NCBI GenBank assembly: GCA_018060985.1
Contig: JAGOUZ010000003.1
Location: 47,356-111,355, forward strand
DNA length: 64,000 nucleotides
Direction of reading: 5' to 3'
Source: Minisyncoccota bacterium
GTDB taxonomy: Bacteria > Patescibacteriota > Minisyncoccia > Phycocordibacterales > SBAW01
The notes beneath the pieces were generated by a model. It saw nothing but the letters and a program-made list of their open reading frames with translations. It was not told the DNA's origin and made no database searches. Each line of letters starts with the position of its first letter. Positions within the stretch are counted from its first letter, which is position 1. Of this stretch, positions 1 through 64,000 are shown in pieces. The translations under genes and the position numbers were made by a program.

Positions 1-183
1 AACAAAAAGCAGATTGCAGAGGCGGTACAAGCGGTCTTTAAGGTTATGCCGCGCAAGGTTACGGTTATCCGCATTCCTTCAAAGCGTGTTATGAGCCGGG
101 GTTCTAACCGCAAGGGTGCAACTGCCGGTGGCAAAAAGGCCTACGTATACCTCAAGAAGGGGGAGACTATCGAGCTCGTGTAA
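1..183 (+). CDS. rplW: 50S ribosomal protein L23, C-terminal part (gene starts upstream of window)
   Basis: In-frame translation NKKQIAEAVQAVFKVMPRKVTVIRIPSKRVMSRGSNRKGATAGGKKAYVYLKKGETIELV* matches the L23 C-terminus; position immediately upstream of rplB. Confidence 0.8.
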   Translation, partial: NKKQIAEAVQAVFKVMPRKVTVIRIPSKRVMSRGSNRKGATAGGKKAYVYLKKGETIELV

Positions 184-192
184 AGAAATTTT

Positions 193-1041
193 ATGAAATC
201 ATATAAGCCATACACAAAGTCCCGCCGCCACATGACCACGGTCACGTTCCGCGGCAAACTCACCACCAATGAGCCCCACAAGGCTCTTACTCACGGCGGT
301 AAGCGTGACGTGGGTCGCAACTCCTTTGGTCGCATTACGATGCGCCACAAGGGTGGTGGTCACAAGCGCCTTTTCCGCGATGTGGACTTTGGCTATGCAA
401 AACATGTCCCAGCTGTTGTTGAGACGGTTGAGTACGATCCAGCACGCTCGGGCTTTATCGGAGTCCTTAAATACATGGACGGCGAGCGCCGCTACGCACT
501 GTTGCCGCAGTCGGTAACTGCTGGCACCAAAATCTTGACCGACGAAAACGCTCCAGCAACTCCGGGAAACCGTTTGCCTCTTAAGGCTATGCCGGTTGGC
601 GCCTTTGTATACAACGTAGAAATTAAGCCAGGGCAGGGCGGCAAACTTGGCCGCGCCGCTGGTACGCATATTGAGGTTATTGCCCGTGACGGCGGTTATG
701 TAGACCTTAAGATGCCGTCGAGCGAAGTGCGCAAAGTGCTTGAAACCTGCTGGGCAACAATCGGCGAGGTATCAAACCCAGAAAACAAACTCATGAATAT
801 CGGTAAGGCAGGCCGCTCACGCTGGCTTGGTATCCGCCCGACCGTTCGCGGTACTGCTATGAACCCGGTAGACCACCCACACGGCGGCGGTGAAGGCCGT
901 CAGGGTCGTGGTTTGCGCCGCGCCAAGTCTAAGTGGGGCAAGCCAACAGGCAAGGGCCAGAAGACACGCACTCCTAAAAAGTATTCAAACTATCTCATTG
1001 TGTCTCGCCGCAAAGTCGGCAAGCGCAACGCAACGCAGTAA
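193..1041 (+). CDS. rplB: 50S ribosomal protein L2
   Basis: 282-aa ORF with L2 hallmarks (GGGHKRLFR...NPVDHPHGGGEGR); canonical position after rplW. Confidence 0.95.
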   Translation: MKSYKPYTKSRRHMTTVTFRGKLTTNEPHKALTHGGKRDVGRNSFGRITMRHKGGGHKRLFRDVDFGYAKHVPAVVETVEYDPARSGFIGVLKYMDGERRYALLPQSVTAGTKILTDENAPATPGNRLPLKAMPVGAFVYNVEIKPGQGGKLGRAAGTHIEVIARDGGYVDLKMPSSEVRKVLETCWATIGEVSNPENKLMNIGKAGRSRWLGIRPTVRGTAMNPVDHPHGGGEGRQGRGLRRAKSKWGKPTGKGQKTRTPKKYSNYLIVSRRKVGKRNATQ

Positions 1042-1053
1042 TAAAAAAGAAAA

Positions 1054-1085
1054 CGCCTCGGGGAAACCCCGGGGCGTTATTTGTA
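1054..1085 (+). terminator. intrinsic terminator after rplB
   Basis: GC hairpin CGCCTCGGGG-AAA-CCCCGGGGCG followed by a TTATTTG T-run. Confidence 0.6.
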
Positions 1086-1162
1086 GTTGACTCCCTCTCT
1101 TGTTTCAACGCATACTGCCCGCCAGACCAGTCTGCCAATATGGCTTCAAAGGAGGAACTAGC

Positions 1163-2083
1163 ATGCTCGAGAATCTGCAGCTGATTCACCGGGGCAAGAC
1201 CCGCGACACCTACCGGGCTAAGTGGTCTAGCCCGAACGACACCCGTCGGCCGCCGCGCCTCATCGTCGCGAGCGACCGCATCTCGACCCACAATATCGTG
1301 CACCAAAGCACGATCCCCAAGAAGGGCGAGGTCTTGACCGCACTGACCGTGCGGTGGATTGAGGATCTTCGTGGTGAGGATATCGACACTCACCTCATTG
1401 CCTTCGGCAAAAATATCTACGATTACCTGCCAGGGAAGGAGGGCGACTACCCGAAGAATTTTCATCACCGGGCAATCGTGGTGAAGGATCTCGACATGAT
1501 CCCGGTCGAATTTATCTACCGGGCGTACCTGTGCGGAAGCCTGTGGGACAAGTATTACAGCAAGGGGCTCGAGAATCCTTACGGGATTAAGTTGGGCCCC
1601 GATCTGCCGCTTATGTATCGGTTTACCCGACCGATCTTCACGCCGACGGAAAAGTCGGACACCGACGAACCCCTGAATCACCTGAAGACACATGAGGAGT
1701 ACAGGGCGGTATCGGAGATCGGGCGGTCTGTTCTCACGTTTGTTCAGAGAGTACTGAGGCGTACTGGTGTTGAAATGATAGACACCAAGCTCGAGTTTGG
1801 TGTCGACGAGCATGGCGCGCTCGTTCTCGCCGACGAAGTGTTGACCCCCGACAGCAGTCGGTTTGTCCGGCGTAAGGATATTAGGGAGGGGGAGAACCCG
1901 CCCTGGCTCGATAAGCAGGTTGCGCGGGACTGGGCGGAGAAGAAGTGGGCAGGCGGACTCAAAGAGCCACTCATCTTTCCACCCATGACCATCAACCAGC
2001 TCAAGGAGACCTATGTTGATCTCTTTGAGATGGTGAGTCGCATGTCGCTCTCGCAGTTCCAGCGCGAAGTGCTTGACCAGTAG
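1163..2083 (+). CDS. purC: phosphoribosylaminoimidazole-succinocarboxamide (SAICAR) synthase
   Basis: PurC motifs GKTRDTY, SDRISTHN, VEFIYRAYLCGS, DTKLEFG, LTPDSSRF; AAGGAGG RBS before ATG at 1163 (ORF track begins at in-frame ATG 1100); flanked by terminators. Confidence 0.85.
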   Translation: MLENLQLIHRGKTRDTYRAKWSSPNDTRRPPRLIVASDRISTHNIVHQSTIPKKGEVLTALTVRWIEDLRGEDIDTHLIAFGKNIYDYLPGKEGDYPKNFHHRAIVVKDLDMIPVEFIYRAYLCGSLWDKYYSKGLENPYGIKLGPDLPLMYRFTRPIFTPTEKSDTDEPLNHLKTHEEYRAVSEIGRSVLTFVQRVLRRTGVEMIDTKLEFGVDEHGALVLADEVLTPDSSRFVRRKDIREGENPPWLDKQVARDWAEKKWAGGLKEPLIFPPMTINQLKETYVDLFEMVSRMSLSQFQREVLDQ

Positions 2084-2100
2084 TTCCGTTTCCATCTGTG

Positions 2101-2134
2101 CCCCGGCCGACTTTTGGCCGGGGCTTCTTTTTTG
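2101..2134 (+). terminator. intrinsic terminator after purC
   Basis: CCCCGGCCGACTTTTGGCCGGGG hairpin followed by CTTCTTTTTTGG. Confidence 0.65.
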
Positions 2135-2143
2135 GCTTATATT

Positions 2144-2171
2144 TGACCTTTCTACCCCTATCCTGTAGATT
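2144..2171 (+). promoter_or_regulatory. candidate sigma70-type promoter restarting the r-protein operon before rpsS
   Basis: TTGACC (2144-2149), 16-nt spacer, TAGATT (2166-2171); directly downstream of the purC terminator. Confidence 0.4.
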
Positions 2172-2240
2172 GTGGTCATCCCGTGCTGCAAGGACTAGGC
2201 GCTCGCTGCCTACGTCGAGCATGGGCCTTTAATTTGACTT

Positions 2241-2618
2241 ATGTCGCGATCACTTAAAAAGGGACCCTATGTAGACGCAAAGCTCCTCAAGAAAATTGAG
2301 GGTAAAAAGCCTGTAGAAACAGGGGTTATTAATACGTGGGCACGCCGCTCACAGATCGCCCCAGAAATGGTTGGTTTTAAGTTTGGGGTACATAATGGCA
2401 AGACGCATATTGAAGTTTTGGTAAGCGAAGACATGGTAGGTCACCGTTTGGGTGAATTTTCTCCTACGAAGAAATTCGTTCGTCACGGCGGTAAGATGCA
2501 GAAGGAAATGGAGGCAAAGGCTAAAGAGGCCGAGATTGCAGCAGCACAGGCCGCTAAGGCAGCTACCGATGCTTCCGCAGGGAAGGGGGCTGCAGCCGGC
2601 GCTGCCGCGAAGAAATAA
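2241..2618 (+). CDS. rpsS: 30S ribosomal protein S19 with ~35-aa Ala/Lys-rich C-terminal extension
   Basis: S19 core ([13 protein letters not shown]...FVRHGGK) followed by a low-complexity [32 protein letters not shown] tail. Confidence 0.95.
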
Positions 2619-2626
2619 TTTGATAT

Positions 2627-2983
2627 ATGAACGAAGCTACTGCAAAACTTTCTAACTACCGCCAGTCGCCCCGCAAGGTGCGCCTCATTGCCGACCTTAT
2701 TCGCGGCAAGTCTGCTGACCGCGCACTTGCGCTCCTTGCAAACCTCCCGAAGCGCGGTAGCGACCCGATGGCATCACTCGTGCGCTCGGCTATTGCCAAT
2801 GCTCAGTCAAAAGGACTTTCTGCTTCTGATCTCTACATTTCGACTATCCAGGTAAACGGTGGCGTTGTATTTAAGCGCATGATGCCTCGCGCTCGCGGCC
2901 GTGGAGCCCCGATCCGCAAGAAGTCGAGCCACATTACGATCGCGCTCGCCAAGAAGGCACCTAAGAAGGCTACCCAAAAATAA
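2627..2983 (+). CDS. rplV: 50S ribosomal protein L22
   Basis: 118-aa L22-like ORF in canonical order. Confidence 0.95.
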   Translation: MNEATAKLSNYRQSPRKVRLIADLIRGKSADRALALLANLPKRGSDPMASLVRSAIANAQSKGLSASDLYISTIQVNGGVVFKRMMPRARGRGAPIRKKSSHITIALAKKAPKKATQK

Positions 2984-2984
2984 T

Positions 2985-3659
2985 ATGTCTAAAGTTGTTA
3001 ACCCATTTGCTCATAGACTCGGTATCCTACGTGACTGGCGTCACCGCTCTTTTGCCGTAGGTCCTAAGTACGTTCAGTATCTTAAGGCTGACATCATGCT
3101 CCGCCAGTTTTTGGTGGCGCAGCTCCGCGGTATGTACATTGGCGCTATCGAACTTGAGCGCAACGACAAGACTCTTCGCATCATAATCAAGACATCTCGT
3201 CCGGGTATTATCATTGGCCGCTCTGGCGAAGGTTCTATCAAGCTTAAAAACAGCATTACTGCCTTTTTGCGCAAGCTTAAAGTTCCGGTACCGGAGATAA
3301 AGCTCGACATCGAGGAGATCCGCAGCCCAGAGAGCAATGCCGCTATTGTTGCCTATATGGTTGCAGAAGGTCTTGAGAAGCGCCTCCCATTCCGCCGCGT
3401 CCTCAAGCAGACTATCGAAAAGGTTATGGCAAACCGCGATGTTAAGGGTGTGCGTATTGGCCTTGCCGGCATGCTCGGCGGTGGCAGCATGTCACGCCGC
3501 GAAGAGCTTAAGAAAGGCCGCATTCCGCTCCAGACCTTCCGTTCAGACATCGACTACGCAAAGGAGCGCGCAAACCTGCCGCTTGGCGTTATCGGCGTAA
3601 AGGTCTGGATCTACAAAGGCGAGGTCTTTGCTGCTGAGAAGAAAGAGAAGAACAAATAA
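2985..3659 (+). CDS. rpsC: 30S ribosomal protein S3
   Basis: S3 KH and C-terminal domains; start placed at ATG 2985 (MSKVVNPFAH) immediately after the rplV stop rather than the overlapping upstream ATG of the ORF track. Confidence 0.95.
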   Translation: MSKVVNPFAHRLGILRDWRHRSFAVGPKYVQYLKADIMLRQFLVAQLRGMYIGAIELERNDKTLRIIIKTSRPGIIIGRSGEGSIKLKNSITAFLRKLKVPVPEIKLDIEEIRSPESNAAIVAYMVAEGLEKRLPFRRVLKQTIEKVMANRDVKGVRIGLAGMLGGGSMSRREELKKGRIPLQTFRSDIDYAKERANLPLGVIGVKVWIYKGEVFAAEKKEKNK

Positions 3660-3664
3660 TTTTT

Positions 3665-4087
3665 ATGTTGCTCCCTAAGAAAGTAAAATTTAGAAAATGG
3701 CACACGATGCGCCGCAACCCAAAGCGCTCGATGGTTGCCTCTCGTGGCATCACGGTAGCCTTTGGCAGCCATGGCCTTAAAGCTATGAGCGAAGGTCGCG
3801 TACGCTCAAACCAGCTGGAGTCGGCCCGCAAAGTAGTGGTCCGCGAGCTCGGTAAGACTGGCAAGATGTGGCTCCGCGTCTTTCCAGACAAGCCATTTAC
3901 TCAGAAGCCGCCCGAGGTAAAGCTCGGTAAGGGCAAAGGTGATCCGGTCGGCTATGAGGTGCAGATCTGGCCAGGTCGCGTCTTGTTTGAAGTAGACGGC
4001 GTACCCGCAGTCGATGCGGTTAAGATGCTTGTAAAGGCAGGGAAGAAGCTCCCGCTTAAGACCCGCGTCGTGTCCCGCACCCACTAA
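3665..4087 (+). CDS. rplP: 50S ribosomal protein L16
   Basis: MLLPKKVKFRKWH... L16 signature. Confidence 0.95.
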   Translation: MLLPKKVKFRKWHTMRRNPKRSMVASRGITVAFGSHGLKAMSEGRVRSNQLESARKVVVRELGKTGKMWLRVFPDKPFTQKPPEVKLGKGKGDPVGYEVQIWPGRVLFEVDGVPAVDAVKMLVKAGKKLPLKTRVVSRTH

Positions 4088-4088
4088 T

Positions 4089-4274
4089 ATGAAAAAGCAC
4101 TCACTTACAAAACACTCGGTAGAGGATCTCCACAAGCTCGTTGCAGATAAGCGCGAAGAGCTCCGGGCCTTGCGTTTTGCCGTCGCAGGCAGTAAAAATC
4201 GCAATGTGAAGCAGGCTCGCACCTTGAAGAAAGAGGTTGCTAGGGCGCTCACAGAGCTTACCAAGCGCGCATAA
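4089..4274 (+). CDS. rpmC: 50S ribosomal protein L29
   Basis: 61-aa helical protein in canonical position. Confidence 0.9.
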   Translation: MKKHSLTKHSVEDLHKLVADKREELRALRFAVAGSKNRNVKQARTLKKEVARALTELTKRA

Positions 4275-4282
4275 TCAATTAT

Positions 4283-4528
4283 ATGGAAACCAAAACAGTA
4301 CATAAGAAGACCCTTCGCGGCACCGTAGTCTCTGACAAAATGCAGGAGACAGCGGTAGTTTTGGTGTCCCGCTACGTTAAGCACCCGAAGTACAAGAAGT
4401 ACATGAAGAGCAGCAAGAAGTACCATGCCCACAACCCAGGCAACCGCGCCAAGGAAGGGGAGCAGGTAACGATCCGCTCATGCCGCCCGCTTTCAAAGAC
4501 CAAGTCTTTCGAAATCGTCTTCGAATAA
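4283..4528 (+). CDS. rpsQ: 30S ribosomal protein S17
   Basis: 81-aa S17-like ORF (LRGTVVSDKMQETAVV...). Confidence 0.95.
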   Translation: METKTVHKKTLRGTVVSDKMQETAVVLVSRYVKHPKYKKYMKSSKKYHAHNPGNRAKEGEQVTIRSCRPLSKTKSFEIVFE

Positions 4529-4532
4529 TTTT

Positions 4533-4913
4533 ATGATCCAACCTCAGACTATAGTCGTCATAGCAGACAACTCCGGAGCAAAGCTCGGACGCATTTTCAA
4601 AGTGCTCGGCAGCTCAAAGAAGCGCTATGCGCAGATCGGTGAGATTGTCGTGCTTTCCGTACAGACGGCAGAGCCTCGCAAAGCGGTTAAAAAGAAGGAC
4701 GTGCTCCGCGCTGTAGTGGTGCGCCAGAAGCAGGCATTCCGCCGCAAAGACGGTTCATATATTCGCTTTGATGAAAATGCAGTCGTCATCATTGAAGGAG
4801 CTGGCAAGAATGCACACGAGCCAAAGGCAGGACGCATCTTCGGTCCTATACCGCGCGAGCTCCAGGACCTTGGCTACCAGACCATTATTTCTCGTGCGCC
4901 TGAAGTCGTATAA
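4533..4913 (+). CDS. rplN: 50S ribosomal protein L14
   Basis: MIQPQTIVVIADNSGAK... L14. Confidence 0.95.
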   Translation: MIQPQTIVVIADNSGAKLGRIFKVLGSSKKRYAQIGEIVVLSVQTAEPRKAVKKKDVLRAVVVRQKQAFRRKDGSYIRFDENAVVIIEGAGKNAHEPKAGRIFGPIPRELQDLGYQTIISRAPEVV

Positions 4914-4917
4914 ATGT

Positions 4918-5175
4918 ATGAATACTCTCCACGTTAAAAAAGGCGACACTGTAGTGGTAATCTCCGGTGTACACAAAGGTAAGACCGGCAAGATAGTAGA
5001 GGCAATGCCAAAGCTCGGCCTCGTACTTGTAGAAGGTGTTGGCATGGTTAAAAAGCACCAGCGCCCTCGCCGCGACGGTCAGAAGGGTCAGATTATCGAC
5101 AAGCATGTGCCGATCCGCGCAAGCAAGGTTATGAATGTTGCGCTTCAGAAAGAGCGTGCAAAGAAGAAAAAATAG
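4918..5175 (+). CDS. rplX: 50S ribosomal protein L24
   Basis: KOW motif LHVKKGDTVVVISGVHKGKTGKI; start at ATG 4918 just after the rplN stop. Confidence 0.9.
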   Translation: MNTLHVKKGDTVVVISGVHKGKTGKIVEAMPKLGLVLVEGVGMVKKHQRPRRDGQKGQIIDKHVPIRASKVMNVALQKERAKKKK

Positions 5176-5178
5176 TAT

Positions 5179-5724
5179 ATGGCTACCACAAAACTTTTAC
5201 AGGACCAGCAGAAGTCAGCTTTTAAAGATCTCAAAGACACCTTTGGGTGGACTAACTCTATGCAGACGCCCCGCATCGAAAAGGTGGTTGTCTCGGTTGG
5301 CGTTGGCAAGATGGCAAAAGAGAAGGGCCGTCAGGATATGGTGGCAAACCGCCTCTCAAAGATTACCGGCCAGAAGGCAGCTACTCGCGGTGCCAAGAAG
5401 GCTATTGCAACCTTTAAGACCCGCATCGGTGACCGTGTTGGCTACCAGGTAACGCTCCGTGGCGCACGTGCACAGGACTTTTTGAACCGCCTCGTGCACA
5501 TCGCACTCCCTCGCACCAAAGACTTCCGCGGCATCTCTGCCGATGCTATTGATGAGATGGGTAACTACACTCTTGGTATTAAAGAAAACACGGTGTTTCC
5601 AGAAACTGCAGACGAAGAACTTAAGGATGTGTTTGGTATGGCAGTAACGATTGTGACAACCGCTAAGAACAAGGCAGAGGCAAAGGCCTACCTAACCCAC
5701 CTCGGGTTTCCGTTTAAGAAATAA
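5179..5724 (+). CDS. rplE: 50S ribosomal protein L5
   Basis: 181-aa L5-like ORF. Confidence 0.95.
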   Translation: MATTKLLQDQQKSAFKDLKDTFGWTNSMQTPRIEKVVVSVGVGKMAKEKGRQDMVANRLSKITGQKAATRGAKKAIATFKTRIGDRVGYQVTLRGARAQDFLNRLVHIALPRTKDFRGISADAIDEMGNYTLGIKENTVFPETADEELKDVFGMAVTIVTTAKNKAEAKAYLTHLGFPFKK

Positions 5725-5740
5725 TCAGACGGGATACAAG

Positions 5741-5776
5741 AAAGGCCTTGCGGTTCATTCCGCAAGGCCTTTTTTC
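5741..5776. terminator. bidirectional hairpin/terminator after rplE
   Basis: AAAGGCCTTGCGG-ttcattc-CCGCAAGGCCTTTTTT; the stop codon of the antisense ORF lies in its loop. Confidence 0.6.
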
Positions 5777-6036
5777 ATCAGTCGCTCAGCTTCTGCTCGA
5801 TCCACTTCGTATCCCGAGAAACACTCGACAGGGCCATAGTCGAGGAGGCAGACACAGGTATCTTTATCACCGCAGTACTCCTCGTCGAAGGCCCAGGCGA
5901 TATAACGCCCGTCACTGGTGAGCATTAGGTGGTCTCCTTGGTGGTGCTCGGGCAGCAAGCAGGGAGGGAAGTCGTCCCCCTCACGCATGTACATTACTTC
6001 GAAGAAGGGTATGAGAATTCCGCAGGTTTCTCGCAT
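5755..6036 (-). CDS. hypothetical small Cys/His-containing protein encoded antisense inside the r-protein cluster
   Basis: 93-aa ORF MRETCGILIPFFEVMYMREGDDFPPCLLPEHHQGDH...CGDKDTCVCLLDYGPVECFSGYE with GGGAG SD-like element 7 nt upstream; G/C-ending codon usage unlike flanking r-protein genes; occupies the atypical 515-bp rplE-rpsN gap (ORF track extends it to 6270). Confidence 0.35.
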   Translation of the reverse strand: MRETCGILIPFFEVMYMREGDDFPPCLLPEHHQGDHLMLTSDGRYIAWAFDEEYCGDKDTCVCLLDYGPVECFSGYEVDRAEAERLMKKGLAE

Positions 6037-6239
6037 GCAGTATCTCCCTAGATAGAGCAAAACTGAGACCACTATAGCAAATAGACCCCTATTTGACTTA
6101 TAGAGCCCTATCGCGTATATTCGTGTCAGCCCATTCAGGGCTCCTTTTTTCTGATAGGTGCCGCTTAGTCGAAAGGCGAGGCAAACCGGCAGAATCATAA
6201 CCTCTAAAGGACGAAAGTAAGGGGGTAAACCATCCACGT

Positions 6240-6425
6240 ATGGCAAAAAAGTCCACAGTTGCACGCTCAAACAAGCCCCCGAAATTTAAGTCGAGGGTTG
6301 TTCGCCGTTGCTTCCGCTGCGGCCGTAAGCGCGCCTTTATGCGTGACTTTGGTATGTGCCGCGCCTGCTTCCGTGAAGCGGCAAACGAAGGACTTGTTCC
6401 GGGCGTTAAGAAATCATCATGGTAA
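6240..6425 (+). CDS. rpsN: 30S ribosomal protein S14, zinc-binding type Z
   Basis: 61 aa with CxxC...CxxC ([20 protein letters not shown]). Confidence 0.9.
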
Positions 6426-6805
6426 CCGACCCTATCGCAGACTTTTTGGTTCGCTTGAGAAACGCGGGAATGACCGGCAAAGAGTTTGTCGTAATACCTG
6501 CATCTAAGATGACGACCGCCCTCGCAAACCTTCTTGAGAAAGAGGGTTATGTGAAGGAAGTTTCTAAACAAAAGAAGAATAATTCCTTTACGATTACGCT
6601 CGCCTACAAAAATGGCCGCCCGGTTATCACCGGCTCAAAGCGCATTTCAAAGCCATCACGCCGCATGTACATGGGTGTACGCGAAGTACGTCCGGTTAAG
6701 CGCGGTCACGGTCTTTTGGTCCTCTCGACGCCGGCTGGCGTTTTGACCGGCAAAGAGGCTCGCGAAAAGCGTGTCGGTGGAGAAGCCCTGTTCGAAATTT
6801 GGTAA
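6419..6805 (+). CDS. rpsH: 30S ribosomal protein S8
   Basis: [16 protein letters not shown]... S8. Confidence 0.95.
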
Positions 6806-6809
6806 TTAT

Positions 6810-7343
6810 ATGTCACGTCTTGCTAAACGCCCCATCGTTATACCTGCCAAAACCGAGATAACCGTTAAGAACGGTGAAATCGAGGTTAAGGGCCCAAAGG
6901 CCACGCTTACTCGCGAGGGTAATCGTCTTATTGCTGTTGAAGTAGGTGCAGAAGGCGTACAGGTTTCAACTAAGTCAGATACGCTCGAGGCAAAGGCATT
7001 GCTCGGCACCTACGCCTCCCACATCCGCAACATGATTGAGGGCGTTACCAACGGCTTTGTTAAGAAGCTTCTCATTGAGGGCGTTGGCTACAAGTGGGAT
7101 GTTCAGGGCAAGACGCTCAACCTCGCACTTGGTTTTTCTCACCCGGTTAAAGTAGCAATCCCTGAAGGTCTTACCGTAACAATCGAAAAGGGAGTACTTT
7201 CAATTGCCGGCCCAAATAAAGAAATCGTCGGTCAGTTTGCAGCAAATATCCGTGCACTCAAAAAGCCTGAGCCGTACAAGGGCAAGGGTATCCGCTTTGA
7301 GGGTGAGGTTATCCGCCGCAAGCAGGGTAAGAAAGCCGCATAA
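6810..7343 (+). CDS. rplF: 50S ribosomal protein L6
   Basis: L6 two-domain sequence; start at ATG 6810 (MSRLAKRPIVIP) after the rpsH stop. Confidence 0.95.
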   Translation: MSRLAKRPIVIPAKTEITVKNGEIEVKGPKATLTREGNRLIAVEVGAEGVQVSTKSDTLEAKALLGTYASHIRNMIEGVTNGFVKKLLIEGVGYKWDVQGKTLNLALGFSHPVKVAIPEGLTVTIEKGVLSIAGPNKEIVGQFAANIRALKKPEPYKGKGIRFEGEVIRRKQGKKAA

Positions 7344-7349
7344 ACCACT

Positions 7350-7703
7350 ATGGAAAAGACTATTGCAAAACAAATTGGTAGACAGCGTCGTCATAACCGC
7401 ATCCGCGCGAAGGTTATGGGTACCGCAACTCGTCCGCGTCTTGCGGTCTACAAGTCTAACCGCTACCTCCATGCGCAGGTTATTGATGATGAGGCAGGGA
7501 AGACTCTTGTTTCTGGTAGCACAAAGGATGTTGCAGCTAAGGCAAAGAAAACGGATGCAGCAAAAATGCTTGGTGTGGAACTTGCAAAGCGTGCAAAGGC
7601 GGCCGGCATTACCGAAGTGGTGTTTGATCGTGGCGGCTTCCGTTATACCGGAAGAGTTGCTACACTCGCAGACGCTGCACGTGAAGGTGGGCTCAAATTT
7701 TAA
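7350..7703 (+). CDS. rplR: 50S ribosomal protein L18
   Basis: 117-aa L18-like ORF. Confidence 0.95.
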
Positions 7704-7706
7704 TAT

Positions 7707-8330
7707 ATGGTAGATACTAACGAAAAAGAGGTAGAAGCAGTTAAGGCCGCCGGAGAGGCGGAGGCAGTTGCAGTACCTGCAGAGGCCGTAGCGGCTGCGC
7801 CTGGAGCAGCTCCTGCTGCACCTGATCAGCGTGGTCGCCGTGGCCGTGGAGATCGCCGTGGAAGCCGTGGCAATGCGCCTCGCGCCCGTCAGGAGCGCAA
7901 GAGCGAGTACGATCAGAAGATGATCAATATCCGCCGCGTAGCCCGCGTGGTTTCAGGTGGTCGCCGCTTCTCATTTAGCGTTTCTATCATCATTGGTAAC
8001 AAGAAGGGCAAAGTTGGCGTAGGCGTTGGCAAGGCAGGGGACACCACTCTCGCTATCGACAAGGCAGTACGCAATGCAAAAAAGCACCTTATTACCGTAC
8101 CTCTTACGAAAGACAACTCAATTGCTCACGATGTTAAGGCAAAGTACTCAGCTTCAATCGTAAGCATGATGCCAGCCCATGGCCGCGGTTTGGTGGCAGG
8201 TTCGTCAGTACGCCCGGTTCTCGAGCTTGCTGGTGTGACCAACATTATTGCCAAGGTACACTCGGGCAGCAAAAATGGTCTTAACAATGCTCGCGCAGCT
8301 ATCGAAGCGCTTAAGTCGCTTAAAGCGTAA
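7707..8330 (+). CDS. rpsE: 30S ribosomal protein S5 with ~45-aa Ala/Arg-rich N-terminal extension
   Basis: S5 core preceded by low-complexity AVAVPAEAVAAAPGAAPAAPDQRGRRGRGDRRGSRG. Confidence 0.95.
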   Translation: MVDTNEKEVEAVKAAGEAEAVAVPAEAVAAAPGAAPAAPDQRGRRGRGDRRGSRGNAPRARQERKSEYDQKMINIRRVARVVSGGRRFSFSVSIIIGNKKGKVGVGVGKAGDTTLAIDKAVRNAKKHLITVPLTKDNSIAHDVKAKYSASIVSMMPAHGRGLVAGSSVRPVLELAGVTNIIAKVHSGSKNGLNNARAAIEALKSLKA

Positions 8331-8336
8331 ACTTTT

Positions 8337-8765
8337 ATGCAGCTCAACGAACTCAAAAGAAAAACTTCAAATCGTAAGCAGAAGCGCGTAGGTCGCGGTC
8401 GCGGCTCCGGCAAAGGCAAAACCTCTGGTCGTGGTACCAAGGGTCAGAAGGCGCGCGCTGGTCACAAGATGATGCCGGCTATCCGCGAGCAGCTCAAGAA
8501 GCTTCCTAAGAAGCGCGGTTACAGCTTTAAGAGCATCAAGGATAAACCAACGGTTCTTAACGTTGCAACGCTTGAACGTTACTTTACGGCAGGCGACACT
8601 ATCAGCCCTGCAGTGCTTGTAGAGCGCGGCCTCCTCGTTAAGGGACATCCGGTTAAGATCTTGGGCGATGGCGAACTTGCTAAAAAACTTACTATTTCGG
8701 GCTGTGCAGTGTCTGCTTCTGCCCGTACAAAAATTGAAAAGGTGGGTGGTTCAGTGGTAGTGTAA
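8337..8765 (+). CDS. rplO: 50S ribosomal protein L15
   Basis: Gly/Arg-rich L15 N-terminus; follows rpsE directly with no L30 gene between. Confidence 0.95.
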   Translation: MQLNELKRKTSNRKQKRVGRGRGSGKGKTSGRGTKGQKARAGHKMMPAIREQLKKLPKKRGYSFKSIKDKPTVLNVATLERYFTAGDTISPAVLVERGLLVKGHPVKILGDGELAKKLTISGCAVSASARTKIEKVGGSVVV

Positions 8766-8853
8766 ACCTATCCTCTATATGAGCACTCCGTCTCATATAG
8801 CCGTCGTTCGCTCGGAGATTAAAATAAATTTTATCTCACTCGCTCACTAGACT

Positions 8854-10125
8854 ATGACTGGCTTTGGACAAAAACTAACACTCCTCCTCTCGGATCGAAG
8901 TATGCGCAACCGCATACTTTTTGTGCTCGGTGCCTTGGCCGTGTTTCGTGTTCTTTCAGCAATACCGATCCCTGGCATAGATGCGACCCAGCTCGAACTC
9001 TTTTTCTCTAACAACCAATTCTTCGGCCTCTTGAACCTATTTTCAGGCGGTGGCCTTTCAAGCCTTTCTATCGTGATGATGGGCGTTGCGCCATATATCA
9101 CTGCTTCGATTATCATGCAGCTCCTCACCCTTATGGTGCCGCGTTTTAAGCAGATGTATCAGGAAGAAGGGGAGCTCGGCCGCCAGAAGTTTGCGCAGTA
9201 TACGCGCTACCTTACCGTACCGCTCGCTATTGTTCAGGGTATCAGCTTCCTCCTTATCTTTGAGCGCGCAGGTGTACTTTCTATACTTTCGCCCTTCCAG
9301 TTTGCAACGAACCTCATTGTGGTGGCAGCAGGTTCGATCCTCCTTATGTGGATCGGCGAACTTATTTCGGAATATGGCATTGGTAACGGTGTCTCACTCA
9401 TTATCTTTGCGGGCATTGTGGCAGGACTCCCTACAAAGATCAGTCAGGCGCTCTTTACCTTCGACTCGACCCAGCTACCGGTATACCTCGCCTTTGCTGC
9501 CGCAGCTCTCCTTACGGTTGCTGCCGTGATCTTTATCTCTGAAGCCGAGCGTCCAGTGCCGGTAACCTACGCCAAACGCGTACGCGGTATGAAGTTCTTT
9601 GGCGGTGCCTCAACCTACTTGCCACTTCGCCTTAACCAGGCAGGCGTTATCCCGATTATCTTCGCACTCTCGTTCTTGCTGGTGCCGCAGATGTTTGCCA
9701 CCTTCTTCTCAACCTCAGGCAATGCAATGCTTGCCGGTATTGCGAACAGCATACTAGGTGCCCTTCAGAACATGACCATTTACGGCGGCCTCTACTTTAT
9801 TTTGGTGTTTTTCTTTACCTACTTCTACACCGCAGTTACGTTTGACCCACACCAGATCTCTGAAAACCTTCAGAAAAACGGCGCATTTATCCCGGGCGTA
9901 CGCCCAGGCGCTTCAACCCAGGAGCACTTGGGTAAGATCATCACTCGCACCACTTTTGTTGGCGCTCTCTTCCTTGCCATTATTGCCGTCTTGCCGATTG
10001 CCATGCAGTCGATAACCGGTATTCAAACGCTCGCTATCGGTGGTACGGCACTTCTCATTGTTGTCTCGGTTATCTTGGACCTCACGCGTCGCATTGACGC
10101 GCAGCTCTCGATTCGCGAGTACTAA
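8854..10125 (+). CDS. secY: preprotein translocase subunit SecY
   Basis: 423-aa multi-TM SecY-like ORF. Confidence 0.95.
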   Translation: MTGFGQKLTLLLSDRSMRNRILFVLGALAVFRVLSAIPIPGIDATQLELFFSNNQFFGLLNLFSGGGLSSLSIVMMGVAPYITASIIMQLLTLMVPRFKQMYQEEGELGRQKFAQYTRYLTVPLAIVQGISFLLIFERAGVLSILSPFQFATNLIVVAAGSILLMWIGELISEYGIGNGVSLIIFAGIVAGLPTKISQALFTFDSTQLPVYLAFAAAALLTVAAVIFISEAERPVPVTYAKRVRGMKFFGGASTYLPLRLNQAGVIPIIFALSFLLVPQMFATFFSTSGNAMLAGIANSILGALQNMTIYGGLYFILVFFFTYFYTAVTFDPHQISENLQKNGAFIPGVRPGASTQEHLGKIITRTTFVGALFLAIIAVLPIAMQSITGIQTLAIGGTALLIVVSVILDLTRRIDAQLSIREY

Positions 10126-10128
10126 CCC

Positions 10129-10701
10129 ATGGGTACGCTGATACTGATTGTCGGCTTACCAGGAAGCGGAAAAGGAACCCTCATTAAGTACGCGCGGGAA
10201 GTGTTTCCGGATTTTATATATCCAGCATCCTGGACTACCCGCGCAATGCGACCCGGGGAAGTAGAGGGAGAGGTATATCACTTTGCAACCAAGGAAGAAT
10301 TTGATGCAGCGGTAGAGCGCGGCGAATTTTTAGAGTGGGTTACGATCGACAACGGAAGTCAGTACGGCACGTTAAAAAAAGATTTTATTGAGCCGCTCAA
10401 AGCAGGGAAGCATGTCTTGCGCGAACTTGAAGTTGAAGGTGCTCGGGCGATGCGCAGCCTGCTGCCTGAGGCGCGCATTGTAAGTATCTTTTTGCCGGCT
10501 GGTACGTGGGAAGACCTAGAGGCGCGAATGCTCGCACGTGCTCCTATGAGCGAAGAAGAGCTTGCTGCCCGCAAAGCTCGGTATGAAAAAGAAGTCGCCT
10601 TTGAACAAGAAGCAGACCATGTGCTCAAAAATGAGTTCGGCAAACTTGATGAGACCAAGCAAAAGTTCGAAGAGCTTATTCGCAAAATCGTTCAAAATTA
10701 G
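10129..10701 (+). CDS. gmk: guanylate kinase
   Basis: P-loop GLPGSGKGT plus guanylate-kinase signature TTRAMRPGEVEGEVYHF. Confidence 0.85.
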   Translation: MGTLILIVGLPGSGKGTLIKYAREVFPDFIYPASWTTRAMRPGEVEGEVYHFATKEEFDAAVERGEFLEWVTIDNGSQYGTLKKDFIEPLKAGKHVLRELEVEGARAMRSLLPEARIVSIFLPAGTWEDLEARMLARAPMSEEELAARKARYEKEVAFEQEADHVLKNEFGKLDETKQKFEELIRKIVQN

Positions 10702-10714
10702 CTAGTATAAAAAC

Positions 10715-11314
10715 GTGGATAAACAAACACTTATTTTCTTAGGGACTCAGGGTAGTGGAAAGGGGACGCAGATTGGTTTGGCAAAAGAGTGGTTGGTGGC
10801 ACACGATGCCACAACACCCATCGTACATTTTGAAATGGGCAAGAACTTGCGCGAGCTCTCTACGCGGCAGGATTATACCGGCAAGCTCGCGAACGAGATT
10901 CTTCTTGGAGGCAACTTGATTCCGTACGCTATTTCCTCGGCGGTGTTTGCGCAGTACTTGATGAACAACATGCACACTGGTGACGAACATATTTTTATTG
11001 ACGGCTTTCCACGCACCGCAGACCAGGTGCCTACGCTCGACTCCGCGATGGACTACTACGGAAGAAAGCAGGTCACGGTAGTGGTGCTTAATATATCTGA
11101 CGAAGAGGCGGTGAAGCGTCTCTTGCCTCGTGGTCGCGCAGATGATACTGAAGAGGGTATACGCAAGCGCCTAAGTTGGTCGCGTGAGCAAACGATGCCG
11201 AACATTAAATGGTTTAAAGAGCATCCGGAGCGCTACAAAGTAGTAGAAGTGTTTGGCGAGCGGCCGATAGAAGAAGTTCAGGCGGACATTAGAAAGTTGA
11301 TAGGGTTTGTGTAA
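10715..11314 (+). CDS. adk: adenylate kinase
   Basis: GTQGSGKGTQ P-loop, ...DGFPRT..., R-x-D-D lid residues. Confidence 0.9.
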   Translation: MDKQTLIFLGTQGSGKGTQIGLAKEWLVAHDATTPIVHFEMGKNLRELSTRQDYTGKLANEILLGGNLIPYAISSAVFAQYLMNNMHTGDEHIFIDGFPRTADQVPTLDSAMDYYGRKQVTVVVLNISDEEAVKRLLPRGRADDTEEGIRKRLSWSREQTMPNIKWFKEHPERYKVVEVFGERPIEEVQADIRKLIGFV

Positions 11315-12070
11315 ATGATTGCAAGGACGCCCACACAAGTAGAAGGTCTGCGCGAAGCAGGTAAGCGCATGAGAATCGTCGTAGACGAGGTGATGGCGCT
11401 TGTGCGTCCCGGTGTTGGCTCTATGGAACTTGAGATGAAAGCGCGCGAGGTTACGGCAAGAGTTGAAGCAGAGCCGTCGTATTTAGGCTACAAAAACCAA
11501 GGCGAAGATGCCTACCCAGCAGCGCTCTGCGTCTCGGTAAATAATGAGATCGCACATAGTCCGCCGAAGCCGGAAAAAATTTTAAAAGCAGGCGACGTGG
11601 TTTCCGTAGACTTTGGTTTGGTATATAAAGGCTATTTTATGGATACCGCTTACACGGTTGCGGTGGGGGAGGTTGACGCAGCTGCAAAGAATTTGATTGA
11701 AGGCACCCGCGAAGCCCTGCCTGTTGCGATTGACGCTGCGCGGGTTGGGAATACGGTGGGAGATATTGGTGCGGCGGTAGAAAAGATGGCCAAGAAATAT
11801 AAACTTGGCATTGTTAAAGACCTGCGTGGCCATGGCGTTGGCAATGATGTGCACGAAGACCCAAACGTGCCGAACTTCGGCAAGGCAGGTAAGGGAGAAA
11901 AATTAGTAGAGGGTATGGTACTTGCTCTTGAACCTATTTTTGCAGAAGGTGGCGGCGCGCTCATAGATGGTGGTGATGGATTTACCTACAGTACCAGCGA
12001 TGGTTCGCGCGCAGCACATTTTGAGCACACTATCTTGATAACCAAAGACGGCCCTGAGATTTTGACGTAA
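11315..12070 (+). CDS. map: type I methionine aminopeptidase
   Basis: 251 aa with MetAP metal-ligand pattern (D..D..H..E..E). Confidence 0.95.
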   Translation: MIARTPTQVEGLREAGKRMRIVVDEVMALVRPGVGSMELEMKAREVTARVEAEPSYLGYKNQGEDAYPAALCVSVNNEIAHSPPKPEKILKAGDVVSVDFGLVYKGYFMDTAYTVAVGEVDAAAKNLIEGTREALPVAIDAARVGNTVGDIGAAVEKMAKKYKLGIVKDLRGHGVGNDVHEDPNVPNFGKAGKGEKLVEGMVLALEPIFAEGGGALIDGGDGFTYSTSDGSRAAHFEHTILITKDGPEILT

Positions 12071-12109
12071 GATCTTGCAAATTTACAAGAATATGGTAAT
12101 CTATCAGTC

Positions 12110-12697
12110 ATGAAAAACCCGAAGGAAGAGAAGACATTTGTACTGATTAAACCGGACGGCGTACGTAAGGGTTTGGTTGGAGAAATCGTCAAGCGCTTTG
12201 AACAGCGCGATCTCAAGATTGTGGCGTTGGAGATGTTCCATGCGACCCGCAAGGATATGGATGCCCACTATCCGACCAATGAGGTGTGGCTTAAACGTAT
12301 AGGGGAGAAGACCATGAGCACCTATACAAAGTATGGACATGACGTCACAAAGGACTTCGGGACTAATGATCTGCTTAAAATTGGCAAGACCGTACGCGGT
12401 TGGCTTCTTGATTTTATGGCGTCTGCTCCCATGGTAAAGATGGTGGTGCAGGGCGTGCACGCCGTAGACATGGTCCGCAAGATTGTGGGCCCAACCATGC
12501 CGTACTTGGCAGAAATGGGTACCATCCGTGGAGATTACTCGGCCGACTCGGCCATAAGCGCCAATGTAGAAAAGCGCGCCGTTTATAACTTGATCCACGC
12601 TTCAGAAACTCCTGAGGAAGCAAAGCACGAAATCGCTCACTGGTTTGGCAAAAGCCAGAACGTTTTCAAATACAAGCGCTTCGGTATCGACGAATAA
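12110..12697 (+). CDS. ndk: nucleoside diphosphate kinase with ~45-aa internal insertion
   Basis: FVLIKPDGVRKGLVGEIVKRFE... and active-site NLIHASET; 195 aa versus ~140 typical. Confidence 0.85.
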   Translation: MKNPKEEKTFVLIKPDGVRKGLVGEIVKRFEQRDLKIVALEMFHATRKDMDAHYPTNEVWLKRIGEKTMSTYTKYGHDVTKDFGTNDLLKIGKTVRGWLLDFMASAPMVKMVVQGVHAVDMVRKIVGPTMPYLAEMGTIRGDYSADSAISANVEKRAVYNLIHASETPEEAKHEIAHWFGKSQNVFKYKRFGIDE

Positions 12698-12730
12698 AGG
12701 TTTCGCAACATTCCTTCGGCCCTCTTTTGC

Positions 12731-12757
12731 TTGCACCTTGGCACAATTTGGTATACT
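12731..12757 (+). promoter_or_regulatory. candidate promoter with extended -10
   Basis: TTGCAC (12731-12736) ... TGgTATACT (12749-12757). Confidence 0.4.
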
Positions 12758-12763
12758 GGGGTA

Positions 12764-12915
12764 GGACTGAGGAAGCAAATGTCCTTAAGTGAATCTACAG
12801 GGAGTTTAATATTTTGCTCGGCCGTGGCCGGGCAGTGAAAACACCCACTTAGCTCAAGGTAGACACTTGCTTCCCTGGTCCGACAGAGGCCGTCCCGATC
12901 GAGGGGCGTTTTCTG
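12764..12915 (+). promoter_or_regulatory. structured 5' leader (possible riboregulator/attenuator) of the beta-CASP RNase gene
   Basis: 13-bp long-range helix GGAAGCAAAUGUC(12771-12783)/GACACUUGCUUCC(12869-12881) extended by GGAC/GUCC; internal hairpins; terminal GC hairpin (CGUCCC-gaucga-GGGGCG) followed by UUUUCUGU ~15 nt before the ATG, with no SD. Confidence 0.3.
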
Positions 12916-12928
12916 TAAAAGACTACCC

Positions 12929-14290
12929 ATGAAATCTACGATTTATTTTTACGGCGGGGCGGGGAAGGTAACTGGTGCCAATTTTTTACTCGACACGGGT
13001 AGCGCAAAATTTTTAATCGACTGCGGTCTTACCCAGGGCCATCATAGTGCCGAAGAAGATAACTGGGCGGCGTTTCCTTACAACCCGGCCGACGTGCAAT
13101 TTTTGATCATTACGCACGCGCACATAGACCACATTGGCCGCATACCGAAATTAGTTAAAGATGGCTTTAAGGGACGGATCGTTTCGACTGAAGCAACTAA
13201 GGCGCTTGCGGGGCCGCTCCTATTAGACAGCCAAGAGCTCTTGGCACACGAAGCGCAGAAGCATGGCAAGCCTGTCTTGTATGACGAGCACGATATCGCA
13301 CACGCCATGCAAAAGTGGGAAGGCCTGCCGTATCACAAACTAACCGAACTTGCGGACGGTGTTTCGCTCGAACTCCTCGATGCCGGACATATTTTAGGCT
13401 CGGCAATGGTGCGCTTTAGCCGGGGAGAAAAAAGAATTGTCTTTACCGGCGACCTTGGCGGTGGCAACTCGCCCCTTCTTGCACCTCACGACTCGCCGTC
13501 GCCTACAGACTATCTCGTAATGGAGAGTGTGTATGGCGATCGCGTGCGGCCGCAGGACAAAGACCGTCGCGAGGAGTTGGAGAATGTTATCGAAAATGCA
13601 GCCGCGCGCGGCGGGACGCTCTTGATCCCCGCATTTTCTACCGAGCGTACCCAAGACCTGCTCTATGAAATCGGCACCTTGATGAAAGAAAAACGCATTC
13701 CTACTATGCCGGTATACCTAGACTCGCCGCTTGCGACCAAAATCACGGCCGCCTATTTGGCTCATCCAGAGTATTTTGCTAAAGATATTGAGGATCGGGT
13801 AAAGGGCGGGGAGGGGATCTTTTCCTTCCCACAGCTCCACTTTGTTGAAGATGTAAAAGAGTCGCATAAGGTCACGGGGGTGCAGGGTCCAAAGATCATT
13901 TTGGCTGGTTCAGGGATGAGTAGCGGCGGCAGGATATATGGGCATGAGAAGGCGCTCCTCCCAGACCCAACCTCTACGCTGCTTATTGTGGGGTACCAGG
14001 CGGCGGGCTCTTTGGGGAGGCGGCTTATTGAAGGCGAAAAGCAGGTAAAGATAATGGGCGAGAGCGTGACGGTAAAGGCAAAGATAGAAGCCATTTACGG
14101 CTACTCGGCGCATATGGATGGCGAGCAACTCCTTGAGTTTGTTAATAAAAACCAGCAAGGCTTGAAACAGGTATTTGTGGTTATGGGCGAGCCGTCGGCG
14201 GCAAGCTTCTTGGTGCAGCGCATCCGCGACTATTTGAGTGTTAAGGCTACCAACCCCGAAGCGGGGGAACGGGCCGAGATTGAGTTATAA
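12929..14290 (+). CDS. MBL-fold beta-CASP ribonuclease (RNase J/CPSF-like)
   Basis: HAHIDH motif, beta-CASP-like C-terminal half, 453 aa. Confidence 0.85.
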   Translation: MKSTIYFYGGAGKVTGANFLLDTGSAKFLIDCGLTQGHHSAEEDNWAAFPYNPADVQFLIITHAHIDHIGRIPKLVKDGFKGRIVSTEATKALAGPLLLDSQELLAHEAQKHGKPVLYDEHDIAHAMQKWEGLPYHKLTELADGVSLELLDAGHILGSAMVRFSRGEKRIVFTGDLGGGNSPLLAPHDSPSPTDYLVMESVYGDRVRPQDKDRREELENVIENAAARGGTLLIPAFSTERTQDLLYEIGTLMKEKRIPTMPVYLDSPLATKITAAYLAHPEYFAKDIEDRVKGGEGIFSFPQLHFVEDVKESHKVTGVQGPKIILAGSGMSSGGRIYGHEKALLPDPTSTLLIVGYQAAGSLGRRLIEGEKQVKIMGESVTVKAKIEAIYGYSAHMDGEQLLEFVNKNQQGLKQVFVVMGEPSAASFLVQRIRDYLSVKATNPEAGERAEIEL

Positions 14291-14298
14291 TTGAGCCA

Positions 14299-14901
14299 AT
14301 GGATCCTCTCCACACGCACTTGCAGGTAAAGCTCTGTGTCTCGGGCGCCGCAGAGACCGGACACTGCGGCATTGATGCTTACGAAAAAGGTCTTGAGCTT
14401 GGGCGGCAGATTGCTAAGAACGATGCTGTCTTGGTTAACGGAGCAACAACCGGCTTCCCGCTGTGGGCGGCGATGGGTGCTAAAGAGGCAAAAGGTTTTG
14501 TGCTCGGCTTTTCTCCCGCGTCTACGGAGAAAGAACACATTGAGGTATATAACCTGCCGGTTGAGTATACCGACGTGATTGTGTATACCGGGTTTGGTTT
14601 CCCAGGGCGCGACCTTATTTTGACCCGATCATCAGACGCAGTACTGTTTGGTTGCGGGCGCATTGGCACGATACATGAATTTACTATTGCCTTTGAAGAT
14701 AAGAAACCGATAGGCATACTCGAGGCCGACTGGGACACCGACGAGGTGATAAAAAATATTATAGAAAATGGCCATCGGCCGAACGATAGGATTATCTTTG
14801 ACAGCGATCCGAAGGCGCTCGTGGAGCGCATTATTGAGATGGTGAACAAGGACAAAATTAACCGCGCCTCCTTCCGTTTTGCTCCCTCTGACGACTCGTA
14901 A
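14299..14901 (+). CDS. TIGR00725/LOG-family Rossmann-fold protein
   Basis: KLCVSGAAETG...AVLVNGATTGFPLWAAMGAKEAKGFVLGFSP pattern typical of the TIGR00725/LOG (SLOG) family. Confidence 0.7.
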   Translation: MDPLHTHLQVKLCVSGAAETGHCGIDAYEKGLELGRQIAKNDAVLVNGATTGFPLWAAMGAKEAKGFVLGFSPASTEKEHIEVYNLPVEYTDVIVYTGFGFPGRDLILTRSSDAVLFGCGRIGTIHEFTIAFEDKKPIGILEADWDTDEVIKNIIENGHRPNDRIIFDSDPKALVERIIEMVNKDKINRASFRFAPSDDS

Positions 14902-15051
14902 CCTTTGATAAGGGGCGTGGTTGTAATAGGCGGACCAGTTCTGGGAGGAAAACATGGTTGATAAAGCCGACCGTCAAGCCTTTGCTTCCGCCATGCTCAC
15001 TCTACTTCTCGCCCGGGTTCGCAAGTCCTAGACTCGCAGCCCCCCCAATAC

Positions 15052-15085
15052 AAAAGCCGTCGGATTCTCATCCGACGGCTTTTCT
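15052..15085. terminator. bidirectional intrinsic terminator
   Basis: AAAAGCCGTCGGAT-tctc-ATCCGACGGCTTTT between convergent genes. Confidence 0.6.
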
Positions 15086-15087
15086 TC

Positions 15088-15435
15088 TTACGAAACCTGC
15101 TTTACTACTCGTGCAAAACTTTCTGGAGCTTGCTCGGCGAGAGCGGCGAGCATCTTGCGGTTAAGAATCATACCCTTTTTGTGCATGGCACCCATGAGAC
15201 GGCTGTATGACATACCCTTTACATCGGTAAGGCCGGCGTTGATGCGGACATTAAAGAGGCGCTTAAAGTCATTCTTTTTGTCGCGGCGGTGAGCAAAGGC
15301 ATACTTACCAGCGTGAAAGATTGCTTCCTTTGCTGCGCGCTCCTTTTTAGAGCGGGCAAAACGATACCCCTTTACCTGTTTGAGAACGTTCCTGCGGCGC
15401 TTGGCCGATATTTTACCTCCTTTTACGCGTGCCAT
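15088..15435 (-). CDS. rplT: 50S ribosomal protein L20
   Basis: MARVKGGKISAKRRRNVLKQVKGYRF... Confidence 0.95.
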   Translation of the reverse strand: MARVKGGKISAKRRRNVLKQVKGYRFARSKKERAAKEAIFHAGKYAFAHRRDKKNDFKRLFNVRINAGLTDVKGMSYSRLMGAMHKKGMILNRKMLAALAEQAPESFARVVKQVS

Positions 15436-15440
15436 AAAAA

Positions 15441-15641
15441 TTAATTACGTGATTTAGACGCTGTGGTGATGTAGCGCTGGGTTACCTGCTTAGAAAGGTT
15501 GAGGGACTGTGAGCGGCGGCCATCCATCTGGGATGAGCGGCTTTCCTTAGCATTAAAGTGGTTCTGGCCTGGCTTACGTGCAATAACCTTACCGTTTTTG
15601 GTAATTTTAAGGCGCTTTGTAAATGATTTGTTGGTTTTCAT
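15441..15641 (-). CDS. rpmI: 50S ribosomal protein L35
   Basis: 66-aa basic protein between infC and rplT. Confidence 0.9.
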   Translation of the reverse strand: MKTNKSFTKRLKITKNGKVIARKPGQNHFNAKESRSSQMDGRRSQSLNLSKQVTQRYITTASKSRN

Positions 15642-15649
15642 GGTATTTC

Positions 15650-16165
15650 TTATTTTTTGCCCGCACGCTCGAGCACTGTGGAAAGGCCCTTGGGGCTCTT
15701 ACCGATAGGCTCGGCCAGTTTGTAGTCTCCCGGAATCAGCTTTAAAAATTGTTCAAGTCGGTCTTTAAGGAAGTTAAATTCCATGTACTTGTACCGCCCC
15801 CACAAAAAGAGGTCTACCTTGACCCGGTGCCCCTCGGCAAGCCATTCGGTTGCCTTACGGGCCTTAAGGTTAAGGTCGTTTTCGCCAGTCCCGATTTTAA
15901 CCTGGACCGACTTGGTTTCTGTGGTGTGCGATTTCGCCTTTATTTCACGGCGTTTTTTCTGCTGTTCGTATTGAAATTTACCATATTCCATGATCTTTGC
16001 AACCGGGGGGACCGCGTTGGGGGAGATCTCTATAAGGTCGAGGCCGAGGGCCTCGGCCTGGGAAATAGCCTCTGAAAGGGCGAGTACGCCAAGGTTTTCG
16101 CCCTCGGCGCCTATAACGCGTACTTCCGCGGAGCGGATCTGGTGGTTAATGCGAGTGTTATCCAA
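15650..16165 (-). CDS. infC: translation initiation factor IF-3
   Basis: IF3 N- and C-domains (EVRVIGAEGENLGVL...); start codon choice uncertain (IF3 commonly uses a non-AUG start). Confidence 0.9.
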   Translation of the reverse strand: MDNTRINHQIRSAEVRVIGAEGENLGVLALSEAISQAEALGLDLIEISPNAVPPVAKIMEYGKFQYEQQKKRREIKAKSHTTETKSVQVKIGTGENDLNLKARKATEWLAEGHRVKVDLFLWGRYKYMEFNFLKDRLEQFLKLIPGDYKLAEPIGKSPKGLSTVLERAGKK

Positions 16166-16335
16166 AGCTATAGTGACAAGACTATACCAACAAAAGCCGC
16201 TTTTGGCAATTTAGACCCTTTTCACCCCTTAAGCGGCACTGGGACGTTCTCTTTACTTTCATACTCCTTTTACTACTATGGGCCTTCGCCAAGGGCCGCG
16301 GTGGCTTTTGGTATTGAGTACAAGGAGAGTTCTTA

Positions 16336-16706
16336 TGAACGTTCGTAAAATGCTGATCGGCGCCGTGACTGCGGTAGCCACGATCGTTGCCGCTTCGACC
16401 GCATCTATCTCCGTTTCGGAAGCGAAACCGCTTTTCGCCAATGGGATCCACTTCCTCGGTAGCAAAGCGCCCAAGCCAGGCGCTACCCTGAAGTTCGGCT
16501 GTCCTGGAGTAGCGCTCGCCACCGGTGTCGTGAGTGACCGGCGGCATGCCATTGTCAACGGCGTGCAAGGGGGTGCCGTGTGCATTGCCGCGGTTTCGGC
16601 CGGAGCAATGCTCGGCGGCCCTGCGGGGGCTCTCGTGGGCGGTCTTGCTGCGGGCGTCATCGCGCCGGTGATCGCCGCTGGTCAGAAGCGCCGGCTGCAG
16701 CAATAG
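16336..16706 (+). CDS. small secreted/membrane glycine-zipper protein (hypothetical)
   Basis: Signal-peptide-like N-terminus then GGPAGALVGGLAAGVIAPVIAAG; GGAGAG RBS; the opposite-strand Arg-rich ORF looks like an antisense artefact. Confidence 0.5.
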
Positions 16707-16741
16707 CATTCCGGGTGTGTCTCTTGCGAGAGACGTCGTCA

Positions 16742-16785
16742 AAGGGTCGCGGACAAGAATATCCGCGGCCCTTTTTATTTTTTAT
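16742..16785 (+). terminator. intrinsic terminator
   Basis: AGGGTCGCGG...CCGCGGCCCT hairpin followed by TTTTTATTTTTT. Confidence 0.55.
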
Positions 16786-16944
16786 GTGTGCTTCACAAAA
16801 ACTCTTGTGATATCGAGTGATGCCGTTATACTAAAAAAAGAAGTTCTGTTAAGTAGAGCAAAAGTTGGGGCGATACTGCTTGGACTTTTTTTCTACTGAA
16901 CCGCAAATCCGGGGGAGCCGAGGGGGCAAAACCAGGAGTGCGTA

Positions 16945-17283
16945 ATGCGTATCATGAGTAACGTGTTGTTGGCAGTGTTGCCGCTTGTTGTGGCAACGCC
17001 AGCATTGGCGCTCAAGACCAGTTGGTATGAGTGCTGCAACCCCAAGACCGCTTACGGATATCCGTTTAGCGCGAATGACAAACACATTGCCGCATCCAAG
17101 AAGTTGGCCTATGGCACCAGGATCCTCCTTTCCTACAAGGGGAAGACGCTCTGCGTCACCGTGCGCGACAAGGGGCCATTCGTCGGTAACAGGGAGCTCG
17201 ACATCACCCGCGCCGGCGCCGAACATCTTGGCATGAAGAAGGCTGGCGTCGTCGACCTCCAGGCAAAAATCAACGGCTGCTAA
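16945..17283 (+). CDS. RlpA-like double-psi beta-barrel (DPBB) lipoprotein
   Basis: Signal peptide; SWYECCNP...AYGTRILLSYKGKTLCVTVRDKGPF...DITRAGAEHLG pattern of RlpA/3D-domain proteins. Confidence 0.75.
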   Translation: MRIMSNVLLAVLPLVVATPALALKTSWYECCNPKTAYGYPFSANDKHIAASKKLAYGTRILLSYKGKTLCVTVRDKGPFVGNRELDITRAGAEHLGMKKAGVVDLQAKINGC

Positions 17284-17297
17284 CAGCCAACCTGCTA

Positions 17298-17331
17298 AGG
17301 CGCGCGGTCTCCCGACCGCGCGCCTTTCTTT
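17298..17331 (+). terminator. intrinsic terminator after the RlpA-like gene
   Basis: GGCGCGCGGTC-tcccg-ACCGCGCGCC followed by TTTCTTT. Confidence 0.55.
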
Positions 17332-17349
17332 AATTGTGGAAGTGGGCGG

Positions 17350-17512
17350 GTTCAGTCACGAATAAACTTTTGTCGTCACAAAAGTTTTTCGCGACCCCGG
17401 CTCGCGGTTTTGCAATTGCAAAACATCGCTGCGCCCGTTCAACTCCGACGGCCGTGCCGGCCTTCTCACAGAAAATAAAAATAACCCTGCACAAGGCAGG
17501 GCATTTTTATTT
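17350..17512 (-). mobile_element. miniature insertion at the 3' end of ssrA (copy 1), flanked by direct repeats of the ssrA 3' terminus
   Basis: GTGGAAGTGGGCGG at 17336-17349 repeats 17515-17528 (ssrA acceptor/T-stem); the segment between carries a terminator hairpin, an inverted copy of the ssrA T-arm (17445-17460) and a multi-hairpin core with perfect palindrome TTTTGCAATTGCAAAA (17408-17423). Confidence 0.4.
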
Positions 17513-17890
17513 TGGTGGAAGTGGGCGGAGTTGAACCGCCGTGCAACACAAAAACTCAAAACATATCTACGAGAGGTAGACTACTTTAATTTCTTAGGCT
17601 CAATTGTAGAAAGTAGACAAAATAGGATTGAGTCGCAGCCTCTTAGTCTCAACTACAGAGCAAGACAGACTCTGTAGTCATAGCCCGTTATATAACACCC
17701 GCACCCAGAGCCGGGCTCGCTGGGGCAGACGTGACCTTAGGCGCGCGCAGTGGCGAACGAAAGATCATTCACCGAGAAATACGGTGACGTAACTGATTTT
17801 GCAGTTATGGTTTGAAGTTTTTTATAGCAGATCTCCACTGCTCTCCCGCATGTAATGCGAATATATGTATTGTCTAAGCCTGTCACTCCC
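17513..17890 (-). ncRNA. ssrA: tmRNA (SsrA), 378 nt
   Basis: Minus strand: 5' GGGAGUG pairs with 3' CACUUCC-A-CCA including G3:U70; T-arm GGCGG-UUCAACU-CCGCC (same loop as E. coli tmRNA); encoded CCA; intrinsic terminator immediately downstream; internal ORF GCA...UAA (plus coords 17802-17737) gives tag AKSVTSPYFSVNDLSFATARA; same strand as and downstream of smpB. Confidence 0.75.
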
Positions 17891-17932
17891 CAGCAGGGCG
17901 CGAGTGTCGTGCACTGGTGGGGAAGGCCTAGC

Positions 17933-17951
17933 GTCCATCGCTTGAATGTGG
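17933..17951. repeat. right arm of 19-bp inverted repeat bracketing the small acidic-protein gene
   Basis: GTCCATCGCTTGAATGTGG pairs with 18218-18236 (1 mismatch). Confidence 0.5.
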
Positions 17952-17980
17952 GGGTGACAACCGTAGTTGTCACCCATACC

Positions 17981-18199
17981 TCACCGGAAGATTTTGGTGA
18001 GGGGTTGTGGTTTGCCGGCCGGTTCCTGGCCGTACTGCTCGTACATCTGGTTAGCGAGCGGTTCGTAGTCGTGGTCGAGCATTCCGTCACCTCCGTCGAA
18101 GTCATCGAGGGAGATAGGGGATGCCTGCAGCCGTTCTCCTTCGGTAAAGGAGCGCTGGCTGGGGGGAAGACGTACGAGCTTCGCTCTTTTTGTGGTCAT
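17981..18199 (-). CDS. hypothetical small acidic protein (72 aa)
   Basis: MTTKRAKLVRLPPSQRSF...DDFDGGDGMLDHDYEPLANQMYEQYGQEP; AGGAGA SD 6 nt upstream of the ATG; G/C-rich codon third positions. Confidence 0.5.
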   Translation of the reverse strand: MTTKRAKLVRLPPSQRSFTEGERLQASPISLDDFDGGDGMLDHDYEPLANQMYEQYGQEPAGKPQPLTKIFR

Positions 18200-18217
18200 T
18201 GATTTCTCCTCTGCTGG

Positions 18218-18236
18218 CCACATTCAAACGATGGAC
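18218..18236. repeat. left arm of 19-bp inverted repeat
   Basis: CCACATTCAAACGATGGAC, reverse complement of 17933-17951; lies in the 5' UTR just upstream of the SD. Confidence 0.5.
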
Positions 18237-18294
18237 TCTGAACAAGTGCCGAAATGTGGGGCGAAGTCTCGTAAGGCTTCGCCAATCGTAGTTT

Positions 18295-18684
18295 CTACCT
18301 CCGCCCCTCAAGGATGTGGGGGTAGTAATGAGGTGGCTTAACCCACTCAGCGTCCTCGAAGTCTTCCTCCGAAGAATCTTCTGCCGGTGAGACCTCGGAC
18401 CCGTCGAGGATCACGCCGAACTCGTCGAACTCGACGACCTCGTCCTCCAGGCACTGGCCGTCGGAGCCGCAGTGGCACACCGCCCTCGAGCCGTTTCCGT
18501 CGTGGGCTTTTGTAAACCTCTTGTGACGGTCTTTTGGGTTGGCGTGGCACCCGCGGAGCTTTTTGCGTTGCTCTGCTGCTTCGCGCCGCCGCTCTTTTTG
18601 GTGTTCTTTTTGCCGTAGCCGAGCCTCTTCAGCCCGCAACTCTTCTGAGGTCGGACTACTGTATCTACTAAAGCTAAAAGGCAT
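18295..18684 (-). CDS. hypothetical protein: basic N-terminus, Cys/His cluster, acidic C-terminus (129 aa)
   Basis: MPFSFSRYSS...CHANPKDRHKRFTKAHDGNGSRAVCHCGSDGQC...EDSSEEDFEDAEW; strong SD AGAGGAGGG before ATG 18684; co-oriented between smpB and ssrA. Confidence 0.55.
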   Translation of the reverse strand: MPFSFSRYSSPTSEELRAEEARLRQKEHQKERRREAAEQRKKLRGCHANPKDRHKRFTKAHDGNGSRAVCHCGSDGQCLEDEVVEFDEFGVILDGSEVSPAEDSSEEDFEDAEWVKPPHYYPHILEGRR

Positions 18685-18736
18685 CTTGCCCTCCTCTTGC
18701 ACGAATGTACAACCGCACATTTCGGCACTTGTTCTT

Positions 18737-19180
18737 TTATTCGTTTTTCAAAGTTCTGCGCATCTCGCGCTCAGTATCTCTTTTCTTTAAGACGGCGCGC
18801 TTGTCGAATTTCTTTCTACCGCGCGCGACTGCGATACGGAGCTTGAGAACCTTGCCTTTATTATACACCGAAAGTGGCACTATTGTCAACCCTTTCTGCC
18901 CCTCAGCATCCGAGAGGAGGCCTATTTCCTTCTTGGTTAGAAGGAGTTTGCGGCTACGGGCCGGGTCGTACTCTTTTGGTATGTTCGCCGGCTGGTAGGG
19001 GGAGATAAGCATACCCACTACAAAGGCCTCGCCGCCACGCACTATTATATGTGAACCCTCAAGTTTGCCCTGGTGGTTGCGCAAACTCTTTACCTCGTGG
19101 CCAAACAGCTCTAAACCCGCCTCGTATTCCTCGAGGATGTCGTAGTCGAACCGCGCTTTTTTGTGCTCAATTAAGTTCAC
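18737..19180 (-). CDS. smpB: SsrA-binding protein SmpB
   Basis: 147 aa, typical SmpB (FDYDILEEYEAGLELFGHEVKSLR...). Confidence 0.95.
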   Translation of the reverse strand: MNLIEHKKARFDYDILEEYEAGLELFGHEVKSLRNHQGKLEGSHIIVRGGEAFVVGMLISPYQPANIPKEYDPARSRKLLLTKKEIGLLSDAEGQKGLTIVPLSVYNKGKVLKLRIAVARGRKKFDKRAVLKKRDTEREMRRTLKNE

Positions 19181-19194
19181 AAGGCTAGGATAGC

Positions 19195-21198
19195 ATGCAG
19201 AAAACCTTTTGCCCCATAACGCAAGAATGCTATACTCTTCAACACATGCCTGACCCTAACAGGAACAGCAAAACGCCCGATGGCGGCAAGCGTCGTGGCA
19301 ACATGCCCTCTATGCCTAAGATGCCAAAGAGCGACTCATTTTGGGTCAACCTAGCCACGAGCGTGCTCGTGCTCCTTTTAATAGCCGGTGCCTACACCTA
19401 CTTTATGGGCACCACCGAAGAGGCTCCACAAGAGGTGCCGATTTCTCAGTTGGCGCAGGATATAGAGATAGGTAAAGTCGCATCTATTATTGTATCTGGC
19501 GAAGAGGTGGAGGCGACATACTCCGACCAGTCTAAAAAGAAGAGTAAAAAAGAGCCAAGTACGGCTCTCACGCAGACTTTGACCAACTACGGCGTCTCTA
19601 AGCTCGCGCTTTCTAAAGTTTCTATCGATATTAAGCGCGAGACGGGCTTCCAGTTTTGGCTGGTAACGTTGGCACCATTTTTGGCACCAATACTTCTCCT
19701 CGTCTTCTTTGTCTGGTATCTCTCGCGCCAAGTGCGCGGCGCAGGTGTTCAGGCATTTTCATTCGGTCAGAGTAAGCCACGCGTTATCGACCCCAACGAC
19801 GCAACCTCGCGCGTAACCTTTAAAGATGTTGCAGGCGCTAAGGAAGCAAAGGAAGAGCTGCTCGAGATCGTCGACTTTTTGAAGAATCCTAAAAAGTTTT
19901 TGGACATCGGCGCACGCATTCCAAAAGGCATCTTGCTTATGGGTGCACCGGGTACTGGTAAAACCATGTTGGCCCGTGCGGTCGCGGGGGAAGCAGGGGT
20001 GCCATTCTTCTCTATCTCCGGCTCGGAGTTTGTGGAGATGTTTGTGGGCGTTGGCGCATCTCGCGTGCGCGACCTCTTTTTGACTGCTAAAAAAGCAGCG
20101 CCTTCTATTATCTTCGTCGACGAAATTGATGCCGTAGGTCGCATCCGTGGTACGGGCGTAGGCGGCGGCAACGACGAGCGCGAGCAGACCCTGAACCAGA
20201 TTCTTGTCGAGATGGACGGCTTTGAGCCGAACGAGAAAGTGATTGTGATGGCTGCAACCAACCGACCGGACGTGCTCGACCCTGCACTCCTTCGCCCAGG
20301 CCGCTTTGACCGCCGCGTCACTATCGACCTACCAGACCGCCAGGACCGCCTAGAGATTTTGAAGATCCACGCACGCAAGAAACCGTTTGCCGAAGACGTT
20401 AACCTAGAAGTTATTGCCGAGCGCACGCCGGGCTTTAGTGGTGCCGACCTCTACAGCCTTATGAACGAGGGCGCTATTTTGGCCGCCCGCGAGAACCGCC
20501 GCACTATTGCGCAGTACGACCTGATCCGTTCCATAGAGAAAGTGATGCTCGGCCCTGAACGCCGCTCACATGTTTTGAATGTAAAAGAGAAAGAAATTAC
20601 GGCGTATCACGAAGCAGGCCATGCACTTGTGGCGAGCGTGCTCCCATATGCTGACCCGGTACATAAAATTTCTATTATTTCGCGCGGCCGAGCTGCGGGC
20701 TATACGCTGAAGCTCCCGTTTGAAGATAAGAAGATGCAGAGCAAACGCGAGTTCTTGGACGACATTGCCATGAGCCTTGGCGGCTATGTTGCTGAAAAGA
20801 TGGTATTTAAAGATGTAACCACTGGACCGTCGAACGACTTGCAGGTGTTGACCAGCCTCGCGCGCAGTATGGTGACCCGCTGGGGCATGAGCGACAAGAT
20901 GGGCACTATCGCACTTGAGGGTGATGGCGGCCGCGCGATGTTTGGCCGCGGCATAGAGGGGAGCGAGTATTCTGAAAAAGTGTCTTCAGAGATTGATACT
21001 GAAGTAAAGAAAATAATCGACGAAGCGTACGAAAAAGCAGAACGGATTATCACGGATCACCGCAAAGCACTTAACGCGATTGCTGAGCGCCTGGTAGAAG
21101 TGGAGACCATTGAGCGCGAGGAGTTTGAAAACTTGTTGATTGCCCACGGCATCATTCCCAAGAAAAAGCAGGACATTGAGCATCAGCCAATTGCCTAG
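19195..21198 (+). CDS. ftsH: ATP-dependent zinc metalloprotease FtsH
   Basis: Two TM segments, AAA Walker [14 protein letters not shown] zinc motif; exact start among several N-terminal Met uncertain. Confidence 0.95.
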
Positions 21199-21264
21199 GC
21201 TACGCTTATAAAAATAGAATCCCCGGCGCACCGCGCCGGGGATGTTTTCATACTTACCTATCAT

Positions 21265-22383
21265 TCATTGCTCGACGAGCATCCACTGGAATTTGAAGCG
21301 CTTCCCTTCGTTCTCGTCGAACCCGAACGGGGTGAGTTGTTGGCCGGCGAACTCGTACCGTCCATTGATGGTCCACTCCTGGCGGGTCAGCGTGAACGGT
21401 TCCGCGGATACAGGCACGCGTGCGCCGTGGAACCTTTGCGCGTTGCCGTACAAAAACGCTTGCGCGTAGTCGAGGAGTCCAAGCTGGTCGAGCGACTGCA
21501 CGTAGAGCTCGAGCGCACAGTGGTAGGTGTAGTAGCCGCCGAACGCCCGCGCCGCATACTTGTTGGTTGTGGGATGCGCGGCCATATCGCTGCCGGCGAC
21601 CACATAGCTCGGACGCTCTTGCAAGAGCCTCTGCAGAGCAAAGAGATGCCGCTTCGCTTTGACGACCGGCAGACAGTGGTGGTCGGGCAGTAGGAATCCG
21701 CCGTCGTAGAGAATCCTCCGGTCGAAGGCGAGGTGGTGCGCCGTTACCTCGAAGATCCGTTTCTCGGGATCTCCGTTGCCAACAGCATAGTCCACGGCCT
21801 CCTCTGTCGAGATGTGCGCGAGGATTTGCTTCAGGTTGGGGTAGAGGTCGGGGATGTGCGGCTGGATATAGCTGTAGTAGATGCGCTCGCGATCGTATGC
21901 GTCCACATCGTCGGCCTTCCAGTGCGCCACTTCGCCATGATTCTTGAGCGGGATTCCGGCTTCGGCCATCATGGAAAGAAGCTTGCCGGTCGAACTATTC
22001 TTGTCGAGCAGGTCTTCCGGCTGGACGCTCTCTTCCGAGTGGGTACTGCCGTGTGGCGGGTACCACTTTACGTGTAGGATGAGTCCTTTCTCCCACGCCC
22101 GCAGTACTTCCTTTGGTTCGGTGGTGGGGGTGAGGTATATGCTCGCGAACCAGTGCCGGTGCGGAGCGATCTCCCGTGCCTCATCGACTTCGCGCTTGGC
22201 GTCGTCGCAGGTCAGAATGTGCGGGTTGGTGTTCGGTTCGAGCACACCGCCGTTCATCCGTTCCGCGGCTTGGCCGAGCAGGAATTTCTTGAGGGGATGA
22301 CGCCGTCCGTGCAGGTGATTGTCGAAGTGGTTCACGCGTACCGTATTCACCAAACCGTTTTCCGTCACAGTGTCGATAGACAT
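21265..22383 (-). CDS. pyrC: dihydroorotase (class II, E. coli PyrC-like)
   Basis: N-terminal metal motif FDNHLHGRR and carboxylated-Lys region HVKWYPPHGSTHSEE resemble homodimeric PyrC. Confidence 0.8.
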   Translation of the reverse strand: MSIDTVTENGLVNTVRVNHFDNHLHGRRHPLKKFLLGQAAERMNGGVLEPNTNPHILTCDDAKREVDEAREIAPHRHWFASIYLTPTTEPKEVLRAWEKGLILHVKWYPPHGSTHSEESVQPEDLLDKNSSTGKLLSMMAEAGIPLKNHGEVAHWKADDVDAYDRERIYYSYIQPHIPDLYPNLKQILAHISTEEAVDYAVGNGDPEKRIFEVTAHHLAFDRRILYDGGFLLPDHHCLPVVKAKRHLFALQRLLQERPSYVVAGSDMAAHPTTNKYAARAFGGYYTYHCALELYVQSLDQLGLLDYAQAFLYGNAQRFHGARVPVSAEPFTLTRQEWTINGRYEFAGQQLTPFGFDENEGKRFKFQWMLVEQ

Positions 22384-22489
22384 ACTGCACCCTTTCTCTG
22401 TTGCAGAACCAAGTTCCGTTCATCACCCTAGCAAAAGAAAAGGCCCGGCGCTATTGAGGCGCCGGGCCGGAACAAGTGGGGAGGAGTAG

Positions 22490-23401
22490 TTACGCCTCCA
22501 CCGGCTCTTTGTAGAAGTTGAGCATGTAGTCCATACCGATGTCGTTGAGGCCGCGCAGGTCCTCGTTCTGGAAGAAAGACGCTCCGATCTGCGCTCCGTT
22601 GACGCCGGCGTGTTCGACGTAATCGTTGATGTCCATGCCGCAGTCGATGCCACCGACACCGAAGATCGGAAAGTCAGGAAGAAGTTCCCGGTACCTGCGG
22701 CAGTTCGAGAGCGAAATTGGCTTGAGAGCCTTGCCACTCATTCCGCCGTAGTTGTTGGCAACGTCGAGGTACGGCCGCCCGTCGGGGTGATAGAGCGAGA
22801 TCGCAGGGAAGGTGTTGGTTGCGACAAGTGCATTGCAGCCGACGCCCTGGACCATCTCTGCGATCCACTCGAGATCGAGCGGGTTTGCCATGGGCGAGAC
22901 CTTGAGCCACCACGGGGTCCTCTTTCCGCTCTCGGCTAGTGCCATCGTAACTCCGCCAATGATGTCCAACAGTGCGTCTGGGTCGTACGAAGCGATCGGC
23001 CCCCGTTTTCCATCTTTGAATTTATTGGGACAGCTTCCATTGACCTCGATCACGTCGGCGTCGATGCCGAGCGCAACGATAGACATGAAGTAGTAGTCGT
23101 CGGGGGTGTCGCCAGCGATGTTAATGACCGCCTTCTTGCCGGCCTCCTGGATGGTGTGGACCATCTTCGCGCCTTGTTTCGCCAGGTAGTCGGCGCCGCC
23201 GTTCTTGAGCTGGATCGAGTTCGTGGCGGTGCCGTCTGCTCCCACATGGAAGTTCGTCCCACCCGAGCTACCGGGCTTTGCTTCCGGCGTAAATGAGCCC
23301 AGGACCACGTGGGTCAGGAGCGGCACGGTCGAGAGCAGATGCGCCTGTTCGACCGTCTTGGCCCAACCGGCAGCGTTCATAAAGGCGATTGGCATTTGCA
23401 T
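22490..23401 (-). CDS. pyrD: dihydroorotate dehydrogenase, class 1
   Basis: Class-1 DHODH active-site region NGSCPN, FMN-binding TIM barrel pattern. Confidence 0.85.
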   Translation of the reverse strand: MQMPIAFMNAAGWAKTVEQAHLLSTVPLLTHVVLGSFTPEAKPGSSGGTNFHVGADGTATNSIQLKNGGADYLAKQGAKMVHTIQEAGKKAVINIAGDTPDDYYFMSIVALGIDADVIEVNGSCPNKFKDGKRGPIASYDPDALLDIIGGVTMALAESGKRTPWWLKVSPMANPLDLEWIAEMVQGVGCNALVATNTFPAISLYHPDGRPYLDVANNYGGMSGKALKPISLSNCRRYRELLPDFPIFGVGGIDCGMDINDYVEHAGVNGAQIGASFFQNEDLRGLNDIGMDYMLNFYKEPVEA

Positions 23402-23502
23402 TGCGCAGTCCTCCGTTGTGAAAATGTACCCGCTTGCACAATACCCGAGATAGGGGAAAAGAAAAAGGCCGCGGTTCCAGTATGGAACAGCGGCCGAGGC
23501 GT

Positions 23503-24522
23503 TTAACGGAGCGGGGGATTGTCGTGACAGATCTTCGCCAGAAGTGCTCGGCGGATGATCCGGCCGAAGCGCATCTGCTCGACATACAGCTGCTGGGGCA
23601 TGTGGTCTATCTCACGCGCCAATTCCTCGTTGCGGGGGAGTGGGTGCATGATCCGCGCACCCGGCTTCATGCGCGCGGCCATCTTGCGGTCGATGATGAA
23701 GGGTGGGTTGCTGTCGTGTTCGCTTGCGTTCGCGGCACGCTCTTTCTGCGCCCGAGTTTGGTAGAAGATGTCGACCTGGTCGATCACCCACTCGAGATCG
23801 CTGGTCTCGATAACCCGGATATTCATCGACTCCTTATGACGCTCAAGGTAATAGCGAAGTTCGCCTTTGATGCGCAGTCCATCCCGCGATACCAGATAGA
23901 AGGTGATGTCACGAAACTTGGTGAGCGAATAGATGAACGAGTTCGAAGCACGTGCATTCTTGAGGTCTCCCCCAAACCCGATGTTCAGACCGTCGAGCGA
24001 ATTCCTGACTGAGAAGGCGGTGCGCAGATCGAGCAACCCCTGCGTTGGATGCTGTTCGCCGCCAGAACCTGCATTGATAACGGGCACTTTGGATACCAGT
24101 GCGGCTCGGTAGATCGCGTCCTCATCTGGATGACGAAGCGCGATGATGTCCTCGGCGCCGATGGTAGAGAGGGTGAGGATCGTGTCCTCGAGCGACTCTC
24201 CCTTCTTACCCTCAGAAGATTCGCCGATACTCCTCGCGATGTAGTTGCCGCCTAGGTCTTGTGCCGCCTTGATAAATGACACTGCGGTGCGCGAGCTGGC
24301 CTCGTCGCCGTACCAGTGCAGAGTGCGGCCGCGCATAAGAGTCCGCACCTCTTCGGTGTCTTTTCTTCTTTCGAGTAGGTCGCCCAGCATAAAGAGCTCG
24401 CTGATAAGTGCGCGGTCAAAGTCTTGCGAACGCAAGATGTGACGCAGTTGGCGTGGAGACCCTTCGAGTAGTTCTCTGATCGAGGGTTCACGTTTTTTCG
24501 AACGAGTAGTAGCTTTTGCCAC
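23503..24522 (-). CDS. pyrB: aspartate carbamoyltransferase catalytic subunit
   Basis: SSRTAVSF (STRTR-like), HPTQGLLD and HPLPRNEE motifs. Confidence 0.85.
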   Translation of the reverse strand: MAKATTRSKKREPSIRELLEGSPRQLRHILRSQDFDRALISELFMLGDLLERRKDTEEVRTLMRGRTLHWYGDEASSRTAVSFIKAAQDLGGNYIARSIGESSEGKKGESLEDTILTLSTIGAEDIIALRHPDEDAIYRAALVSKVPVINAGSGGEQHPTQGLLDLRTAFSVRNSLDGLNIGFGGDLKNARASNSFIYSLTKFRDITFYLVSRDGLRIKGELRYYLERHKESMNIRVIETSDLEWVIDQVDIFYQTRAQKERAANASEHDSNPPFIIDRKMAARMKPGARIMHPLPRNEELAREIDHMPQQLYVEQMRFGRIIRRALLAKICHDNPPLR

Positions 24523-24609
24523 AAAGTCCTCCTGTCGTTACGGGTGTACTGTAGGCTCTAAAGCAGAAGGGTAGCATGCAAGCGATGTTTCCGGTAGAGT
24601 TTAGTCAAC

Positions 24610-24682
24610 GGGCGTGTAGCTCAGCTGGTAGAGCAGTCGACTTATACTCGACCGGTCGCAGGTTCGAACCCTGCCGCGCCCA
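24610..24682 (+). tRNA. tRNA-Ile, anticodon UAU
   Basis: Cloverleaf GGGCGUG/CGCGCCC acceptor (one G-U), anticodon loop CUUAUAC, T-loop UUCGAAC; no CCA encoded. Confidence 0.8.
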
Positions 24683-24727
24683 CAAAAGACAGAAAGACCT
24701 GCCCTGCGGCAGGTTTTCTGCTTTTGT
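24683..24727 (+). terminator. hairpin/terminator after tRNA-Ile
   Basis: CACAAAAGACAGAAAGACCUGCC-cugc-GGCAGGUUUUCUGCUUUUGUG long imperfect hairpin with U-run. Confidence 0.5.
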
Positions 24728-24810
24728 GGGAGGCGGAGCGATGTTTTGCAATTGCAAAACCGCGAGCCGGGGTCGCGGGCGACTTTGCTGACGAGCAAAG
24801 TTGACCTGTG
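24697..24810 (+). mobile_element. miniature insertion at the 3' end of tRNA-Ile (copy 2), flanked by a direct repeat of the tRNA 3' terminus
   Basis: CCCACAAAAGACAGAAAG (24679-24696) repeated as ACCACATAAAGACAGAAAA (24811-24829); contains the core GGCGGAGCGATG-TTTTGCAATTGCAAAA-CCGCGAGCCGGGGTCGCG, 43/45 identical to copy 1. Confidence 0.4.
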
Positions 24811-24999
24811 ACCACATAAAGACAGAAAACTGTGCATAACCGTGCTTGTAGCTAAGCGGGAGAAGGAGGATAGTTATGGGACAGGGCTGAGGGGCCTAAA
24901 ACAGGTTTTATCAGCAGTATGGATGTTGGGTGGCGGGAAACCGCCCTTATTCATATCAGGAATTCGTTTGCTCTTTATTTATTTTTATAATTGCGTCCC

Positions 25000-26649
25000 A
25001 TGTCTACCAGAACGACGGTTTCGGTTGTATCTGCAGGTCTTTTTTTATTAAGTGTCCCGCTTCTTGCTTCCGCCGCCGTTACCTTCCAGGGTGGGTGGGA
25101 GCGAGGAGTGCTTACCGGAGCGGGCGAGTGGTCTAACAAGCAGGTAATGCGCCCCGACAGTTATCAGATTGTGAGCGACGTAGTGCGCACCGGTACGAAA
25201 GCGGCGCGCGTAGAGGTGCGACCCGGAGACAATCCACTTACATGGTGCTGCTCAAATACTGAGCGTTCTGAAGTATTGTTTATGACCAAGCCAGATGGCT
25301 CGATGGTAAATGAGAACAGTTCTAGCGGCACACAGTATTACGGCTTTAGTGTGCGCCTTGATTCCACCTGGGCAGCCAGCACCTGGGCCACTCTATTTCA
25401 GCTCCATGGTCCAGACTCGTATGGCACGTGGGCTTCATTTGAGTTGGACGCCCGGAATGATCGCTTTGAGGTATACATGCTTGGCGGCGATGTGACCCAG
25501 GTCACCAGTCCAACTACCTACGCGCTGTCTAATAGCTCTCTTAATCGCGGTAAATGGGTAGACTTTATCGTAAAGATAACCTATGCCTCTGGTCCGACTG
25601 GGGCCCTTACGGTGTGGCGTCGCGACGAAGGACAGGCTAATTTTACTCAGGTGGTTAATGCACAAAATGTGCCCACTTTGCAATATAAATCGACCGAGGG
25701 TACCCAAGTTGGTGCTCACTATTGGAAGGCAGGCATCTATCGTAATGCAGAAAGCTCGACCAGTATCTTATGGAATGATGGCTTTGTGCGCGCCGATACC
25801 TACGAAGAGATACTTAATTACTTTGGCACTACCACGCCGCCTCCACCTCCTCCGCAAGACACCACGGCTCCTACGGTCCCAACGGGATTGAGTGCTACCG
25901 CTGCATCTCAGACGGCCGTCAATCTTTCGTGGAACGCATCGACCGATGCAGTTGGTGTTGCCGGATACCGTGTATTTAGAAACGGCACTCAGGTTGCTGA
26001 TTCTCCTGGTAGGACCTTTAGCGACACCGGCCTTACTGCGGCCACGATGTACAGCTACACGGTTGCAGCCTATGACGCTGCAGGAAACTTTTCTGCGCAA
26101 AGCGGTGCGGTAAGTGCGACCACACAGTCCGCAGCATTTGCGCTTACTGTAGAAGCGGAGAACTTTCAGACCAAGTCGGGAGGCAATGGCAGTGTGAGTG
26201 GCGTATGGAACCTCAACTCAAACGGATACATATCGCATCCAGTTACGTTCCCAGGTACTGGCACCTATACTTTTGACATTGTGGCACGCGGCACCAAAGC
26301 GGCTGGCGCCTGGGCAAATATGCGCGTGAGCATAGACAATGTTGTTAAGAGTAATGTGACTGTTGACTCTACGTCACTCAAGACCTTTCGGGTGAAGGTT
26401 GCCAATGTAACGGCCGGACAGCATGTGCTTAAGCTCGAGTTTACCAACGACTATTACAACGAAAAGAAAAAAGAAGAAGATCGCAACTTACTTATAGACA
26501 AAGTCACCATTAAAAACTCCACGGCAACCGGCATGATCACTAACGTTGTATTTGCGCTAGCAGACACGATGTCGGTTGCGGGGATAAAACTAACCGCGAT
26601 TATTTCAGCTGCGATGGAATTGCTCGCAGGTGCGCAAGATACAGCGTAA
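25000..26649 (+). CDS. secreted polysaccharide-lyase-like protein with FN3 and carbohydrate-binding-module-like domains
   Basis: Signal peptide; beta-jelly-roll region (QYYGFSVRLDSTW...LFQLHG...YWKAGIYR) resembles heparin-lyase-I/PL-like fold; Pro-rich linker; FN3-like (LSWNAS...GYRVFRNG); CBM-like C-terminus; ORF track starts at TTG 24991. Confidence 0.6.
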   Translation: MSTRTTVSVVSAGLFLLSVPLLASAAVTFQGGWERGVLTGAGEWSNKQVMRPDSYQIVSDVVRTGTKAARVEVRPGDNPLTWCCSNTERSEVLFMTKPDGSMVNENSSSGTQYYGFSVRLDSTWAASTWATLFQLHGPDSYGTWASFELDARNDRFEVYMLGGDVTQVTSPTTYALSNSSLNRGKWVDFIVKITYASGPTGALTVWRRDEGQANFTQVVNAQNVPTLQYKSTEGTQVGAHYWKAGIYRNAESSTSILWNDGFVRADTYEEILNYFGTTTPPPPPPQDTTAPTVPTGLSATAASQTAVNLSWNASTDAVGVAGYRVFRNGTQVADSPGRTFSDTGLTAATMYSYTVAAYDAAGNFSAQSGAVSATTQSAAFALTVEAENFQTKSGGNGSVSGVWNLNSNGYISHPVTFPGTGTYTFDIVARGTKAAGAWANMRVSIDNVVKSNVTVDSTSLKTFRVKVANVTAGQHVLKLEFTNDYYNEKKKEEDRNLLIDKVTIKNSTATGMITNVVFALADTMSVAGIKLTAIISAAMELLAGAQDTA

Positions 26650-26650
26650 C

Positions 26651-28834
26651 CTACTCGAAGTGTGTAGTTTGAGTTCTGCGTAGCAGTGCTGCAAGAAGGG
26701 CCGGATGCTTTTGAAGCTCCGGCTCTTTTTGTATAAGGGTTACCGCTTCTGTGCGGGCTGCTTCTACGAGCTTTAAATTTTTGAGGGCTTCCATTCCTAT
26801 GTCGGAGATGCCCCATTGCTGGCGGCCAGAGAGCTCGCCCGGGCCGCGCTGCATAAGGTCCATTTCGGCAAGTTCAAAACCATTTTTTGCTTTCTTAAGC
26901 GCCTTGAGGCGGTCCAACGTCTTTTCGCCACGAGATTCTGGACAGACAAAGCAGTAGGCTTGGTGGGTGGAGCGCACTACGCGGCCGCGTAATTGGTGAA
27001 GCTGGGAAAGACCAAATCGCTCCGCACCCTCAATGAAGATCATCGTGGCGTTAGGGACGTTAACGCCCACCTCAACTACCGAGGTAGCAACCAAAATATC
27101 GATCTCTTTGTTAGAAAACTGCGCCATGATGTTATCTTTTTCAGCCGGCTTCATTTTGGAATGTAAGATGCCGATGCTGTATTCGGGAAAGACTTCTTTT
27201 TTTAGGCGTTTGGCTTCGGCTTTAACCGACTTTGCCTGGAGAGCAAAGGCCTTGTCTGGATCCGGTTCGTCGATGCGCGGGCATATTACGTAGGCCTGCC
27301 GCCCATCTTTAAGTTCGCGGCGCATAAGTTGGTAGGCATCGCCGCGCTCCTCGGGCTTAACGAGCTCGGTGATAATCGGTTTGCGGCCGGGCGGCATTTC
27401 GTCGAGGAGGGTTAAGTCGAGGTCTCCATATATAGTGAGCGCCAGCGTACGTGGAATTGGCGTAGCGGTCATAGAAAGCAAGTGGGGGAGGCGAACCTCT
27501 TTTTTAGCAAGCTGGCGGCGCTGGTTGGTGCCAAAGCGATGCTGTTCGTCGATAATCACGAGCGCCAGGTGTTTAAACTGCACCGACTTTTGAATGAGTG
27601 CGTGGGTGCCAATCACTACGGGGATCTCACCATTTGCCACCCATTTTAAAAGCTGAGTGCGGGAAATGTTGGTTGCTTGGCCGCGCCGAACTTTGGAAGG
27701 AAACTTATAACACCCCGAGCCGGTGATAAGCCCGATGTTAATAGGGAAGTTCTCAAAATATTTTATAAACGACTCAAAGTGCTGCTTTGCCAGAATTTCA
27801 GTCGGTGCCATATAGGCAACCTGGAGCGTGCCAAATGTTTGGCCCTGCGGGCGCGTGCGTACGGCGGCATAGCTTGCGGTTGCAGCGACTGCGGTTTTGC
27901 CCGAGCCCACATCGCCCTCAAGCAGGCGTGACATCGGGTGACCACTTTGCATATCTTTTAGTATGGCGTTGATTGCGCGGTTTTGTGCCACGGTAGCCGT
28001 AAAGGGGAAGGCGCTCATAAACTCATCAACGGCTGCGGGCGGTGCGTCGACGGTAAAACTTTTTTCTTTGGCCTGTGCCGCACGCTCTCGCTGGCGCTCG
28101 AGCTGGATAAAAAATACCTCTTCAAAGGCAAAACGCTTGCGTGCAGCATCGGCATCCTTAAGATTCTGGGGCGTGTGGATCCACACCAGCGCGGTCTTAA
28201 GGGTGGGGAGGTTGTAGCGCTTGAGGATGTCTGCAGGTATGGGGTCCTCAATTTCCTCGATCACATTTGGCAAAACTTTTTGTACCGCGTGGCGCATCCA
28301 GAGCGATGTTACACCGCGGCTCTCGGGATACTGCGCAAAAAATCCCTTCGCAACAGAACTCTTAGAAAAAGTACTCGGGTCTCCCTCAGGCTTTTCTTCG
28401 GTTTGAATAAACAACCCTTCGTCAGTGGCTGAAACTTTTTCAAGCTGAGGGTTTGCTAAGTACATTTTGGCGCCGGAGCCCGAGACCTTGCCTACCGCTT
28501 TAACCAGTGTGCCGTTTTGATACATCTTGGCGATGTAGGGCTGGTTAAACCACATGCATTTAATTTTGCCGCTCGCGTCTTGAATAAAGCCTTCTGAAAT
28601 TGGGATTCTGCGCTTCCAGGATTTTTTTGTCTCAAGTTTGTCGATCGTGCCAATCACCGTGGCTTCCTGCCCGGCAACAAGGCCGCTAATAGTTGACTCG
28701 TCTCCTGCGGTGTCGTACCGAAAGGGGAAGTGGAAGAGGAGGTCGTGCACAGTGTGCACGTTAAGGCGTGAAAGAGCGCTTTTTTGGGAGTCCATAAGGC
28801 GCAGGTGTTCTGTGAGTGGGTCAGAAAGACGCAT
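26651..28834 (-). CDS. recG: ATP-dependent DNA helicase RecG
   Basis: 727 aa, Walker A GDVGSGKT, DEQHRFG, wedge-domain N-terminus. Confidence 0.95.
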   Translation of the reverse strand: MRLSDPLTEHLRLMDSQKSALSRLNVHTVHDLLFHFPFRYDTAGDESTISGLVAGQEATVIGTIDKLETKKSWKRRIPISEGFIQDASGKIKCMWFNQPYIAKMYQNGTLVKAVGKVSGSGAKMYLANPQLEKVSATDEGLFIQTEEKPEGDPSTFSKSSVAKGFFAQYPESRGVTSLWMRHAVQKVLPNVIEEIEDPIPADILKRYNLPTLKTALVWIHTPQNLKDADAARKRFAFEEVFFIQLERQRERAAQAKEKSFTVDAPPAAVDEFMSAFPFTATVAQNRAINAILKDMQSGHPMSRLLEGDVGSGKTAVAATASYAAVRTRPQGQTFGTLQVAYMAPTEILAKQHFESFIKYFENFPINIGLITGSGCYKFPSKVRRGQATNISRTQLLKWVANGEIPVVIGTHALIQKSVQFKHLALVIIDEQHRFGTNQRRQLAKKEVRLPHLLSMTATPIPRTLALTIYGDLDLTLLDEMPPGRKPIITELVKPEERGDAYQLMRRELKDGRQAYVICPRIDEPDPDKAFALQAKSVKAEAKRLKKEVFPEYSIGILHSKMKPAEKDNIMAQFSNKEIDILVATSVVEVGVNVPNATMIFIEGAERFGLSQLHQLRGRVVRSTHQAYCFVCPESRGEKTLDRLKALKKAKNGFELAEMDLMQRGPGELSGRQQWGISDIGMEALKNLKLVEAARTEAVTLIQKEPELQKHPALLAALLRRTQTTHFE

Positions 28835-28851
28835 GATGGTAGTATATCCAC

Positions 28852-29994
28852 ATGGCTAAAAAAGACCTATCGGCAGACGCACTCGCCCTCCATAAGAAGT
28901 TTAGGGGGAAGATATTTACGGGTCTCTCTAAACCAATCAAAAATAAGGCTGATTTGTCTTTGGTCTACACGCCGGGCGTTGGCGCAGTGTCCTCCTATTT
29001 GGCAAAACATAAAGACGAAGTAAAAGACTATACGATCAAAGGCAGAACGGTTGCCGTTATTTCTGACGGGTCGGCCGTCTTGGGGTTGGGGAACATTGGC
29101 CCCGAGGGTGCGCTGCCGGTCATGGAAGGGAAGGCTGCTCTTTTTAAGACTTTTGCAAACGTAGATGCATTTCCTATAGTGCTTAACACCCAAGATGTAG
29201 ATGAGATTGTAAAAACAGTTATAGCCATAGCGCCCACCTTTGGCGGCATCAACTTAGAAGACTTTTCTGCACCGCGCTGTTTTGAGATTGAGGAGCGGCT
29301 AAAGCGCTCGCTCGATATCCCGGTGATGCACGACGACCAGCACGGCACGGCTATTGTGGTGTTGGCGGGGCTGATGAATGCGGCAAAAGTTGTTAAGAAA
29401 AATCTTACGAACCTAAAAGTGGTTATTACGGGTGCGGGCGCTGCGGGTACGGCCATAGCAAAACTCTTTTTACTTGCGGGCATTAAAGATATTATTTTAC
29501 TCGACAGCAAAGGCGTTATTGTGCGGGGGAGATCGCATTTGAATGAACATAAAGAAGAGCTTGCTGACATAACGAACCCGAGAGGTGTTTCAGGTGAGCT
29601 GCTTGATGCTATGCGCGGCGCGGACGCGGTGGTAGGCGTTTCCGGTCCGGGCATCATTAAAGCCGAGCATGTGGCGCGCATGGGCGCTGGCCCGATTGTC
29701 TTTGCACTCGCAAACCCAGTACCAGAAATTATGCCGGACGAAGCGAAGAAGGCCGGGGCTAAGGTAATTGCAACGGGGCGCTCGGACTTCCCGAACCAAA
29801 TAAATAATTCACTCGTGTTCCCGGGCGTATTCCGCGGGGCGCTCGATCATGGGGTTAAAAAAATTACGGATGAGATGAAGCTGCAAGCGGCAAAAAATTT
29901 AGCAGCGCTCGTAAAGAAGCCTACGGTAGAAAAAATTGTACCGACTCCGTTTGAAAAGGGGGTAGCGCAGGCGGTTGCTAAGGCAATTAAATAG
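28852..29994 (+). CDS. NAD(P)-dependent malic enzyme (short prokaryotic form)
   Basis: LSLVYTPGV...GNIGPEGALPVMEGKAALFK...VITGAGAAGTAIAK typical of malic enzymes. Confidence 0.9.
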   Translation: MAKKDLSADALALHKKFRGKIFTGLSKPIKNKADLSLVYTPGVGAVSSYLAKHKDEVKDYTIKGRTVAVISDGSAVLGLGNIGPEGALPVMEGKAALFKTFANVDAFPIVLNTQDVDEIVKTVIAIAPTFGGINLEDFSAPRCFEIEERLKRSLDIPVMHDDQHGTAIVVLAGLMNAAKVVKKNLTNLKVVITGAGAAGTAIAKLFLLAGIKDIILLDSKGVIVRGRSHLNEHKEELADITNPRGVSGELLDAMRGADAVVGVSGPGIIKAEHVARMGAGPIVFALANPVPEIMPDEAKKAGAKVIATGRSDFPNQINNSLVFPGVFRGALDHGVKKITDEMKLQAAKNLAALVKKPTVEKIVPTPFEKGVAQAVAKAIK

Positions 29995-30399
29995 AAAGAC
30001 CGCAGCGCATAGGTGCGCTGCGGTCGGAATTGGTTGGTCGATCTAGTGCTTGATCGTCCTTAGATATGCACGAGCGTCTGTGCGTATGTCTTCTTCGCTC
30101 AGAATGCTTGCCTCGTGCTGGGAGAGGTCAAGCTTATTGGGTTTGCGATATACCGTACTGCGCTCGCGCGGTTTCCTGGGCTGCCTTGCTCTCTTCGGAA
30201 GAGGGCCCTGCGGCTCAAGAAGCTGTTCGTGGTTTGGTTGCACTTTGTCACCTTTCATTTCACACTCTACAGAACTCTGCCCCACAACAATGTAACTTAT
30301 CCACAGGTTTTTGTCAACTATTTTTGAGCGTAAGAATGGAGAAACAGTGACGTCTTCACTGTAGTACAGGGCGTATTACACGTAACCATACTTATAATT

Positions 30400-31095
30400 A
30401 TGAAAATTCTTACCAATTCTGTTGTTCAGCCGGTCTTGGCACTTGGTCTTGTGGCTGCTATTGCCCTGACTCCGCTTGTCGGCTTTGCTAAAAACGACTC
30501 AAACAAAGACAAAAACGAAGATCGTTCAGCTGTTTCTGCTACCAACCAGGTTTCTGTAGACATTAATAACGGCGGCCGCACCTCAGTAACTGGCGCAAAA
30601 GTAACGTCAGTATCGAGCGATACGGTTGTTGCCAACGCACAGTGGGGCTCTGCCAACGTTACTTTTAACGTTAAGGTCTCCAGCTCAACCTCTATTAAAG
30701 ATGCAAAGGGCAAGAACACTATGCCCATTGGCAACATTGTAGTAGGAGATACGGTTAACTTCTCCGGCTCGCTTAACACCGGCGCTTCGGGCCTGACCGT
30801 TAATGCAACCCAGATTAAAGACGTAACCCGCAATAGCACGGAGACTCCTAAGCCTCAGAGCCATGTATTTCAGGGCAAACTCCAATCGCTTGGCTCAAAC
30901 TCGCTCGGGCTTATGATTGACTCGATTAACTACACAGTTAACGTACCGTCTAATGCGCTTATCTTGGCTAAAAACTGGACTGCAACAAACCTCTCTTCGT
31001 TTGTAGTAGGCGACACGGTGCGCGTGTTCGGCTCAATTCAGACTTCTACCTCGACCGTGATAGATGCGCTCGTGGTTCGCAACGCATCTCGCTAA
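30400..31095 (+). CDS. secreted protein with two tandem beta-rich repeats (hypothetical)
   Basis: Signal peptide; two ~75-aa repeats (...VVGDTVNFSGS... / ...VVGDTVRVFGS...); directly upstream of the ECF sigma gene. Confidence 0.6.
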   Translation: MKILTNSVVQPVLALGLVAAIALTPLVGFAKNDSNKDKNEDRSAVSATNQVSVDINNGGRTSVTGAKVTSVSSDTVVANAQWGSANVTFNVKVSSSTSIKDAKGKNTMPIGNIVVGDTVNFSGSLNTGASGLTVNATQIKDVTRNSTETPKPQSHVFQGKLQSLGSNSLGLMIDSINYTVNVPSNALILAKNWTATNLSSFVVGDTVRVFGSIQTSTSTVIDALVVRNASR

Positions 31096-31178
31096 CAGAG
31101 AGCAAATAGTAAAAAAAGCCTGAAAAAGTTAGTATATAAGACGGATGAAAGGGAGGCGCCCTTCATCCGTCTTTATAC

Positions 31179-31718
31179 ATGGGAGATCACCAAAAAGCCT
31201 TTGAAGAAGCCTATAATCGTTACAGCGACGAGCTGTTTCGGCACTCGAGCATGCGCCTCCCAGACCGGGATCGCGCTATCGAGCTGACCCAGGAATGTTT
31301 TCTGAAGACCTGGGAGTATGTGCAAAAAGGCAATGAGATTGATGAGTTTCGTCCGTTTTTATACCGGACGCTCCGCAATCTTATTATCGACGAGTACCGT
31401 CGCAAGAAATCCCGCTCGCTCGAAGCTATGATTGAGGGGAGCGAGGAGACCGACGTAGAAACGTTGATGCCCGCAGATGAAAGCAACACGCTTGAGGCTG
31501 CGATTGACCGGTTTGAAGGCAAGCGTGCACTTAAGGCACTCCAAGCACTGCCGGACCTCTACAGAGAAGTGTTGGTGCTCCGCTATGTTGAAAGCCTTTC
31601 TCCTAAAGAAATCGCCCAGTATGTGGGAGAAACCGAGAACGCTGTTTCGGTACGACTCCACCGGGGGCTCAAAAAACTAAAATCACTTCTTGAAGAAGCG
31701 CCGCAACTACAGTCATGA
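31179..31718 (+). CDS. ECF-type RNA polymerase sigma-70 factor
   Basis: Sigma-70 region 2 (FLKTWEYV...) and region 4 (LSPKEIAQYVGETENAVSVRLHRG). Confidence 0.9.
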   Translation: MGDHQKAFEEAYNRYSDELFRHSSMRLPDRDRAIELTQECFLKTWEYVQKGNEIDEFRPFLYRTLRNLIIDEYRRKKSRSLEAMIEGSEETDVETLMPADESNTLEAAIDRFEGKRALKALQALPDLYREVLVLRYVESLSPKEIAQYVGETENAVSVRLHRGLKKLKSLLEEAPQLQS

Positions 31719-33046
31719 ATTCGCTCAATAAACTAAAAAACGAAGCGCAGCAGATACGCCTCTCGGCACAAGAGAAGGATGTTATGCGTGCGGCACTGTT
31801 CGGCACGCCGTCGCCGGTGGCTTTGCAAAAGAGCCCATATGTAACCGTGTCGCACTATCAATGGTTTTCTGCTCGCTTTGTAACTGCGATGGCTGCATTT
31901 ATGGTTGTCGTGCTTGGCGGTGGCTCGGTGTACGCATCGCAGGCTGCGCTCCCGGGCGACGCGCTCTATACCGTTAAGGTAAGCGTGGCGGAGCCGGTAC
32001 GCACGGCGCTCGCATTTTCGGACGAAGCAAAACTTTTTATACATACCGACATTGCCGAAGAGCGCCTTGAAGAGGCTCAAGCTCTTGCTGCAGAGGGCCG
32101 GCTTTCTGCTGATGCGGCAGCACAAATTGAAACCAGCCTTGAGACTCATGTTAAACAAGCAGAAACACTTGCTCTTAAGGTTGAAGAACTGAATCCAGAC
32201 GTTGCTGGAGAAGTGTCTGCAACGCTTGAAGCCGCGCTGTCAGTAAACAGTGCTATTTTGGCTAGCCTTGGCGACGAAAGCGACGACCGTGACACCAAAC
32301 AAAACTCGCACTCGCTCGCAATCAAGACGCAGTCGCGCCTTGCCTACGCACAAAACGTAGGAGGCATGGGCGATGCAAGCCAGGCTATGACGATGATGGC
32401 GCCAGGCGCAGAAGCTTCAGACAGAGCCGCATTTATGGTTACTAACACCACTACTGAAGATGCAGCCGTGTCTGCAAAGATGGCGCCGGCACCCGCTATG
32501 GCGCCTGTTGCGGCTACCGCAACGGAGGCGCAGATTAGAGTATCGGACCAGTATGAGAAGAAGGCCGAGAAAGCCGTAAGCGATGTAAAAACTTCGTTCG
32601 GTAAACTCAAGGCATCGTACGACACACAAACCGCAACACGCATCAACGTTGAACTTACCTCACTCAGTGAGCGCCTTACAACTGGCGACGAGATGGAAGC
32701 AATGGGCGACTACGCCGCAACGAAAGAGCTCTACATACAGGTGAACAAAGATGCCGTAGCACTGTCGACCTTCCTTAAAGCAGAACAGAAATTTAATAAA
32801 AACATCCTTAATGCACTTATAAACGAGCGCTTTGGCGTGCGTGCGCTCGAGACCGGCGTGCAAGGCGGCGTGCAGTTTGAGGTACAAAAGGGCGAAGTGC
32901 AGGGCACTACGACAAACGACGACAATGGGGGAGAGCAGGACCGCAATGACCGCACGGAAGATGGTGACGACCGCAACAGTGGCAAAAAAGAAGAGGAATC
33001 CTCAAAAGGATCAGTCCTACCTGTTAAGGTAGATCTTGGTTTATAG
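31715..33046 (+). CDS. membrane anti-sigma-factor-like protein (DUF5667-like)
   Basis: ATGA overlap with sigma gene; single TM; coiled region with LPGDALYTVK motif; acidic C-terminus. Confidence 0.6.
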   Translation: MNSLNKLKNEAQQIRLSAQEKDVMRAALFGTPSPVALQKSPYVTVSHYQWFSARFVTAMAAFMVVVLGGGSVYASQAALPGDALYTVKVSVAEPVRTALAFSDEAKLFIHTDIAEERLEEAQALAAEGRLSADAAAQIETSLETHVKQAETLALKVEELNPDVAGEVSATLEAALSVNSAILASLGDESDDRDTKQNSHSLAIKTQSRLAYAQNVGGMGDASQAMTMMAPGAEASDRAAFMVTNTTTEDAAVSAKMAPAPAMAPVAATATEAQIRVSDQYEKKAEKAVSDVKTSFGKLKASYDTQTATRINVELTSLSERLTTGDEMEAMGDYAATKELYIQVNKDAVALSTFLKAEQKFNKNILNALINERFGVRALETGVQGGVQFEVQKGEVQGTTTNDDNGGEQDRNDRTEDGDDRNSGKKEEESSKGSVLPVKVDLGL

Positions 33047-33086
33047 CCTAAGGTAGTGTACGGTATTGATTATTGGGCGCTCACAT

Positions 33087-33173
33087 GGAGGCGTGGCTGA
33101 GCGGTCGAAAGCAGCAACCTGCTAAGTTGTTGACCCCGGAAGGGGTCCGAAGGTTCGAATCCTTCCGCCTCCG
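33087..33173 (+). tRNA. tRNA-Ser, anticodon GCU
   Basis: Acceptor GGAGGCG/CGCCUCC, anticodon loop CUGCUAA, long variable arm, T-loop UUCGAAU. Confidence 0.85.
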
Positions 33174-33200
33174 CTCGTGTTTTTGTCGTATACTAACGGC

Positions 33201-33368
33201 ATGGAAAAGATAAAAGTAGAGAACCACAGTTTTTTGGGTGGTATTTGGTTTATTGGATGGCTGTTTACTATCGGTTTCCTCAGCCTTACGTTTTGGAAGG
33301 GGGCGTTGGCACTTGTTCTCTGGCCGTACTACCTCGGCGTGTACTTTATGCCGGTGATTGGTCAGTAG
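33201..33368 (+). CDS. hypothetical small membrane protein (55 aa)
   Basis: Two hydrophobic helices (GGIWFIGWLFTIGFLSL...LALVLWPYYLGVYFMPV); start chosen after the tRNA. Confidence 0.3.
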   Translation: MEKIKVENHSFLGGIWFIGWLFTIGFLSLTFWKGALALVLWPYYLGVYFMPVIGQ

Positions 33369-33369
33369 C

Positions 33370-33975
33370 TTACGAGTGCGCTAGGGCAACCAAGTGAACA
33401 CGCGCCGCGCCTGCTTTAAGCAGTGCGCGGCGCGCTTCGTCTAAGGTGGCGCCGGTGGTGCTAACATCATCTATCACGACGCATACTCGGCGCTCGAGGA
33501 GTGTTGGGTTTGTTGCACTCATAGAGCCATGAACATTTTTTAAGCGCTTATGCCGCTCGAGCCCCTGTTGCGATCGCGTATCTACCGTTCGTTCTAATAT
33601 TTGTGGCGCGTACTCAAAGGCGCCACCCACCAGGGTGAGTACTCCTTTGCACAGCAATTCTGTTTGGTTGTGTCCGCGAGTACGCTTGCGGTTTTTATGC
33701 ATGGGGACCGGTATTAACAGGGGGACGCCGAGCTCTTCTGCGGCTATGCCGAGTAGTTGTTCATACAACAGTTCGCTCGCAAGCGCGGCTGCTTGAGGGT
33801 TGGCGTGGTACTTAAGCTCCCACACCAGCGCAGTAACCCGCGGGTCGTGGTAGGGGAGCGAGCCGGTATCTGCCCTAACCAGAGCCTGCAATTCAGAAAG
33901 CGTGATGCTCCGTACCACACGGTCGGTGGTACGGGGCGGTATAAGCACATCAAGAAAGTGTGAAATAAATGACAC
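33370..33975 (-). CDS. comFC: ComF-family phosphoribosyltransferase-domain competence protein
   Basis: ComF/GntX pattern (LLIPVPMHKNRKRTRGHNQTELL ... VCVVIDDVSTTGATL). Confidence 0.8.
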   Translation of the reverse strand: MSFISHFLDVLIPPRTTDRVVRSITLSELQALVRADTGSLPYHDPRVTALVWELKYHANPQAAALASELLYEQLLGIAAEELGVPLLIPVPMHKNRKRTRGHNQTELLCKGVLTLVGGAFEYAPQILERTVDTRSQQGLERHKRLKNVHGSMSATNPTLLERRVCVVIDDVSTTGATLDEARRALLKAGAARVHLVALAHS

Positions 33976-34008
33976 GATGGCTTGTCATATAATGTTACAA
34001 TATAAAGA

Positions 34009-35097
34009 ATGGCGTTTTCGCTCTCATCACTGTTTTCTAAATCTTCGAAGAGCGTGCTTGGTGTTGATATTGGCACATCTTCTATTAAAGTGGTGCAGCT
34101 GCGCCGCGAAAAGGGGAGAGTAATCCTTGAGACCTATGGCGCAATTGCGCTCGGGCCGTACGCCGGGGTGGAGATAGGTCGCGCCACCTCGCTCCCGGCA
34201 GAAAAGATCGCCGAGGCTCTGAAGGATGTTATCCGCGAGGCAAATGTCACTACTTCAGATGTTGCCATATCCATCCCGTATTCATCGAGCCTCATATCAC
34301 TCGTTAAACTCCCCAAAGCGGTAGAAAAACAACTGGCGCAGGTGGTGCCTATCGAGGCGCGCAAATACATCCCGGTTCCTATCAACGAGGTGATGCTCGA
34401 TTGGTTTGTGGTCTCTGGTGGCAGCCATGCCCCCGGCGATGCCGACAAGATAGAAGTGCTCCTCGTTGCTATCCACAACGACACCATCTCGAAATTTAAA
34501 AATATTGGCACGAGCGCTACGGTTAACACCGCCTTTTTTGAGATAGAGGTCTTTAGCGCCGTGCGCGCCGCGCTTGAGCATGGGCTCGCGCCGGTTGCGG
34601 TGGTAGACATGGGCGCCGCGACAACCAAGTTTTATGTCGTTGAGCGTGGGCTTATACGCGAGAGTCATATTATTAACCGTGGCGCTCAAGACTTAACTCT
34701 TGCCGCAGCGCGCGGCCTCAACATAACCATTGCACAGGCAGAGGAGCGCAAGCGTAAGGTGGGCATTATGGCCAACCCGCCTGCGGACCTTGCTCCTGCG
34801 GTGCAATCATTTGAACTTACACTCGCACCTTTAGTGTCGGAGATATCGCGCACCATTGCCAACTACGAGCAACGCGCCAACCAAACGCTTTCGGCACTGG
34901 TGCTCACGGGAGGAGGAGCAACACTGCGCGGGTTTATGGAATACGCTCAGCCTAAGATTCAGACCGAGATCCGGCTCGCAGACCCGTTTGGCAAAACTCA
35001 AGCACCAGCTTTTTTGGAGAAGATCCTCAAGGAAGCGGGGCCGGAGTTTTCAGTTGCGGTAGGGTTGGCTCTTAGGCGTCTCCAAGAGGTTGGGTAA
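34009..35097 (+). CDS. pilM: type IV pilus assembly protein PilM (actin-like ATPase)
   Basis: N-terminal VLGVDIGTSSIKVVQL... actin-fold motif. Confidence 0.85.
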   Translation: MAFSLSSLFSKSSKSVLGVDIGTSSIKVVQLRREKGRVILETYGAIALGPYAGVEIGRATSLPAEKIAEALKDVIREANVTTSDVAISIPYSSSLISLVKLPKAVEKQLAQVVPIEARKYIPVPINEVMLDWFVVSGGSHAPGDADKIEVLLVAIHNDTISKFKNIGTSATVNTAFFEIEVFSAVRAALEHGLAPVAVVDMGAATTKFYVVERGLIRESHIINRGAQDLTLAAARGLNITIAQAEERKRKVGIMANPPADLAPAVQSFELTLAPLVSEISRTIANYEQRANQTLSALVLTGGGATLRGFMEYAQPKIQTEIRLADPFGKTQAPAFLEKILKEAGPEFSVAVGLALRRLQEVG

Positions 35098-35148
35098 TGT
35101 GTTGATACACGACTAGTTGCATATTTTATCGAGCTATACTGTACGTAA

Positions 35149-35826
35149 ATGGATCCCCAGGTCTCAAATTCGTTCATTCCAAAGAAGCCGCTTACCGGAG
35201 AGCGTACACGCGGTAATGCATTTGGTTTTATCGTCCTTATTGCGGTGTTGGTGTTTATTGCATCAGGCGCAGCAGCGGGCGGTGTATTTGTGTATGGCCG
35301 CGTTCTCCAGAGTTCGCTTGAGTCAAAGAAGTCTTCGCTCAATAAATCGCAAGAAGCGTATGACCCGGGTGTTATCGAAGACCTCGTTCGTCTGGACACT
35401 CGTATGATCCAAGGCCGCTCTCTGCTCGAAAAGCACATCTCTCCCTCATCGATCTTTACCTTCCTGTCAGAGAACACGCTTGAGGACGTGCAATTTACGG
35501 AATTTGAGTACTCAATTACTGATGGCGGCGCTGCGGCTATAACCATGAAGGGCGACGCAAAAGACTTTTCGACTGTTGCACTCCAGTCGGACCGCTTTGG
35601 CTCGAGCAAGATGCTTCGCGAGATTGTATTTTCTGACATCGCTATCGGTGCAGAAGGGGGAGTGAGCTTTTCGGTAAGCGCAACCATCGATCTCCCGAAC
35701 CTGCTCTACAGCAAGCATCTAAACCAGACAGTCTTTGTACCGCCTGCTGCGGATAGCGTTGCCCCTGCCTCTGTCCCTGCCGTTACCGCTACTTCGACCT
35801 CGTCGACCACAAAACCAAGCATATGA
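35149..35826 (+). CDS. PilN-like bitopic membrane protein
   Basis: N-terminal TM then periplasmic domain; position after pilM. Confidence 0.6.
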   Translation: MDPQVSNSFIPKKPLTGERTRGNAFGFIVLIAVLVFIASGAAAGGVFVYGRVLQSSLESKKSSLNKSQEAYDPGVIEDLVRLDTRMIQGRSLLEKHISPSSIFTFLSENTLEDVQFTEFEYSITDGGAAAITMKGDAKDFSTVALQSDRFGSSKMLREIVFSDIAIGAEGGVSFSVSATIDLPNLLYSKHLNQTVFVPPAADSVAPASVPAVTATSTSSTTKPSI

Positions 35827-36374
35827 TGCGATTTATTACACCTCTTGTACTGGTAGGCCTGGGCGTAGCGCTCTTCATGCTCTATACCGACCCTGCGTAT
35901 CAGGACACTAAAGAAGTTAAGGTGCAGGTGGACTCATACGACAATGCTCTTACCAAATCTCAGGAGCTTAAAAAGGTGCGCGATCAACTGCTCTCGAGGC
36001 GCAATGCGCTCCGGGTGGAAGATCTCCAGAAGCTCGAGAAGGTGCTTCCTGACAACGTCGACAACATCCGCCTTATTATCGACATCGACAACATTACGAC
36101 CCGTCGAGGCCTAGCGCTTAAGGATGTACAGCTTGGCGAAATATCCGACTCGACTACTGCGCGCGACCCGCTTGCAGTTGGCGACTCCGGCAACCCTGTA
36201 GGCTCTGTTACGCTTAACTTTACCGTCTCTGCAGGATACGAAGACTTCTTAACGCTCCTTGCCGACTTGGAGCATAGTTTGCGTGTGGTTGATATCGAGA
36301 GAATCGCTTTTACAGCGGGGGATACGGGACAAGACGAATATGAAGTTACCATCCGCACCTACTGGCTCCGTTAA
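35823..36374 (+). CDS. PilO-like membrane protein
   Basis: TM plus coiled-coil then beta domain; overlapping start with the preceding gene. Confidence 0.6.
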   Translation: MMRFITPLVLVGLGVALFMLYTDPAYQDTKEVKVQVDSYDNALTKSQELKKVRDQLLSRRNALRVEDLQKLEKVLPDNVDNIRLIIDIDNITTRRGLALKDVQLGEISDSTTARDPLAVGDSGNPVGSVTLNFTVSAGYEDFLTLLADLEHSLRVVDIERIAFTAGDTGQDEYEVTIRTYWLR

Positions 36375-36384
36375 TATTTGATAT

Positions 36385-36681
36385 ATGCAAGCCTTTAAAG
36401 ACAAAAAAACATTGATATACGGGCTCATACTCACCGTATTGCTTATTGTTGCGTACTTTGTGATGTTTGCTGACAAAGGGGAGGGGCCTGCACTTACCGC
36501 AGTTTCAGAAGACCCAACGTCTGCCGTCTCACGCGACCTCCTTAAAACCCTTTCGAGCCTGAATGTTATTAAACTCGATGAGACTCTGTTTGCTGACCCG
36601 GTGTTCACGTCACTTTCTGACTTCGGCGTTATTATTCCAGCGCAGCCTATCGGCCGCCGCAACCCGTTCGCTCCTATTTAA
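36385..36681 (+). CDS. small pilus-assembly-associated membrane protein (PilP-like?)
   Basis: 98 aa, single TM, GRRNPF C-terminal motif. Confidence 0.4.
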   Translation: MQAFKDKKTLIYGLILTVLLIVAYFVMFADKGEGPALTAVSEDPTSAVSRDLLKTLSSLNVIKLDETLFADPVFTSLSDFGVIIPAQPIGRRNPFAPI

Positions 36682-36689
36682 CCTGGCCT

Positions 36690-38555
36690 ATGGATCTACT
36701 GCAGCTTTTAAGCGACAAAGGAGTCGTCGATCGTGCCCGCCTTGCTGAACTTCAGGAGGAAATTGCAAAGCCAGGGAACTCAGCAGAAGCCGTACTCCAG
36801 AAATCAGGCGTTACGCTTAAAGATATTCTGGCAGTCAAAGGCGAGCACTACGGACTCCCCACACGCGAACTTGGCGACCACAGCGTACCCTTCGATATTT
36901 TGCGCTTTGTGCCGGAAGAATCGGCACGTTACTACCGCTTTGCACCTCTTGCCGTCCAAGATGGCGTACTAGAGATTGGCGTTACCGACCCAGACAACAT
37001 GGAGGCGCGGGATGCGCTTACCTTTATTTCTGCAAAGGTGGGCATGCCTTACAAAGTATTTTTGGTTACTGATACTGATTTTGAAAAACTGCTCACGTTG
37101 TATAAAGGTCTGTCTGGAGAAGTGGGGAAGGCGCTCGGGGAGCTCGAGACCGAGCTTACGCTCGAGGCACTCGAAGTTGATAAAAAGGGAAATAAGAAAT
37201 CGCTCGCGCTTGAGGACGATCTTATTACGGAAACCGAGACCGATGCCATTACCGAAGATGCCCCGGTTACAAAGATTGTAGCCACCATGCTACGCCATGC
37301 GGTAGAACAGCGTGCGTCCGACATCCACGTTGAACCGCTGGTCGACCAGACGCGTGTGCGCTTTCGCGTGGACGGTGTGCTTATCACCAACATTACGCTT
37401 CCGCCTAAAATTCACTCCTCGGTCGTGGCGCGCATCAAGGTGCTCTCTAACATGAAGCTCGACGAAAAAAGAAAGCCGCAGGACGGCCGCTTTTCCGCGC
37501 GTGTCTCCGGCAACAAAGTCGACTTCCGTGTCTCGACCTTCCCAACCTACTACGGCGAGAAGGTGGTGATGCGTATTTTGGGCGCCTCGGCCAAGGTGCT
37601 TAAGCTTGATGACTTTGGGCTCTCAAAGCGCAACTTAGAGTTAATCCGCACCGCGATTAAAAAGCCCTACGGCCTCGTGCTTATCTCCGGCCCTACGGGC
37701 TCCGGTAAATCTACTTCGCTGTACGCTATTTTGAACGAAGTCGACCGCGAAAAACAAAACGTACTTTCGCTTGAAGACCCGGTCGAATATACCATCCCGG
37801 GCGTGGCGCAAAGCCAGGTGCGGCCTGAAATCGGTTACACCTTTGCCAATGGACTACGCACCACACTCCGTCAGGACCCGAATGTGATAATGGTCGGCGA
37901 AATCCGCGACAGCGAGACCGCCAACTTGGCGGTGCAAGCCGCATTGACCGGCCACTTGGTGCTGTCGACCATCCACACCAACAACGCTATAGGCATTGTG
38001 CCGCGCCTCCTCGACATGGGTGTGGAGCCGTACCTTATTCCCCCCGTACTTATTTTGGGCATCGCACAGCGCCTGGTTAAGACCCTATGTCCCGGGGGAG
38101 GGAAGAAGATGAAGGTAGAGGGCAGTGTTGAAGCGATGCTTAAAGAACAATTTGCTGACCTTCCGGCGGAGTATCAAAAAGATATTCCATCGCTCGCAGA
38201 AATGTCCCTCATTGACCAAACTGCTGACTGCCCTTCGGGCACAAGGGGTCGTATTGCGGCGTTTGAAATGTTTGACATGAACATAGAGCTTGAGAAAGCG
38301 ATTTTGGCCAATAAGTCAGAAGATGACTTATACAAAATTGTACGCAAGAGCGGCATGCTCACGATGAAAGAGGATGCTATCATAAAATCAGCGCAGGGTA
38401 CGGTGCCGTTTGAGGAAGTAAACACCCTGGGCGGTGAGTTTGAACTCGACGAACCTGCTGAGGTGGTTCCTCCTGCACCTGTGGCTATGAGTGAAGACGC
38501 TACAGAAGTACCCACCACTCCTCCTAAAAAGAACCCGTTCAAAAAAGAAGCATAA
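36690..38555 (+). CDS. pilB: type IV pilus assembly ATPase PilB (GspE family)
   Basis: Walker A GPTGSGKST, GspE N-domain, C-terminal zinc/acidic tail. Confidence 0.95.
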   Translation: MDLLQLLSDKGVVDRARLAELQEEIAKPGNSAEAVLQKSGVTLKDILAVKGEHYGLPTRELGDHSVPFDILRFVPEESARYYRFAPLAVQDGVLEIGVTDPDNMEARDALTFISAKVGMPYKVFLVTDTDFEKLLTLYKGLSGEVGKALGELETELTLEALEVDKKGNKKSLALEDDLITETETDAITEDAPVTKIVATMLRHAVEQRASDIHVEPLVDQTRVRFRVDGVLITNITLPPKIHSSVVARIKVLSNMKLDEKRKPQDGRFSARVSGNKVDFRVSTFPTYYGEKVVMRILGASAKVLKLDDFGLSKRNLELIRTAIKKPYGLVLISGPTGSGKSTSLYAILNEVDREKQNVLSLEDPVEYTIPGVAQSQVRPEIGYTFANGLRTTLRQDPNVIMVGEIRDSETANLAVQAALTGHLVLSTIHTNNAIGIVPRLLDMGVEPYLIPPVLILGIAQRLVKTLCPGGGKKMKVEGSVEAMLKEQFADLPAEYQKDIPSLAEMSLIDQTADCPSGTRGRIAAFEMFDMNIELEKAILANKSEDDLYKIVRKSGMLTMKEDAIIKSAQGTVPFEEVNTLGGEFELDEPAEVVPPAPVAMSEDATEVPTTPPKKNPFKKEA

Positions 38556-38558
38556 CCT

Positions 38559-39620
38559 ATGGACTATAAACAAAAACTCTCAGAACTTATCGAGGCTCTT
38601 ATTGCCCAAGGTGCTTCAGACCTTCACCTTAGCGTTGGCAGTCAGCCCGTTATCCGTGTCTCGGGCGCACTAACGCCGCTTTTGCAGGAGAAAGTGCTCA
38701 CGCAGGCGGACATGGACGGATTTTTTGCTGAACTCTTGTCTCCGGAGCGTGCCAAAGATTTTAAGGACACACAGGAGGTCGACTTTTCGTACTCCTACCA
38801 AGACAAAGTGCGCTTTAGAGGAAACGGCTACTGGCAGCGCAGCACCTCGGCAGTGGCACTCCGTTTGATCCCCAAAGTAATTCGCTCTATTGGAGAGCTT
38901 AATTTGCCCCCGGCGCTTGAAAGCTTTGCACTACGTGAACAGGGATTCTTTTTGGTGGTGGGTCCGGTGGGACAGGGAAAGACCACCACCCTTGCGGCGC
39001 TTATCGAAAAGATTAACCAAGAGCGCACCGAGCACATAGTGACGATCGAAGACCCAATTGAGTATTTGTTTGAAAATAAAAAATCGCTGATTGACCAACG
39101 AGAAGTTAAGGTGGACACCGTCGACTTCCATATAGCGCTTCAGTCGGTATTCCGCCAAGACGCAGACGTGCTTATGGTGGGGGAAATGCGTACTCCGGAA
39201 ACTATGTCTACTGCCGTTACTGCGGCGGAGACGGGCCACCTCGTGTTTTCTACACTCCACACTAACAATGCGGCCCAAACTATCGACCGTATTATCGACT
39301 CGTTCCCGGCAAACCAGCAGGATCAGATCCGCGTCCAGCTCGCTGGCTCGCTCGCAGGTGTGTTTTCCCAGCGTCTTGTGCCCCGCATCTCTGGCGGGTT
39401 GGTGCCAGCGTATGAGCTCATGGTGTCTACACCGGCTATCGCAAACCTGATCCGTGAAAAACGTACGCACGAAATACAAACCGTTATTGAAACTGGCTCA
39501 GAAGAGGGAATGATAGACATGAACCGTTCGCTCGCTGAACTGGTGCGTGGCGGAGAAATTTCCGTAGAGAGTGCCTATTCCCGCACCTGGAATCCGCGCA
39601 CGCTTGAACGCTTGCTCTAA
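38559..39620 (+). CDS. pilT: twitching-motility retraction ATPase PilT
   Basis: Walker A GPVGQGKTTT, 353 aa. Confidence 0.9.
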   Translation: MDYKQKLSELIEALIAQGASDLHLSVGSQPVIRVSGALTPLLQEKVLTQADMDGFFAELLSPERAKDFKDTQEVDFSYSYQDKVRFRGNGYWQRSTSAVALRLIPKVIRSIGELNLPPALESFALREQGFFLVVGPVGQGKTTTLAALIEKINQERTEHIVTIEDPIEYLFENKKSLIDQREVKVDTVDFHIALQSVFRQDADVLMVGEMRTPETMSTAVTAAETGHLVFSTLHTNNAAQTIDRIIDSFPANQQDQIRVQLAGSLAGVFSQRLVPRISGGLVPAYELMVSTPAIANLIREKRTHEIQTVIETGSEEGMIDMNRSLAELVRGGEISVESAYSRTWNPRTLERLL

Positions 39621-39626
39621 TAATCT

Positions 39627-40844
39627 ATGGAATTTAAGTACGAAGCACTCGACAATAGCGGCAAACCGACGAGCGGTACGGTAAATGCAGCAAGCCAAGA
39701 TGCTGCTATTGAGGCATTGCAGCACCGCGGGCTTACCATTACCGCATTTACTGCAGTAGGGCAGAAGAATGGCCTTCTGGTGTCGCTCGGCGGCATTACG
39801 ATATTTGGCGGTGTGTCTAACCGCGACCTGGTGCTCCTGTCTCGCCAGATTGCGACCTTGTTCGAGGCCCAAGTGTCTGCGTTGCGCGTATTCCGGCTCC
39901 TAGCTGAGCAGGCAGAAAAGCCGATTCTGCGCACCACCCTCACCGAAATAAGCGACGATCTGCAGGGCGGCAGTTCAATCTCTAAGGCGCTCGGTAAACA
40001 TCCAAAAGTATTCTCAGACTTTTACGTCAACATGGTGCGCTCCGGCGAAGAGTCGGGCAAACTCGATGAGACCTTTTTGTACCTAGCCGACTACATAGAC
40101 CGCTCGTACGAACTTACCTCAAAAGCGCGAAACGCTCTCATTTACCCGAGCTTTATCATCTTTACCTTTCTTGCGGTGATGACGCTGATGCTCACGGTAG
40201 TTATCCCAAAGATCGGCGCCATTATTGCAGAGTCTGGACAGGAGCTGCCGTTTATTACTGCGGTGGTGCTTGGCATGAGTAATTTCCTGATTGATTACGG
40301 CATCTTTATCATCTTTGCACTTATCATAGCGGGCTTCTTTTTGGTTCGGTTTATCAGAACGTCTGCAGGCAAGCTTGCCTTTGACCGTTTTAAACTTTCT
40401 ATGCCGTATCTCGGCAAATTGTATCAAAAGCTCTTTTTGGCACGCATCGCCGACAACATGCACGTGATGCTCTCCTCCGGTATCTCCGCAGTGCGCTCTC
40501 TCGAAATTTCTGCAAACGTAGTAGGGAACAGTGTCTACGAGGGTATTTTGCACGAGGCTATTGAAGCCGTTAAAGCGGGCACCACTATGTCGCAGGTGAT
40601 GAGCCGCTACCCAGACGATATTCCGCAAATTATGGTCCAGATGCTACAGATAGGCGAGGAGACCGGCGAGCTCGGTAACATCCTTGAGCGTCTTGCTAAG
40701 TTTTATAATCGCGAGGTTAATGCCGCAGTGGACACCCTCGTTTCCTTGATTGAACCGGCCCTTATTATCGCTCTCGCGCTCGGCGTTGGCTTTTTGCTTG
40801 CGGCCGTACTCCTGCCTATCTACAACACCGCGGGCACGATCTAG
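39627..40844 (+). CDS. pilC: type IV pilus platform protein PilC (GspF family)
   Basis: 405 aa, two GspF repeats, three TM segments. Confidence 0.9.
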   Translation: MEFKYEALDNSGKPTSGTVNAASQDAAIEALQHRGLTITAFTAVGQKNGLLVSLGGITIFGGVSNRDLVLLSRQIATLFEAQVSALRVFRLLAEQAEKPILRTTLTEISDDLQGGSSISKALGKHPKVFSDFYVNMVRSGEESGKLDETFLYLADYIDRSYELTSKARNALIYPSFIIFTFLAVMTLMLTVVIPKIGAIIAESGQELPFITAVVLGMSNFLIDYGIFIIFALIIAGFFLVRFIRTSAGKLAFDRFKLSMPYLGKLYQKLFLARIADNMHVMLSSGISAVRSLEISANVVGNSVYEGILHEAIEAVKAGTTMSQVMSRYPDDIPQIMVQMLQIGEETGELGNILERLAKFYNREVNAAVDTLVSLIEPALIIALALGVGFLLAAVLLPIYNTAGTI

Positions 40845-40954
40845 AGCAGGGGGCTATCCACAGGGCTTCCATTGTGGAAGATATAAACCGGCTATACTTT
40901 AGGCATCCGCAATTAGCGTTAAATTTATTAATTAGTAACAATTCGGATACGAAT

Positions 40955-41413
40955 ATGCATAAAAGTTATAAGGGAGGCTTCACCCTCATCGAACTCCTCG
41001 TCGTTATCGCCATCATCGGCATTTTGGCCGGTATCGTGCTTGCGTCTCTAAACAGCGCTCGCAGTGGTGCGACTGACGCAAAAGTTAAAGAGCAGCTTAA
41101 GAGCATGCAAACAGCCGCAGAAATCTACTACTCTGTTAACGGTCACTACGGCGTAGCTACCGCTGCAGCCGCTAACTGCACAACGGGCGGTATGGGTCTT
41201 GATACGAACTCAGGCTTCGCTACTCTCGTGACTGCTGCAAATTGGCCAGCAAGCGTTGCACCAACCTGTACGACAAACTCAACCGTGTCTAACACGGCAT
41301 CATCTTGGTCAGCTTGGCACGTATACAACACTGCGGGTAACGGCTTCTGTGTAGACAGCACAGGTGCCGCTAAAGATCGCGCTACTGCTCCGGCAGCAGG
41401 TGCAGCTTGTTAA
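40955..41413 (+). CDS. type IV pilin (major-pilin-like)
   Basis: Prepilin signal MHKSYKG|FTLIELLVVIAIIGILAGIV; start at ATG 40955 within the longer ORF. Confidence 0.85.
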   Translation: MHKSYKGGFTLIELLVVIAIIGILAGIVLASLNSARSGATDAKVKEQLKSMQTAAEIYYSVNGHYGVATAAAANCTTGGMGLDTNSGFATLVTAANWPASVAPTCTTNSTVSNTASSWSAWHVYNTAGNGFCVDSTGAAKDRATAPAAGAAC

Positions 41414-41435
41414 GTTCTCGCATAGTTTAAATCGA

Positions 41436-41462
41436 AATCCCCAGCCTAGGCTGGGGATTTTG
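41436..41462 (+). terminator. intrinsic terminator after the first pilin gene
   Basis: AAATCCCCAGCC-tag-GGCTGGGGATTTT. Confidence 0.6.
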
Positions 41463-41489
41463 TATGTAGCGTATATACTTATTATATAT

Positions 41490-41963
41490 ATGAGCCATAC
41501 AGCACGAGGTTTTACGCTTATCGAGCTATTAGTAGTTATTGCAATAATTGGTATTTTAGCGGGCATCGTTCTCGCATCTCTTAATAGTGCTCGGGGTGGC
41601 GCTGGTGATGCTAAGGTCAAGGCTCAATTGGGTAGTATGAGGTCTCAGTCGGAGTTATACACCGGTGCGACAACTGCAGTAGCAAATGCTGCATGTCCCA
41701 CCAGCGCTTCTGCGACACTGTTCGGCTCTGCAAACAATGGTCTCGGGGCTTTGTTGGGCGGCATCACTCTTGCAAACACCCGCTGCTCATATGCAGGTAC
41801 TACTTTGCCGAGCAACGGGGGAGCCTGGGCGGTTGCAGCACTTATAAGCAACAATACTAGTGCGTGGTGTGTAGACTCAACGGGTGTGTCGCGTGGCTCT
41901 ACTAGCGGCGGTGTTGCCTACACCACCATTGCAAGCACGGGGACAGGTAATACATGTTTATAG
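41490..41963 (+). CDS. type IV pilin (second paralogue)
   Basis: MSHTARG|FTLIELLVVIAIIGILAGIV; AT-rich promoter-like TATATA stretch between terminator and ATG. Confidence 0.85.
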   Translation: MSHTARGFTLIELLVVIAIIGILAGIVLASLNSARGGAGDAKVKAQLGSMRSQSELYTGATTAVANAACPTSASATLFGSANNGLGALLGGITLANTRCSYAGTTLPSNGGAWAVAALISNNTSAWCVDSTGVSRGSTSGGVAYTTIASTGTGNTCL

Positions 41964-42514
41964 TATCTAAAAAAAGAGGTTTTACTCTGATCGAACTTCT
42001 CGTTGTTATATCTATAATCGGAATCCTTTCGGGTATTGTTATAACAGGGCTCGATAAGGCGCGCCAAGGTGGGCGCGATGCGCGACGCATCGCTGATATA
42101 AAAAATATCCAGCTTGCACTCCAGCTGTATTACACAGATCAAACGATACCGCAGTATCCAACCTCGCTTACCACCCTTGTACCGGTCTATATTTCAGTCC
42201 TTCCTAAAGATCCAAATGTTTCCGGCTCGTGTACCAGTGGTTCCGAAGCCAGTTGCTACAAATACAATGCATACCGGTCAGGCGCCGGTGCCTGCAATGC
42301 AAGCAACGTGCCGGTTACGTATCATCTTGGTGCGCTACTGGAGAGTGCAGGCAACTCTGCGCTTATAGATGATATTGACGCTACATTTACGGGCGGCCTC
42401 TGTACCGGAGGAAATCCGAGTGGTGGTTTTAGCGGTCTCAGTGCCAACTGTTCTTCTACTGCAGGTACGGCGCAACCGGGTGGTACGGAGCAGTGCTATT
42501 CTCAAACGCCGTGA
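41954..42514 (+). CDS. type IV pilin (third paralogue)
   Basis: MFIVSKKRG|FTLIELLVVISIIGIL. Confidence 0.8.
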   Translation: MFIVSKKRGFTLIELLVVISIIGILSGIVITGLDKARQGGRDARRIADIKNIQLALQLYYTDQTIPQYPTSLTTLVPVYISVLPKDPNVSGSCTSGSEASCYKYNAYRSGAGACNASNVPVTYHLGALLESAGNSALIDDIDATFTGGLCTGGNPSGGFSGLSANCSSTAGTAQPGGTEQCYSQTP

Positions 42515-43287
42515 TAGACGCGTGGCTTTGCATTGCGGCGCTACTCCTCGGTGCCATTTTTGGGAGTTTTATAAACGCGCTTTCGTACCGCTTTAACACC
42601 GGGAGGGGAATGGGTGGTCGCTCCAAATGCATGACCTGCGGGCACACGTTGCGCGCTATTGACCTCGTTCCTGTGCTCTCGTTCCTATTTCTGAGGGGAA
42701 AGTGCCGCTATTGTCATGCAAAAATCTCCCCCCAGTACCCGTTGGTTGAAATTGCTGCGGCGGGTATCTCGCTCCTAACCTATCTGGCGCATCCGGCCCC
42801 AGCTGCGTATGCGTTTTGGCTTCTCGTATTTTTGATTCTGATATTCATTGTCGTATACGATATGCGGCATACGGTTATACCCTGGTCGGCTTCGGGTGCG
42901 CTGCTGGTTCTCGCACTACTTTCACTTTTTGTCAGCTTTGACCCGCCGTTCTCGGTTTTTTATCCGCCGCTATTAAGTCTCATTGCGGGACCGATTCTTG
43001 CATTACCACTATTTCTTTTTTCGGCAGTATCGGCAGGAAGGTGGATGGGGTGGGGGGATAGCGGGCTCGAACTTTCTCTCGGCTGGCTCCTCGGGCTTAC
43101 GGCCGGCCTTACTGCGCTGGTTCTGGCATTTTGGATAGGCGCACTAGTGGGCATAGCGCTCATAATCTTAAAAAAAGGGCTTACAATTAAAAGCGAAGTG
43201 CCCTTCGCACCGTTCTTAGTGCTTGGAGCTCTTATCGTTCATTTCTTTCATGTCGACTTTTTTACAACGCTTCCGCTCCTCTTCTAG
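42493..43287 (+). CDS. pilD: prepilin peptidase PilD (A24 family)
   Basis: CxxC...CxxC zinc motif, multi-TM. Confidence 0.9.
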   Translation: MLFSNAVIDAWLCIAALLLGAIFGSFINALSYRFNTGRGMGGRSKCMTCGHTLRAIDLVPVLSFLFLRGKCRYCHAKISPQYPLVEIAAAGISLLTYLAHPAPAAYAFWLLVFLILIFIVVYDMRHTVIPWSASGALLVLALLSLFVSFDPPFSVFYPPLLSLIAGPILALPLFLFSAVSAGRWMGWGDSGLELSLGWLLGLTAGLTALVLAFWIGALVGIALIILKKGLTIKSEVPFAPFLVLGALIVHFFHVDFFTTLPLLF

Positions 43288-43903
43288 AGCCTTCACGCTC
43301 ATAGAGCTTATGATGGTGGTGGCCATTATGACCATCATGACCGGGGCGTTTTTGTTTCAAAATCGGCAGTTCGACAGCACCACGCTCCTGCGTGGACTGA
43401 CATATAAAACAGCGCTGATTATCCGCGAGGCACAGACCTACGGCACATCCGTGCGCATTGTGGGTAGCATTGCTGCTCCCGCACCTGCCTATGGCATTTA
43501 TATGGCAGGCACCACCGACATAGGAACCTACTATTTGTTTGGCGACACTGCGCCATCGCCAGGCGGGAACCGCGCTCGCAGCTCCGATGGCACCGAAGAT
43601 GTTGAAACGTTTAACTTAAACTCAAAATATAAAATTAATAAGTTCTGTGTTACCCGATCGAGCACGACCGCGTGTTCTGACGCAGGTGGCCCGACAGCTC
43701 TTACCATCCTTTTTATACGCCCTAACTCGGATGCGTGCTTTGCAACTAATTTGGCTGGAGAGACCACGCTCTGTGTCGCCGGCGATCCGGGAGTGGACTA
43801 CACGCAGGCAACAATCCAACTTAAATCAGTGGCAAGCAGTGTGACGCGCACCATTACGGTAACCAGTACTGGACAGATATCAGTAGGGGCACCCGGGAGC
43901 TAA
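43250..43903 (+). CDS. pseudopilin/minor pilin
   Basis: MSTFLQRFRSSSRA|FTLIELMMVVAIM; overlaps the pilD 3' end. Confidence 0.65.
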   Translation: MSTFLQRFRSSSRAFTLIELMMVVAIMTIMTGAFLFQNRQFDSTTLLRGLTYKTALIIREAQTYGTSVRIVGSIAAPAPAYGIYMAGTTDIGTYYLFGDTAPSPGGNRARSSDGTEDVETFNLNSKYKINKFCVTRSSTTACSDAGGPTALTILFIRPNSDACFATNLAGETTLCVAGDPGVDYTQATIQLKSVASSVTRTITVTSTGQISVGAPGS

Positions 43904-43908
43904 ACGAT

Positions 43909-44475
43909 ATGAATAAACGCGGATTTACACTTATTGAATTGATGGTCTCCGTTACGATATTTATTATCGTGATGACGGTGGCGCTCGGAGCGCTGCTTGC
44001 CATGTCCGCCTCTGATCGCAGAGCGCAGTCGGTAAAGACCGTGATGAATAACCTGAGCTTTGCGCTTGAGAGTATGACGCGCACGATACGCACCGGGTAT
44101 GACTACCACTGTAACTCGTCTTCCGGTGGTGATTGTACGAGCGGCTCTGGCGGCTACGCTTTTTACTTTACGTCAGCAGCCAGTCAGTCGGTGTCATACT
44201 GCCTTGGCACGGGCACTACCTGCGGTACTAGTACCGTCTGTGCTGCGGGCTGCAGTATTTTGAGATCTACAAACGGAGGCAGCACCTACCAGTCTATGAC
44301 CGCTCCAGAAGTTAAAATTTATAACATGTCGTTTTACTTGCAGGGGTCACTCACGACAGACGATGTCCAGCCGCGCGTCACCATTACGCTCGACGGTGCG
44401 GCTCTTACGGCTGATGTAACCCCGGCAACGTTCCAAGTTCAAACGTCGGTAACGCAGCGCTTGTATGATCAGTAG
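43909..44475 (+). CDS. pseudopilin (GspH/FimT-like)
   Basis: MNKRG|FTLIELMVSVTIFIIVM. Confidence 0.75.
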   Translation: MNKRGFTLIELMVSVTIFIIVMTVALGALLAMSASDRRAQSVKTVMNNLSFALESMTRTIRTGYDYHCNSSSGGDCTSGSGGYAFYFTSAASQSVSYCLGTGTTCGTSTVCAAGCSILRSTNGGSTYQSMTAPEVKIYNMSFYLQGSLTTDDVQPRVTITLDGAALTADVTPATFQVQTSVTQRLYDQ

Positions 44476-45061
44476 ATTTATAAAACCAAAACTTAACCGA
44501 GGATTTACGCTGGTGGAGACACTGGTTGCAGTGCTGTTGCTTATTGTTGCTCTTGCAGGGCCTCTGACGATTGCCTCGCGTGGTGCGACGGCTGCTCGCG
44601 TGGCAAAAGATCAGATTATTGCGTACTACCTCGCGCAGGATGCTATCGAGTACGTGCGCTTTAAGCGAGACTCGGCTTGTTTGACGGCGCCTACTGACCA
44701 GCCGTGCCCAAACGCTACCTGGCTGTCAGGCGGCAGCTCGCCAACGCTTTCTGCTTGTACGAGCGGCACGTGCACTATAGAGACAGCTGGAACTCCTGCG
44801 GTACAAAGTTGCACCCCTAGTGCAACCAGCCCGTCTTGTGATGAGCTGTATATAAACACGACAAGTAAATTTTATACCCATGTAAGTAGCGGAAACACTA
44901 AGACTATATATAAACGCAGAGTCACTATTACAAGCCCAGTCATAAGCGGTGGCAGGCCTGACGAAGCGGTGGTTACCGTTACTGTGCTGTGGAAAAATGT
45001 TAATAATCCAACGGTCGAGCGCTCGATAGTCCTGACAGAAAATATTTTTAACTGGCAATAG
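44465..45061 (+). CDS. pseudopilin (PilW-like)
   Basis: KLNRG|FTLVETLVAVLLLIV. Confidence 0.75.
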   Translation: MISRFIKPKLNRGFTLVETLVAVLLLIVALAGPLTIASRGATAARVAKDQIIAYYLAQDAIEYVRFKRDSACLTAPTDQPCPNATWLSGGSSPTLSACTSGTCTIETAGTPAVQSCTPSATSPSCDELYINTTSKFYTHVSSGNTKTIYKRRVTITSPVISGGRPDEAVVTVTVLWKNVNNPTVERSIVLTENIFNWQ

Positions 45062-45066
45062 GTTGT

Positions 45067-45714
45067 ATGAATAAAAAAAGAGGATTTACCGTATTTTTTG
45101 CAGTCTTGGTAGGCTCGCTGGCGCTTGCGATCGGCCTTTCTATCTATGAGCTGCTTATACGCGAACTTGAGCTAGCCCAGGTTGCAACTCAGTCACAATT
45201 TTCTATCTATGCAGCGGATGCAGGTGCTGAGTGTGCGCTGTACTGGGACAACAAGTGTACGCCTGGCGTAAACGGAGTAACGGCGGCGTGCGTATGTACC
45301 TCGTTTGAAGGGGGAGTTTGTAGCGCGGGAACCGCCTTTTCAAGTACGACGAGTGCTATGCCAAACGCAACGGCTGGTGTGTTGTGCGGCTCGCCCGCGG
45401 GCGCCGCTCAAGATATTGCAGCCCGTGGTTGGCCCACGGGTATGAATCCAGCCAGTCCGCCAGATATAACGACACTCCCGGCGACGTGGACCTTGTGGGA
45501 CGAAACGCCGGCCGCAAATAGCACCAGCGCGACAACCAACTTTCTTTTGTTGTTAGGCAATTCGGTTAATAGTCCCTGCGCTAAGGTCACCGTGGCTAAG
45601 GTAGCTACGGTTGCAGGGCAGCCGTCTCGTACTACGGTAACCTCCCGCGGCTATAACTCCTGCAGCGGCGCCACCCCAACCAGGGTTGAACGTGCCTTCC
45701 AAGTAAGCTATTAA
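45067..45714 (+). CDS. pseudopilin (PilX-like)
   Basis: MNKKRG|FTVFFAVLVGSLALAIGLSIYE. Confidence 0.65.
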   Translation: MNKKRGFTVFFAVLVGSLALAIGLSIYELLIRELELAQVATQSQFSIYAADAGAECALYWDNKCTPGVNGVTAACVCTSFEGGVCSAGTAFSSTTSAMPNATAGVLCGSPAGAAQDIAARGWPTGMNPASPPDITTLPATWTLWDETPAANSTSATTNFLLLLGNSVNSPCAKVTVAKVATVAGQPSRTTVTSRGYNSCSGATPTRVERAFQVSY

Positions 45715-45718
45715 ATAA

Positions 45719-47743
<2,025 letters not shown>

Positions 47744-47749
47744 GCTACT

Positions 47750-48058
47750 ATGGCAAACATGGTTTCAAAGGAGGACATACAGAATCTGGCACAGCTTGCA
47801 CGGCTTGAGCTCTCGGACGAGGAGACGACTTCGCTCCAAAAAGACATGTCTAACATCCTCGAGTATGTAGGTCAGATTTCTGCCGTCTCGGCAGACGCGC
47901 AGACTGTGGTACCGGAGAATCACAATGTGATGCGCGCAGATACGCCGCGCGCTGAGGGCGACCCTATGGCAGGGAAGCGTGATGCGGTGTTGGCAGCGCT
48001 TCCAAAGCGTGAGGGCGACTACAATGTGGTGCGCAAAATAATCCAAAAAGATGAGTAA
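47750..48058 (+). CDS. gatC: Asp/Glu-tRNA amidotransferase subunit C
   Basis: 102 aa, VSKEDIQNLAQLARLELSDEE GatC pattern. Confidence 0.9.
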   Translation: MANMVSKEDIQNLAQLARLELSDEETTSLQKDMSNILEYVGQISAVSADAQTVVPENHNVMRADTPRAEGDPMAGKRDAVLAALPKREGDYNVVRKIIQKDE

Positions 48059-49451
48059 CTTGAACGAGCTATCTATAACCGAGGCCGCAGATAAACTACA
48101 GAGGAATGAAATTTCTGCAGTTGAACTCACGCGTGCCTGCCTAGACGAAACTTCTAAGCGCAATCCGGCCCTTAACGCCTACCTGGAAGTATTTGATGAT
48201 GCAGAAAAGCAGGCAGCTGATGCAGATGTGCGCCGTGCCGCGGGTGAACATACTCCGCTTCTTGGTATTCCGCTCGGCATGAAAGACAATATTTTGATTG
48301 AGGGAAAAAGAGTATCTGCCGCGTCTAAGATTTTGGAAGGGTATGTGGCGAGCTACGATGCAACAGTCACGGCCAAACTTAAACAGGCGGGCGCTGTATT
48401 TCTTGGCCGCACGAACATGGATGAGTTTGCGCACGGATCTTCGACCGAAAACTCGGCCTTTGGTCCTACTAAGAACCCGCATGATGAGTCGCGTATGCCG
48501 GGAGGGTCGTCAGGAGGTTCTGCAGCTGTTGTTGCGGCTAACCTAGCCCTCGGTGCGCTTGGTACCGACACCGGCGGCTCCATACGCGAGCCGGCGAGCT
48601 TTTGCGGTATTGTGGGTCTTAAGCCAACCTACGGCGCTGTCTCGCGCTCGGGACTTATTGCGATGGGCAGCAGCCTCGACCAAGCCGGACCGCTTACGAG
48701 AACAGTGGCTGATGCCGAACTGCTATTTAATGCGATAAAAGGAAAAGATCCGCTTGATAGCACGTCTGTTGATATGAAAAGCACTAACGCTGCACCAAAA
48801 AAGATAGGTGTGCCGCGACACTTGCTTGCAAGCGGTGTCGACAAAGACGTACTCGCAAAATTTGAAGCCTCTCTTGCAGTACTTAGGGCACAGGGGCACG
48901 AGATAGTGGATATCGAACTGCCTTCGGCTGGTTTAGCCCTGGCGATCTACTACGTTATTATGCCTGCAGAGGTGTCGGCAAACCTGGCGCGCTTTGATGG
49001 TGTTCGCTACGGACTTTCTAACAAAGGTGCATCACTTTGGGAGGACTATGCAAAAACTCGCGGTGCTGGCTTTGGACCTGAGGCGCGCCGCCGCATCATG
49101 CTTGGTACGTATGTACTTTCGAGCGGCTATTACGATGCGTACTACGGCAAGGCTACGGCGGCGCGCGAGATACTGCGCGCAGAAGTTGCTGAGGCTTTAA
49201 AAAAAGTTGATTTGATTGCAAACCCCTCGGCACCAACGCCTGCGCCCAAGCTTGGTGAAAAAACAAACGACCCGCTTGCTATGTACCTCATGGATATCTT
49301 TACGGTCACGGCAAACTTGACCGGCAACCCCGCACTCTCTGTACCTATGGGGACGGTAGAGCGAGAAGGAGCACAGCTTCCGGTGGGTCTCCAGTTTACG
49401 GCAGCTCATGGCAATGAACAGGCGCTTTTTGCTGCCGGCAAGGCCCTCTAA
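48051..49451 (+). CDS. gatA: Asp/Glu-tRNA amidotransferase subunit A
   Basis: Amidase signature GGSSGGSAAVVAA...GTDTGGSIREPASFCG. Confidence 0.95.
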   Translation: MSNLNELSITEAADKLQRNEISAVELTRACLDETSKRNPALNAYLEVFDDAEKQAADADVRRAAGEHTPLLGIPLGMKDNILIEGKRVSAASKILEGYVASYDATVTAKLKQAGAVFLGRTNMDEFAHGSSTENSAFGPTKNPHDESRMPGGSSGGSAAVVAANLALGALGTDTGGSIREPASFCGIVGLKPTYGAVSRSGLIAMGSSLDQAGPLTRTVADAELLFNAIKGKDPLDSTSVDMKSTNAAPKKIGVPRHLLASGVDKDVLAKFEASLAVLRAQGHEIVDIELPSAGLALAIYYVIMPAEVSANLARFDGVRYGLSNKGASLWEDYAKTRGAGFGPEARRRIMLGTYVLSSGYYDAYYGKATAAREILRAEVAEALKKVDLIANPSAPTPAPKLGEKTNDPLAMYLMDIFTVTANLTGNPALSVPMGTVEREGAQLPVGLQFTAAHGNEQALFAAGKAL

Positions 49452-49473
49452 ACTCCGGTTACAATAGTAGGTA

Positions 49474-50055
49474 ATGGATAGTGTTAATTTTCTTAACCTC
49501 GAGTACATCCTTACGCGTGTCTACGAGGTAACAACGGGCGTTACTGTAGATGTGGGGGAGGTGCCCGACTATGTACTGCATATCGTAGGACAGCTGGCTA
49601 TCCTTGGTATGACGCTCTCGGTCGTATTTTTGGCACTGGTGGTCTATGTTCGCATACGTATTGTGTTTGCAGAGCACGAGGGCTTTGGCGAGAAAGATCG
49701 CGAGATGATTGTCGAAGAGTCGGCAGTAGGAGATATTCCAAAAAATGCACGTTGGGAGCATGTGCGTAACCTCATAGCGCAGCCTATGGAGAGTGACTGG
49801 CGTCGGGCAATTATGGAGGCCGACAGTATGTTGGGGCAGCTCCTCTCCGACCAAGGATATCGAGGCAGCACGATAGGTGAACAGTTGCGTGACGCGAACC
49901 CGCTCCAATTTACGACGCTCGACCTTGCGTGGAAGGCGCACAAAGTGCGCAATGAGATAGCTCACGGGGGAGAGGGCTACAAACTTGATGAGCGTGAGGC
50001 ACACTCGACGATAGATCTCTACTCGCGCGTATTTGAAGAATTCAATTTTATATAG
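49474..50055 (+). CDS. membrane protein with C-terminal HEPN-like domain (Rx4H motif)
   Basis: One TM (LAILGMTLSVVFLALVVYV) then helical domain containing LDLAWKAHKVRNEIAHGG (R-N-x-x-x-H). Confidence 0.5.
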   Translation: MDSVNFLNLEYILTRVYEVTTGVTVDVGEVPDYVLHIVGQLAILGMTLSVVFLALVVYVRIRIVFAEHEGFGEKDREMIVEESAVGDIPKNARWEHVRNLIAQPMESDWRRAIMEADSMLGQLLSDQGYRGSTIGEQLRDANPLQFTTLDLAWKAHKVRNEIAHGGEGYKLDEREAHSTIDLYSRVFEEFNFI

Positions 50056-50072
50056 TACAATGTTGTGTATAT

Positions 50073-50144
50073 CGCGGGGTGGAGCAGTAGTAGCTCGCCA
50101 GGCTCATAACCTGGAGGTCGGGGGTGCAAGTCCCTCCCCCGCAA
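50073..50144 (+). tRNA. initiator tRNA-fMet, anticodon CAU
   Basis: C1:A72 mismatch (CGCGGGG/CCCCGCA) typical of bacterial initiator; anticodon loop CUCAUAA; terminator hairpin 50158-50180. Confidence 0.8.
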
Positions 50145-50293
50145 CAGACATTCGTAAGGGTCCGCTTAGGCGGACTTTTGCGTTGAAGAAAAAGGTGAAA
50201 AATGATAGCGTAGTGCTATTGTCGGGATAAGCAAAGCTTGCCCCGACGGCATTCGGACTAAAAGCACACGAGTGCGCTTTTAGCTCCTCATTT

Positions 50294-50367
50294 GTCGGGG
50301 TAGCTCAGCTGGTAAGAGCGTAGCATTCATAACGCTAAGGTCGTGGGTTCGACTCCCACCCTCGACA
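50294..50367 (+). tRNA. tRNA with CAU anticodon (elongator Met or Ile2/lysidine)
   Basis: Acceptor GUCGGGG/CCUCGAC, loop UUCAUAA, T-loop UUCGACU; A31:C39 mismatch in the anticodon stem. Confidence 0.75.
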
Positions 50368-50494
50368 CCCGTTTCGCTTTAACGCCTTTTGCGTTAAGAT
50401 ACGGACGTTCGAAACAGTTTGCGGGGTAAGCATAGCTTGCTCCCGCGGCATTCGACGGCATAATGAACGAGTTCATTCTGTTCGGTTCTCATTT

Positions 50495-50569
50495 GCGGGA
50501 GTAGCTCAATTTGGTTAGAGCGCGTCCCTGTCACGGACGAGGTTGCGGGTTCAAGTCCCGTCTCTCGCG
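50495..50569 (+). tRNA. tRNA-Asp, anticodon GUC
   Basis: Acceptor GCGGGAG/CUCUCGC, anticodon loop CUGUCAC, T-loop UUCAAGU. Confidence 0.85.
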
Positions 50570-50594
50570 CAAATTCACATGATAAAATAGGGGT

Positions 50595-50732
50595 ATGGAC
50601 GCCATCACCAACATACTCACGATGCTCCTTAACTTTTTGTTGAGTTTTTTGGAGCTGTTTATAAACTTTATAATCACTGCGCTCACCATGGTGCTTAATT
50701 TTGTTAAGGCGATAGTTGGTACTGTGGTCTAG
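50595..50732 (+). CDS. hypothetical 45-aa hydrophobic peptide
   Basis: MDAITNILTMLLNFLLSFLELFINFIITALTMVLNFVKAIVGTVV; 2 nt upstream of the next ORF. Confidence 0.3.
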   Translation: MDAITNILTMLLNFLLSFLELFINFIITALTMVLNFVKAIVGTVV

Positions 50733-50734
50733 TC

Positions 50735-51037
50735 ATGCGTATGTCTAAAAAGTCCCGAATTATAGTCGCAGTGGTGTGGGGGATACTGACGCTGCCCACC
50801 GCGTTTTTTGCCATGGTGCTCTTTGGATTGGCTCGTATGGATACGGGCTCTGTAAACCCTGAGCCGCAGTTACTTGCACTGTGGGCACTGCCTGTCGTGC
50901 TCCTCGTTTCTTGCATTGCAGAACTTATGCTTGCACGCGGGGCTGATACCCGCAGCAAAGCTGGGCTTGCAAAAGTCTTCGCTTTTTTACCGGTAGGGAA
51001 TATTCTTATAATCGCAGTACTTATTTTGGCTCGGTGA
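50735..51037 (+). CDS. hypothetical small membrane protein (100 aa)
   Basis: Three predicted TM helices. Confidence 0.45.
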   Translation: MRMSKKSRIIVAVVWGILTLPTAFFAMVLFGLARMDTGSVNPEPQLLALWALPVVLLVSCIAELMLARGADTRSKAGLAKVFAFLPVGNILIIAVLILAR

Positions 51038-51180
51038 GCGATTGAAAAAAGCCTTAAAATACGCTACTCTGCGGAAGTTACTTGTTTGTCGTGCACATAT
51101 CCGCCGTTGTAAGCAAAGCTTGCAACGACTGCATTCGTAAAAAATGAAAATATAGGATATTCTCATTTTGTTACTCATTT

Positions 51181-51253
51181 GCCGTTGTAGCTCAGTTGGT
51201 AGAGCAACGCCATGGTAAGGCGTAGGTCGCCGGTTCGATTCCGGCCAACGGCT
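51181..51253 (+). tRNA. tRNA-Thr, anticodon GGU
   Basis: Acceptor GCCGUUG/CAACGGC, loop AUGGUAA, T-loop UUCGAUU; CCA encoded (51254-51256). Confidence 0.85.
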
Positions 51254-51258
51254 CCAGG

Positions 51259-51285
51259 CCAGAGTAGCTCAGTTGGATGAACAGC
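51259..51285 (+). pseudogene. tRNA 5' fragment (acceptor 5' strand plus D-arm remnant)
   Basis: GCCAGAGTAGCTCAGTTGG matches tRNA-Thr(CGU) 5' end 18/19, then diverges into a 110-nt hairpin-rich segment. Confidence 0.4.
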
Positions 51286-51392
51286 AAACTGCTTTGCGGT
51301 TCATCCGATTCTGCTTTGCAGAAACGGCTGTTGTTCATTATTATGAACCGGCAGTAGGAGGGACGAGCGGCGCCTATTTTAGTTGCGTGAGA

Positions 51393-51465
51393 GCCGGAGT
51401 AGCTCAGTTGGTAGAGCGGCGGTATCGTAAACCGCAGGTCGCCGGTTCAATCCCGGCCTCCGGCT
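51393..51465 (+). tRNA. tRNA-Thr, anticodon CGU
   Basis: Acceptor GCCGGAG/CUCCGGC, loop AUCGUAA, T-loop UUCAAUC. Confidence 0.85.
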
Positions 51466-51471
51466 CTCACG

Positions 51472-51514
51472 TTGGTAAACCGCAGGTCGAGGGTTCCCCG
51501 GCCTCTGGCTCCGA
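51472..51514 (+). pseudogene. degenerate duplicate of the tRNA-Thr 3' half
   Basis: GTTGGTAAACCGCAGGTC-GAGGGTTCCCCGGC-CTCTGGC-TCC parallels GGTAAACCGCAGGTC-GCCGGTTCAATCCCGGC-CTCCGGC of the intact gene; its acceptor strand CTCTGGC complements the upstream 5' fragment GCCAGAG. Confidence 0.5.
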
Positions 51515-51571
51515 ATTTTTATAAAAAGAATGACCGCGGGTCCCTTGGTAGGGGCTCGCGGTCTTATGCGT

Positions 51572-52045
51572 TTACTTCGGCACCACAGCCCGGATGACCT
51601 CGCGGTGAGGTTCAAAGAAGTCAGGCATCTGGTCGATCGAGGCGAGCTTGAAGGTCGTAACCTCGAACTCCTCGCCCTTCTCTCCCGGGCGCAATATGAC
51701 TTGGCCCATGATCGGGCGCATCACCTTTGTGGGTACGCCTGCCGCATAGAAGTATTGCTCGTACTCATCGCCGGTACGGTAGTTGGTCTTTTTCCTCTGC
51801 AGGAGCAGATGAAGACGGATAGAGTCGAGCAGGGGGATACCCGTCTCTTCCAAGAACTCGCGGCGCGCCGCCGCTTCCGGCTTTTCGCCGAGCTCGATCT
51901 GTCCGCCGGGGAGTTTCCAGGCAGGCTCGTCACGATAGATTTCTCGCACGAGTGCGATGTCGGTATCGTTGCAGATCCCGGCGATGAGCACATGCCCATC
52001 GCTCGGTGGATGAGTGTAAGTCACTACGGCCTCCGTTTTTCTCAA
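51572..52045 (-). CDS. NUDIX hydrolase
   Basis: Nudix box GGQIELGEKPEAAARREFLEETGI. Confidence 0.85.
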   Translation of the reverse strand: MRKTEAVVTYTHPPSDGHVLIAGICNDTDIALVREIYRDEPAWKLPGGQIELGEKPEAAARREFLEETGIPLLDSIRLHLLLQRKKTNYRTGDEYEQYFYAAGVPTKVMRPIMGQVILRPGEKGEEFEVTTFKLASIDQMPDFFEPHREVIRAVVPK

Positions 52046-52118
52046 AGCCGCGATTGGCTTCCAGTAAGTATTATATCATACATTTACGTTAAACGCAAGT
52101 GTATGCTACACTCTTTGC

Positions 52119-52988
52119 ATGCAAAGTAAGGAGGCTATTGAAGCGCGGATAAAAGAACTGGAGGGCGCTATGACTGCGCCGGACTTTTGGAGCAACCCCA
52201 CAGAGGCACAACAACTCATTAAAGAATTGCAGGAGCTGAAAGCCGAGGCAGAAGGTGGCAGTAAGTTCGATCAAGGGAATGCCGTACTTTCGTTTATGGC
52301 AGGCGCGGGTGGCGATGATGCGGAAGATTTTGCCCACATGCTGTTTGAGATGTATCGCAAGTACTGCGAGAACAGGGGATGGGGTATGCGCGTACTACAT
52401 AAAAACGAAAACGATCGCGGTGGCTACCGAAACCTCTCGGTAGAAATTGAAGGTAAAAAAGCCTACGGCATTCTTAAAAACGAATATGGTGTGCACCGCC
52501 TAGTGCGCATATCGCCGTTTAACGCATCGGCCAAGCGCCACACCTCTTTTGTGCTAGTAGAAGTGCTACCAGTTATAGAAAAAGTTTCAACCATCGAGAT
52601 TTCTGAAAAAGATTTGGATATTACCGTGGCGAGGAGCTCTGGCCCTGGCGGGCAGAACGTAAACAAGCGCGAGACGGCCGTGCGCATTGTGCATACGCCA
52701 ACCGGGATTAGTGCACATGTCGACGGTGAACGCACGCAGGGCGCCAACAAAGAAAAAGCGCTTGCGCTTGTGACCGCTAAACTTCTGCGCCGCATGGAAG
52801 AAGAGCGCAAGGAGAAAATTTCTGACCTTTCTACCAACACTAAAATTGAATGGGGGAGCCAGATACGCTCCTATGTACTCCACCCGTACAAACTCGTTAA
52901 AGATCATCGCACCAACGTAGAAGTGCATGATGCCGAGGGCGTGCTGGATGGCAACCTTGAGCCGTTTTTAGAGACGCCAGCGAACTAA
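52119..52988 (+). CDS. prfB: peptide chain release factor 2 (short form, no frameshift evident)
   Basis: SPF tripeptide (RISPFNAS) and GGQ ([10 protein letters not shown]); 289 aa; begins at the position corresponding to just after the E. coli frameshift site. Confidence 0.85.
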
Positions 52989-54437
52989 ATTTCGATCTTG
53001 CGATGATCCTGTTCGTCGAGGCATCCGATGCATGCCGGTGTAGTCTTTTGTAGTGTAGGCGCAGAGGTTTGGGTGATCCATGCGGTCAGCGCCGAGGTGT
53101 CTGTTTGCTGATTGTCTGACCCAAGGACAATAACCGCTACGCGGCGCACTTGATCGCCCGCGTTAAAGGCGAGGAGCGATACCATTGTGTCTTTTGCCGC
53201 AAGGGTGTGGCCGACTTTACCGCCTACATACGGCTCTTGCGCCGCTGGTGCGTTTACGTTGCTGATGGTGTAGGGAACACCGTCATCGGACATGATCGTT
53301 TTTTTGTCCATGTGCGTTACGTTAAAGACGAACGATTTTTTATTGGCGAGGTAAGTCGCAAGGCGGAAGAGGTCGTCTGCAGTTGAAATGTTGCCAGCAG
53401 AGATGCCGCTTGCGTCGGCAAAGGTGGTTGAGTGCATACCAAAAGCTTTTGCGGTGGTGTTCATCCAGTTCACAAAGGAGTTTTTGCCGTAATAGCTTGA
53501 AAGAGAGTCGGCGACGCCGTTACTCGATTGCATAAGGAGCGGATATACCAGGTCTTCGGCTACAAATGTTTTGCGATCGGTTTTTTCTGGATCGGGCGGG
53601 TTAACCAAGCTGCCTTCCGCAACGGTAACTTTACGGTCGAAGCTGATGGTCTCGTTGGCAACGAGCGCGGTCATAAGTTTGGTAACGGAGGCAATGGGGC
53701 GCAAGACGTTTGCGTTCCGTTCTGCATATACGTCACCGGTGTCGACGTCGGCAACCAGATAGGCGTGCGCGTTAATTGGCGGTAGGGTCGAATGATCTAC
53801 GGCAAGCGTCTTAAGCGTTGTGTCAGTTTTGGTGTCGTATACAAAGACTTTGGTACCGATTTCTGCGAAGTTAAATATCTGTTCCGCGTCTTCGCTGAGT
53901 AGTTTTATGCAGCCGCCCGAAAATGAAGCAGAGACAGGGGTGCCGTCGGGGTAGGTGGTCCAGCCGTGGATAAAGTAGTTGCCGTAAAATTGCATACTCC
54001 ACGGCATGTACACATGGCCAATCGAGGAGAAGTGGCTTACTTCTTTAGTCTGCACGGCATACATACCGCTCGGCGTTTCCCAAGCGCTGCCGGTACGGCC
54101 TTTAGACTGAATAGGGAACTCTTTAACGAGTTCGCCGTCTTCATACAGGAAGACCTTCATCTCCACGAGGTCGGCCGCGATGAGCTTGCCCTCTGTGGGA
54201 ATGGCATCTTGTATGGTGAGGCTGTTAATGATGCGCTTGGGGGTAGTCGTGGAGATGGCAGAAGCTACTATGGGAGAGGGTTTGGGGAGTAGCGTAGAGA
54301 CCTTTATACCCGTGGGCATACCCACTGCCGAGAGGGCATAGTAGCCACCAACTCCTATAAGCCCCAAAATAATGAGGCCCTTGGCTGCAAAGGCGAAGCC
54401 CTTCCAGTCGAAGGAGAACGTACCGAAGCGGGAAAAC
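52985..54437 (-). CDS. fusion protein: L,D-transpeptidase (YkuD) domain plus D-alanyl-D-alanine carboxypeptidase (S11) domain
   Basis: N-terminal TM; YkuD catalytic SGGCIKLL with upstream His; S11 SxxK motif ASVTKLMT; start placed at ATG 54437 (MFSRFGTF...), not the longer ORF that overlaps ftsE. Confidence 0.75.
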
Positions 54438-54494
54438 ATGCGCTTATCATAGCGTATTTTGCTAATTATGGGTAAGCGGTTACAATAAATAACC

Positions 54495-55175
54495 GTGATA
54501 TATTTCGATCGCGTAAGTAAGGTGTACGCCGATAACTCTACGGCGCTCCAGGATGTCTCGTTCTCGGTTGAACCTGGCGAGTTCATCTCTATTGTTGGAC
54601 ACAGCGGCGCCGGCAAAACTACGCTTGTTAAAATGCTTCTTGCTGAAGAGAAGCCGACTTCTGGCTCCGTATTTTTTGAATCTATGAACGTGCATGAGGT
54701 GCCGCTGCGCCACATGGGTGCTCTGCGCCGCAAAATCGGGACGGTGTTTCAGGACTTCCGTTTGCTGCCCAACAAAACCGCATACGAAAATATTGCCTTT
54801 GCTATGGAGGCGGCAGGGAGACCGGAAGAGGAAATCCATTCTGACGTACCGCACGTACTTGAACTGGTTGACCTTGCCGACAAGATGAATAATTTTCCTG
54901 GCGAACTTTCTGGCGGCGAACAGCAGCGTGTGGCTATTGCGCGCGCGATTGTGAACCAGCCAGATGTTATTGTGGCAGATGAGCCGACCGGCAACCTTGA
55001 CCCGGTAAACACCTTTGAAGTGGTGCAAATTCTTAAGAAGATAAACGACCTCGGCACGACTATTGTACTTACGACACACAACAAGGGGGTTATCGACAGT
55101 CTAAAAAAGCGCGTTATCACTATGGACCGCGGCAAAGTAGTGCGCGATGATAGGGAGGGCAAGTATATTTTGTAA
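54495..55175 (+). CDS. ftsE: cell-division ABC transporter ATP-binding protein FtsE
   Basis: Walker A GHSGAGKTT, signature LSGGEQQRVAIARA. Confidence 0.9.
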   Translation: MIYFDRVSKVYADNSTALQDVSFSVEPGEFISIVGHSGAGKTTLVKMLLAEEKPTSGSVFFESMNVHEVPLRHMGALRRKIGTVFQDFRLLPNKTAYENIAFAMEAAGRPEEEIHSDVPHVLELVDLADKMNNFPGELSGGEQQRVAIARAIVNQPDVIVADEPTGNLDPVNTFEVVQILKKINDLGTTIVLTTHNKGVIDSLKKRVITMDRGKVVRDDREGKYIL

Positions 55176-55176
55176 T

Positions 55177-56112
55177 ATGAGTAAAAAGACACCTACATTT
55201 AAGCGTATTGTTAGGGCCGGCTTTCAAAGCTTTTGGCGCAACGCGTTTGTCTCTTTTTCCGCACTGCTTGCCATAACCGAAGCACTTTTTATTTTTGGCA
55301 TCGTTATTTTTACGGGCGTCGTGCTGCAGGCCACCCTTTCTTCTATTGAGGGGCAGGCAGATATGAGCGTTGTATTTTTGACGGAGGCGCCCGAGCAGCG
55401 CGTGCTCGAGGTTAAGACACGCCTTGAGGCACTGCCGGAGGTTGCGCGGGTTACCTATGCCTCAAGCGAGGATGTGCTTGCCAGCTTTAGGGAAGATCAT
55501 AAAGACGACCAGCTGACTCTGCAGGCCCTCAATGAACTGGGCAGCAACCCCTTTGGTGCGCGTTTAACTATTGAGGCAAAAGACATCGGGCAGTACAACC
55601 TGATTGCAGACTTTTTGCGTGAACAGTCGGCGCTTGAGGCAGGGGAGAGCGCTATTATTGAAAAGATAAATTACTACGATCCGAAGTTCCGCCTCGCATC
55701 GGAGCGTCTGCAGGGGATTATTACTTCTGCTACGTGGCTTGGTATCGTTATGATCGTTCTCTTTACCCTGACTACCGTCACCATCTGCCTTAACCTGGTG
55801 CGTCTTGCTATATATACCTCGCGCGATGAGATACAGGTGATGCGCCTCGTGGGCGCGACAAGCGGCTTTGTGCGCGGACCGTTTGTGATCCAGGGTGCCA
55901 TACAGGGCCTCGTAGCAGGAACGCTCACCCTGCTGTTGTTCTACCCATTTACGTACTTTATTAAAGATGCGGCGCTCCAGTTCGGCGGGGTGGATCTGTT
56001 TGTGTACTATCTGACCCATTTCCCAGCCTTTTTTGCGGTCTTTATTGGCGGCGGATTCCTACTTGGAGCAGGGCTCCATTTCCTTGCCGTGCGGCGCTAC
56101 CTAAGGGTATAA
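55177..56112 (+). CDS. ftsX: cell-division ABC transporter permease-like protein FtsX
   Basis: Four TM, large periplasmic loop; immediately downstream of ftsE. Confidence 0.8.
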   Translation: MSKKTPTFKRIVRAGFQSFWRNAFVSFSALLAITEALFIFGIVIFTGVVLQATLSSIEGQADMSVVFLTEAPEQRVLEVKTRLEALPEVARVTYASSEDVLASFREDHKDDQLTLQALNELGSNPFGARLTIEAKDIGQYNLIADFLREQSALEAGESAIIEKINYYDPKFRLASERLQGIITSATWLGIVMIVLFTLTTVTICLNLVRLAIYTSRDEIQVMRLVGATSGFVRGPFVIQGAIQGLVAGTLTLLLFYPFTYFIKDAALQFGGVDLFVYYLTHFPAFFAVFIGGGFLLGAGLHFLAVRRYLRV

Positions 56113-56118
56113 TCGTGT

Positions 56119-57786
56119 ATGCTCGATTGGCTAAAGAGTAAGAATTCAGGCGGCCAAACTCCTAAATATATTTTCGTCGTCGGCGGCGTTATGTCCGGCA
56201 TCGGCAAGGGCGTAGTGACCTCCGGCATTTTGCGTATCTTAAAGAGCAAAGGATTTAAAGTAACAGCGATAAAAATCGATCCGTACATTAACGTAGACGC
56301 TGGCACGATGAACCCAACCGAGCACGGCGAGGTGTTTGTGCTCGACGATGGTTATGAGACCGACCAGGACATGGGCAACTACGAGCGCTTTTTGGACGAA
56401 ACACTGCCGAACATTAACTACATGACGACCGGACGCGTGTATCAGGAGGTGATCCGCCGCGAACGTAACTTGGAGTACAAAGGCAAGAATGTAGAAGTAG
56501 TGCCGGATGTGCCGCTTGAGGTGATCCGTCGCATTGAAGAGGCGGGGAAGACTGCAAGCGCAGAAATTATTCTGACCGAAATTGGCGGAACGATTGGCGA
56601 GTACCAAAACATTATCTTTTTGGAAGCGGCAAGAATGCTCAAGCAGAAGTATCCCCGTGATGTCGCTATTGTGATGGTGTCCTATGTGCCGATACCAAGT
56701 AACGTGGGCGAGATGAAGACCAAGCCAACGCAGTATGCGGCGCGCTCACTTAATGCCGTCGGCCTACAGGCCGACGTAATTATGGCGCGCGCCTCACAGC
56801 CGATTGATCAGAAGCGCAAAGAAAAAATTGCCGTCTTTTGCAACATTCTTCCTGATCGTGTTATCTCTGCACCGGATGTTGAGAGTATTTACGATGTGCC
56901 GATTAACTACGAGAAAGATGGCCTTGGCACTATTTTGACAGAGGTCTTGGGTCTACCGAGCCGCAAAACCGACCTTTCGGAATGGGAGGCATTTGTACAG
57001 AAGTCTAAAAATACGACAAAAGAATTAAAGATTGCCGTTGTTGGAAAGTATTTTGATACGGGTGACTTTACGCTCGCAGACTCTTACATTTCTGTACTTG
57101 AGTCGCTTAAGCACGCAGGTTACACACAGGGTGCTAAGCCAAAAATTTCTTACATAAACTCTAAAGATATCGAAACTGGAGCACGCAAAGTAGAAGAGCT
57201 AAGCGGGTTTGACGGCATAGTGGTGCCGGGCGGGTTCGGCTCAAGCGGCATCGACGGCATAGTGTCGTGCATTCAGTATGCACGCGAACAGAAGATCCCA
57301 TACTTTGGCCTGTGCTACGGCATGCAGCTTGCAGTGGTAGAGTACGCACGTAACGTGGTGGGTCTTAAGGGTGCAAACACTGTGGAGACCGATCCTAATG
57401 CACCGCACCCAATAATTGACATCATGCCCGACCAGAAAGAAAAACTGACCAAGCAGGACTATGGCGGTACCATGCGTCTCGGCACTTATACTGCAGTTCT
57501 GAAAGATGGCACGATTGCACGCGAGGCCTATGGCGCAGGGGAAGTGTTAGAGCGCCATCGCCATCGCTACGAGGTAAACCCAGACTATATAGAACAGATA
57601 GAAGCGGCGGGGCTAACCTTTAGCGGTAAGTCGCCCTCGGGAGTACTTATGGAGATCGCAGAACTCCCGCGCGATGTGCATCCATTTTTTGTAGGAACGC
57701 AGTTCCATCCGGAACTCTTGTCGCGGCCGCTCCACCCGCACCCGCTGTTTATGGCGTTTGTTAAAGCAGCGCTCAATAAAAGATAA
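56119..57786 (+). CDS. pyrG: CTP synthase
   Basis: N-terminal synthase domain and C-terminal glutamine amidotransferase (GLCYGMQ). Confidence 0.95.
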   Translation: MLDWLKSKNSGGQTPKYIFVVGGVMSGIGKGVVTSGILRILKSKGFKVTAIKIDPYINVDAGTMNPTEHGEVFVLDDGYETDQDMGNYERFLDETLPNINYMTTGRVYQEVIRRERNLEYKGKNVEVVPDVPLEVIRRIEEAGKTASAEIILTEIGGTIGEYQNIIFLEAARMLKQKYPRDVAIVMVSYVPIPSNVGEMKTKPTQYAARSLNAVGLQADVIMARASQPIDQKRKEKIAVFCNILPDRVISAPDVESIYDVPINYEKDGLGTILTEVLGLPSRKTDLSEWEAFVQKSKNTTKELKIAVVGKYFDTGDFTLADSYISVLESLKHAGYTQGAKPKISYINSKDIETGARKVEELSGFDGIVVPGGFGSSGIDGIVSCIQYAREQKIPYFGLCYGMQLAVVEYARNVVGLKGANTVETDPNAPHPIIDIMPDQKEKLTKQDYGGTMRLGTYTAVLKDGTIAREAYGAGEVLERHRHRYEVNPDYIEQIEAAGLTFSGKSPSGVLMEIAELPRDVHPFFVGTQFHPELLSRPLHPHPLFMAFVKAALNKR

Positions 57787-57798
57787 ACATATACGGAT

Positions 57799-58536
57799 AT
57801 GGCAGACATGATAAAGCTGATACAGCTGAATATTGAACGCGGCAAACATATGGAGGTGACGCTGCCGTTTGTTGTGCAAGCACAGCCAGATGTGCTATGT
57901 CTGCAGGAACTTGAGCGCCGCTTTGTGCCGGAGTTTGAACAAGCGGTGGGACCGGGCATCTTTGTACCGCTGCGGCTCATGCAGGGAGAAGAGGAGGGTA
58001 TAGGAATTTTTTCGCGCCATCCGATCGCGAGCCACAGTGCCGTGCAGTACAGCGCTGGCGCGAGCGAGATACAGGAATTTGATGGTTCTTCTTATGATGC
58101 CAACTATGCATCGTCACGTTTTATACTTTTGGTTGCAGACATTGAGGCGCAGCAGGGGCGCTTTCGTATTGGGACGACGCACTTCCCGGTGACGCCAAAA
58201 GGCTCGGTAACGGCATATCAGCGCGAGGACATGGACCGGCTGCTTGTAGAACTGGCGAAGCTGGAAGAGCTCGTTCTGGTTGGCGACTTTAATGCGCCAC
58301 GCGGTGGGGAAATATTTTCAAGACTTGCAGACGCGTACACCGATCATGTGCCTGCAGAATATAAAACCAGCCTCGACATTGCGCGGCATCGCAATGGCAA
58401 AGACCATGCACGCGAGCTGGCCGATAAGATGGTGGACGGCATTTTTAGTACGCCTGGCTACCGCGTTACCAATGTGCGGCTGCAAGACGGAGTGTCTGAC
58501 CACTGTGCGATAGTGGCGGAGGTGGCAAAGCAGTAA
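57799..58536 (+). CDS. endonuclease/exonuclease/phosphatase (EEP) family protein
   Basis: Conserved EEP residues including C-terminal SDH motif. Confidence 0.8.
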   Translation: MADMIKLIQLNIERGKHMEVTLPFVVQAQPDVLCLQELERRFVPEFEQAVGPGIFVPLRLMQGEEEGIGIFSRHPIASHSAVQYSAGASEIQEFDGSSYDANYASSRFILLVADIEAQQGRFRIGTTHFPVTPKGSVTAYQREDMDRLLVELAKLEELVLVGDFNAPRGGEIFSRLADAYTDHVPAEYKTSLDIARHRNGKDHARELADKMVDGIFSTPGYRVTNVRLQDGVSDHCAIVAEVAKQ

Positions 58537-58566
58537 GGAAGCTGGTCTGCTATAGTCATAGGACGT

Positions 58567-59220
58567 ATGAAGTATCTCTTGCTTATCGCGCTCATTTTTA
58601 TACTGATGCCGTGGAGGCTGGTGGCGCCGGAGCTGCACCTCCCTGCGTTAACTGATAATCAGGGAACAGTGGAGGAGGCCGCTGCGCCCGCTGCAGAAGA
58701 AAAAAACGCAGAGCCAGTGGTAGTGCAGACAAAGCCGCTTGGCGCCGTAACACCCGATGCTCCTAAAAAAACCACGCCAGCTAAAAAAGTTGTCTACACG
58801 GAAGAATATACAGCGCTTCTTGAGCGTGCGATACACGACCGGATAAATGCAGAACGTGTTCGTGCCGGGCTTGGCATCCTTGCCTATGATGACGCGCTTG
58901 CTAAAGTGGCGGCCCTGCACTCGACCGATATGGCGAATGAGAATTATTTTGATCATGCCGACGAGAATGGCTGCACGTCATCATGCCGGGTTGATGAGGC
59001 GGGCTACCTGTGGCGCATGGTGGGGGAGAACTTGTTTTTGCTTAAAAGTACTAACCGCTACACCGTAGAAGAAGCGTCGGCGATAATTGTCCAAGGGTGG
59101 ATGGGCAGCGATGGCCACCGCCACAATGTGCTTGAGGGAAAATTTACCAACGAGGGTATGGGTGTCGTTATTTTGGACGACGCTATCTATGCAACGGAGC
59201 TGTTTGCCTTGCCGCGCTAG
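58567..59220 (+). CDS. secreted CAP/SCP (PR-1-like, YkwD-type) domain protein
   Basis: Signal/TM then CAP-domain pattern (HSTDMANENYFDH...GENL...GW..S.GHRHN). Confidence 0.8.
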   Translation: MKYLLLIALIFILMPWRLVAPELHLPALTDNQGTVEEAAAPAAEEKNAEPVVVQTKPLGAVTPDAPKKTTPAKKVVYTEEYTALLERAIHDRINAERVRAGLGILAYDDALAKVAALHSTDMANENYFDHADENGCTSSCRVDEAGYLWRMVGENLFLLKSTNRYTVEEASAIIVQGWMGSDGHRHNVLEGKFTNEGMGVVILDDAIYATELFALPR

Positions 59221-59260
59221 GTTGAGAAATAAGGCGTTTTCGGGTATCTTGGTCATGTAT

Positions 59261-59328
59261 TGCTAGATCCACTAATGGTGTATCGGCGATGTAGTGGCAG
59301 GTCCACTAATGGTGTTTTGACGTTATAT
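59261..59328 (+). repeat. two tandem degenerate copies of the tRNA-Gln 5' ~22 nt
   Basis: TTGCTAGATCCACTAATGGTGTA and GTGGCAGGTCCACTAATGGTGTT at 34-nt spacing, then the genuine TTGCCAGATCGTCTAATGGTAGG. Confidence 0.45.
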
Positions 59329-59399
59329 TGCCAGATCGTCTAATGGTAGGACTCCTGCCTCTGGAGCAGGGTATCTTGGTTCGAATCCAAGTCTGGCAG
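59329..59399 (+). tRNA. tRNA-Gln, anticodon CUG
   Basis: U1:A72 acceptor UGCCAGA/UCUGGCA, 3-bp D-stem, loop CUCUGGA, T-loop UUCGAAU, discriminator G. Confidence 0.8.
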
Positions 59400-59451
59400 C
59401 AAAGTTGTACGAGTATGTCGCGCGCGACATAATAAGCAGGGTAAGGTGAAG

Positions 59452-60129
59452 CTACATTCCTAGGGACTCCAAAAAAATCTTAAGTTCCGACTTTTCTATA
59501 GGTCTATACGCGCCCTCTTTCAAAGAGCCAATTACAATATTTTCTATACGCACACGCTTTAGCAGTGTCACACTTGCGCCAAACACACCGCACATGCGAC
59601 GGATTTGATGCTTTTTACCCTCGGTGATGGTGATTGAAAATGTGTGTGTACCTCGGATCTCTATACGGCTGGGTTTGGTTATATAGCCGCCAATGTCTAC
59701 CCCGCGCTCCATCTTCTTTTTAAAGTCTTTAGGTAATGCATCAAGGGTGGTAACCTCATACTCTTTTTCGTGTTCGTTTATCGGATTTAGCAGAGCATCC
59801 GTTATCCGCCCGTCGTCTGTGAGGATAATGAGACCCACCGAGTCCTTGTCGAGTCTGCCGAGAGGGAAGACGCCTTCGATGGGCAGAATATCCTCGATCG
59901 ATTTCTCGGTGCCTTGTGGGGAGTGAGTAATAATGCCGCGAGGTTTGTTGTAGGCAAAATAGCGATAGGTCTTCAGTTCGCCTTTTACTTCTACCACATC
60001 GCCCTCTGCGACAGTGGAGCCTAGTACCGCCGGCACGTTGTTTATATAGACACGACCCGCTTCGATAAGTTTATCTGCTTCGCGCCGAGAGGCGTACTTA
60101 TGTAGTGCAAGGTATTTGTTTATGCGCAT
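59452..60129 (-). CDS. RluB/RsuA-family pseudouridine synthase
   Basis: S4 domain then catalytic core (GRLDKDSVGLIILTDDG). Confidence 0.85.
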   Translation of the reverse strand: MRINKYLALHKYASRREADKLIEAGRVYINNVPAVLGSTVAEGDVVEVKGELKTYRYFAYNKPRGIITHSPQGTEKSIEDILPIEGVFPLGRLDKDSVGLIILTDDGRITDALLNPINEHEKEYEVTTLDALPKDFKKKMERGVDIGGYITKPSRIEIRGTHTFSITITEGKKHQIRRMCGVFGASVTLLKRVRIENIVIGSLKEGAYRPIEKSELKIFLESLGM

Positions 60130-60294
60130 TGCTCTAGATATACCACAGACGGGGTGAAAAAAGGCCGCTAGTCTGATGGGTGGTCAGTAGATTCTGGGTT
60201 GTGGGGATAGTGACTTGCTTTTATATACATAATGTGGTATAAGTGTTAGCGGACGTTCGCGTCCGATCTTTTCATCGGAATCGGGAGATTTGCA

Positions 60295-60693
60295 ATGAGA
60301 CGGTTTGGAATGATGCTCGCGGCGGGTGCCGCACTCTGCATGACCGCCGGTATGGCGATGGCCAACGGCCACGGCATGGCGCCGGCGAACCTGAGCCCGA
60401 TCGGCTACCTCTGGTTCGAGGTCAGCCACTTCTTCATGCACCTCTTCATCACGGCGCAGGCCGTCTACTACGCGTTCGACTCGGTGGCGATCTGTCAGGC
60501 CATGCTCGTCGAGCAGATGCACCACGCGCATGCCACGATCGTCGCCGGCTTCTTCTTCGCGACGCCGGAGGCCGCGATCCTGACGTTCTTCGCGTTCGTC
60601 GCCGGCATCGGCTTCCTGCTCCGCTTCGCCGTCAATCACGTCGTGCGGCGGCTTGGCTGGCAGAGCGAACTCAGTTCGTCTTCGCCGGCCTGA
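60295..60693 (+). CDS. hypothetical His/Met-rich membrane protein (strongly GC3-biased)
   Basis: Signal peptide, HGMAP...HFFMHLF...MHHAH segments, several TM; almost all codons end in G/C; terminator follows. Confidence 0.5.
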   Translation: MRRFGMMLAAGAALCMTAGMAMANGHGMAPANLSPIGYLWFEVSHFFMHLFITAQAVYYAFDSVAICQAMLVEQMHHAHATIVAGFFFATPEAAILTFFAFVAGIGFLLRFAVNHVVRRLGWQSELSSSSPA

Positions 60694-60718
60694 ACATCGG
60701 CCCACGTGCCATACTGAT

Positions 60719-60752
60719 GAGGCTGGGATTCGTCCCAGCCTCGTTTTCTTTT
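60719..60752 (+). terminator. intrinsic terminator
   Basis: GGCTGGGATTCGTCCCAGCC followed by TCGTTTTCTTTT. Confidence 0.55.
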
Positions 60753-61637
60753 ATGACTTCAATCACTACGAAAAATTTATTTTCTACAAAACTCGACCTT
60801 ACTGGTTGGGAGCGTTATGGCGTTAAAGAAATGTACGTCTGTGACGGCACGCCTATACCCGGCCTGCGCCAAGAGGCGTACAAGCGCACGATCGATAACG
60901 TTGAAATGTCGGTCGGTGTATTTACTTACAAAGGCATGCCTGCCTATATAGCGTGGGGTATTAAAGCTGAGCCGCATTGCAGCTACCATGCACCGCTTTT
61001 GGGCGATAACGCTCTTGCTCCGGTGCGCGAGGGCTGTGCCGAGCATACGATACTGCGTGGAGCCGACGGTATTGTCTCTGGATTTATTTTGGACGGCAAA
61101 GAAACATTTGGCACGGGTGTTGCGCGCAAGGCTCCCACCGCATTTGCCTTGTGGTTTAAGAAAGTTCTACCCATTGTTGCAATACTGGCCGGCATTTCCG
61201 TGCTTGCAACCCTCGTGAATGTACCTGCACACTCATTTACTCATTTTGTGCACGAGTGGATGCTCGACGCGATGGCTGGATTCTTTTTAATCTTCGGCGG
61301 GCTTAAGCTCATAAACATTCAAGCGTTTGCAGAGAGCTATGCAAAGTATGACATTATCGCAAAGCGTTTTATGGCTTGGGGATACGTATACGCGTTTGCT
61401 GAAGTGTTTCTTGGCGTACTCTATGTCACCCGCGTCGAGCTGTTGTTTGCAAGTATTTTGACCGTCGTACTGTTGACCCTTGCAACCGTTGGCGTGTACC
61501 AAAAAATCCGCAAGAACGAAAACACCCAGTGTGCCTGCCTCGGCGGATTCTTTAACGTGCCAATAACCTGGCTAACCTTTGGCGAAAATGCTGCCATGAT
61601 AGTCATGGCCCTTTGGATGATCGCAACGCTCGTATGA
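60753..61637 (+). CDS. membrane protein with C-terminal MauE/DoxX-like domain
   Basis: C-terminal four TM with conserved CACLGGFF; N-terminal soluble domain with several Cys; start chosen at ATG 60753 after the terminator. Confidence 0.55.
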   Translation: MTSITTKNLFSTKLDLTGWERYGVKEMYVCDGTPIPGLRQEAYKRTIDNVEMSVGVFTYKGMPAYIAWGIKAEPHCSYHAPLLGDNALAPVREGCAEHTILRGADGIVSGFILDGKETFGTGVARKAPTAFALWFKKVLPIVAILAGISVLATLVNVPAHSFTHFVHEWMLDAMAGFFLIFGGLKLINIQAFAESYAKYDIIAKRFMAWGYVYAFAEVFLGVLYVTRVELLFASILTVVLLTLATVGVYQKIRKNENTQCACLGGFFNVPITWLTFGENAAMIVMALWMIATLV

Positions 61638-62077
61638 AAGTTTTAATAATTTCTCCGGGCAAAAAACACGACACTACCGTGGCGGAGGGCATTGCCGAGT
61701 TTGAGAAGCGACTCCAAAAACGTTTTGACATAGAGTGGGCTCTGCCATCTGCCGGTACCAAAGAATCCGAGGGAGCAGCGATGTTGAAATATATTAAAGA
61801 CGGCGACTTTTGCGTACTCTTAGACGAGCGCGGCAAAGATATCGATACTCCTGGATTTTCAAAACTGCTCGACTCGCATATGCAGCAGGGGACAAAGCGT
61901 CTTGTGTTTGTTATTGGTGGCGCGTTTGGGGTTGATGGCGCAGTGCAGGCTCGGGCTAACGTCACGCTTAAACTTTCGTCACTGGTGTTCCCGCACATGC
62001 TCGTGCGGTTTATTTTGATAGAGCAACTCTACCGCGCGGTTTCTATTTTAGACGGCGGCAAATACCATCACGCCTAA
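61634..62077 (+). CDS. rlmH: 23S rRNA (pseudouridine1915-N3)-methyltransferase RlmH (SPOUT)
   Basis: MKVLIISPGKK...LLDERGK...VFVIGGAFGVD...IEQLYRA pattern. Confidence 0.85.
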   Translation: MKVLIISPGKKHDTTVAEGIAEFEKRLQKRFDIEWALPSAGTKESEGAAMLKYIKDGDFCVLLDERGKDIDTPGFSKLLDSHMQQGTKRLVFVIGGAFGVDGAVQARANVTLKLSSLVFPHMLVRFILIEQLYRAVSILDGGKYHHA

Positions 62078-62126
62078 CTGTGTATAGAGGTCTGGCTAGA
62101 CATAAAAGCCATGTACACTTAAGTTC

Positions 62127-62327
62127 ATGAAGAATAAAACGTACTATCAGTCGGTCGCTATTATATTTTTTCTTATTGCTATCGGCCATTTGGCGCGTGT
62201 GGCATACGGGTGGGAGGCAGTTATTGGGGGTGTCGTGGTGCCTATGTGGGTAAGCGGCGCAGCGGTATTTATTGCAGGATACCTTGCGGTGCGCGGGTGG
62301 CAGTTCTCCCAGAAACGCGGTCGCTAG
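62127..62327 (+). CDS. hypothetical small membrane protein (66 aa)
   Basis: Two TM helices. Confidence 0.35.
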   Translation: MKNKTYYQSVAIIFFLIAIGHLARVAYGWEAVIGGVVVPMWVSGAAVFIAGYLAVRGWQFSQKRGR

Positions 62328-62447
62328 GCCGTATATCAAGGGTATGCACACCCCTTGTGTACATTGGGGGTATTATGTGTTACTATCGGGTTATTGAGAG
62401 ACTAAAACAGAGGTCGGAGTTCTCAAAGCAAAACATAAACAAAAAGT

Positions 62448-62645
62448 ATGACAGGAACAATTAAGACACTGACGGATCGTGGATTTGGTTTTATTGCACG
62501 CGAAGGCGAAGCAAAGGACCTCTTCTTTCACTCCAAGGACTTGAATGGCGTTACCTTCGATGAACTTAAGCAGGGCGACACCGTCTCGTTTGAGGTTCAG
62601 CAGGGGGAAAAAGGCCCAAGCGCCGTCAATGTAACTCGCGGATAA
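62448..62645 (+). CDS. cspA: cold-shock protein
   Basis: RNP1 motif GFGFI, 65 aa. Confidence 0.9.
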   Translation: MTGTIKTLTDRGFGFIAREGEAKDLFFHSKDLNGVTFDELKQGDTVSFEVQQGEKGPSAVNVTRG

Positions 62646-62667
62646 GCTTACGCTTTTCGCAGAAGAG

Positions 62668-62698
62668 AGACCGCCCACACTGGGCGGTTTTTCTTTTG
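62668..62698 (+). terminator. intrinsic terminator after csp
   Basis: ACCGCCCACACTGGGCGGT followed by TTTTTCTTTT. Confidence 0.6.
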
Positions 62699-62746
62699 TA
62701 TCAAAGACATACATCCGGTGCGTGGATTCCGTACTATACTTACTAG

Positions 62747-63118
62747 ATGAATGGATACGTTGCGAATATCGAAAAGCTGACGCTAGAGAACGAGTTCTTC
62801 CGTCAGGAAGTGTACACCGACTCACGTTTACAACTTGTGCTGATGGCGCTCAAGCCAGGAGAAGATATTGGTGCAGAGGTGCACCAGCTCGATCAGTTTA
62901 TCCGCATAGAGGCTGGAGAGGGGAAATCCGTACTCGACGGAGAGGAGCGGGAACTCAGTGCAAGTTCTGTGGTGATTATTCCGCAGGGTGTGAAGCATAA
63001 CATCATCAATACCGGTTCTGCGTCGATGAAACTCTACACACTCTACGCGCCACCGAATCATCCGCCGGGCACCATTCATAAAACAAAAGCAGAGGCAGAA
63101 GCAGCGGAGCACGAGTAG
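62747..63118 (+). CDS. cupin-domain protein
   Basis: Cupin motifs G(x)5HxH-like (GAEVHQLDQFIRIEAGEG) and ...IIPQGVKHNIINTG. Confidence 0.75.
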   Translation: MNGYVANIEKLTLENEFFRQEVYTDSRLQLVLMALKPGEDIGAEVHQLDQFIRIEAGEGKSVLDGEERELSASSVVIIPQGVKHNIINTGSASMKLYTLYAPPNHPPGTIHKTKAEAEAAEHE

Positions 63119-63196
63119 GCGATCCTTTGTTGATAGCAACGGTAGCGCTTTTTTAGCGTGCTACCATTAAACCCATAATACTAATGGTTTTTTGAT

Positions 63197-63586
63197 ATGG
63201 ACTTATTTCTAGCTCAATTGTTCGGCATTTATTTTATTATCGTTGGCGTTGCGGTGCTGATACGCAAAAAGTCTCTCATGCCTACGGTGCGTGAGCTTAC
63301 CGCTAACCGTCCGGTACTCTTTACGATCGCGCTCCTTGAGATTGCTGCCGGTTTGGCAATCGTACTCTCGCGCCCTGCGCTTACCTGGGACTGGATGGGA
63401 ATTATCACCCTCGTGGGCTGGATGCTCTTGGTTGAAGGCGTACTCTACTTGGTGTTGCCATCAAAGAAAGCGCAGCAGCTAACTAAGAAATTTACCTCAC
63501 CCTCTATGACGATAGCGGGAGGCATTCTTGCGGTTGTGGCAGGCGGGTACTTGGTATACGTAGGGTTTGGTTTGGGGATGATGTAA
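63197..63586 (+). CDS. hypothetical membrane protein
   Basis: Four predicted TM helices, 129 aa. Confidence 0.5.
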   Translation: MDLFLAQLFGIYFIIVGVAVLIRKKSLMPTVRELTANRPVLFTIALLEIAAGLAIVLSRPALTWDWMGIITLVGWMLLVEGVLYLVLPSKKAQQLTKKFTSPSMTIAGGILAVVAGGYLVYVGFGLGMM

Positions 63587-63610
63587 TCACTAACTTTTAG
63601 AACAGGGTAT

Positions 63611-63853
63611 ATGGGATACGAGATGGGAATGTGGGGTCCGCAGGCCGCGCTGGTAGGAGGAGCTTCGTTTTTATTTTTTGTGTTAATAGCGTGGTCGCTC
63701 TTCTGGAAGGGTTTGGCACTTTGGCATGCGTCAAAAAAGCATCAGCCGTGGTGGTTTGTGATCATTCTGCTTGTTAACACCGCGGGTATACTCGAAATCA
63801 TCTACCTCTTCTTTGTTGCAAAGATAAAAACCGACCGCTTGTTTAAGCAGTAG
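63611..63853 (+). CDS. hypothetical small membrane protein
   Basis: Two TM helices, Trp-rich, 80 aa. Confidence 0.5.
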   Translation: MGYEMGMWGPQAALVGGASFLFFVLIAWSLFWKGLALWHASKKHQPWWFVIILLVNTAGILEIIYLFFVAKIKTDRLFKQ

Positions 63854-64000
63854 TATCTGGGGTAGTATGGCGCTTCTGTGCCCCCAGCCTATTTTGAAAC
63901 AAGGATCAATAAGATAATCATCACCGTAGCGGTGGTGGTTTTTCTTATTATTGTTAAGTGGGGCGTAGGGCTCGCATTCCCAAAGCCGCCTGCTCCTCCT

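What the first reader, a model, noticed from the sequence alone, without database searches (positions are those of the whole stretch)
50221..51180. Hairpins that copy the acceptor stem of the downstream tRNA, ~75 nt upstream of three different tRNA genes
- E1 (50221-50258) reads GTCGGGA-TAAGCAAAGCTTGC-CCCGAC-GGCATTCGGAC. It precedes tRNA(CAU) at 50294, whose acceptor stem is GTCGGGG/CCTCGAC.
- E2 (50421-50458) reads GCGGGG-TAAGCATAGCTTGC-TCCCGC-GGCATTCGACGG. It precedes tRNA-Asp at 50495, whose acceptor stem is GCGGGAG/CTCTCGC.
- E3 (51103-51138) reads GCCGTTG-TAAGCAAAGCTTG-CAACGAC-TGCATTCG. It precedes tRNA-Thr(GGU) at 51181, whose acceptor stem is GCCGTTG/CAACGGC.
- The 13-14-nt loop and the trailing GCATTCG are conserved. 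The stem changes completely each time so as to match the acceptor stem of the tRNA that follows.
- Each hairpin is followed by a second hairpin of conserved structure but different sequence, then the octamer CTCATTTG abutting the tRNA 5' end.
- The pattern is a tRNA 'ghost' or minihelix: acceptor strands joined by a short loop, followed by a tRNA-like 3' trailer (tRNA-fMet is followed by a similar GACATTCG).
- Possible functions (inference): a leader-borne minihelix acting as a processing or decoy substrate (RNase P, CCA-adding enzyme, aaRS); an alternative pairing partner for pre-tRNA acceptor strands; or a footprint of a tRNA-end-copying mechanism.
- I do not recognise this as a described feature.
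Basis: seen in the sequence. Interest (0 to 1): 0.8.

Follow-up and report, generated by a model that had tools for sequence, protein, structure and literature searches.

The report
Small repeat lodged in tRNA gene starts
The three "acceptor-stem ghost" hairpins are real. They are copies of an apparently undescribed ~75-base non-coding repeat of Candidate Phyla Radiation bacteria that sits in the first bases of tRNA genes and carries a replacement copy of the tRNA's first seven bases plus their complement.

Summary
**Observation:** confirmed. The window holds three units, with none expected by chance.

**Unit layout:** TAAGCANAGCTTG, then 7 nt (E3'), N, GCATTCG, a variable hairpin, CTCATTT, then tRNA nt 1-7.

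- E3' is the Watson-Crick complement of the tRNA 5' strand, not a copy of its 3' strand.
- At all 16 G·U positions in 39 tRNA-linked copies, E3' carries the complement of the 5' strand.
- The discriminator base matches in only 8 of 39.

**Distribution:**
- The same unit occurs in more than 100 CPR/Patescibacteria contigs and in front of 12 tRNA families.
- It also occurs away from tRNAs, in both orientations, in tandem arrays and nested inside itself.
- The 7+7 pairing is kept in all these settings.

**Close relatives of this genome:**
- Some show clean empty sites.
- One orthologous copy has decayed conserved blocks.
- One copy has had its central hairpin swapped with that of another copy.

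**Best reading (about 0.5):** a non-autonomous, mobile-type repeat that lodges at X|TA(G) sites, where X equals its own last seven bases.
- The tRNA keeps working because the unit supplies a new 5' strand behind a leader that looks RNase P-friendly (inferred, not tested).
- The "ghost" hairpin is the stranded old 5' strand paired with the unit's internal complement.

**Open:** the mobilising machinery and any RNA-level role are unknown.

The parts
50221..50227 (+). E1 left arm GTCGGGA: stranded copy of tRNA(CAU) nt 1-7 (6/7)
   Evidence: The empty orthologous site in L132 reads ...ctatt|GTCGGGG|TAGCTC.
50228..50300 (+). Unit 1 (cap block to tRNA nt 7): cap TAAGCAAAGCTTG 50228-50240; E3' CCCCGAC 50241-50247; G 50248; GCATTCG 50249-50255; hairpin 50255-50287; CTCATTT 50287-50293; X = GTCGGGG 50294-50300
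   Evidence: 69.7 bits over 50228-50302. E3' is the 7/7 WC complement of X.
50294..50367 (+). tRNA(CAU), Ile2/elongator type; its first 7 nt double as the right arm of unit 1
50421..50426 (+). E2 left arm GCGGGG (6 nt; one base missing relative to GCGGGAG)
   Evidence: The same 6-nt arm is present in the orthologous copies of L132 and L133.
50427..50501 (+). Unit 2: cap TAAGCATAGCTTG 50427-50439; E3' CTCCCGC 50440-50446; G 50447; GCATTCG 50448-50454; hairpin 50454-50488 (weak); CTCATTT 50488-50494; X = GCGGGAG 50495-50501
   Evidence: 65 bits over 50427-50503. E3' is 7/7 complementary to X.
50495..50569 (+). tRNA-Asp(GUC)
51103..51109 (+). E3 left arm GCCGTTG (7/7 identical to tRNA-Thr nt 1-7)
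   Evidence: Empty orthologous sites in L135, L137 and L138.
51110..51187 (+). Unit 3: cap TAAGCAAAGCTTG 51110-51122; E3' CAACGAC 51123-51129; T 51130; GCATTCG 51131-51137; hairpin 51137-51174; CTCATTT 51174-51180; X = GCCGTTG 51181-51187
   Evidence: 75.2 bits over 51110-51189. Its GCATTCG-hairpin-CTCATTT part is 46/50 identical to that of the tRNA-Asp copy in relative L133.
51181..51253 (+). tRNA-Thr(GGU)
50195..50217 (+). Possible promoter for the unit 1 + tRNA(CAU) transcript, read by eye: TTGAAG, 17 nt, TAGCGT, ending about 4 nt before the E1 left arm. Inference only.
   Evidence: Read; not found by the consensus scan. L132 has TTGACG...TATAGT at the corresponding place upstream of the uninterrupted tRNA. 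-10-like hexamers lie 3-13 nt upstream of the left arm in 13 of 50 unit-bearing tRNAs and of +1 in 23 of 68 unit-free tRNAs.

Best explanation
Each hairpin is one end of a ~75-nt non-coding repeat unit.

**Layout:** [TAAGCANAGCTTG cap hairpin] - [E3', 7 nt] - N - [GCRTTCG] - [variable 12-15 bp hairpin] - [CTCAYTT] - [X, 7 nt, complementary to E3'], followed by TA(G).

**What it is.** The unit behaves as a non-autonomous, mobile-type repeat of Patescibacteria. It is found inserted immediately 5' of a TA(G). In most cases it lies directly after a sequence identical to its own terminal heptamer X. The G7|U8-A9-G10 junction of tRNA genes is the commonest such site.

**What insertion does there.**
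- It strands the gene's original first seven bases just downstream of the promoter. This is the left arm of the 'ghost'.
- It places the unit's own X in front of the tRNA body, so the gene stays intact.
- The new 5' end is preceded by CTCAYTT. This has A at -4 and U at -1, which from my own knowledge of leader preferences of bacterial RNase P would be a good RNase P leader. RNase P trimming would then discard the unit together with the old 5' strand.
- The ghost hairpin is therefore a by-product: the old 5' strand pairing with the unit's internal complement E3' through the cap hairpin.

**Shown**
- The unit's boundaries and structure.
- The X/E3' complementarity rule, with or without a tRNA.
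- Presence/absence at orthologous sites.
- Nesting, tandem arrays and both orientations.
- Exchange of the central cassette between copies.
- Decay in situ.

**Inferred**
- That it moves by recombination or guide-like pairing needing identity at X+TA.
- That RNase P matures the tRNA from the unit-borne leader.
- That it is neutral or selfish for the host.
- That copies are lost precisely through the 9-nt direct repeats.
For: 1. **The general rule.** In 78 of 95 non-identical copies, E3' has a >=6/7 WC complement downstream. In those copies it is mostly preceded by CTCAYTT and followed by TAG (62) or TAA (11). Shuffled E3' gives 16 of 95. P1 is 91.6% paired, with 7 of 8 pairs changing on both sides.
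2. **The rule holds without tRNAs.** Examples are the CTCGCAC/GTGCGAG family in heptamer arrays, CTTTGAC/GTCAAAG, and AAATTGC/GCAATTA.
3. **E3' is the complement of the 5' strand.** This holds at 16 of 16 tRNA G·U positions, and the discriminator matches in 8 of 39.
4. **Insertion polymorphisms.**
   - L132 (neighbour protein 91% identical) has ...ctatt|GTCGGGG|TAGCTC where the window has unit 1.
   - L135, L137 and L138 lack all three units.
   - A 73-nt unit sits inside the hairpin of another at GA|TA|GAAAA in L123 but not in L057.
   - The L030 array is empty where L042 is filled.
5. **Repeat behaviour.**
   - One MAG has at least 8 copies, in both orientations, tandem and nested.
   - Arrays of 2-3 units occur.
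   - About 40% of unit-bearing tRNAs have another unit upstream.
   - Non-tRNA copies have no fixed orientation to neighbouring ORFs.
   - The same unit sits in front of three tRNA-Arg isoacceptors that share GCCCCCG.
6. **No constraint in situ.** The L132 Asp copy has degraded blocks (38 vs 65 bits). The L133 Asp copy keeps its arms but carries the window Thr copy's cassette (46/50). hp2 identical at 85-100% occurs with different arms elsewhere.
7. **Position relative to the promoter.** The left arm sits where a tRNA 5' end would sit.
8. **Restricted range.** All real genome hits are CPR MAGs, there are no viral hits, and there is no Rfam family.
Against: - No mobilising protein, circle junction or autonomous partner was found. 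There were no far-spaced ends within 4 kb.
- The unit has no terminal inverted repeats beyond the 7-nt arms.
- How a unit acquires arms that fit a new tRNA is unexplained. A unit with foreign arms inserted at 7|8 would inactivate the gene.
- In one abundant family (GTGCGAG) and in the nested case, the left flank does not equal X. The 'homing to X' rule is therefore not universal.
- The conserved blocks are near-identical across deep CPR lineages, and the helices covary (cap: AAGC/GCTT, AAGT/ACTT, AAAC/GTTT, AAGA/TCTT; R/Y of the two blocks). This pattern is equally what a functional RNA would show.
- Absence in relatives can be precise loss rather than lack of gain. The copy in front of tRNA(CAU) recurs widely (11 of 19 Met-CAU genes sampled).
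- No transcript data were available.
Confidence: 0.5

Rival explanations
1. **Cis-acting leader RNA.** The unit is transcribed with the tRNA. It acts in maturation or control in one of two ways. Either it forms a 12-bp minihelix that RNase P, RNase Z or the CCA-adding enzyme recognises (decoy or processing punctuation). Or it acts as a built-in external guide: cap hairpin + E3' + N pairing with the tRNA 5' strand to present a cleavage site after CTCAYTT.
For: - Variable, covarying helices lie around invariant unpaired blocks.
- The helix is 12 bp.
- T·G closes the cap in all 67 copies, and G·T flanks P1 on the sense strand.
- The leader has A(-4) and U(-1).
- The unit always lies on the tRNA's sense strand and downstream of promoter-like hexamers.
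- It is conserved across deep CPR lineages.
Against: - Relatives have empty orthologous sites, and most tRNAs in the same genome lack the unit.
- The blocks decay in situ.
- Copies lie far from any tRNA and antisense to neighbouring genes.
- P1 has 3 G·T against 13 A·C mismatches, and the reverse strand folds better in 48 of 58. This is not the signature of a sense-RNA helix under selection.
- Identity elements (Ala G3·U70, the discriminator) are not kept, so an aaRS decoy is unlikely.
- Predicted precursor folds follow no uniform rule.
Confidence: 0.2
2. **Structure-specific recombination site.** The folded unit (P1, internal loop, variable hairpin) would be a single-strand recombination substrate, as integron attC sites are. 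The GCRTTCG...CTCAYTT cassette would be the exchanged part.
For: - The cassette has been exchanged between copies while the arms stay put (L133 Asp vs window Thr, 46/50).
- The architecture (paired arms, conserved unpaired spacer, variable terminal stem-loop) resembles attC.
- There is an A·C excess on the sense strand.
Against: - No recombinase or cassette genes are associated with the unit.
- The attC R''/R' consensus is absent.
- The exchange can be ordinary gene conversion between paralogous repeats.
- Conserved sense-strand G·T pairs argue against a purely bottom-strand fold.
Confidence: 0.1
3. **Relic of tandem tRNA duplication.** The upstream tRNA copy would have collapsed to its two acceptor strands (a pseudo-tRNA), and the spacer would be an ordinary inter-tRNA spacer.
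For: - The unit order mimics tRNA 3' end, spacer, tRNA 5' end.
- tRNA fragments and interrupted tRNA copies are common in these genomes.
- tRNA-fMet is followed by GACATTCG plus a hairpin.
Against: - The same 13-nt cap and both 7-nt blocks recur in front of 12 tRNA families and in many lineages. Independent deletions cannot explain this.
- The 3' arm is not the tRNA 3' strand.
- The spacer part almost never follows a real tRNA: 88 of 98 are preceded by the cap block.
- Copies exist without any tRNA.
Confidence: 0.04
4. **Portable promoter or terminator module.** TTGC of the cap would serve as -35 and the A/T-rich 5' arm of the hairpin as -10. Alternatively the hairpin would act as a terminator.
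For: - TTG is invariant.
- Many copies have TAGAAT, TAATAA or CATAAT-like hexamers 14-19 nt downstream (read by eye).
Against: - The spacing varies from 12 to 19 nt.
- The consensus scan finds no promoter or terminator at the three units.
- The hairpins are A/T-rich and lack a T-run.
- Native -10-like hexamers lie upstream of the left arm.
Confidence: 0.04

Closest known systems
REP/REPIN and other small non-autonomous bacterial repeats (MITEs such as Correia/NEMIS, RUP, ERIC)
   Same: - Tens of bases long and non-coding.
- Multi-copy and intergenic, in both orientations.
- Hairpin-forming with compensatory changes.
- Tandem and nested copies.
- Possible TA duplication at one clean insertion.
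   Different: - No terminal inverted repeats and no REP-type 5' GTAG-plus-stem layout.
- No RAYT or transposase identified.
- The arms are variable and match the flanking target.
- Strong preference for one position inside tRNA genes.
- Blocks conserved across deep lineages.
IS200/IS605-family ends and their miniature derivatives (PATEs), where short internal guide sequences base-pair with the cleavage or target site
   Same: - No inverted terminal repeats.
- Subterminal hairpins.
- Insertion immediately 3' of a specific sequence, without a long duplication.
- An internal segment next to a hairpin is complementary both to the left flank and to the element's last bases.
   Different: - The guide would be 7 nt rather than 4-5.
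- It lies 3' of the left hairpin.
- A single guide would serve both ends.
- The large hairpin varies in sequence.
- No TnpA was found.
- The left flank differs from X in one large family.
Integrative elements that target tRNA genes and carry a replacement tRNA segment
   Same: The insertion leaves the tRNA gene intact because the incoming DNA supplies a copy of the displaced part. The displaced part remains as a direct repeat.
   Different: - Those elements are kilobases long and encode an integrase.
- They replace the 3' part of the gene.
- Here 75 nt with no gene replaces the first 7 nt, and the unit also carries the inverted copy.
RNase P minihelix substrates and external guide sequences (EGS)
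   Same: - A 12-bp acceptor/T-like helix.
- A 3' strand plus one base pairing to a target that is preceded by a single-stranded leader.
- The predicted cleavage site coincides with tRNA +1.
   Different: - No NCCA (GCR instead).
- Guide and target are on one molecule, joined through a hairpin.
- Nothing here shows cleavage.
- Evolutionary behaviour argues against a required role.
Group I intron P1 / internal guide sequence
   Same: The flank's last bases plus U pair with a G-initiated internal guide across a short hairpin. The U·G is invariant in 67 of 67 copies. CPR tRNA genes are known hosts of group I introns (PMC8172020).
   Different: - 75 nt with no catalytic core.
- No terminal G rule.
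- The pairing with the downstream heptamer is the better-kept one.
TIGR arrays (tandem interspaced guide RNA; PMC12045711), also found in CPR
   Same: Tandem units with two short variable segments between conserved motifs; the stem-loop array variants have variable palindromes.
   Different: - TIGR has a 36-nt period, box C/D motifs, 9-nt spacers that do not covary, and an adjacent Tas gene.
- Here the period is ~75-78 nt, there is no box C/D, the two variable segments are mutually complementary, and the units sit at tRNA genes.

Membership tests
tRNA minihelix / tRNA-derived pseudogene | The 3' arm reproduces the tRNA 3' acceptor strand, including wobble pairs and the discriminator | tested here: not met
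   At 16 of 16 G·U positions the arm carries the WC complement of the 5' strand. The discriminator agrees in 8 of 39.
tRNA minihelix / tRNA-derived pseudogene | A 12-bp coaxial helix (7 + 5) closed by a loop | tested here: met
   7 bp + T·G + AAGC/GCTT = 12 bp, with a 3-nt loop
Known RNA family (Rfam 15) | Reaches a family's gathering score | tested here: not met
   Only tRNA and tmRNA hits in the window. Sub-threshold hits in 50140-51540 are chance-level.
MITE (IS630/Tc1-like or other) | Terminal inverted repeats | tested here: not met
   The ends are TAAGCAAAGC... and ...CACTT+X. Only the 7-nt arm is inverted, and it lies 13 nt inside the left end.
MITE (IS630/Tc1-like or other) | Target-site duplication at clean insertions | tested here: inconclusive
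   TA is present at both junctions of the nested insertion. tRNA sites show a 7-9-nt repeat. The GTGCGAG family shows none beyond TA.
Mobile or repetitive element (generic) | Presence/absence at orthologous sites, multiple copies per genome in unrelated contexts, nesting | tested here: met
REP/REPIN | Conserved GTAG 5' of a palindrome; associated RAYT gene | tested here: not met
   (G)TAG lies 3' of the palindrome on the sense strand. No RAYT search was possible; none was noticed in the fetched loci.
IS200/IS605-type end | An internal guide complementary to the left flank and to the element's 3' terminal bases; insertion 3' of the target | tested here: inconclusive
   Met in tRNA-linked and several other families: left flank = X in 83% of positions and E3' complementary in 90%. 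Not met in the GTGCGAG family or the nested copy.
IS200/IS605-type end | Y1 HUH transposase in the genome, or an autonomous relative | not tested
   No autonomous partner within 4 kb of any left end. No proteome-wide scan was done.
Self-cleaving ribozyme (hammerhead and others) | Conserved catalytic core (e.g. CUGAUGA...GAAA) | tested here: not met
   No such core in the consensus, and no Rfam hit.
TIGR array | 36-nt units, box C/D motifs, non-covarying spacers, Tas gene | tested here: not met
   Units are 75-78 nt, the arms covary at 91.6%, and there is no box C/D.
Integron attC | R''/R' core sites (RYYYAAC/GTTRRRY), bottom-strand fold, gene cassette | tested here: not met
   The core sites are absent from the consensus. 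There is no cassette ORF. The strand signal is mixed.
RNase P substrate / natural EGS | Cleaved by RNase P at the 5' side of the paired heptamer | not testable with these tools
   Only the geometry and the leader (A-4, U-1) fit. No biochemical or transcript data.

The most novel reading that the evidence does not exclude
The 7-nt internal complement would be a working guide. There are two forms of this reading.
- **DNA form.** A 75-nt non-coding element chooses its insertion site by base-pairing with the tRNA 5' strand and regenerates that strand. It would be a minimal, re-targetable, self-healing insertion whose folded circular form is a rod capped by the two hairpins.
- **RNA form.** The element is a natural external guide that recruits RNase P. 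It would then behave as an 'intron without ligation' in the 5' end of tRNA genes.
Probability: 0.15. Interest if true: 0.85.

Novelty: new variant of a known kind. Interest (0 to 1): 0.62.

Why it matters
**If the reading is right**
- Small CPR genomes carry a widespread, previously unnoticed repeat that lives inside the 5' end of essential tRNA genes without breaking them.
- It manages this by bringing its own copy of the acceptor 5' strand and a processing-competent leader.

**Consequences**
- It gives a new example of how selfish DNA exploits a universally conserved sequence (G7-U8-A9-G10) and a universal enzyme (RNase P).
- It explains odd tRNA-flanking fragments and contig breaks in CPR assemblies.
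- It matters for annotating tRNA genes and promoters in these genomes.
- It offers a compact natural system in which a 7-nt complement tracks its target.
- If the complement proves to be a true guide, the element would be of interest for programmable insertion or cleavage.

Tried and rejected
- **Rfam.** Gathering and E-value modes on the window and 20 loci gave only tRNA, tmRNA and 5S.
- **Viral contigs.** No copy found.
- **Consensus promoter/terminator scan.** Nothing at the units.
- **Ribozyme cores.** Hammerhead-like cores were looked for by eye in the consensus and are absent.
- **Autonomous partner.** I searched up to 4 kb downstream of each left end for CTCAYTT plus the complement of E3'. 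This found only nested or extended non-coding variants.
- **Strand test for a sense RNA.**
  - The reverse complement folds better, and A·C exceeds G·T inside the helices.
  - Invariant sense-strand G·T pairs flank P1.
  - The result is no usable verdict.
- **'Arms rewritten in concert'.** This idea came from identical hairpins with different arms. I replaced it with the simpler cassette exchange between resident copies once L133 showed orthologous arms with a foreign cassette.
- **Spacer as an ordinary inter-tRNA spacer.** Rejected.
- **TIGR arrays.** Considered and rejected.
- **Orientation of non-tRNA copies to downstream genes.** No rule found.
- **Thiothrix/Thiolinea hits.** Loci L012, L013, L016, L035 and L095 lack the downstream hairpin, CTCAYTT and complementary heptamer, and share near-identical sequence with each other. 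I set them aside as chance matches, probably inside a conserved gene.
- **Literature.** Six searches found no description of the element.
Full report
**1. The observation**

Region 50221-51190 holds three copies of TAAGCAWAGCTTG-N8-GCATTCG, at 50228, 50427 and 51110. No match appeared in 100 shuffles, even with three mismatches allowed.

Each copy is followed by a hairpin and by CTCATTT, which abuts tRNA(CAU), tRNA-Asp and tRNA-Thr(GGU). The other five tRNAs of the window have nothing comparable. A covariance model finds no further copy in the 64 kb: the three score 75, 70 and 65 bits, and the next hit scores 14.9.

The 7 nt before and after the 13-nt block do follow the downstream tRNA. The 3' arm is the exact complement of tRNA nt 1-7 in E1 and E2, and 6/7 in E3. 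Against the other window tRNAs it matches at 0-6/7.

**2. What the hairpin actually copies**

- The 13-nt 'loop' is a small hairpin, T-AAGC-NNN-GCTT-G. With the 7-bp arms it makes a 12-bp helix.
- In E1 and E2 the tRNA's G·U pairs appear as G-C.
- I collected 39 non-identical tRNA-linked copies from other genomes. The 5' arm is 83% identical to the tRNA 5' strand. The 3' arm is 90% complementary to that same strand.
- At all 16 positions where the tRNA stem has G·U, the arm carries the complement of the 5' strand, never the tRNA's own 3' base. tRNA-Ala G3·U70 is never reproduced.
- The base after the arm agrees with the discriminator in 8 of 39.
- Cognate pairing beats every one of 20,000 permutations.

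So the arm is an inverted copy of the 5' strand, not a copy of the acceptor 3' strand.

**3. The element is widespread and has a more general rule**

- An exact-pattern scan of one genome per species returned 13 real hits, all in CPR/Patescibacteria MAGs (Harrisonbacteria, Paceibacterota, 'Saccharibacteria'-labelled bins). Three Thiothrix/Thiolinea loci also matched the pattern but lack every other part of the unit, so I treated them as chance matches.
- The metagenome scan returned 115 stretches. The viral scan returned none.
- Across 95 non-identical copies, the 7 nt after GCTTG (E3') have a >=6/7 Watson-Crick complement downstream in 78. In those copies it is mostly preceded by CTCAYTT and followed by TAG or TAA. 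The shuffled control gives 16.

The unit is therefore: cap hairpin, E3', N, GCRTTCG, variable hairpin (hp2), CTCAYTT, X, then TA(G).

- hp2 is a genuine hairpin in nearly all copies (mean z = -3.6).
- On a gapless 67-sequence alignment, the E3':X helix is 91.6% paired, with 7 of 8 pairs changing on both sides. The outer helix of the 'ghost' hairpin is only about 69% paired.
- The cap hairpin covaries in variants: AAGT/ACTT, AAAC/GTTT, AAGA/TCTT, AGAC/GTCT, AAGCTTG/CAAGCTT.
- The R of GCRTTCG covaries with the Y of CTCAYTT.

**4. The rule holds where there is no tRNA**

- One family (CTCGCAC...GTGCGAG) lies in arrays of TAGNTNA heptamers. Others lie upstream of, between or antisense to protein genes.
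- One MAG has at least eight copies, in both orientations, tandem and nested.
- Units also interrupt D-loops of extra tRNA-Gln and other tRNA copies that sit next to an intact copy.
- In the sampled loci, 58 of 126 non-identical tRNAs carry a unit. These cover Ala, Arg, Asp, Gly, Ile, Lys, Met(CAU), Phe, Pro, Thr, Trp and Val. None was found at Ser, Leu, Gln, His, Cys or Asn.
- About 40% of unit-bearing tRNAs have a second unit upstream. Arrays of up to three occur.

**5. It comes and goes**

The window belongs to a 'Candidatus Pacebacteria' MAG. I used the neighbouring 193-aa protein to fetch orthologous loci.

- **L132**, the closest relative (91% aa identity):
  - Upstream of tRNA(CAU) it has an uninterrupted ...ctatt|GTCGGGG|TAGCTC. 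The window has ...ctatt|GTCGGGA|[unit 1]...GTCGGGG|TAGCTC.
  - Its tRNA-Asp copy is orthologous to E2. It shares the same 6-nt left arm and a 77% identical cassette.
  - That copy has degraded blocks (TAAGTGTAGCTTGT, GCGTTCAG, CTTCACTT) and scores 38 bits.
- **L133** (82%) keeps the Asp arms. Its GCRTTCG-hairpin-CTCAYTT cassette, however, is 46/50 identical to that of the window's Thr copy.
- **L135, L137 and L138** (63%) lack the unit at all three tRNAs.
- **Elsewhere**, a 73-nt unit is present inside the hairpin of another in one contig and absent from its near-identical counterpart. TA is present at both junctions, and the left flank is unrelated to X. A heptamer array is empty in one contig and filled in another.

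These comparisons place the unit's boundaries at TA|AGC... and ...X|TA(G). They show that X travels with the unit.

**6. Reading**

At a tRNA gene the unit lies between nt 7 and U8.

- The seven bases to its left are the gene's original 5' strand. They sit where a tRNA 5' end normally sits relative to -10-like hexamers.
- The functional 5' strand is the unit's own X, preceded by CTCAYTT.
- From my own knowledge of leader preferences of bacterial RNase P, A at -4 and U at -1 are favourable. RNase P should therefore mature the tRNA and discard everything upstream. This is inferred, not shown.
- The 'ghost' hairpin is then the old 5' strand paired with E3' through the cap.
- The 9-nt direct repeat (X+TA) allows tandem amplification and scar-less loss. 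This would explain the patchy distribution. It also means that absence in a relative can be loss.

**What remains open**

- The mobilising machinery is unknown.
- How units come to fit new tRNAs is unexplained. Hopping between tRNAs with identical or near-identical 5' strands is documented: the same unit sits in front of three tRNA-Arg isoacceptors that share GCCCCCG. Many target heptamers differ by only 1-3 bases.
- Templated correction within the two quasi-palindromes could keep the arms matched. This is inference.

**7. Why not a required RNA leader**

The pattern of variable helices and invariant loops is what a functional RNA shows. Sense-strand G·T pairs are invariant at three positions. 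I therefore keep this rival at about 0.2. Against it:

- Orthologous sites are empty, and blocks decay in situ.
- Copies lie far from tRNAs and antisense to genes.
- Identity elements are not kept.
- Inside P1 and hp2, A·C mismatches outnumber G·T, and the reverse strand folds better.
- Predicted precursor folds are not uniform. E1 prefers a swapped pairing, while E3 gives ghost hairpin plus cloverleaf.

**8. Comparison with known systems**

- It works most like a small non-autonomous repeat (REP/MITE class). Its target logic is reminiscent of IS200/IS605 guide pairing and of integrative elements that restore the tRNA gene they enter.
- It fails the defining tests for MITEs (no terminal inverted repeats), REPs, attC sites, TIGR arrays, ribozymes and Rfam families. 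The IS200/IS605-like guide criterion is met in most families but not in all.
- I found no description of it in six literature searches.
- PMC8172020 notes group I introns in CPR tRNAs and divergent RNase P RNAs that often lack the CCA-binding motif. This fits CCA-less trailers but does not bear directly on the element.

**Verdict.** The feature is real and non-random, and I found no prior description of it. It is best filed as a new variant of mobile-type repeat with an unusual, target-matched architecture. Its mechanism is only partly resolved.

Noticed in passing
window 51258-51508: A tRNA-like gene (GCCAGAGTAGCTCAGTTGG...) is interrupted after its D-loop by ~190 nt that contain the intact tRNA-Thr(CGU) at 51393-51466. 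The 3' remainder, (GTTGG)TAAACCGCAGGTCGAGGGTTCCCCGGCCTCTGGCTCC, follows. It looks like a displaced tRNA-Thr(CGU) copy with a nested replacement.
   Followed up: no
window 59258-59328: Two direct partial copies of the 5' part of tRNA-Gln (TGCTAGATCCACTAATGGTG, TGGCAGGTCCACTAATGGTG) lie just upstream of tRNA-Gln(CUG). In other CPR contigs (L053, L083, L103), similar tRNA-Gln 5' fragments are followed by a unit inserted in the D-loop.
   Followed up: partly
window 24727-24810; L132 ~5085-5235; L133 ~5760-5905; L135 ~4800-4930 and ~5640-5775: A second repeat family: a GC-rich ~150-nt element (GGAGCGATGTTTTGCAATTGCAAAACCGCGAG...GCTGACGAGC...) lying just 3' of tRNAs. After tRNA-Asp in relatives it ends in a duplicate of the tRNA 3' end (CCCGTCTCTCGCGCA), like an insertion with target duplication. 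No Rfam hit in the window.
   Followed up: no
window 50148-50190; L137 ~1456-1500: tRNA-fMet is followed by GACATTCG (CGCATTCG in L137), a GC-rich hairpin and a T-run. This is the same heptamer as in the unit, but no unit is present there. It may be coincidence or a shared trailer or terminator motif.
   Followed up: partly
L030 1003-1038, L042, L045, L065, L123: Arrays of TAGGTTA/TAGATAA-type heptamers (3-13 repeats) in intergenic DNA of Saccharibacteria-labelled contigs, both with and without an inserted unit. Their nature is unknown.
   Followed up: partly
L053, L026, L122/L064: Another conserved insert (CTGAAACAGTCTGGGAGACTGTTTCAGAAGGTTG...CAACCTG) interrupts the T-arm region of extra tRNA copies that also carry a D-loop unit. 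It is also found near 5S rRNA in L026. No Rfam family reached threshold.
   Followed up: no
L133 4770-5483; L132 4599-4671: In relatives, the tRNA-fMet to tRNA(CAU) spacer is rearranged. In L133 a 237-aa ORF with no Pfam hit is inserted. In L132 tRNA-fMet is inverted.
   Followed up: no
L002, L009, L057, L123: The palindrome GGGTGTTGAACACCC (and GGGGGTGTTGAACACCCCC) recurs in intergenic DNA next to units. It is a further repeat family in the same genomes.
   Followed up: no

Follow-up and report, generated by a model that had tools for sequence, protein, structure and literature searches.

Interruption and splitting of tRNA genes is a long-standing question that has been argued mostly from archaeal genomes, and the evidence for a role of mobile elements has been indirect. 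A mobile-element model of tRNA gene disruption was put forward for Caldiarchaeum subterraneum (Sugahara et al. 2012, PMC3293823), and split and permuted tRNA genes are described in Archaea and red algae (PMC4390854, PMC4033280). The phage T4 gene SegB is a freestanding homing endonuclease gene in a tRNA gene cluster (PMC2330249; also PMC13096335), and “fractured genes” are genes broken by the insertion of a freestanding endonuclease gene (PMC2677866). Patescibacteria carry tRNA genes with group I introns, including divergent ones in tRNA-Thr(GGU) (PMC13011429; bioRxiv 10.1101/2025.07.03.662931). Our search of the literature on nested tRNA genes or GIY-YIG/tRNA cassettes in Patescibacteria returned analogues only.

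The window analyzed here is a 64,000-nt stretch of a patescibacterial contig in which ARAGORN and Rfam call only two tRNAs at the locus of interest. These are an intact upstream tRNA-Thr(GGU) with an encoded CCA (51181–51256, forward strand; Rfam 72.6 bits), whose sequence is identical in the relatives L163 and L167, and an intact, full-length tRNA-Thr(CGU), here termed I (51393–51465/6, forward strand; Rfam 68.1 bits). Gene I has the acceptor GCCGGAG/CTCCGGC, discriminator T and no encoded CCA, and differs from the tRNA-Thr(CGU) of L167 solely at pair 4:69 (G4:C69 in I, A4:T69 in L167). An Rfam scan of the whole window at the gathering threshold, together with a scan of 51000–51700 at E up to 10, gave the two tRNAs and noise only. 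A 16-nt tRNA-like match at 28019–28034, inside a 727-aa ORF, was set aside as chance, and a tRNA containing a group I intron was rejected as a description of the locus, with no Intron_gpI match at E up to 10 and no tRNA formed by the joined fragments described below. It is well supported that one working tRNA-Thr(CGU) and both ends of a second, dead tRNA-Thr(CGU), designated X, make up the locus.

The 5′ fragment of X (GCCAGAGTAGCTCAGTTGG, 51258–51276, forward strand) starts one base past the CCA of tRNA-Thr(GGU) and corresponds to positions 1–19, comprising the acceptor 5′ strand GCCAGAG, U8/A9, the D-stem 5′ strand and part of the D-loop. It is identical at 19 of 19 positions to the tRNA-Thr(CGU) genes of L167, L008, L020 and L125. 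The 3′ fragment (positions 35–75; 51475–51513, forward strand), delineated by alignment to the L167 gene and by repeat families D3 and D4, begins at G35 in the middle of the anticodon and runs through a damaged T-arm to the acceptor strand CTCTGGC, discriminator T and CC. Its alignment to the L167 gene scores 62, whereas none of 500 shuffles exceeded 30, with 36/38 identities and one 3-nt gap; the two substitutions and the 3-nt deletion all lie in the T-arm. The downstream flank of this fragment shows homology to that of the tRNA in L163; the fragment sits at its native position and has kept the native downstream flank common to L163.

The ancestral state is preserved in L167, whose PrfB is 93% identical to that of the window. 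There, an identical tRNA-Thr(GGU) is followed by a 27-nt spacer and an uninterrupted tRNA-Thr(CGU) directly upstream of prfB, with the acceptor GCCAGAG/CTCTGGC and with ends matching both X fragments, A4:T69 included. Since this uninterrupted gene matches both fragments, they are the two halves of one dead gene, and X is the ortholog of the L167 gene. Positions 20–34 of X (15 nt, D-loop to anticodon) are lost, and X is a pseudogene because these 15 nt are missing and its T-arm is damaged. ARAGORN and Rfam call nothing at the X fragments, and the joined halves yield no tRNA; as is characteristic of a tRNA pseudogene, X combines a significant match to a relative’s gene with the absence of a cloverleaf and the presence of an intact gene with the same anticodon. 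In the window, the inner gene and the outer one have the same sequence at positions 5–68. The relatives with 93% PrfB identity were obtained by protein search and contig look-ups; scans for closer relatives found nothing above 68% PrfB identity in metagenomes and at most 80% in genomes.

The place of X positions 20–34 is occupied by a 198-bp insert (51277–51474) that carries the live copy. Its leader, or spacer, of 116 nt (51277–51392) folds into three hairpins (z = –3.1), the first of which, ATGAACAGCAAA-CTGC-TTTGCGGTTCAT (51277–51304, forward strand), begins at the first inserted base. One match to the pattern ATGAA-N(5–9)-CTGCTT-N(4–9)-TTCAT occurs in the window and one among 295 loci, the latter in a tRNA-Gln nest (L022) where it also lies at the first inserted base, although the pattern was derived from both sequences and the test is partly circular. 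Counted by eye, the two first hairpins are identical at 22/30 positions, with the differences mostly within the stem, and this 28-nt insert-end hairpin is common to the window and L022 only. The rest of the leader (51305–51385, forward strand) contains hairpins at about 51309–51322 and 51326–51355 and no ORF of note; a weak promoter-like match lies at 51315–51344, and the promoter scan was not above expectation.

The last seven bases of the leader, CGTGAGA (51386–51392, forward strand), form with 51465–51471 a fully complementary 14-nt inverted repeat (I2), a clamp that extends the acceptor stem of gene I from 7 to 14 bp. Its 3′ strand, TCTCACG, includes the discriminator and opens the trailer (51465–51474, forward strand), which continues with TTG to the junction. 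The flanks of the inner gene that form this 7-bp clamp differ from the native flanks of X. Among 278 tRNAs scored across all loci, 10 have an acceptor-stem extension of at least 4 bp, all ten of them Thr(CGU) or Gln(CUG), and the clamp of the window, read by eye, resembles CCCGTTAGA/TCTAACGGG of L054 and L140-B with one compensatory change.

These results bear out most of an initial annotation made from the sequence alone, which had described an intact tRNA-Thr(CGU) between 5′ and 3′ fragments of a paralogous tRNA; all of the parts it described are present. The hairpin-rich stretch after the 5′ fragment exists, but measures 116 nt and not about 110. The 3′ copy does follow close behind the intact gene and does extend from the anticodon loop through the acceptor, but the gap is 9 nt from the discriminator (8 nt from the ARAGORN end) and not 7. 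The acceptor strands GCCAGAG and CTCTGGC of the fragments were correctly read as complementary to each other and not to GCCGGAG/CTCCGGC of the intact gene. ARAGORN and Rfam, which call normal genes here, leave both fragments outside these genes as significant matches, and the uninterrupted arrangement that was to be sought in relatives was found in L167, in agreement with the proposal that an ancestral tRNA was split by a segment carrying a second tRNA copy.

Comparison of the leader spacer with the inter-tRNA regions of L001, L002, L004, L005, L163 and L167 and with loci containing HNH genes gave no signal, and the leader has no similarity to HNH or GIY-YIG genes or to Rfam families. A decayed remainder of X was rejected as its source, since local alignment scored 18 and shuffles averaged 15.8 (p about 0.25). 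Neither nhmmer nor a covariance model (R1) found a tRNA-trailing element in the spacer, the best match being the tRNA itself (E = 0.22); pairwise alignments of the spacer with the window’s own two trailing-element copies were weakly above shuffles (p about 0.003 and 0.013). The trailing-element family has the conserved core GnC-GGAG / CGAG-Gn′C / GGGGTCGCG / CGTGACC, and a scan of viral contigs with this core motif was unspecific, with one true match (L182).

The same nesting occurs in at least seven other patescibacterial loci, from unrelated lineages and in two tRNA species. For tRNA-Thr(CGU), L140 is nested twice, with an intact gene within a split gene B that itself lies within the remnants of a gene A; L087 has a clean 108-nt insertion in the D-loop, with outer halves that join into a perfect tRNA-Thr(CGU) and an inner gene with a different acceptor; and L121 has a 5′ fragment and a clamped inner gene. 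For tRNA-Gln(CUG), nests are found in L022 (a complete genome, CP174359.1), L028, L054 and L089. A family of nested tRNA-replacement cassettes was defined from L087, L140, L121, L022, L028, L054 and L089, and the window shares its complementary outer fragments with mutually pairing acceptor strands, its pairing leader and trailer and, with L022, an insert-end hairpin. In the window, L087, L089 and L140-B, the two outer acceptor strands are complementary to each other and distinct from those of the inner gene, indicating that the fragments are halves of a different allele and did not arise by duplication of the inner gene. Co-folding of the left flank with the right one gives a stem of –21 to –45 kcal/mol in 7/7 inserts measured (window, L087, L028, L054, L022, L140-B and L121), and folding places the inner gene of each at the predicted tip of a hairpin formed by the complementary flanks. 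In L054, L089 and L140-A, decay of the outer copy is evident. Insertion sites vary among D-loop, anticodon loop and T-loop, a spread in keeping with several enzymes, or with a non-enzymatic route, and not with a single enzyme.

Small endonuclease genes lie beside related cassettes. GIY-YIG ORFs of about 80 aa (Pfam PF01541, E about 1e-13) are located between a 5′ tRNA fragment and an intact tRNA in L037, L064, L152, L140, L089, L019 and L145, mostly with the 5′ fragment only and not a full nest; the ORF spans 5788–6048 in L089 and 7386–7628 in L140. HNH ORFs, whose Pfam match falls below the curated cut-off, are found directly upstream of tRNA-Thr(CGU) in L163, L004, L048, L093, L117 and L123, and a remnant of one is present in L002. 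L163, related to the window as closely as L167 is, has a very different CGU allele adjoining its HNH gene (652–1092). No HNH or GIY-YIG gene or recognizable remnant of one was found in the insert or elsewhere in the 64-kb window.

Several other explanations of the locus were weighed against this evidence. Strain alleles with A4:T69 and G4:C69 could have been stitched together during assembly, since the source is a MAG (MBP9711050.1 and MBP9711052.1; 115,563-bp contig), both same-species Logan contigs end inside the intact tRNA, and the MAG contig is the only assembly behind the left junction. Exact look-ups of Nudix, PrfB, a 100-aa ORF and a spurious 83-aa ORF returned no further contigs spanning this junction, and the contigs reached through homologs of the 100-aa ORF all end before the Thr genes. 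However, the right half of the locus (the 3′ part of the intact gene, the linker, the 3′ fragment and the Nudix gene) is reproduced in two same-species Logan assemblies, L081 and L082, from other samples and another assembler, with the damaged 3′ fragment unchanged. This fragment bears mutations of its own, the repeats common to the copies outside the tRNA body are at most 15 nt, which we infer to be too short to mislead k-mer assemblers, and the same architecture is present in the complete genome L022 and in several long contigs, making an artefact scarcely credible. Three tandem tRNA-Thr(CGU) copies, the first and third of which decayed to leave fragments of different origin, would explain why the 9 nt after the 5′ fragment match X20–28 at 5/9 positions (23/28 overall; family D2) and why parts of the first hairpin loosely resemble X38–73, and L008 does have tandem partial 5′ copies upstream of its gene. 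Such an origin is nonetheless highly improbable: the spacer does not significantly resemble the rest of X, A4:T69 is found in both fragments but G:C in the middle copy, the fragments, with boundaries at 19 | 35, are complementary sets, the outer halves of L087 join into a perfect gene, and both the single copy in L167 and the nests elsewhere argue against it. The outer halves might instead be joined or held together at the RNA level, as in an intron-like arrangement giving two functional tRNAs per transcript. In favor of this, the whole 259-nt region is predicted to form nested helices with the outer acceptor strands paired (z = –6.5), the outer gene of L087 is perfect apart from the insert, and Patescibacteria carry unusual tRNA introns (PMC13011429). 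But the outer gene of the window lacks positions 20–34 and has an unpaired T-stem, and so can give no functional tRNA; the Rfam scans showed no core of a group I or group II intron at the locus, and the outer copies of L054, L089 and L140-A are decayed. Bacteria are also not known to possess the archaeal splicing endonuclease, and for the window we consider a functional intron-like arrangement extremely unlikely.

The initial annotation had also raised repeated site-specific recombination at tRNA genes, which would require tyrosine- or serine-integrase events that separately displaced the 3′ and 5′ parts of the gene and elements that were later deleted. A 3′ tRNA copy starting from the anticodon loop, downstream of an intact gene, is the classical signature of an att site. 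Sublocation classes of tRNA attachment sites were reportedly defined by Williams in 2002, with the partial 3′ tRNA copy as the mark of such a site. At an archaeal tRNA-Thr locus, a recombinase element is found together with a tRNA 5′ fragment and a new tRNA (PMC3293823). In the window, however, the distance between the intact gene and the 3′ fragment is just 9 nt, with neither an integrase nor an element body between the repeats. There is a 5′ fragment as well, nor is the intact gene a host-5′/element-3′ chimera, as both of its acceptor strands differ from those of the fragments. Two independent events and two deletions would be needed, and the clean 108-nt insertion in L087 leaves no room for an element; recombination of this type is accordingly not upheld as an explanation and appears very unlikely. 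Somewhat better placed, though still unlikely, is an accidental insertion, with a break in X patched by microhomology-mediated joining or template switching and with no dedicated mobile element, the patch being a tRNA-Thr(CGU) unit with its flanks from the sister chromosome or a related strain’s DNA. The sequence GTTGG at 51272–51276 is repeated at 51470–51474, GTA occurs at both X19–21 and X35–37 with GTAAA assignable to either partner, the loss of 15 nt is as expected after resection, the insert has no ORF, and the spacer is made of a few short motifs, repeated or inverted. Such accidents do not readily account for the other nests, seven or more in number, that follow one design across different lineages and two tRNA species, all clamped, or for the insert-end hairpin common to the window and L022, a uniformity not expected from random accidents.

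The reading we favor, with a probability of roughly 0.6, is that the insert in the window belongs to the patescibacterial family described above and is what remains, without an ORF, of a tRNA-replacement cassette driven by an endonuclease. The resident tRNA gene would be cut by a small site-specific enzyme, of the GIY-YIG or HNH type in the fuller copies, and the break would be repaired by copying a cassette-bearing allele, leaving the old gene in pieces around the new one. The comparisons demonstrate how the locus is built, its ancestral state, the recurrence of the nests, the clamp, and the location of endonuclease genes at pairs of a 5′ fragment and an intact tRNA; cleavage of tRNA genes by these putative enzymes may have driven the insertion in the window. 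The cell suffered no loss, because the insert supplied a replacement tRNA. The new gene could again become a target, so that nests would accumulate. Counting against this reading are the identity of the inner and outer genes at positions 5–68, which implies that the inner copy would not be immune to an enzyme recognizing that region, the variety of insertion sites, the scarcity of full nests among the GIY-YIG cases, the HNH match below the Pfam cut-off, the absence of an endonuclease gene from the window and the single assembly behind the left junction. Pairing of the flanks should allow the inner tRNA to fold, and RNase P and 3′ processing to release it, without mispairing to the homologous outer halves.

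More tentatively, Patescibacteria might harbor undescribed selfish cassettes that invade tRNA genes and are rendered harmless not by self-splicing but by a complete, hairpin-clamped spare tRNA copy, with invasions that stack as in L140 and with outer halves of the L087 type that, kept in contact through the clamp once the inner tRNA has been released, might work as a two-piece tRNA. We regard this broader proposal as possible rather than probable; if the two-piece reading were true, it would provide a bacterial route to split tRNA genes. The patescibacterial loci display an intact ancestor (L167), a fresh insertion (L087), decaying halves (the window) and stacked insertions (L140), and, as a further stage, copies that still have small endonuclease genes (L089, L140 and L163). 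Should the endonucleases prove to cleave tRNA genes, a homing element would here survive by a new strategy, bringing a spare gene in place of an intron, and a mobile-element origin of split tRNA genes would become directly testable. Such loci yield tRNA fragments and odd flanks that are overlooked by annotation tools, and can break assemblies.

Comparison with known systems shows partial similarities to each. As at the att sites of integrative elements (prophages and islands), the intact gene is followed by a direct repeat of the tRNA 3′ part that starts in the anticodon loop, and the incoming DNA supplies what a working tRNA needs. The window differs in having no integrase or element body and in having a 5′ fragment also, and here a whole tRNA gene and not a 3′ part is carried in, without a host/element chimera and at sites that include the D-loop. 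Like SegB, the small GIY-YIG or HNH genes adjoin tRNA genes, and the proposed route is similar, with cleavage of the cassette-free allele and repair that copies the cassette and flanking tRNA sequence. SegB, however, lies between intact genes in a phage, with no split gene, whereas in these bacterial chromosomes the resident tRNA is broken and a spare delivered; the window copy has no endonuclease gene, and the activity of the related ones is putative.

The locus in C. subterraneum likewise has a tRNA-Thr 5′ fragment, an inserted segment and then a complete tRNA-Thr, and varies between close genomes. Its insert is 1.8 kb long with a recombinase, its tRNA is a GGU isoacceptor with introns, and there is no nesting 3′ fragment, whereas the inserts described here are 0.1–0.3 kb, clamped and bacterial. 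The group I introns of Patescibacteria, one of which is present in the relative L020, are also 0.2-kb inserts missed by standard tRNA finders, some with HNH genes. They differ in lying in the anticodon loop, in having a ribozyme core and in leaving complete exons; the window insert has no group I match, has removed 15 nt of the gene and contains a tRNA. Where tRNA genes are split or permuted, the two parts of one tRNA (5′ and 3′) likewise lie apart in the DNA with flanks able to pair, but those halves are complete and are joined by a splicing endonuclease and ligase, whereas the halves in the window are incomplete and decaying, and function rests on the nested copy. Fractured genes resemble the patescibacterial nests in that a host gene lies in two pieces around a small endonuclease cassette; they are rescued by split inteins or subunit assembly, whereas here the rescue comes from the spare gene in the insert.

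At the locus, ARAGORN and Rfam called a tRNA-Thr(GGU) (51181-51256) and an intact tRNA-Thr(CGU) (51393-51465/6), and nothing further. One base past the CCA of tRNA-Thr(GGU) lies a tRNA 5′ fragment, GCCAGAGTAGCTCAGTTGG (51258-51276), separated from the intact gene by a spacer folding into three hairpins, and 9 nt past the discriminator of the intact gene lies a 3′ fragment, GTAAACCGCAGGTCGAGGGTTCCCCGGCCTCTGGCTCC (51475-51513). This is the arrangement described in the initial annotation (a tRNA 5′ end directly after the CCA, hairpins, an intact tRNA-Thr(CGU), and a degenerate 3′ copy), with two lengths corrected: the hairpin stretch is 116 nt, not ~110 nt, and the 3′ copy does not start 7 nt after the intact gene. 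Over its first 15 nt, the 3′ fragment repeats positions 35-49 of the intact gene exactly; two substitutions and a deletion of 3 nt affect its T-arm. As previously noted, the fragment acceptor strands GCCAGAG and CTCTGGC are complementary to one another, not to GCCGGAG and CTCCGGC of the intact gene. Two conspecific Logan assemblies, built from different sequencing runs, contain an exact copy of the right half of the locus, and further look-ups for the left half gave no second assembly, its sole source being the MAG contig. The Logan contigs L081 and L082 of this species both end within the intact tRNA-Thr(CGU), perhaps because of low coverage or strain variation there.

The host is a metagenome-assembled Paceibacteria (Parcubacteria, Patescibacteria) genome. 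Gene order around the locus is ligA, gatC, gatA, tRNA-Met, tRNA-Met, tRNA-Asp, a small membrane ORF, tRNA-Thr(GGU), the nested locus, Nudix (minus strand), prfB, ftsE, and ftsX, and the order Thr(GGU)–Thr(CGU)–prfB is kept in many Paceibacteria. The window PrfB is identical to MBP9711052.1, and a 100-aa ORF upstream of the locus is identical to MBP9711050.1 (locus tag KBD50_02210).

A PrfB protein search identified relatives at 93% identity, whose contigs were compared with the window. In one of these, L167, a tRNA-Thr(GGU) identical to that of the window lies 27 nt before a tRNA-Thr(CGU) that is uninterrupted (GCCAGAGTAGCTCAGTTGGTAGAGCGGCGGTATCGTAAACCGCAGGTCGCCGGTTCAATCCCGGCCTCTGGCTCCA), the arrangement for which a search in relatives had been proposed. 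The window 5′ fragment corresponds to positions 1-19 of this gene, and the 3′ fragment to positions 35-75 (alignment score 62 vs. ≤30 in 500 shuffles); apart from pair 4:69 (G:C in the window, A:T in L167), the intact window gene is the same as the L167 gene. The sequence 3′ of the fragment (CCGAA, an AT-rich stretch, a terminator hairpin, and Nudix) is homologous to the region after the tRNA in L163, another of these relatives, indicating that the 3′ fragment marks the original gene's end. Since the fragments match the ends of the L167 gene and the 3′ fragment is in its native place, they derive from opposite ends of a single gene, X. The initial proposal of an ancestral tRNA split by an insert bearing a second tRNA copy is supported by L167: the comparison gives good support to X having been split by 198 bp (51277-51474) holding a second complete copy, with loss of X positions 20-34. 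Neutral flanks differ between the window and L163 at about one third of positions (by-eye estimate) while the fragments have barely decayed, so the splitting looks recent.

The leader of the inner gene, CGTGAGA, pairs with TCTCACG (discriminator and trailer), extending its acceptor stem to 14 bp. No such clamp was seen in the other seven window tRNAs or in the X ortholog of L167, and among the 278 tRNAs of all fetched loci, extensions of at least 4 bp occur in ten, all tRNA-Thr(CGU) or tRNA-Gln(CUG). The inner gene arrived with its own flanks, and the clamp plausibly prevents its mispairing with the homologous outer halves.

Inspection of clamped tRNA genes among the fetched loci revealed other nests. 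In L140, an intact tRNA-Thr(CGU) with a 12-bp clamp and 8 further bp lies inside a split gene (L140-B) with a different acceptor (GCCGCCT/AGGCGGC) and clamp (CCCGTTAGA/TCTAACGGG), itself inside remnants of a third gene. In L087, a 108-nt segment with a very different tRNA-Thr(CGU) occupies the D-loop of a resident gene, whose outer halves when joined form a perfect tRNA-Thr(CGU). In L121, Thr(GGU)-CCA is directly followed by a 5′ fragment of 15-16 nt, then by an intact tRNA-Thr(CGU) enclosed in a 10-bp clamp, and then by GTAGAAC from the old D-arm. Nests of tRNA-Gln(CUG) occur in L022 (complete genome CP174359.1; outer positions 1-23 and 29-72 flank the insert), L028 (insert in the T-loop), L054 (anticodon loop), and L089. 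In all seven inserts measured, the two flanks fold together into a stem that carries the inner tRNA at its tip. The acceptor strands of the outer gene pair mutually in the window, L087, L089, and L140-B, yet differ from those of the inner gene, which excludes simple flanking duplication of the latter. A shared hairpin, ATGAA...CTGCTT...TTCAT, starts at the first inserted base in both the window and L022 (22/30 positions identical, counted by eye, with most differences in the stem); the pattern has no further match in the window or 295 loci, a partly circular test of uniqueness as it was derived from these two sequences.

Short GC-rich hairpins, e.g., TTGCCCCGCC-TGT-GGCGGGGTGAA, with the same ends as the L121 clamp, occur in the D-loop of tRNA 5′ fragments in L089 (5752-5775), L019 (38-77), and L037 (11454-11481), and may represent the insert in empty form or the small structured tRNA introns noted in this phylum (bioRxiv 10.1101/2025.07.03.662931). 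Two to three partial copies, each of a leader and about the first 23 nt of the tRNA, stand in tandem directly before an intact tRNA-Thr(CGU) in L008 (2170-2245).

Endonuclease genes accompany tRNAs in several comparison loci. L163, as close to the window as L167, contains a 146-aa HNH-like ORF (652-1092) directly 5′ of a very different tRNA-Thr(CGU) allele, both between a tRNA-Thr(GGU) identical to that of the window and the Nudix gene. Homologs at the same position in L004 (5463-5900), L048, L093, L117, and L123 bring the total to six loci, and the L002 spacer retains a decayed C-terminal remnant (3888-3994). The ORF is sporadic among close relatives and accompanied by distinct tRNA alleles. 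In seven loci, a GIY-YIG ORF of ~80 aa (Pfam PF01541, E about 1e-13) separates a 5′ tRNA fragment from the intact gene of that tRNA; the tRNAs involved are Gln (L089 5788-6048, L140 7386-7628, L037 11497-11736, L064 8710-8946, and L152 4089-4244), Thr-GGU (L019 100-294), and Met (L145 2675-2902). In L089, the GIY-YIG gene and a clamped inner tRNA are found together within the split outer gene.

From these sequence comparisons, we favor a family of tRNA-replacement cassettes spread by putative site-specific endonucleases, of which the window insert would be an ORF-less relic. Such a family would explain why the nests recur and are confined to particular tRNAs, why the segment from D-arm to anticodon is lost and the flanks are foreign, and why alleles are swapped among close relatives and insertions stacked in L140. 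Its weak points are the varying insertion sites, the absence of an endonuclease gene from the window, and the identity of inner and outer genes over the presumed target. The main rival is accidental break repair using microhomology, of which the junctions show GTTGG and GTA/GTAAA. Four lesser rivals each conflict with specific observations: integrase scars, three tandem copies, an assembly error, and a functional intron.

An unannotated structured element of ~100-200 nt was also observed 19-90 nt downstream of tRNA and tmRNA genes, on the same strand. Window copies follow the tmRNA (17331-17454, minus strand) and tRNA-Ile(UAU) (24732-24814, plus strand), their 42-nt cores differing by one base; others occur in L004, L019, L023, L086, L096, L102, L116, L145, and further loci (32 nhmmer matches in ~1.3 Mb), in tandem in L102, L116, L041, and L182. 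At its start, the element carries the T-arm of its own tRNA in reverse complement; a conserved core follows (GnC-GGAG, hairpin, CGAG-Gn'C, GGGGTCGCG, hairpin, CGTGACC), and the final 14-21 nt of that tRNA are repeated directly at the end of the element. Its 15 pairs are 91% paired vs. 27-43% in slid controls, 14 of them with compensatory changes. It matched no Rfam family; a small integrative element and a guide-like RNA are candidates. In L167 (85-300, compared with window 50571-51037), a 5′ half of the element follows tRNA-Asp and runs into the small membrane ORF, of which the last ~25 codons remain; the window has this ORF complete, and an element-associated deletion apparently truncated it in L167. 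The tRNA-Ile with anticodon UAU is encoded at 24610-24683, the tmRNA (17513-17890) has an unusual tag, AKSVTSPYFSVNDLSFATARA, and most window tRNAs lack an encoded CCA.

Some interruptions correspond to a known system. In L020 (4809-5066), a tRNA-Thr(GGU) missed by ARAGORN and Rfam is broken after the anticodon by a ~190-220 nt insert, as in L018, L022, L036, L048, L097, L101, and L108, matching the divergent group I introns already known from this tRNA in Patescibacteria (PMC13011429); tRNA-Asp is similarly interrupted in L028 and L104. The literature covered by our searches contained no report of a tRNA gene lying whole between the two halves of a homolog. The closest analogues are tRNA fragments left at att sites by integrative elements, the T4 gene SegB within a tRNA cluster (PMC2330249), the model of tRNA-Thr disruption in Caldiarchaeum (PMC3293823), the group I introns found in Patescibacteria tRNAs (PMC13011429), and genes fractured by endonuclease cassettes (PMC2677866), none of which describes such nesting. 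The window locus, a decaying relic, has no obvious present function apart from its working inner gene; it belongs to a pattern that recurs and is apparently undescribed.
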